From: a bacterium
Lineage (GTDB): Bacteria > Zhuqueibacterota > Zhuqueibacteria > Oceanimicrobiales > Oceanimicrobiaceae
Assembly (NCBI GenBank): GCA_037446635.1
Contig: JBBIIG010000040.1
Location: forward strand, 16,565-34,752
Length of the DNA stretch: 18,188 bases
Direction: 5' to 3'
Shown here: piece after piece, positions 1-18,188 of the stretch
How positions within the stretch are numbered: position 1 is the first letter of the stretch
Layout: each line of letters opens with the position of its first letter
The notes under the pieces: model-generated
Database searches by the model: none
The model's input: only the letters and a program-made list of their open reading frames with translations
What the model was told of the DNA's origin: nothing
Translations under genes and position numbers: made by a program

Positions 1-1
1 G

Positions 2-142
2 TTCGGCAGCGAAGATGCGCTGCTGGAAATCGACATGTCGTAATAAATGGACGAGAGCGCGGTCAGCCGGCTGATCGGCGCGCCGCCCGGCTATGTGGGC
101 TACGAGGAGGGCGGGCAACTCACCGACCGCGTGCGCCAGCAG
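2..142 (+). pseudogene. Fragment of a ClpB/ClpC (Hsp100) second AAA+ domain, interrupted by two in-frame stops; likely contig-end chimera
   Basis: Frame from nt 2 reads [45 protein letters not shown], matching the Clp D2 signature IDMSEY...[20 protein letters not shown]. The conserved EY is replaced by TAA TAA (41-46). Confidence 0.85.
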
Positions 143-1162
143 CTCAACGTCGATGCCGATATCACGGAGCGCAACCTCTTCCTTTGGTTAGAGGAGGAGC
201 TGGTGTTGAGTCCGCTGCTGCGCGTGCAATTAGGACTGCGCGGCGATTATTTCACGTTTGATGTTGAAGATCATTTGGAGTTTGCCAGCGACGCCGAATT
301 GCCGCACGCTTCCGGCTACGTGCAAAAAAGCATCCTCAGTCCGAAATTCAATCTCGTGTTCAGTCCCTCTGCTTCAACGGATTTTTACTTGAACGCCGGC
401 AGCAGCTTCCACTCCAACGACGCCCGCGACGTGGTGATCTCCCAAAAGATGAGCGAGATGGAGCGAGCGCTGCGCCGCCGAGGTTTGAGCGAAGCGGAAA
501 TCGCCGCGGAGTTGGCGGCGCGCCATTTCGATCCCGAGCAGCGGGGCATTGAAACGCTGCCGCGGGCCATTGGCGCCGAGTTGGGAATGCGCACGCATCT
601 TTCAAAGCGAGTTGTGATTGGCGTCGCCGCGTGGTGGCTGCAACTGGACGAGGAGTTGGTGTTCGTCGGCGATGAGGGGACGACCGAGGTGAGCGGCAAA
701 AGCCGGCGCGTTGGTCTCGATCTCGAAGGCCGCCTGCAGCTTCTGCCCTGGCTGTGGGCCGACGCCGACATCAATCTTTCGCGCGGTCAATTTGTGGACG
801 AGCCCGCCGGCGCTGATGACATTCCGCTGGCGCCGCGCCTCACTTCGACAGGCGGCGTGACCGCGATTCATCCCGCCGGCTTTGAAGCCAGTCTGCGCTA
901 TCGCCACGTGGGGGATCGCCCCGCCAATGAATTTGACACGGTGGCCGCTGAGGGCTACTCGCTGGTGAACTTGTCGCTCGGTTACCGTTTTGGCCGGATG
1001 AAAGTATTTGCCAATATCGAGAATTTACTGAACACGGAATGGAACGAAGCGCAATTCGATACCGAGTCGCGGCTGCGGAATGAAACGGAGCCGGTGTCGG
1101 AAATTCATTTCACGCCGGGGAATCCGCGCAATGTGCAGGTGGGAGTGAGTGTGGGGTTTTAA
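47..1162 (+). CDS. TonB-dependent receptor, C-terminal beta-barrel part only (native sequence from about 122-143; the first ~32 aa of the ORF are Clp-derived)
   Basis: Amphipathic beta strands, [30 protein letters not shown], the TBDR C-terminal NIENLLN motif and [15 protein letters not shown] ending in a terminal Phe. No signal peptide or plug domain is present. Confidence 0.85.
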
Positions 1163-1164
1163 TG

Positions 1165-1193
1165 AGTAGTTCGACCAGCCTGGTCGTTCTACT
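1165..1193. repeat. GTAG-type REP-like palindrome
   Basis: AGTAG-TT-CGACCAG-C-CTGGTCG-TT-CTACT: GTAG...CTAC termini around a 7-bp inverted repeat, starting 3 nt after the TBDR stop. Confidence 0.55.
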
Positions 1194-1217
1194 TCTTCAG
1201 ATGCACCCATAAAATCT

Positions 1218-1250
1218 TTGCTCGCAGGATTTCAAATCCGGCGCGAACGA
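1218..1250. repeat. Imperfect palindromic (REP-like) element
   Basis: Core GGATTT-C-AAATCC (1227-1239) with imperfect outer arms TTGCTCGC / GCGAACGA. Confidence 0.4.
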
Positions 1251-1259
1251 TGTGGCACT

Positions 1260-1290
1260 ACCCTGTCAGGGTTCCAAACCCTGACAGGGT
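1260..1290. repeat. Perfect 14-bp inverted repeat (REP-like; could also act as a terminator between convergent genes)
   Basis: ACCCTGTCAGGGTT-CCA-AACCCTGACAGGGT between the convergent TBDR and kinase stops. Confidence 0.7.
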
Positions 1291-1302
1291 TAATAAATTT
1301 GT

Positions 1303-3639
1303 CTATGTCTCCAACCCAACCTTTTTCAACAACTGCGCGAACCGCGGATCCGAGCGCAGCCCATCCAACTTTGGCTCCACTTTCAGCAAGGGAATTTCCT
1401 TGGAGCGTTCTTCGCAGGCCCTTTCCAACCATTCGAACGCGCGGTCGCGATCGCCCAGCCCGCTGTAGATAATCGCGATGAGGTAAGGGTCAACGTGCCT
1501 TTGCGCGGCCAACTCTTTCATTTCAGCCAATATTTTCTCGGCTGCGGAGTGGTTGCCTGACACCGCGTAGGCGTAGGCCATGGTGGCCATTACCGGCGGC
1601 CATTCTTCTGACTGCGGTTGTGTTTTGCTTAGCTCAGTAATCGCTTTCTGATACTTACCTTGTTCCACGTAAGACCCGCCAATCCACATGTATTCAAACG
1701 GACAATACAATTCCATCTCGAGGGTTTTGGAGGCCTGCTCGATGGCTTGATCATACTCGCGCGCGCCATAGTAAACCATCCCCAAATAACAATTGGTGAG
1801 ATGGGAAAGCGGATCCAACTCCAGCGCGCGCTGCAATTGCATGATGCCCTCCTCGTGCCGCCCCATCGATAGCAAATAACGGCCGTAAAGCTCATAAGCG
1901 AGCGCATGGTTGGGATTGAGCGCCAGCACGCGCTTCAGTTCGCTCTCCACTGCTGGCCAATCCCAATCGTAGTGATACTTGATGTCAGCAATTGCGAAGT
2001 GGGCATCGGCGAGGCCGTCATCGAGCTGCAATGCCTTCACCGCATAAGCGCGGGCGATGGGCACGGCTTCATGGGGCGGCATGAACGAATAGGCCAGCCC
2101 GGAATAGCAATCGGCCAGACCGGCATAAGCGAGCGCGAAATTGGGATCTTTTTCAATCGCCTGGTTGAAGTACTCCATGCCTTTTTTGATGCCCTCTTCG
2201 GTGAACTTGTTCCAGAAGTAGCGGCCCTTGAGATAAAGTTGGTAGGCCTCGCTGTCGTTGGTGTGGCGCTTGCTCAACTCTTTTTGCTTGATGGCGCTCA
2301 GCTCTAATTGCAGCTCTTTATAAATTTGCCGGGAAATATCTTCATGCAGCGTCAAGATGTCCTCCAACTTGCAGTTGTATTGCTCGCCCCAAAGTTGATG
2401 GTTATTGCGCGTGTCCACCAATTCCATGCTGAGCCGGAGATCGGCGCCGCGTTGCACCAATTGGCCGGTGAGCACCGCCTGCACGTTGAGCGCTTTGCCC
2501 ACCGCTTTGGGGTCGATCTCTTTTCCTTTGTATGCAAAGACGGCGTGCCGCGACATGACCTTCAAATTGGGCGAGCCGGAGAGATTGCTGATGAGACTTT
2601 CAGTGATGCCGTCGGAGAGGTATTCCATGGTGGAATCCGCGCCGAGGTTCACAAAAGGCAAGACCGCCACCGATTCCACGGCTTTGCTTTCTTTGTTGAA
2701 GAATAAAGCCGCCAGTACAAAAGAAATCGCAAGCAGGCCGGCGAGACCGAGGTAGAGGCGTGGGCTCATTCTTTTTGGGAACGTTGCTGGGATTGAGCGT
2801 CTCGATATTTCGGATTCACTTCCCGTTTTGAAGAATTTCAAATCAGCCAGAATTTCCTGAACACTCTGATAGCGTTGGTCCGCATCTTTGCGCAGCATCT
2901 TGAGAACGATTGCTTCTAACGCCTGCGGGATTTCGGACCGCAAGCCGCGCAGGCTATGGGGCTCGTCAGTTAGTATTGAATAGATGGCAACTTGATCGAA
3001 CTCATCTTTGAAAGGCAACCGTCCGGCTAACATTTGATACGCCACCACGCCGAGCGACCAGATGTCCGTGCGATGGTCGAGTGATTTGCCTTGAATCTGC
3101 TCTGGCGACATATAAGAGACGGTGCCGAGGATCGCGCCGGTTCTGGTGATTTGCGTGGTGCCTCTGACTTTGGCCAAACCAAAATCCATGATTTTGACCT
3201 GGCCGTCATCGGAAACCATGATGTTGCTGCATTTGATATCGCGGTGGACGATCCCTTTGTTGTGGGCCGCTTTCAAACCCTCGGCGATTTGACTAACATA
3301 ATTAACGCAATCTTCAATCGACGATTGTCGATCATCGATCAGCGATTTCAACTCCCGTCCTGCAATAAACTCCATGACGATGAACATCTCACCATCCACT
3401 TCTTCGATCGCAAAAATCGTGGCAATGTTGGGATGGTTGAGCGCCGCGGCCGCCTGCGCCTCGATCTTGAACCGCTCGCGCTCCTCCTCGGTGGTGGCAA
3501 TCTGGCGCGGCAAAAATTTGATGGCCACCTCACGCTTGAGTTTGGTATCCTCGGCCTTATACACCACGCCCATCCCGCCTTCGCCAATTTTTTCGACGAT
3601 CCGGTAGTGAAGGATTTCCTTTCCGGTCAAATCGCTCAT
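1303..3639 (-). CDS. Hanks-type Ser/Thr protein kinase with a TM helix, TolB-N-like domain and C-terminal TPRs
   Basis: GEGGMGVVYKA, VAIKFL, HRDIKCSN, DFGLAK and GTVSYMSPE motifs; hydrophobic LYLGLAGLLAISFVLAALFF; SVAVLPFVNL...EYLSDGITE; TPR helices (AYQLYLKGRY, DPNFALAYAGLA). Start placed at ATG 3639 with GAGGG 5 nt upstream; the ORF track starts at 3651. Confidence 0.93.
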   Translation of the reverse strand: MSDLTGKEILHYRIVEKIGEGGMGVVYKAEDTKLKREVAIKFLPRQIATTEEERERFKIEAQAAAALNHPNIATIFAIEEVDGEMFIVMEFIAGRELKSLIDDRQSSIEDCVNYVSQIAEGLKAAHNKGIVHRDIKCSNIMVSDDGQVKIMDFGLAKVRGTTQITRTGAILGTVSYMSPEQIQGKSLDHRTDIWSLGVVAYQMLAGRLPFKDEFDQVAIYSILTDEPHSLRGLRSEIPQALEAIVLKMLRKDADQRYQSVQEILADLKFFKTGSESEISRRSIPATFPKRMSPRLYLGLAGLLAISFVLAALFFNKESKAVESVAVLPFVNLGADSTMEYLSDGITESLISNLSGSPNLKVMSRHAVFAYKGKEIDPKAVGKALNVQAVLTGQLVQRGADLRLSMELVDTRNNHQLWGEQYNCKLEDILTLHEDISRQIYKELQLELSAIKQKELSKRHTNDSEAYQLYLKGRYFWNKFTEEGIKKGMEYFNQAIEKDPNFALAYAGLADCYSGLAYSFMPPHEAVPIARAYAVKALQLDDGLADAHFAIADIKYHYDWDWPAVESELKRVLALNPNHALAYELYGRYLLSMGRHEEGIMQLQRALELDPLSHLTNCYLGMVYYGAREYDQAIEQASKTLEMELYCPFEYMWIGGSYVEQGKYQKAITELSKTQPQSEEWPPVMATMAYAYAVSGNHSAAEKILAEMKELAAQRHVDPYLIAIIYSGLGDRDRAFEWLERACEERSKEIPLLKVEPKLDGLRSDPRFAQLLKKVGLET

Positions 3640-3764
3640 TTTAACCCTCAACGATCCGTTGGTGTTGTTTCAGGTGCAACAAAAACTAAAAAACCAGAGG
3701 GATAAAATCAAGTTGTTCCCCCTTAATTCTGGGATTGGTTACTTCATTCATTTTAAATTCTAAC

Positions 3765-3790
3765 GTAACGCAACATTAATGTTGCGTTAC
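3765..3790. repeat. Perfect 26-bp palindrome (GTAA/GTAG-type REP-like) overlapping the vWA gene stop
   Basis: GTAACGCAACATTAATGTTGCGTTAC is its own reverse complement. Confidence 0.75.
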
Positions 3791-6042
3791 AACATCCCCT
3801 TGCGTTTGCGAATCAGCCACTCGGCGCTGAGCAGCAGAATGCAGGTAATCAGCAGCGGGGTCTTATTCCAGATTTCCCACTCGTTTTTGATGACCACAAA
3901 TTTTTCGTTGAACTGCAAACGTTCGCTGAGTCGGCTAACCTCCTCGGGGGTGAAATAAGCGCCGCCGCTTTCCTCGGCGATTCGGCGCAGCAGCTCCTCA
4001 TTCATGCGCGTGTCCTGAAATTCGAGGTTGAATTCTTCCACCGAAAATTTGCCCTGGTCGCGGCCGAGCACCCGGCCCTGCAAGTGCGCTGAGCCGGTGA
4101 ATTCATAATCGCCGCCCTGCAGCACTTCGAGGCTGCCTTCGTAGCGGCCTCCGCCGATTCCCTTCAAAGACAGCTCAAACGTCTCGTTGACATCGCGCAC
4201 CTGCACCACCACCTCCGCGCCGTCCACCGGCTGGAAGTCCTCAAAATAAACCTGCGCCGTGAACTTCACTTTTTCGCCGCTGCGGTAAACTTCTTTGTTG
4301 GCGGCGATGCGCACCGGCTTGCTGTCCTCCTGACTCACCAACCAGCGGATGGTATTTTGCAGAAAGCGGTGATAGGCCTCGCTGCTTTTACCGACGCCGG
4401 TCATCAGCAAGTCCCAGCGCCAGAGACCGTAGGCCAGCACGGTCGCCGATTTGCGTTTCCCCGAGGTCTGGCAAACGATAATCGGCAGCGATTGCCGGCG
4501 CGCGTCCGGAGAACGGTTAACATCGCTGGCCGCCAGCGACTGCGCCGAGGGGTGGAGCGGCGCGTAATTCAAGATGGTGAAAATCGGCGGCAGCTCCAGC
4601 CAGCGCTCGCGGTTTTCCACCTCATCCTCCGAAAGCCGGAAAATGGGATGATGCATCCCCTGCGGCAGAACGGCCGCATACACGACTCGCTCGCTGCCTT
4701 TGGCTGGCTTCGCGGAGAACGGCAAAAAATCGCTGAGCTGCCAGAGTTTGTCGAGATCAACATTTTTTCCAAAAATCAAAAACAGCGGCTTGCCGGCGGC
4801 CAGCAGGCTTTTGATCCTGGTGATGGATTCCGGCGCCGAAGTGCGGCGGGGGAAGTCGAGCAAAATCACCGCATCCGATTTCGCCAACTCCTCAGCTGTT
4901 GGCATGCTCGCGCGGCCGTAAAATTGTCCGTCCTTCTCAACAAAAGCCTGCACTGCGACGTTTTGATCCGCGGCAAGACTGCGCTTGAGAAAATTGAAAT
5001 CGGCGCTGGGCCCGCCGGCAACCATCAGCACATCTAATTTGCTCTTCAGCACCTTCACATAAAACGGCCGCGTGTTGTTGACGTCGGTGAGCTCGCCCTC
5101 CAATTTCGGCAGCTTGATTTCGTATTTGAACAGCCCCTCCTGTTCGGGGGTGAAAAGCAGCCGCACCCGCTGTTCGAGTCCGCCGCCGGATAACTCCACC
5201 ACTTTCGAGTCCAGCGTGCGATTGCCCTGAGTGAGATTCACCGGCAGGCGCCGGCCCTCGAAGCCGCTGCTTTTAATGTACACCTCCACCGGAATTTGCG
5301 CGCCGGCGTAGGCGATTTCGTTGGTGACAAAGTTGGAGATCAAAACGTCGCGCTGCTCGGAGGGATCGCCAATGCCAACCGCATGAATTGGGACGCCGTA
5401 CTCGGAGGCGTATCGCGCCGGATTTTCGCCTAAATTATTCGCGCCATCGCTGAGCAGAACCACGGCGGCAAAGTAGCGGTCGGTTAATTTCTTTTTAAGT
5501 TCATCCAGCGCGCCGCGGATATCGGTGCCGTCGCCGTCGGCGTGCAGCGTATCCGGCGGAGATGACGTTCCTTCCTGCAACTGCGCCGCGAATGGGTAAA
5601 AAACCATTTCGTATTCATCGGAACGCCTGCGGAATACGTCCGATTGCAGCAGCGATTGCAGCACCTGCCGGCGATCGACTTTTCCGCGAAGCGGATCGCC
5701 TGCCTGCCCGCGCAGGCGGGCCTGCGTCCGCGAAGCGGATCCGCCTCTGCGAACAGGCAGGGTGTCCGATTGATCCACCAATCCCATGCTGGCCGACTGA
5801 TCGATAAGCACCGCTACCACGGGTTTATCCGCTTTTTTGCGAGTGAGGCTCAAAATCGGCTCGAACAGCAAAAGCACCAGCAGCATGGCCGAGAGCGCGC
5901 GCAGCGTCATCAGCAAAAAGCGCAGGCGGTTGGAAACCGGCGGCGTCGTGCGGCGATAAACGAAGTAGCTGAACGCCGCGGCGGCGAGCAGAAGAATCAG
6001 CAAGGCAAAACTGCCGGTGGTGGTGAGGTTGATTTGGGGCAT
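3787..6042 (-). CDS. Membrane-anchored vWA-domain protein with Ig-like and class I GATase-like (DUF1355-like) domains
   Basis: Two N-terminal TM helices; MIDAS DQSASM, T in GTDIRGAL, LLSDG; PIHAVGIG; later LWRW...FLQNTIRWL and LRRIAEESGG; C-terminal TM ending EWLIRKRKGML. Carries an 87-bp in-frame palindromic insert at 5683-5769. Confidence 0.85.
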   Translation of the reverse strand: MPQINLTTTGSFALLILLLAAAAFSYFVYRRTTPPVSNRLRFLLMTLRALSAMLLVLLLFEPILSLTRKKADKPVVAVLIDQSASMGLVDQSDTLPVRRGGSASRTQARLRGQAGDPLRGKVDRRQVLQSLLQSDVFRRRSDEYEMVFYPFAAQLQEGTSSPPDTLHADGDGTDIRGALDELKKKLTDRYFAAVVLLSDGANNLGENPARYASEYGVPIHAVGIGDPSEQRDVLISNFVTNEIAYAGAQIPVEVYIKSSGFEGRRLPVNLTQGNRTLDSKVVELSGGGLEQRVRLLFTPEQEGLFKYEIKLPKLEGELTDVNNTRPFYVKVLKSKLDVLMVAGGPSADFNFLKRSLAADQNVAVQAFVEKDGQFYGRASMPTAEELAKSDAVILLDFPRRTSAPESITRIKSLLAAGKPLFLIFGKNVDLDKLWQLSDFLPFSAKPAKGSERVVYAAVLPQGMHHPIFRLSEDEVENRERWLELPPIFTILNYAPLHPSAQSLAASDVNRSPDARRQSLPIIVCQTSGKRKSATVLAYGLWRWDLLMTGVGKSSEAYHRFLQNTIRWLVSQEDSKPVRIAANKEVYRSGEKVKFTAQVYFEDFQPVDGAEVVVQVRDVNETFELSLKGIGGGRYEGSLEVLQGGDYEFTGSAHLQGRVLGRDQGKFSVEEFNLEFQDTRMNEELLRRIAEESGGAYFTPEEVSRLSERLQFNEKFVVIKNEWEIWNKTPLLITCILLLSAEWLIRKRKGML
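5683..5769. mobile_element. Nested cluster of four miniature palindromic elements inserted in-frame (24+18+18+27 bp)
   Basis: Outer TCCGCGAAGCGGA.TCG|GTGTCCGA; inside it CCTG|CCTGCG|CAGGCAGG (a perfect 18-bp palindrome when rejoined); inside that CCTGCCCGCGCAGGCGGG (5703-5720) and TCCGCGAAGCGGA.TCCGCCTCTGCGAA (5727-5753). Removal restores DQSASMGLVDQ-KVDRRQVL. Mobility is inferred. Confidence 0.75.
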
Positions 6043-6161
6043 GATCTCGAGGTGATGATGATTTAAATTGGTTGCATTGTCATTTCAGAATGACATTGAC
6101 TATAGAACAAATGTCAATTCCGAGCTTTGATGACTGCGTCATTTATTGGAAAGGAAGCGAC

Positions 6162-6271
6162 CGCCTGAAAATAAATTTTCAGGCTCATAACCGAAGTCGG
6201 CTAAAGCCGACTATGAAATTAGTCTGCTTCAGCAGACTTGTGCTATCAGCCAGCAACTTAAGTTTCTGGCG
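6162..6271. repeat. REPIN/MITE-like inverted doublet, each 51-bp arm made of two hairpins
   Basis: Arm 6162-6212 and the reverse complement of arm 6221-6271 align ungapped at 38/51 positions by manual count. Sub-hairpins: GCCTGAAAAT/ATTTTCAGGC, AGTCGGCT/AGCCGACT, AGTCTGCT/AGCAGACT, GCCAG/CTGGC. Spacer is 8 nt. Confidence 0.7.
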
Positions 6272-6300
6272 AATCTGAAGCAGAACGCTCCGGCATCAGC

Positions 6301-6367
6301 AGATTCCTCACCTCGATAATCGGCAAAGCCGATCCGCTAAGCGGAAAAACGTCGAGGTTCGGAATGA
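6301..6367. repeat. AGATTCCTC...CGGAATGA-type palindromic element carrying a nested 26-bp double hairpin (6320-6345)
   Basis: ATTCC/GGAAT and ACCTCGA/TCGAGGT stems enclose TAA-[TCGGC-AAA-GCCGA.TCCGC-TAA-GCGGA]-AAAACG. Confidence 0.65.
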
Positions 6368-6406
6368 GAATTTATTTGCTTCTGAACAGCCCAATTCGTG
6401 AGATAA

Positions 6407-7429
6407 TCAAAGCGCCAGAGACGGCTTCGGACTCAAACTGTAATCCGAACGCTGGCCCTGTTCGAGGTAAAACTTGCCGGCGCGCGCGATCATCGCGCCG
6501 TTATCGGTGCAGAGAATCGGCGGTGGAATGAACAATTTAAACCCACGCTGCGATTGCTCTTCCTGCAGCTTTTTTCGCAAATACGAATTGCACGCCACGC
6601 CGCCGGCCAGCGCCAGTTGCTTGAGTTTGCAATCTTCTAAAGCTTGCAAGCTGTGTTCGATCAACACGTCGATGGCGGCCGCCTGAAAACTTGCCGCGAT
6701 ATCCGCTTTGTGCCGCTCGCGTTCCGCCGCCGTGATCGACTGCAGATGATAGAGCACAGCGGTTTTCAAGCCACTGTAACTGAAATCGCGAGCGTGATCT
6801 TTTCTGCCGCGTCGGATCGGCTTAGCCGAGAAGCGGCCTTTGGGCAGTTTCAAATAAGTTGGATCGCCTTCGCGCGCTAATTTATCGATGGCCGGGCCGC
6901 CGGGGTAGGGCAGGTCGAGCATCTTCGCCACTTTATCGAAGGCCTCGCCGGCGGCATCATCGCGGGTTTTGCCAAGAATCTGGTACTCGCCCCAATTGCG
7001 CACCAGCACCAATTGCGTGTGGCCGCCGGAGACGATCAGGCATAAGAACGGCGGCTGCGGTCCAGTTTCCAAAACCGAGTTGGAAAACAGGTGACCCTCC
7101 ATGTGATTGATTCCGATGTATGGAACATTCAGCGCCAGCGCCAGGGCTTTGGCGAAATTCAACCCCACCAACAGCGCGCCGGCGAGTCCGGGGCCGTACG
7201 TCACCGCGATGCCCTCCAGATCTTTTTTATCGATGCCCGCTTCCGCGAGCGCCGACTTCACGATGGGCAAAATCAATGACACGTGCGCCCGCGACGCCAG
7301 CTCCGGCACCACGCCGCCAAACTGCGCGTGGATTTCCTGCGAGGCGATTTTGTTGGAGGCCAGCCGGTCGTCGATCCAGACGGCGGCGCCGGTTTCATCG
7401 CAGGAGGTTTCGATGCCGAGAATTTTCAT
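6407..7429 (-). CDS. tsaD: tRNA N6-threonylcarbamoyladenosine transferase TsaD (Kae1/YgjD/Gcp family)
   Basis: ILGIETSCDET, GGVVPELASRAH, GPGLAGAL, NHMEGH, VSGGHT, TRDDAAGEAFDKVA, YPGGP, DFSYSGLKT, AGGVACN and CTDNGAMIA motifs. ATG at 7429 preferred over GTG at 7438. Contains a 27-bp in-frame insert at 6803-6829. Confidence 0.97.
   Translation of the reverse strand: MKILGIETSCDETGAAVWIDDRLASNKIASQEIHAQFGGVVPELASRAHVSLILPIVKSALAEAGIDKKDLEGIAVTYGPGLAGALLVGLNFAKALALALNVPYIGINHMEGHLFSNSVLETGPQPPFLCLIVSGGHTQLVLVRNWGEYQILGKTRDDAAGEAFDKVAKMLDLPYPGGPAIDKLAREGDPTYLKLPKGRFSAKPIRRGRKDHARDFSYSGLKTAVLYHLQSITAAERERHKADIAASFQAAAIDVLIEHSLQALEDCKLKQLALAGGVACNSYLRKKLQEEQSQRGFKLFIPPPILCTDNGAMIARAGKFYLEQGQRSDYSLSPKPSLAL
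6803..6829. mobile_element. 27-bp double-hairpin miniature element inserted in-frame in tsaD
   Basis: Minus strand TCGGC-TAA-GCCGA.TCCGAC-GC-GGCAGA encodes SAKPIRRGR. Its first hairpin differs by 1 nt from the intergenic copy at 6320-6332. Confidence 0.7.
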
Positions 7430-7457
7430 TATATTCACAATTAATTAACCGAGTAAT

Positions 7458-7555
7458 TTAACCGCAAGGAACGCAAAGCTGGCGCAAAGACCGCTAAAAA
7501 ATCTTTTTCTTTCTATAGCGTTCTTTTACGTTTTCCTGGCGAACTTTGCGGTTAA
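7458..7555. mobile_element. MITE-like element with TTAACCGCAA terminal inverted repeats and internal CGCAAAG sub-repeats
   Basis: Perfect 10-bp IR at 7458-7467 / 7546-7555. Four CGCAAAG-like units spaced 9, 11 and 9 nt on the left are mirrored by four degenerate CTTTGCG-like units on the right. Confidence 0.6.
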
Positions 7556-7583
7556 GTTGGTTGCCTGTCGGCTCCGACTGATT

Positions 7584-8633
7584 TTATTCAAATAATTTTT
7601 CGTACTCGCCGTAGCCTTCTCTGGCCAAATCTTCTTTGGGGATGAAGCGCAGAGCCGCAGAGTTGATGCAATAGCGCAGGCCCGTGGGCTTCGGGCCGTC
7701 TTCAAAAACGTGGCCGAGATGGGAATCGCCGTGTTTGCTGCGCACCTCGGTTCGGGGAATGAACAATTTGTGATCGACTTTTTCGACGATGTTTTCCGGC
7801 GCCAGCGGGCGGGTGAAGCTGGGCCAACCGGTGCCGGAGTCGTACTTGTGCGTCGAGCTGAACAGCGGTTCGCCGGAAACCACGTCCACGTAAATGCCCT
7901 CTTTTTTGTTGTTCCAGTATTCGTTCTGGAACGGCGGCTCGGTGCCTTCTTCTTGCGTCACACTATACTGCAGCTTGGTCAGTTTCTGGCGCAGTGCTTC
8001 TTCGGAAGGTTTGGAGTATTTTGTATTCATGGTCTGTTGTTCTCCCCAATATTTTTTGATGAACGCATCGCGGCCGGAGCCTTTGCGATAGCGTTGATAG
8101 TGCTCAGGATTTTTTTTATAATAATCCTGATGATAGTCTTCCGCGGGGTAGAAGTCCGTCGCCGGGCGGATGGCGGTGACAATGGGTTTGTCGAAACGCC
8201 CCGATTCGGACAATGCTTTTTTCGAAGCTTCAGCCAGCGCCTTCTGTTCTTCATTATGATAAAAAATCGCCGAGGTGTACTGCTCGCCGCGATCGTAAAA
8301 CGAGCCGCCGGCGTCCGTGGGGTCGAACTGCCGCCAGTAAACTTCCAGCAGCTTTTGATAAGTGATCTTTGTTGGATCATAAGTGACCTGCACCGCCTCC
8401 AAGTAGCCGGTGGCGCCTCCGCTCACTTCGCTGTATTTGGGATTGGGTTTGTGCCCGCCGATGTAACCAGAAACCACGGACTGCACGCCGTTGAGTTTTT
8501 CGAATGGCGCTTCCATGCACCAAAAACAGCCGCCGGCAAACGTGGCTTTTTCAAGATTTTGGGATTCGCCGCTTTGGCCATTGCCGCAGGCAGCCAGTGC
8601 GCCCAACGTCGCTATGAAAAAAAGTAGCTTCAT
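7584..8633 (-). CDS. msrAB: Bifunctional peptide methionine sulfoxide reductase MsrA/MsrB with a lipoprotein signal peptide
   Basis: MsrA motifs AGGCFWC, EAVQV and [11 protein letters not shown]; MsrB motifs [21 protein letters not shown] and [10 protein letters not shown]-terminus [16 protein letters not shown] has a lipobox. ATG at 8633 follows an AAAGGAG RBS. Confidence 0.95.
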
Positions 8634-8707
8634 AATAACTCCTTTTGTTGTTGCCGTCTGCTTCAACGGATTATTCTTCTGCGCCTATTCCCGAATTTTG
8701 CTTGAGA

Positions 8708-9307
8708 TCACGCCGCTTCACGCACCAACTGCTCCAGCGCCACCTTCGGACAAATGTAGCCTTTGATGTAATTCATCAAATTGTTGGCGACGCTGCGCAC
8801 CCGCTTTTCCACGCGCTCGTCGAGGCAGCGCCCGTGTTCGTCAAAATATTTTTGCACGTGGCTGACGGAAACGGAGCCCGGCAGAACGATGGCGCCCACA
8901 TGAGAACAGACGCTGCTCAAATGCTCCAGCGCTTTGATGGCGCCAATTTGCCCTGCCGCCACGCCCAACAACACGATGGGTTTGCCGGACAGCATCGAGG
9001 GGAACCCCAGGTTTTCGATGACTAATTTTATCACGCTGCTGAAGCTGCCGTGATACTCCGGCGTTGCCAGCACCAGGCCAGTTGCTTGCGACACCCGGCT
9101 GCGCAGGTGTGCCGTTTCCACCGAACGGGGGTCGGCGCCGGGAAAAGGCAAATGCAATTCCTCCGCGGCGATGACATCCACGGATACCTGATGTTTTTGC
9201 TGCAACTCGTCCACAACTAAGTTGAGGGCTTTGCCGGTGTAATTGCCTGGCCGGGCGCTGCCATTTATCGCCACGATATGAATGCCGCTTTGATTGCTTT
9301 GATTCAT
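8708..9307 (-). CDS. NADPH-dependent FMN reductase (flavodoxin-like, SsuE/ChrR family)
   Basis: AINGSARPGNYT, LATPEYHGSFSSVIKLVIE and SGKPIVLLG motifs; AAAGGAG RBS. Confidence 0.9.
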   Translation of the reverse strand: MNQSNQSGIHIVAINGSARPGNYTGKALNLVVDELQQKHQVSVDVIAAEELHLPFPGADPRSVETAHLRSRVSQATGLVLATPEYHGSFSSVIKLVIENLGFPSMLSGKPIVLLGVAAGQIGAIKALEHLSSVCSHVGAIVLPGSVSVSHVQKYFDEHGRCLDERVEKRVRSVANNLMNYIKGYICPKVALEQLVREAA

Positions 9308-9336
9308 AACTTACTCCTTTTAAAAAGGACAGGGGT

Positions 9337-9365
9337 AATATAACCATTCGCAGCGATGAATTCAA
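9337..9365 (-). promoter_or_regulatory. Sigma-70-type promoter for the FMN reductase-msrAB unit
   Basis: Minus strand TTGAAT-17 nt-TATATT about 30 nt upstream of the start codon. Confidence 0.55.
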
Positions 9366-9404
9366 GCGCGGCGTACCGCCGGCAAATAGGCGCAATATTT
9401 TCGC

Positions 9405-9433
9405 TTGACTCTCGCACGTGAAATAACTATATT
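9405..9433 (+). promoter_or_regulatory. Sigma-70-type promoter for the DUF3098-like gene and tRNA-Asp
   Basis: TTGACT-17 nt-TATATT. Confidence 0.6.
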
Positions 9434-9456
9434 GGCGCGTCTTTTTCAGGTTTTAA

Positions 9457-9738
9457 ATGGCGGATACCAAACAGAAAAAAAGATCTCAGCGCAAAACACG
9501 CGGGGCCGCGGCCGTCCCGTATTCGCGCGTCAATTATCTGCTTTTCGGCGTCGCAATTTTGACGCTGCTAATTGGTTATTGGGCCCTGGCGCAGCCGCCA
9601 GTCGATGGCATGTTAACCATGACCGTCGCGCCCATCTTGTTGGTGATTGGCTACTGTGTTCTGATCCCGCTGGCGATCATGTTTTCGGCTAGCAAAAAGA
9701 ATTTGGAAAAGAACGACCGCTCAGGGGCCGTGGTGTAG
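9457..9738 (+). CDS. Small two-TM membrane protein, DUF3098-like
   Basis: Basic N-terminus, then NYLLFGVAILTLLIGY and LTMTVAPILLVIGYCVLIPLAI (DUF3098-like pattern). The last 15 nt overlap tRNA-Asp. Confidence 0.8.
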   Translation: MADTKQKKRSQRKTRGAAAVPYSRVNYLLFGVAILTLLIGYWALAQPPVDGMLTMTVAPILLVIGYCVLIPLAIMFSASKKNLEKNDRSGAVV

Positions 9739-9799
9739 CCTGGTTTAACACGCCGGCCTGTCAAGCCGGAGATCGCGGGTTCAAATCCCGTCGGCCCCG
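9724..9799 (+). tRNA. tRNA-Asp (GTC)
   Basis: Acceptor GGGGCCG/CGGCCCC, D stem GTGT/ACAC, anticodon arm CCGGC-CTGTCAA-GCCGG, T arm GCGGG-TTCAAAT-CCCGT, discriminator G. CCA is not encoded. Confidence 0.97.
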
Positions 9800-9809
9800 C
9801 ACACCAAGT

Positions 9810-9845
9810 AAGCCATTACAAACTTTCGTAATGGCTTCTTTTTTT
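9810..9845 (+). terminator. Intrinsic terminator after tRNA-Asp
   Basis: 10-bp stem AAGCCATTAC/GTAATGGCTT followed by C and T7. Confidence 0.85.
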
Positions 9846-9868
9846 GTTTACAACCGTCCAAAAAACGT

Positions 9869-9896
9869 TTGAATTTTTAAGTTTTTCTTTTATATT
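9869..9896 (+). promoter_or_regulatory. Candidate sigma-70 promoter for the PTS IIA-TrmH-CPBP operon
   Basis: TTGAAT-16 nt-TATATT directly downstream of the tRNA terminator. Confidence 0.4.
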
Positions 9897-9954
9897 ACGC
9901 CCGTCTTAAACAGAGGCCTAACCGCGATTAACGTATATTGAGGTCCGCGACGTT

Positions 9955-10425
9955 ATGAGATTGAACAGCATCCTGACCGAAGACCGCATCAAAATTCCCC
10001 TTGAAAATCTCGACAAAGAAAAAATCATTGAAGAGATGGTGAACCTGATCGACCGTTCCGTGAAACTGAACAACAAGCAGCAGGTTTTGAAAGCGGTCTT
10101 GGATCGCGAAGCGGTGATGAGCACCGGCGTCGGCGACGAAGTAGCCATTCCGCACGCCAAGGCCGAAGGGGTGGACGATATTATTGCCGCGCTCGGCATC
10201 ACCCGCGCGCCGGTCGATTTCAAATCGCTCGATGAAAAGCCGGTGCGCCTGGTGTGGTTGTTGGTGGGGCCGCAGGATAAAACCGGCCCCCATCTCAAAG
10301 CACTCAGCCGAATCTCGCGGCTGATGCACAAAAAAGATTTCCGCGAGCGGTTGATCCGCGCCGCGGCGCCGCGGGAGTTGATCGAAGCCATCAACTCCGA
10401 AGAGGAAAAATTTTTTGAAACGTGA
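9955..10425 (+). CDS. PTS EIIA component (fructose/mannitol/Ntr, PtsN-like family)
   Basis: LDREAVMSTGVGDEVAIPHAK with the phospho-His, VDFKSLDEKPVRLVWLL and HLKALSRISR; GAGGT RBS. Confidence 0.93.
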   Translation: MRLNSILTEDRIKIPLENLDKEKIIEEMVNLIDRSVKLNNKQQVLKAVLDREAVMSTGVGDEVAIPHAKAEGVDDIIAALGITRAPVDFKSLDEKPVRLVWLLVGPQDKTGPHLKALSRISRLMHKKDFRERLIRAAAPRELIEAINSEEEKFFET

Positions 10426-10470
10426 CGGCGAGTTCTTCGCGCCCGCCGTTATTTAGCCCGCCTCAAATTC

Positions 10471-11259
10471 GTGATCTCCAAAGCTAAACTAAAATACCTC
10501 TCTGCGCTCAAGCAAAAAAAAATCCGCGACCAGCGGCAGGCGTTTCTAATTGAAGGACTGCGGCTGTGTGAAGAAGCGCTGGATTCCGATTATGAAATCG
10601 CGGCCGCGCTGATTTGCCGCGGGACCGCCGCGGCACAGTCAAACCGCGGCGAAAAATTATTGGCCGCTTTTCGCACGCGCGGAATTGCAATGGATGAGAT
10701 CAGCCTTTCGCAACTGCAGGAGATTTCGGAAACCGTGCACTCGCAGGGCATCGTCTGCGTGGCGAAAAAACGCGCATTCGATCTCAACGAGTTTTTAAAA
10801 AATCAACCCGACTTGCTTTTGGCGCTGAATGCGATCAACGATCCCGGCAATCTTGGCGTCATCATTCGCACTGCCAATTGGTTCGGGGTGAAGGGAATTT
10901 TTTTGAGCTCACACGCTGTGGAAGCAACCAATCCCAAAGTCGTGCGCGCCAGCATGGGCGGTTTCTTTCACCTGTCCATTTTTGAAAACTGTGATCTGGA
11001 AAAAATTCTCACAAATTTGCAGAAAGAAAATTATGCGATTTGGGTTGCCGACGCCGCCGGCGACGTGGACTACCGGCGCGCAGTTTTCGGAAAAAAAAAT
11101 GTGCTGGTACTGGGAAGCGAAATCGCTGGTGTGGAGCGCGCCCTCAAAACCCTGGCGAACGGCCGCTTGAGAATACCAAAACGCGGAAAAGCCGAGTCGC
11201 TCAATGTGGGAGCGGCGGCGGCAATTCTGTTAGCTGAAATGACTAAGGAGGCGCTGTGA
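10471..11259 (+). CDS. SpoU/TrmH-family RNA 2'-O-methyltransferase with an N-terminal substrate-binding domain
   Basis: FLIEGLRL, NDPGNLGVIIRTA, NPKVVRASMG, LVLGSE and IP...AESLNVGAAAAILL SPOUT motifs. Confidence 0.93.
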   Translation: MISKAKLKYLSALKQKKIRDQRQAFLIEGLRLCEEALDSDYEIAAALICRGTAAAQSNRGEKLLAAFRTRGIAMDEISLSQLQEISETVHSQGIVCVAKKRAFDLNEFLKNQPDLLLALNAINDPGNLGVIIRTANWFGVKGIFLSSHAVEATNPKVVRASMGGFFHLSIFENCDLEKILTNLQKENYAIWVADAAGDVDYRRAVFGKKNVLVLGSEIAGVERALKTLANGRLRIPKRGKAESLNVGAAAAILLAEMTKEAL

Positions 11260-12044
11260 ACCAGGAGCATCCGAGAGCGCGCGTCATCGCAGGATTGATT
11301 ATTTTGGGAGTTCTGCTGGCCGGCGCCGGCGCGCTGACAGCCGCCGTGCTGCTGCCGCCGGCGCAGCTTCACATCGGAGAATTGTGCCTCGTAGCGCCGT
11401 CGGTATTTTATTTGTTGATAAAAAAGTATGATTTCAAAGCGGCTTTTCGCTTCAACCCCATCTCCTGGAAATTGACAGGAATTAGTTTTCTGCTCGGGGC
11501 CGCGATCACTATCCTCACCGATGAGCTGGACCGCCTCCTCAATCCGTTCATCAAAATGCCGCAAGAGCTTCAGGATATGATTTTCGATTTGTTGAAATTC
11601 GATTCCTGGCAGGAGGGCGTGGCGCTGTTCATCGCGGCGGTGTTGATGGCCGCGGTGATCGAGGAGATGTTGTTTCGCGGGTTGCTGCAGCGGGCGCTGG
11701 AGCGCCGGTTAGGGGTGACGTTCGGGTTGTTTTTTTCGGCATTGGCTTTCGCGTTCATTCATTTCAACCCCTGGTGGATGGCGCAGATTTTAATTTTAGG
11801 AATAACGCTGGGCGTGCTGGCCTGGCGCAGCAACAGCATTTTTCCGAGTATTTTGGTGCACGGCATCAACAACGCCATCGCGTTGGCGGCGCTCAATTTC
11901 GAGCCGCGGTTCGCGGGCTGGTACGAAGTGGGCGGCCACGTCAATTTGGCGCTGGTCGTTACCGCCGCGGTGGTGGCCTGTTTGAGCTTCATCGCATTCT
12001 GGCGGCAAACGATCCCGCTTCATCTTCTAAACAAAGATTTTTGA
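11256..12044 (+). CDS. CPBP (Abi/CAAX protease type II) intramembrane metalloprotease
   Basis: EEMLFRG, FAFIH and HGINN motifs with multiple TM helices. GTGA overlap with the upstream stop and an AAGGAGG RBS suggest translational coupling. Confidence 0.92.
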   Translation: MNQEHPRARVIAGLIILGVLLAGAGALTAAVLLPPAQLHIGELCLVAPSVFYLLIKKYDFKAAFRFNPISWKLTGISFLLGAAITILTDELDRLLNPFIKMPQELQDMIFDLLKFDSWQEGVALFIAAVLMAAVIEEMLFRGLLQRALERRLGVTFGLFFSALAFAFIHFNPWWMAQILILGITLGVLAWRSNSIFPSILVHGINNAIALAALNFEPRFAGWYEVGGHVNLALVVTAAVVACLSFIAFWRQTIPLHLLNKDF

Positions 12045-12145
12045 TTTTTTCTCCCACCCCTTTACGCAATCTTCCAGAGTAGATCATACTATAAGCAAGA
12101 AAATTCAACTCCGAACATTGCACCTCTGGCAAATCTCAACATCGT

Positions 12146-12571
12146 ATGACACGAATCGTTTTGCTGAACGATGAACTCGGTTCGCAAATGCAAATTTATT
12201 TGGCTTTGTGTGATGGATACAGTATAGAAATTGCGGAAAGTGTTGAAGCGGCCATGTACCTCTTGAGAAAGTTGCGGCCGGAAATTTTAGTAATGGATTA
12301 CGACCTCACTCACTTTCGAGCGCGCGGCAAACAGGGCATTGATTTCATTCGCAAAGTCAAACGAAAGTACAACCACCTGAAAATCGTCACGATTCTGGAT
12401 GATAAAGATAAAGTTTACGAAACAGAAATTCAGCAGAACGGCGCCGACGGCATTGTTTACCGGCCACTAAAAAACCGCCACATCATTTTAAATGTTAAAA
12501 AAGTCGAGGAATCTCTGAACCAGAACAAGACTACCTTGATCCCTACACATCACGCACCGGCAGCAACCTAA
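12146..12571 (+). CDS. Single-domain response regulator (CheY-like receiver) with atypical active-site residues
   Basis: IVLLNDE, PEILVMDYDL, GIDFIRKVK and GADGIVYRPL follow the receiver fold pattern; no output domain. Confidence 0.75.
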   Translation: MTRIVLLNDELGSQMQIYLALCDGYSIEIAESVEAAMYLLRKLRPEILVMDYDLTHFRARGKQGIDFIRKVKRKYNHLKIVTILDDKDKVYETEIQQNGADGIVYRPLKNRHIILNVKKVEESLNQNKTTLIPTHHAPAAT

Positions 12572-12615
12572 GCTTCCCCAATAAACGGGGCTGCTTATTG
12601 AACGGGATTAGGGGG

Positions 12616-12666
12616 TGGCCAGTATGCGTCTCTCCACACGGTGGCGCTGCTGGCCATTTTGTTTTT
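12616..12666 (+). terminator. Probable terminator hairpin between convergent genes
   Basis: TGGCCAG/CTGGCCA stem extended by GCGTC/GGCGC, followed by TTTTGTTTTT. Confidence 0.45.
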
Positions 12667-14884
12667 AAAGATTCAAAAGAAAGGTGAGCTTGGCAAGCAG
12701 GGTGCGGTTGGAAGTCTTCAAGCGGGAAACCGTATCCAATTCTTCATTATAAACTAAATAGAAATCGCTGCCGGGCGCATAGATAAAACGAATCAAAAAG
12801 TTGCTGATGATGCGTTTGTCGAAATCGTTCCACTGCAAATAAGCTTTGGTGAAGAGGTTGGTCGAAAACGAGTAGTTGATGCGCGCCCCTAAAATCGAGG
12901 TGGTGAATTCGCCGTTGGCAAAGGGCGTCTCCACGCGGTTCCAGACCCAGTTGAGATCGAAGCGCAATTTGCTGGTGGGCTTCCAAAAATTTTCCGCGCG
13001 CACTCCGATGAACGTGCCGTCGTAAAAGGTGCCGCCGCCCACTTGCAAGCTGCCGCTGAATTTGCGGCTGTGATCGGAGCTAAACATGGCCGAGCCGATG
13101 TTGTACTTGTAGATGCCGCCGGGGATGAACGCCGGCCCGAGGAAAAAACCGGGGGCAGGAATGTTGTCGTAGTAATTGATAAATCCAAATGATAAGTACG
13201 CTTCATTTTTAAAGATATTGAGCAGCCCGAGGTTGATGGTGCGATATTGCAGTTGATTACTGTGGTTGGTGATGTATTCCAGCGAGTAGGAAAAATGCGA
13301 CTGTCGGATGCTCCAGAAATTCGGGCGTGGGCTGAGATAGATTTCCAAAAAATATTTGCGGATGTCTCGCCACTGCAAGAAGCCCATCTCCGGATTAAAA
13401 TTTCTGCCAATGTCCGTAAAGGCGCCGTGGGCATAAACTTTATCGGTGCCCCACGATAGGTCGAGATAGCCGTTGTAATCGTTGCCCCTCAAACCTGGGG
13501 TCAAGGTTTTTGCAAAATAGCCGCTCAATGTGAAGTTGTTGTCGAAGGAGAACAAAGCGTCGGCGGCGAAGGTACGGTTGTAGGGGCCGCCGGCGACGGC
13601 GTCTTTGCTGAGCGCCATCACCCCAAGATACGAGCGTTTGAAGATATCGCGTTTCAAGCGCGCGGCGAGGTAGTTGGTTTTTCCAACGGAGTCCGGGTTC
13701 GGTTGCGAGAGGCCGTCGGTGAGGACGTCGAGCACGCCCAACTCATACGCGCCGGCTTTGCCAGTGGTTTTGATGCCGCCTATTATAGGCACCTCGCGGC
13801 TTTCGAACGTGGCCGGGTCGGTATGCAATCCAATTTGCCGGCTGAAAAACAGCAGGGTGAACGGCTCGCCGTAAACTTCCTCGCCCACGTTAAAAATATC
13901 CAGGCCTTCCAAAAAGAAGTCGCGTTTTTCCGGAAAGAACAAATTGAAACGCGAAAGGTTAACCTGTTCCACGTCCGCTTCCACCTGGGCGAAATCGGTG
14001 TTGACGGTGAGGTCGGAGACGATGTTGGAGGTGAGGTGGACTTTGACGTCGAGGCCGGCGTCGGCCAGTTGATCGGAAGAAACGCTGGGCGTGAAATGTT
14101 TTTCCATGCCGCCGATGGCATAGGGCTTGATTTGCAGCCGTTTATCTTTGGGCGCGAAGTTGAGCCCTTTCAACACGCCGAACTTCGAGATTTTGAATTT
14201 TCCGTAGTTGTTGAAATCGTCGTCGCGGCTGATGGGCGACCAGTAGGCCTCCTCGCGTTTGCGCGGAATGTAGCGGCCGAAATTGATGCCCCAGGTGATG
14301 TTCTCGCCCTCGCGGAATCTCAACGTCTTAAAAGGAATCGCAACTTCAACGGTCCACCCCATTTGATCTTTGCGGGCGGCGCTGTGCCAGATGCCGTCCC
14401 AATCCCAATTGATGTGCGCGCCCTCGGTTTTGATCTCCGAGTCCAGCCGCGCCCCCAATGAGTTGGTGGCGAAATAGTAGGCGTTGCGTTGGTCAAAAAA
14501 AGTGTCGATGATGATTTCGACGTAATCGTTGTTGGAAAGATCGGAGTCGCGGCGCATTTCATTGGCGACGATTTTGTGCGGCTCTTTATCGAAGCAGCGG
14601 ATGCCGAAGTAAATATTTTGATCGTCATACGTAATCAAAACGATAGTGGGCTCGGAAACCGGCGCCCCCTCTGAGGGTTCTTTCTGGGTGAAGTTGCTGA
14701 TCAGCGCGGCATTTTTCCATTCATTTTTGCTCAGGTAACCATCGATGATGGGGGCGCTGCCGTTTCGGCCAACGGTCACCTGCAGCAGGCTCACCCGCTT
14801 ATTTTTGTTGCCGGCAACGCTTTCGAGATCTGCACACAAAAGCAAACAGACCACCGCCGCCGTCATTTTGATTTGGAATGTCAT
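12665..14884 (-). CDS. Secreted/outer-membrane protein with an N-terminal CBM9-like (DOMON-like) domain and a DUF5916-like beta-barrel
   Basis: Signal peptide; APIIDGYL...EW, YDDQNIYFG, WDWDGIW and GWTVEVAIPFKTLRF; TVNTDFAQVEAD...NLSRFNLFFPEKRDFFLEG, LFFSRQIG; C-terminal PGSDFYLVYN...LLAKLTFLLNL. Confidence 0.85.
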   Translation of the reverse strand: MTFQIKMTAAVVCLLLCADLESVAGNKNKRVSLLQVTVGRNGSAPIIDGYLSKNEWKNAALISNFTQKEPSEGAPVSEPTIVLITYDDQNIYFGIRCFDKEPHKIVANEMRRDSDLSNNDYVEIIIDTFFDQRNAYYFATNSLGARLDSEIKTEGAHINWDWDGIWHSAARKDQMGWTVEVAIPFKTLRFREGENITWGINFGRYIPRKREEAYWSPISRDDDFNNYGKFKISKFGVLKGLNFAPKDKRLQIKPYAIGGMEKHFTPSVSSDQLADAGLDVKVHLTSNIVSDLTVNTDFAQVEADVEQVNLSRFNLFFPEKRDFFLEGLDIFNVGEEVYGEPFTLLFFSRQIGLHTDPATFESREVPIIGGIKTTGKAGAYELGVLDVLTDGLSQPNPDSVGKTNYLAARLKRDIFKRSYLGVMALSKDAVAGGPYNRTFAADALFSFDNNFTLSGYFAKTLTPGLRGNDYNGYLDLSWGTDKVYAHGAFTDIGRNFNPEMGFLQWRDIRKYFLEIYLSPRPNFWSIRQSHFSYSLEYITNHSNQLQYRTINLGLLNIFKNEAYLSFGFINYYDNIPAPGFFLGPAFIPGGIYKYNIGSAMFSSDHSRKFSGSLQVGGGTFYDGTFIGVRAENFWKPTSKLRFDLNWVWNRVETPFANGEFTTSILGARINYSFSTNLFTKAYLQWNDFDKRIISNFLIRFIYAPGSDFYLVYNEELDTVSRLKTSNRTLLAKLTFLLNL

Positions 14885-14913
14885 AGTAGAAAGGCTTCAA
14901 GAATGGCAGGCGA

Positions 14914-14942
14914 AATATATAAAATCCGAAAAAAATTGTCAA
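14914..14942 (-). promoter_or_regulatory. Sigma-70 promoter for the DUF5916-like gene
   Basis: Minus strand TTGACA-17 nt-TATATT about 30 nt upstream of the ATG. Confidence 0.7.
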
Positions 14943-15031
14943 AGAAAAAGTGAGAATCTGCGAAAATTAAGATCGGAGCTTTAAAAGTAAAGTGGAGGCG
15001 GGAATCTAGCGGTATGACTTATTCAATTTAC

Positions 15032-15062
15032 TTTACCGCGAAGAGTACGAAGTTCACGAAAG
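15032..15062. repeat. Left-arm remnant of the TTAACCGC/9-nt-unit MITE-like family
   Basis: TTTACCGCGAAG-AGT-ACGAAG-TTC-ACGAAAG with 9-nt spacing, resembling 7458-7490. Confidence 0.4.
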
Positions 15063-15079
15063 AACCTATTTCTTAAAAT

Positions 15080-15106
15080 AAAAAGCCCAAATCGCTTGGG
15101 CTTTTT
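15080..15106 (-). terminator. Intrinsic (bidirectional-type) terminator after tRNA-Asn
   Basis: AAAAAGCCCAA-ATCGC-TTGGGCTTTTT. Confidence 0.85.
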
Positions 15107-15113
15107 GCACTTG

Positions 15114-15186
15114 CTCCTCGGGCAGGACTCGAACCTGCAACCTAGTGGTTAACAGCCACCCGCTCTGCCGATTGAGCTACCGAGGA
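15114..15186 (-). tRNA. tRNA-Asn (GTT)
   Basis: TCCTCGG/CCGAGGA acceptor, GCTC/GAGC D stem, GGTGG-CTGTTAA-CCACT anticodon arm, GCAGG-TTCGAGT-CCTGC T arm, discriminator G followed by CAA (no encoded CCA). Confidence 0.97.
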
Positions 15187-15200
15187 AAATAAACGGCGAA

Positions 15201-15229
15201 AATTTATAAAATGTTTAGCTAATAGTCAA
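15201..15229 (-). promoter_or_regulatory. Sigma-70 promoter for tRNA-Asn
   Basis: Minus strand TTGACT-17 nt-TAAATT, 14 nt upstream of the tRNA 5' end. Confidence 0.6.
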
Positions 15230-15256
15230 TACTTTTTTCCAAACCTTATTGACGGC

Positions 15257-15288
15257 CTCTGCGTCAGCTTTGCGTTTTTTGCGGTTAA
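15257..15288. repeat. Right-arm copy of the TTAACCGCAA MITE-like family
   Basis: CTCTGCG-TCAG-CTTTGCG-TT-TTTTGCGGTTAA has the same terminal TTGCGGTTAA and the same 11- and 9-nt unit spacing as 7524-7555. Confidence 0.55.
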
Positions 15289-15458
15289 AAAACTTCATTC
15301 CAGGTTTTGCGAAATTTGTGGTGGACTCATAGGTACACTTCTGGCCTGAACAGTCCACTCGAAGAGCACATTGATTAATGGATATAAAACTTTTGTTCTA
15401 GCGCTATCCTTCAATATCTTTTTGAATTAGTGAAGTGCCAAACCCTCCAGAGATTTTT

Positions 15459-15474
15459 TGGCCCGTCTCTTGCG
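15459..15474 (+). promoter_or_regulatory. Candidate sigma-54 (-24/-12) promoter
   Basis: TGGCCCGTCTCTTGCG has GG-N10-GC with TGGC and TTGC cores, about 55 nt upstream of the lipoprotein ATG. Confidence 0.6.
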
Positions 15475-15528
15475 TGTGTTGCCAGCGAATTTTTTAAACG
15501 GTGATTACTTAAAACTCTGGAGGTACCT

Positions 15529-16575
15529 ATGAAACGATTTTGGATTTGGATGATGACGGCGCTGATGCTGAGCTTTCTGGTCGCCTGCAACTCCGAACAG
15601 TTGGTGAGCCCCGATGAAAACAGCGGCGACGAAGAAATCAGCCTCGACAAAGCGTTTGGCGGTTACGACACCGATGACGAGGCGGCAGCGTTTGGCGAAT
15701 CCGACCTGGTGGAAGATTTTCCCGAAGACGCCGAGGTAGCGGATTCATTCAGCGACGACCCAGCGGTGCTGGCTGAGCTCAACTCGGCAACCACAAAAGT
15801 TTATTTCCTGCGCATCACCTGGGGCTATCTCGAAGGCGATTCCACCGCCACCGCGGTTACCGACTGGAGCGGTTCCGCGCAAATCAACAAAGGCGCGCTG
15901 CTGCTTCTCAAAACCATCCGATTCGAGGGCAATGACTACATCCACCTGCCGCGCCCGGACCGGCAAACCATTGAGTTCACTTCCTACACCAAACCCCATT
16001 TTGATGGTCTCGTTCTGGCAATCATCGACAACGACACGACTCAACCCGAGGTTGAAGGTACGTTCTCCTTAAACGCTGGCGCCTACTCCAAAGTGTTGAG
16101 CTTCAGCGAATTGGATTCGCTGGAACTTATCGAAGCTGTGGGCGCGGACGGACAGGAAGTTTCCATCGTCAGCCGCTCAAAAGAGGTCTCGCCGTTTGAC
16201 GGCGGTTTCTTTGCCGGCCGCTGGGTGAAAACCGGGCCCAACGGCGGCGAATTCCGCGGCCGCTGGATCAACAGTCTGGGCACGAACGCCGGCTACCTTA
16301 AAGGCATTTGGGGCGTCAATCGCAACGGCAATCGAGTTTTCTTCGGCAAGTACATCAGCCTCGACGGCGAATTCCGCGGCTTGTTGGAAGGCCAGTGGCA
16401 ATTCAACCGCGGCGAACAGGGCGGCGTCTTTCGCGGCCGCTGGGTGAATCGCGAGGGACAGACGACTGGCACCCTCAGCGGCCACTTTAAAACCGGCCGA
16501 CCGGGCGACCGCCGCGGTTATTTTCAAGGCCGCTACAAACACGGCAATCCGCAAAATACCGACGGCTCGAATTAA
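15529..16575 (+). CDS. Hypothetical lipoprotein with an acidic N-terminal region and C-terminal G-x-[FL]-x-G-x-[WYF] repeats
   Basis: GGAGGT RBS; MKRFWIWMMTALMLSFLVAC lipobox; eight glycine/aromatic repeats in the last ~120 aa; strong terminator downstream. Confidence 0.85.
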   Translation: MKRFWIWMMTALMLSFLVACNSEQLVSPDENSGDEEISLDKAFGGYDTDDEAAAFGESDLVEDFPEDAEVADSFSDDPAVLAELNSATTKVYFLRITWGYLEGDSTATAVTDWSGSAQINKGALLLLKTIRFEGNDYIHLPRPDRQTIEFTSYTKPHFDGLVLAIIDNDTTQPEVEGTFSLNAGAYSKVLSFSELDSLELIEAVGADGQEVSIVSRSKEVSPFDGGFFAGRWVKTGPNGGEFRGRWINSLGTNAGYLKGIWGVNRNGNRVFFGKYISLDGEFRGLLEGQWQFNRGEQGGVFRGRWVNREGQTTGTLSGHFKTGRPGDRRGYFQGRYKHGNPQNTDGSN

Positions 16576-16600
16576 CCCTCCTCCTATCCTCTCATGGTGC

Positions 16601-16639
16601 AAACGCCGCCCGCTGATTTTTTAACGGGCGGCGTTTTTT
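16601..16639 (+). terminator. Intrinsic terminator
   Basis: 12-bp stem AAACGCCGCCCG/CGGGCGGCGTTT followed by a T run. Confidence 0.88.
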
Positions 16640-16786
16640 GTTTGAGGTTTCGCCAACACCCCATTTTGACGGTAATTTTCTCCCTGATGAAGTGGCGCTG
16701 CAAAAGGTTGCATCGTTAAGGTTTAGCGGCGACTGCCGATTTATTGAATGACAGTCAAATACTAACAAAAAAAGTATGGAGCCTCG

Positions 16787-18118
16787 ATGAAAATTACCGT
16801 AGTAGGAACTGGCTACGTGGGTTTGGTGGCTGGCACCTGTTTCGCCGACGTTGGCAACGAAGTGATTTGCGTGGATGTGGACAAAAGCAAAATCGATAAA
16901 CTGAACCGCGGGGAAATCCCCATTTATGAACCCGGCCTGCAGGAAATGGTGATTCGCAACGCCAAAGAAGATCGCTTGTTTTTCACCACCGATATCAAGT
17001 ACGGTGTTGAAAAATCCCAGATCATTTTTATTGCGGTGGGAACCCCGCCGGACGGAGACGGCTCCGCGGATTTGAAATACGTGCTGGCGGTGGCGCGCGA
17101 TATTGGCAAATATCTGAACGGCTACAAAGTGGTGGTCAACAAAAGCACGGTTCCCGTTGGCACCGCCGATAAAGTTGCTGCGGAAATCCGCCAGCACACC
17201 GACCAGAAATTTGCCGTGGTCTCCAACCCGGAATTTTTGAAAGAGGGCGCGGCCATTGAAGATTTCCTGCGCCCCGATCGCGTGGTCATCGGCGCCAGCG
17301 ACCCCGAAGCGGCGGAAATCATGAAAAATCTCTACGCGCCGTTTGTGCGCTCCGGCAAACCGATTTTGGTGATGGATGAACGCAGCGCCGAGCTGACCAA
17401 GTACGCCGCCAACTCGCTGCTGGCTACCAAAATTTCATTTATGAACGAGATGGCCAATCTCTGCGATATCCTCGGCGCAGACGTGGAGATGGTGCGCAAG
17501 GGCATCGGCACAGACAGCCGCATCGGGCCGCATTTCATTTACCCCGGCACCGGCTACGGCGGCTCCTGTTTTCCCAAAGACGTGAAAGCCATCATCAAAA
17601 CTGGCAAAGAACACGGCATGGAGTTGAAGATTGTGCGCGCAGTGGAAGAGGTCAACGCGCGGCAGAAAACCATTCTCCTCGATAAAATCAAATCGTATTT
17701 CAAGAACGACCTGCAGGGTAAAACCTTCGCGATGTGGGGATTGGCGTTCAAGCCCAAAACCGACGACATGCGCGAGGCCCCGGCCATCGAGATGATTAAC
17801 GCGCTCAACGCCCACGGCGCGAAAGTGCGCGCCCACGATCCGGAAGCGCTGCACGAAGCCCGCCGTATTTTCAGCGACCGCGTTGGCAAGGAGCTGTTTT
17901 TGTTTGATAAACGCTACGACGCCCTCGAAGGCGCCGACGGCCTGATCATCATGACCGAGTGGAACGCCTTCCGCGAGCCGGATTTCTATCTCATCAAAGA
18001 AACCTTAAAGACGCCGGTGATTTTCGACGGCCGCAACCTCTACGCGCCGGCGCGCATGAAGAGTTTGAACATCGATTATTTTTCCATCGGCCGGCCCAGG
18101 AACGGCGCCGCAAAATAG
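16787..18118 (+). CDS. ugd: UDP-glucose 6-dehydrogenase
   Basis: GTGYVGL Rossmann motif, PIYEPGL, FIAVGTP, KSTVPVGT, SNPEFLKEG, AELTKYAAN, catalytic GYGGSCFPKD, GLAFKPKTDDMRE and IFDGRN. Confidence 0.95.
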   Translation: MKITVVGTGYVGLVAGTCFADVGNEVICVDVDKSKIDKLNRGEIPIYEPGLQEMVIRNAKEDRLFFTTDIKYGVEKSQIIFIAVGTPPDGDGSADLKYVLAVARDIGKYLNGYKVVVNKSTVPVGTADKVAAEIRQHTDQKFAVVSNPEFLKEGAAIEDFLRPDRVVIGASDPEAAEIMKNLYAPFVRSGKPILVMDERSAELTKYAANSLLATKISFMNEMANLCDILGADVEMVRKGIGTDSRIGPHFIYPGTGYGGSCFPKDVKAIIKTGKEHGMELKIVRAVEEVNARQKTILLDKIKSYFKNDLQGKTFAMWGLAFKPKTDDMREAPAIEMINALNAHGAKVRAHDPEALHEARRIFSDRVGKELFLFDKRYDALEGADGLIIMTEWNAFREPDFYLIKETLKTPVIFDGRNLYAPARMKSLNIDYFSIGRPRNGAAK

Positions 18119-18188
18119 CCTATCTCAAACCCCTGGGGCTGTCTAAAAAGGTCAGTCTATATGAATTTTGATAAAATAGAAATTGAAG

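Follow-up and report, generated by a model that had tools for sequence, protein, structure and literature searches.

The window (the whole 18,188-bp stretch of DNA that was analyzed) contains, on its minus strand, a gene for a membrane protein of 751 aa whose N-terminal part is a vWA-like domain. An 87-bp block within this gene had been described in a first-pass annotation as four tiny palindromic elements inserted into one another. The features of the locus are listed below.

3787–6042, minus strand: gene that hosts the insert; its product is a membrane protein of 751 aa, vWA-like at the N-terminus (DQSAS motif); open reading frame and our own gene caller.
5679–5682, plus strand: CTTT, preferred target tetranucleotide directly 5′ of A, also present in empty sites.
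5683–5769, no strand assigned: the whole nested stack, 87 bp; its minus-strand reading gives residues 92–120.
5683–5698, plus strand: left part of A, hairpin TCCGC-GAA-GCGGA followed by TCG; base-by-base parse and script.
5699–5702, no strand assigned: B1 piece 1, CCTG; script, boundary with B2 ambiguous.
5703–5720, plus strand: B2, 18-bp B variant CCTGCCCGCGCAGGCGGG; script, variant also at C4:12464 and C8:35751.
5721–5726, no strand assigned: B1 piece 2, CCTGCG; script, CCTGCG^TCCGC being the recurrent junction of A′ within B (B::A′).
5727–5753, plus strand: A′, 27 bp, hairpins TCCGC-GAA-GCGGA and TCCGC-CTCT-GCGAA; script, 27-bp form also at C17:2831.
5754–5761, no strand assigned: B1 piece 3, CAGGCAGG; script.
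5762–5769, plus strand: right part of A, GTGTCCGA, completing hairpin TCGG-TGT-CCGA; base-by-base parse and script.

Reading by base and re-derivation by script both resolved the block, as first described, into A (24 bp), B1 (18 bp), B2 (18 bp) and A′ (27 bp), which together make 87 bp with zero bases to spare. A, composed of 5683–5698 and 5762–5769, is the 24-bp double hairpin TCCGCGAAGCGGATCGGTGTCCGA. B1 (5699–5702, 5721–5726 and 5754–5761) is the 18-bp sequence CCTGCCTGCGCAGGCAGG, which the script confirmed to be identical to its own reverse complement, and B2 differs from it by two mismatches; the recurrence of CCTG allows alternative placements of the border between B1 and B2. In a near-identical strain, position 5752 is G, which restores GCGGA in A′. 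Cutting out 5683–5769 by script gave back ...LIDQSASMGLVDQKVDRRQVLQSLLQS, in agreement with the proposal that excision restores a normal-looking sequence. The folding energy of the block alone was only modestly unusual (z = −2.7).

In the host protein, the insert lies after residue 91 and adds 29 residues, SDTLPVRRGGSASRTQARLRGQAGDPLRG. We call the domain vWA-like because it has a DxSxS motif, scores weakly in Pfam and has homologues so named at their source: Pfam matches of P0001 were sub-threshold only, P0003 matched PF00092 with 23.9 bits against a cut-off of 23.8, and homologues are named “VWA domain-containing protein”, several of them with precomputed PF00092/PF13519 assignments. A fold search with the full-length model returned matches mostly to other domains, and these therefore provide no test of the vWA fold. 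The 29 residues were absent from all 17 family-level orthologues with a readable N-terminus (by alignment, some of the alignments being split), so an equivalent segment is not common to the orthologues, which carry Q|K (AAA/AAG) at the insertion site. The site was likewise empty in 10 of the 11 database homologues aligned. The eleventh, P0002 (78% identical), contains eight residues, SDTDPLRG, which are exactly the translation of A alone. Empty and intermediate alleles, which the first-pass annotation had expected among related orthologues, thus both exist, the intermediate one at the protein level: two filled states were seen at this locus, 24 and 87 bp, and the 24-bp allele is known from the P0002 protein sequence only. 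When metagenome contigs were scanned with P0002, relatives at 58–64% identity were returned, and the contig of P0002 itself was not among them.

The sequences of the block were then counted throughout the genome, a 4.64-Mb draft in 110 contigs. The exact B 18-mer occurred at 37 loci and the 15-mer core of A, TCCGCGAAGCGGATC, in 49 copies; mismatch-tolerant searches detected 82 copies of B, 33 of the 24-bp A, 15 of the 26-bp A′ and 22 of the 28-bp A″, and the reversed-pattern controls were all 0. These frequencies are therefore far beyond chance, and the motifs are not confined to the block. The usual lengths of A′ and A″ are 26 and 28 bp. The sub-units A, B and A′ also occur alone, and the flanks of the copies are mutually unrelated. 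Rfam gave generic hairpin matches only, all sub-threshold. Two families of ultra-short palindromes had been claimed; they are indeed dispersed genome-wide, and there are in fact more than two.

Nesting recurred as well. B was found inside A after TCG, as in the window, at C7:103701, C11:86175, C13:70346 and C99:2173, and A′ inside B after CCTGCCTGCG on contigs C2, C9, C12 and C32. Further nestings placed B in the loop of A″ and A″ in other hairpin elements, and another gene, on C43, holds a second deep stack of 117 bp. Composites with A termini measured 42, 60, 70, 99 and 117 bp, and composite lengths within genes were 42, 60, 87, 99 and 117 bp. Elements lie inside approximately 60 of the 3708 called genes, including those for the housekeeping enzymes CarA and MnmA, and leave these genes unbroken. 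Taken with the parse, these data confirm that palindromic elements of 18 to 27 bases, nested in one another, do make up the 87-bp block. Serial mutual insertion, as originally suggested, agrees with the recurrence of nesting at fixed internal sites, but of the four in-situ steps at least two are supported rather than all.

We compared the genome of the window (G000) with that of a congener, G001, in which the families and their nestings recur. A spanning alignment to G000 was obtained for 10 of the 16 B loci of G001: five showed clean 18-bp gaps in G000, three showed split gaps (sum 18, with diverged flanks) and two were shared, B being identical at 18 of 18 positions in flanks of ~86% identity. 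The six A loci of G001 comprised two clean 24-bp gaps, one A-versus-A::B site, one messy site and two without a spanning alignment. In the reverse direction, a 24-bp A and a 60-bp composite of G000 were precisely missing in G001. Outgroups set the polarity, insertion versus deletion, at the window's locus only. As the first-pass annotation had stated, there was no target duplication, either at the nine clean filled/empty pairs of the two congeners or at nested sites; the known sequence of A, ATCG^GTAT, is simply interrupted by B. A model giving B a core of 16 bp and a GC target that is duplicated was ruled out, because ATCG^GTAT gains exactly 18 bp without duplication. In 24 solo copies of A, positions −4 to −1 were C (19), T (17), T (20) and T (16), and empty A sites retain this target (...^AAAG on the other strand). 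The target preference of B is G before and CGA after. At the C13 locus, A alone in G001 stands opposite A::B in G000, an exact 18-bp difference; this pair is a DNA-level intermediate located away from the window's locus.

The distributions of the two families beyond the genus differ. Among 167 genomes of the phylum, A was found in this genus only. The exact B 18-mer was found letter-identical in many other phyla and in viral contigs (29 stretches). Stretches from genomes with three or more exact B copies numbered at least 124. The A core was also matched in at least 120 stretches of viral contigs; 0 of 120 continued into the second hairpin, the chance level for a 15-mer, and these matches were discarded. 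The sharing of B with other phyla and viral contigs, set against the restriction of A to one genus, points to an enzyme activity that travels horizontally.

Genic and intergenic positions were assigned with our own crude gene caller. By this criterion, 49 of the 82 B copies were genic and 33 intergenic, and the 24-bp A (n = 24) was divided into 12 genic, 11 intergenic and 1 edge copy. Comparison of length modulo 3, which had been proposed as a check, gave a clear result: families with lengths divisible by 3 were distributed 65 genic to 45 intergenic, versus 7 to 30 for the 26- and 28-bp families (Fisher p = 2 × 10⁻⁵). Similarly, 18-bp forms of B were 16 genic to 23 intergenic, versus 1 to 16 for 19-bp forms. 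The reading phase of B was also biased, with LPAQAG encoded by 26 of 33 genic copies (p = 1 × 10⁻⁷). The earlier statement that every element is a multiple of 3 holds for the four units in the block, but not for A′ and A″ at their usual lengths. Since these 26- and 28-bp elements are mostly intergenic, frame preservation looks like a survival filter.

Considering that multiple-of-3 lengths dominate in genes and that B is read predominantly as LPAQAG, the inserts are very probably translated. In the AlphaFold2 model of the host protein, residues 91–121 had pLDDT < 50 and no secondary structure and lay between a strand (75–81) and a helix (124–132); the low pLDDT is partly due to the gapped alignment. 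The 29-residue insert is thus very probably translated as a predicted disordered loop, flanked by the metal-site loop and by the domain's first helix. In CarA, the B stretch corresponded to a 4+1-residue gap in a variable loop of solved homologues. In MnmA, the B-coded stretch aligned to native residues of distant homologues, with no clean 6-residue gap.

As a whole, we consider it likely that the stack consists of tiny gene-less palindromic elements inserted without target duplication, and that an enzyme encoded elsewhere copies these to new sites, probably in the form of single-stranded hairpins. A (24 bp) would have entered first, 3′ of CTTT, followed by a B unit within A, placed after TCG; B would have come to contain a second B-like unit and A′, either in place or before the arrival of B. 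Within genes, selection would be likely to retain only inserts that combine a total length divisible by 3 with a reading frame giving a harmless peptide, such as LPAQAG from B and SDTDPLRG from A.

A tentative alternative, to which we give appreciable but lesser weight, is that A arrived first and that the inner 63 bp (B with the B-like unit and A′) was imported whole, either as a pre-assembled composite mobilized by the ends of B or by gene conversion from a composite with the ends of A. The recurrence of A-terminated composites (42, 60, 70, 99 and 117 bp) and of B::A′ on C2, C9, C12 and C32 is consistent with such an import, as is the detection of just two filled states, 24 and 87 bp, at the locus. 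Moreover, three composites (C9:96141, C63:2070 and C51:22552) match the first 29 nt of the block at 100% identity, so part of the stack may be pre-assembled or derived from gene conversion. Against import of the entire inner segment, the 63-bp and 87-bp sequences are each unique in the genome at full length, every sub-unit is also found alone, and a single step from A to A::B is documented at the C13 locus.

It is improbable that the repeats are instead functional tags, such as uptake, nuclease or regulator sites, that have not been transposed. DNA uptake sequences spread by mutation, selection and homologous recombination, and tags of this type would be expected to do likewise. The perfect conservation of B at two orthologous sites despite diverged flanks, and its identity across phyla, would fit this explanation, and hairpin repeats associated with Ssn can serve as nuclease targets and influence transformation (PMC11893778). 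However, what separates the genomes is the presence or absence of exact blocks (18, 24 and 60 bp) within alignable coding sequence rather than point changes, and the copies are nested in one another in unrelated flanks.

An assembly or binning artefact of this metagenome-assembled genome is very unlikely. In its favor, the assembly is a 110-contig draft, repeats break assemblies, and an independent contig begins exactly at 5684. The sequencing runs were sampled at shares of 0.15, 0.15 and 0.08, at which much of 5350–5680 is without cover; the left junction (5682/5683) was crossed by no contig from the sampled runs, X3 yielding weak pieces only. The independent contig, assembled separately from runs X1/X2 of the near-identical strain, nevertheless spans 5684–5952 with five substitutions and no gap, the left junction lying outside it; the reading frame and codon phase are intact, and the families and nestings recur in G001. 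Least probable of all is a local product of slippage, hairpin-templated duplication or low-complexity expansion in one gene, for although the block is GC-rich and self-complementary and contains a 15-nt direct repeat (5683–5697 and 5727–5741), dozens of copies of every unit lie at unrelated loci and relatives have an empty or an A-only site.

The first-pass annotation knew of no named system of this size and nesting; a precedent does exist. The closest named one appears to be the small dispersed repeats of Nostocaceae (SDR1–8), a likeness of form. Elhai et al. reportedly described these in 2008, in Nostoc and relatives, as gene-less, hairpin-forming, dispersed repeats of 21–27 nt, copies of which are said to be inserted into each other. 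To our knowledge, the mechanism of SDR movement has not been established. The elements described here (A 24, A′ 26–27, A″ 28 and B 18 bp, with dozens of copies each) are similar in size to the 21–27 nt of SDRs, and mutual nesting, as seen here between A, B, A′ and A″, is reported for SDRs too. Exact insertion at a short target is also shared: SDR5 is inserted exactly between nucleotides 3 and 4 of HIP1 (PMC4390886), and SDRs are also cited in PMC5861425. The present elements differ in phylum, the host being an uncultured KSB1-type bacterium to judge by how its homologues are named, and probably in sequence, and their setting includes an 18-bp unit, many in-frame genic copies and a B shared across phyla.

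Other small elements resemble A and B in part. MITEs are 70–300 bp and combine terminal inverted repeats with target-site duplication, whereas the units here are < 30 bp and no duplication was found at the nine clean pairs or at nested sites. IS200/IS605 elements move by single-strand “peel and paste”, without target duplication or terminal inverted repeats, with hairpin-defined ends and 3′ of a fixed tetranucleotide. A is likewise inserted 3′ of CTTT without duplication, and empty sites keep CTTT; however, A and B carry no transposase, are ~30 times shorter, and are linked to none of three Y1 genes by position and to none of four by distribution in five genomes. Double-hairpin elements were reportedly described in fungal mitochondria by Paquin et al. 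in 2000. Mitochondrial GC clusters of fungi are also small GC-rich hairpin mobile DNA with short preferred targets, and GC42 has duplicated AG target nucleotides (Wu & Hao 2015, PMC4478555). These elements differ in residing in organelle genomes and in having sequences unrelated to A and B.

REP/BIME/REPIN-RAYT systems also consist of many-copy palindromes of 20–40 bp, some inside genes, and REPs are defined by a terminal tetranucleotide tag, either GTAG or CGTC (passages of PMC3733652). RAYT-like genes with their own flanking palindromes are present in this genome. However, A and B have no GTAG/CGTC tag (A starts with TCCGC after CTTT, and B is flanked by G and CGA), B is mostly genic (49/82) while REPs are predominantly extragenic, and none of the three Y1 genes examined is flanked by A or B. 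REPs are also not known to nest systematically or to be filtered for reading frame. Rickettsia palindromic elements (RPEs) are in-frame palindromes in many unrelated genes and are read as extra peptide (passages of PMC10969869 and PMC3733652). They are about 100–150 bp (about 150 bp in PMC10969869) versus 18–28 bp here and carry a CGTC tag (PMC3733652), and multi-family Russian-doll stacks are absent from the RPE passages of these two sources. Ssn is a single-domain GIY-YIG ssDNA nuclease of ~100 aa (family cd10448) associated with NTS/SRM hairpin repeats of 20–50 nt in hundreds of copies, NTS being rarely genic (2%), in the sections seen of Chenal et al. 2025 (PMC11893778). Three mini GIY-YIG genes are present here, and the first hairpin of A resembles the NTS core described there (stem and GAA-type loop), but A and B do not match the SRM motif, and those sections present Ssn as a nuclease, with no demonstration that it moves DNA (PMC11893778).

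No mobilizing enzyme was identified among the four Y1_Tnp (RAYT-like) and three mini GIY-YIG genes of the genome. Flanks of three Y1_Tnp genes were examined and hold other palindromes; the fourth, on C2, lies in no called gene. The four Y1 proteins did not track the presence of B in G001, G047, G135, G002 and G048, and the C35 protein was the sole one of the four with a 91% orthologue in G001. These flanks and the lack of co-distribution with B in five genomes speak against RAYT as the mobilizer. The mini GIY-YIG proteins have UPF0213 proteins as nearest solved relatives, and no A or B was found within 450 bp of their genes, one A″ variant just downstream of the C94 gene, in a tRNA-Ser remnant, being the exception. 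The SRM search motif (HGTCWY...RNCYNB) overlapped none of the 55 A cores and none of the 82 B copies. Its 46 genome matches (10 in the reversed control) came from another repeat family; none abutted an A core (0/55), two lay within 100 nt of one, and none lay closer than 600 bp to any of the three mini GIY-YIG genes. NCBIfam gave nothing above cut-offs in the Ssn test. The link to Ssn was rejected on the motif mismatch and the absence of SRM matches near these genes. A Y1/HUH hairpin transposase (RAYT- or IS200/IS605-like) acting in trans may be the mover, with appreciable but less than even odds; a small GIY-YIG hairpin nuclease acting with host repair seems unlikely, and an activity of some other kind has close to an even chance.

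Ends of ~100 bp or more are usually considered necessary for mobile DNA, whereas the units of 18–28 bp described here act as insertion elements and nest at fixed positions. Their in-frame inserts very probably give proteins, including the housekeeping enzymes CarA and MnmA, extra short loops. In a single pair of genomes, sites occur empty, filled once or nested, and a clear filter on frame and phase is evident; this constitutes a clean natural experiment on the interplay of selfish DNA and protein evolution, and an enzyme that places an 18-base hairpin precisely and without duplication is a possible tool. Whether B is among the smallest mobile elements known, with a multiple-of-3 length that lets it and A colonize open reading frames and stack, is nearly an even question; if true, the filled and empty sites of congeners would make a possibly new transposition chemistry testable.

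The source draft genome (G000) comprises 4.64 Mb in 110 contigs (C-numbers below) at 52.5% G+C, and the window is C40:16565–34752. The palindromic stack lies in a gene for a vWA-like membrane protein.

Host gene and stack elements in the window
3787–6042, minus strand: host ORF of 751 aa; two hydrophobic helices at the N-terminus; DQSAS motif
5683–5769: nested stack of 87 bp, made up of the following
Element A, 24 bp: TCCGC-GAA-GCGGA, then TCGG-TGT-CCGA
Element B1, 18 bp: perfect palindrome
Element B2, 18 bp: two mismatches relative to B1
Element A', 27 bp here (A' family usually 26 bp)

The gapless four-element parse proposed by the first-pass annotation was reproduced by base-by-base reading and then by script (87 bp, zero bases left over), with an ambiguous B1/B2 boundary, since CCTG recurs. 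In silico excision restored LIDQSASMGLVDQKVDRRQVLQ, the normal-looking sequence that had been anticipated. Folded by itself, the block was only moderately unusual (z = -2.7), so the case for the observation rests on other evidence, and an Rfam search gave no above-threshold match. Overall, the nested stack was confirmed and the main points of its original interpretation were supported. Downstream of the insert in the protein, an 11-nt direct repeat at 5641–5665 (CGATTGCAGCA twice, 12-bp spacing) codes for LQSLLQS; similar residues in orthologues make an ordinary internal repeat probable.

The elements belong to dispersed families. G000 holds the exact B 18-mer at 37 loci and 49 copies of the 15-nt A core; with mismatches allowed, there were 82 copies of B, 33 of 24-bp A, 15 of 26-bp A' and 22 of a 28-bp form, A''. 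Reversed patterns gave zero matches for the exact searches and for every mismatch-tolerant family, in keeping with the proposed families of ultra-short palindromes. Each A-type unit consists of two adjacent hairpins, which in A' and A'' have the same stem, and flank listings showed that A also stands alone as a 24-bp unit. The claim that elements sit within elements was likewise borne out, because the nestings of the window recurred at identical internal positions at four further loci each.

Recurrent nestings in G000, from flank listings
B inside A, after TCG: C7:103701, C11:86175, C13:70346, C99:2173
A' inside B, after CCTGCCTGCG: C2:57409, C9:71028, C12:54692, C32:23664

A-type units also hold B within the first hairpin, after GAAG or TCCG, and A'' occurs within yet other hairpin repeats. 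Composites bordered by the two ends of A measured 42, 60, 70, 87, 99 and 117 bp. A second deep stack of 117 bp (C43:20186–20302), with diverged A ends, lies in frame in a 646-aa ORF and is read as SDSLPGRSGESASRTQTRLPEASGLPVQTGGQAGEPLPG. Among other repeats of this genome, the most frequent 12-mers came from arrays with an 8-bp period (TCCATTAATCCA and related sequences, as many as 125 copies), and further frequent palindromes included GGGGCGATTCATGAATCGCCCC and AACCCTGWCAGGGTT. At C2:191381, C9:96141, C51:22540, C51:27659 and C63:2058, A-type units directly follow an NTS-like hairpin (...CCCGCATGTTTTTAGCGGGAGTCTAT), between its two inverted copies.

At the insert site of the host gene, the alleles were empty and INTERMEDIATE. 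When 40 relatives were searched, the orthologues matched query residues ~3–91 and 121–751, and the two pieces abutted in the target DNA. Wherever the N-terminus was readable (17 fetched loci), the sequence ran ...SASMxLxDQ|KxxR without the insert, and 10 of the 11 aligned database homologues also lacked it. One homologue of the 11, P0002 (78% identical; protein sequence), read VDQ-SDTDPLRG-KVGR, and SDTDPLRG is A alone translated in the minus frame. The first-pass annotation had predicted both an empty allele and a 24-bp intermediate; the former is common and the latter is known only at the protein level.

The B and A loci of a congeneric genome (G001; 74% complete, ~80–86% nucleotide identity), which holds 16 exact B copies and six A cores, were fetched and aligned to G000. 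Spanning alignments were obtained for 10 of the 16 B loci: five showed clean 18-bp gaps in G000, three showed split gaps totalling 18 in diverged flanks, and two copies were common to both genomes. Clean 24-bp gaps were seen at two of the six A loci, with one messy and two without a spanning alignment. In the reverse comparison, G001 precisely lacked two elements of G000, a 24-bp A (C3) and a 60-bp composite (C32), and two more G000 composites gave no clean alignment. The locus at C13:70346 carries A interrupted by B in G000 and A alone in G001, an exact 18-bp difference, and is a nested intermediate at the DNA level. No target duplication was found at any filled/empty pair of G000 and G001, as originally described, and in A, an exactly known host of B, ATCG^GTAT is merely interrupted. 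The shared B copies at C20:5537 and C3:34065 (G001 loci L034 and L045) were 18/18 identical in flanks ~86% identical; they may have been conserved, homogenized by gene conversion or inserted repeatedly at the same site.

Directly 5' of solo A copies lies CTTT (C 19, T 17, T 20 and T 16 of 24), often with xAAA on the 3' side, and CTTT is retained in empty alleles; the site in the window is GACTTT^TTGATC. In G000, B is flanked by 5' G (44/60) and by 3' C, G and A (47, 34 and 36 of 60), which extends the palindrome; the flanks in other phyla are R and Y.

With a crude purpose-written gene caller (3708 genes, 87% coding) that recovered the genes of the window, the genic and intergenic copies numbered 49 and 33 for B (n = 82), 12 and 11 for 24-bp A (n = 24, one at an edge), four and one for A interrupted by B, four and 11 for 26-bp A', and three and 19 for 28-bp A''. 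The genic bias of lengths divisible by three over the 26/28-bp families was significant (Fisher p = 2e-5). Within B, 18-bp forms were 16 genic and 23 intergenic, versus one and 16 for 19-bp variants. The phase of 33 genic B copies was also skewed (xLPAQAG 26, CLRRQ 4, PACAGR 3; p = 1e-7). The suggested comparison of length modulo three thus separated mostly intergenic 26/28-bp forms from 18/24-bp forms richer in genes. The statement that each element is a multiple of three holds for this stack (A 24, B1 and B2 18, A' 27 bp) but not for the families, where A' is usually 26 and A'' 28 bp; we infer that multiples of three are the survivors inside genes and are not built into every family. Splicing out or bypass of the inserts would give no cause for the length and phase bias, which argues that they are probably translated. 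No stop codon occurs in the six frames of any unit or of the 87-bp block, which is unremarkable for short G+C-rich sequence. B also lies in frame in two housekeeping genes, carA (C5:69863, PLPAQAG after TYPLIGNYGVPC) and mnmA (C22:21083, SLPAQAG after GQRKGLGI).

An assembly artefact had been named as a possibility to be checked with reads. Separate contigs of two coded hot-spring runs carried a 269-nt piece covering 5684–5952 with five substitutions and no gaps, the left junction being unbridged; the A-to-G change at 5752, one of the five, repairs the second A' hairpin. In an AlphaFold2 model from a 12-sequence alignment (mean pLDDT 68), residues 91–121 had pLDDT <50, a value partly due to the gapped alignment itself, and no secondary structure, between strand 75–81 and helix 124–132. 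The model fits a tolerated loop near the metal site.

A survey of 167 genomes from the phylum gave 49 A cores in G000, six in G001 and one each in three members of a single further genus. B was found in G000 (37), G001 (16), G047 of another class (8, intergenic and adjoining other small hairpins) and G135 (1). With one genome per prokaryote species, the exact B 18-mer occurred in at least 124 stretches, versus ~9 expected by chance as estimated at uniform base composition. Among the matches listed, the lineages included many Patescibacteria, Bacteroidota, Gammaproteobacteria, Terriglobia, WOR-3, an ignavibacterium and others, and the copies in other phyla were often within A+T-rich flanks. The 18-mer was also present in 29 viral-contig stretches. 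Because of these phylum counts and the cross-phylum and viral-contig matches, A is regarded as a family specific to its lineage and B as cosmopolitan. In four Patescibacteria loci (L100, L111, L112 and L116), exact B lies between ...GCCGGRTCR and TCTAATGGTAGGA..., a context that resembles a tRNA gene in its 5' part; tRNA genes of these genomes may be interrupted by B.

Single-strand transposition by Y1/HUH enzymes is characterized by ends that form hairpins, insertion 3' of a fixed tetranucleotide and an unduplicated target. The present elements show these features, CTTT being the tetranucleotide of A, which is a resemblance of mechanism and not evidence of membership; by this analogy, Y1/HUH-type transposition might move them, a reading we hold tentatively. 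G000 has four Y1_Tnp (RAYT-like) genes, and none of the four tracks B presence across five test genomes. The three with flanks examined each sit between their own palindrome families, not A/B; the fourth, on C2, lies in no called gene. Only the C35 gene has an orthologue (91%) in G001.

RAYT-like Y1 genes and flanking families
C29:28020–28598: AAGTGCCAGGCACTT-type
C76:11021–11644: a GTAG-type
C35:26341–26889: GCTGAAGC...GCTTCAGC-type

A GIY-YIG nick-and-repair route is a less likely candidate for moving A/B. G000 has three single-domain GIY-YIG genes. At C94:20–480, an intact tRNA-Ser(TGA) is followed directly by one of 78 aa; next comes an incomplete copy of the tRNA with a 28-bp A''-variant in the anticodon loop (CTTG^AAAA). 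At C90:12480–12560, where ARAGORN called no tRNA, a tRNA-Ser-like sequence is interrupted by this insertion too. Neither A nor B matches the SRM motif published for hairpin repeats linked to the nuclease Ssn (PMC11893778, in the text available), and no SRM match lies near the three GIY-YIG genes. The motif had 46 matches in G000 versus 10 in the reversed genome, from a repeat family related to the NTS-like hairpin; the five A-type copies adjoining that hairpin fail the strict motif. The remaining probability, the largest of the three shares, falls to a mover of neither type.

The first-pass annotation knew of no named system of such size and nesting; this did not stand, as the small dispersed repeats of Nostocaceae are the nearest named kind. 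As far as the accessible text of each source goes, SDR5 inserts exactly within HIP1 (PMC4390886), and SDR-like repeats were not found outside Nostocaceae among HIP1-rich cyanobacteria (PMC5861425). On the same footing, REPs can be genic but are mostly extragenic and bear a GTAG or CGTC tag (PMC3733652), whereas A/B carry neither tag and 49/82 B copies are genic. RPEs, like the present elements, insert in frame in genes, but are ~150 bp long (PMC10969869, in part), as against 18–28 bp here. Mitochondrial GC clusters duplicate AG targets (PMC4478555, in part), unlike A/B. The B 18-mer string did not occur in the literature text searched, and a keyword search found no account of comparable elements from this phylum, both with partial coverage, so that absence is unproven. 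Very small nesting mobile palindromic repeats are already known from one cyanobacterial family. The case of G000 departs from that precedent in four respects: it belongs to another phylum, a strong population of its copies lies in frame within genes, filled, empty and nested alleles can be paired directly, and one unit is common across phyla.
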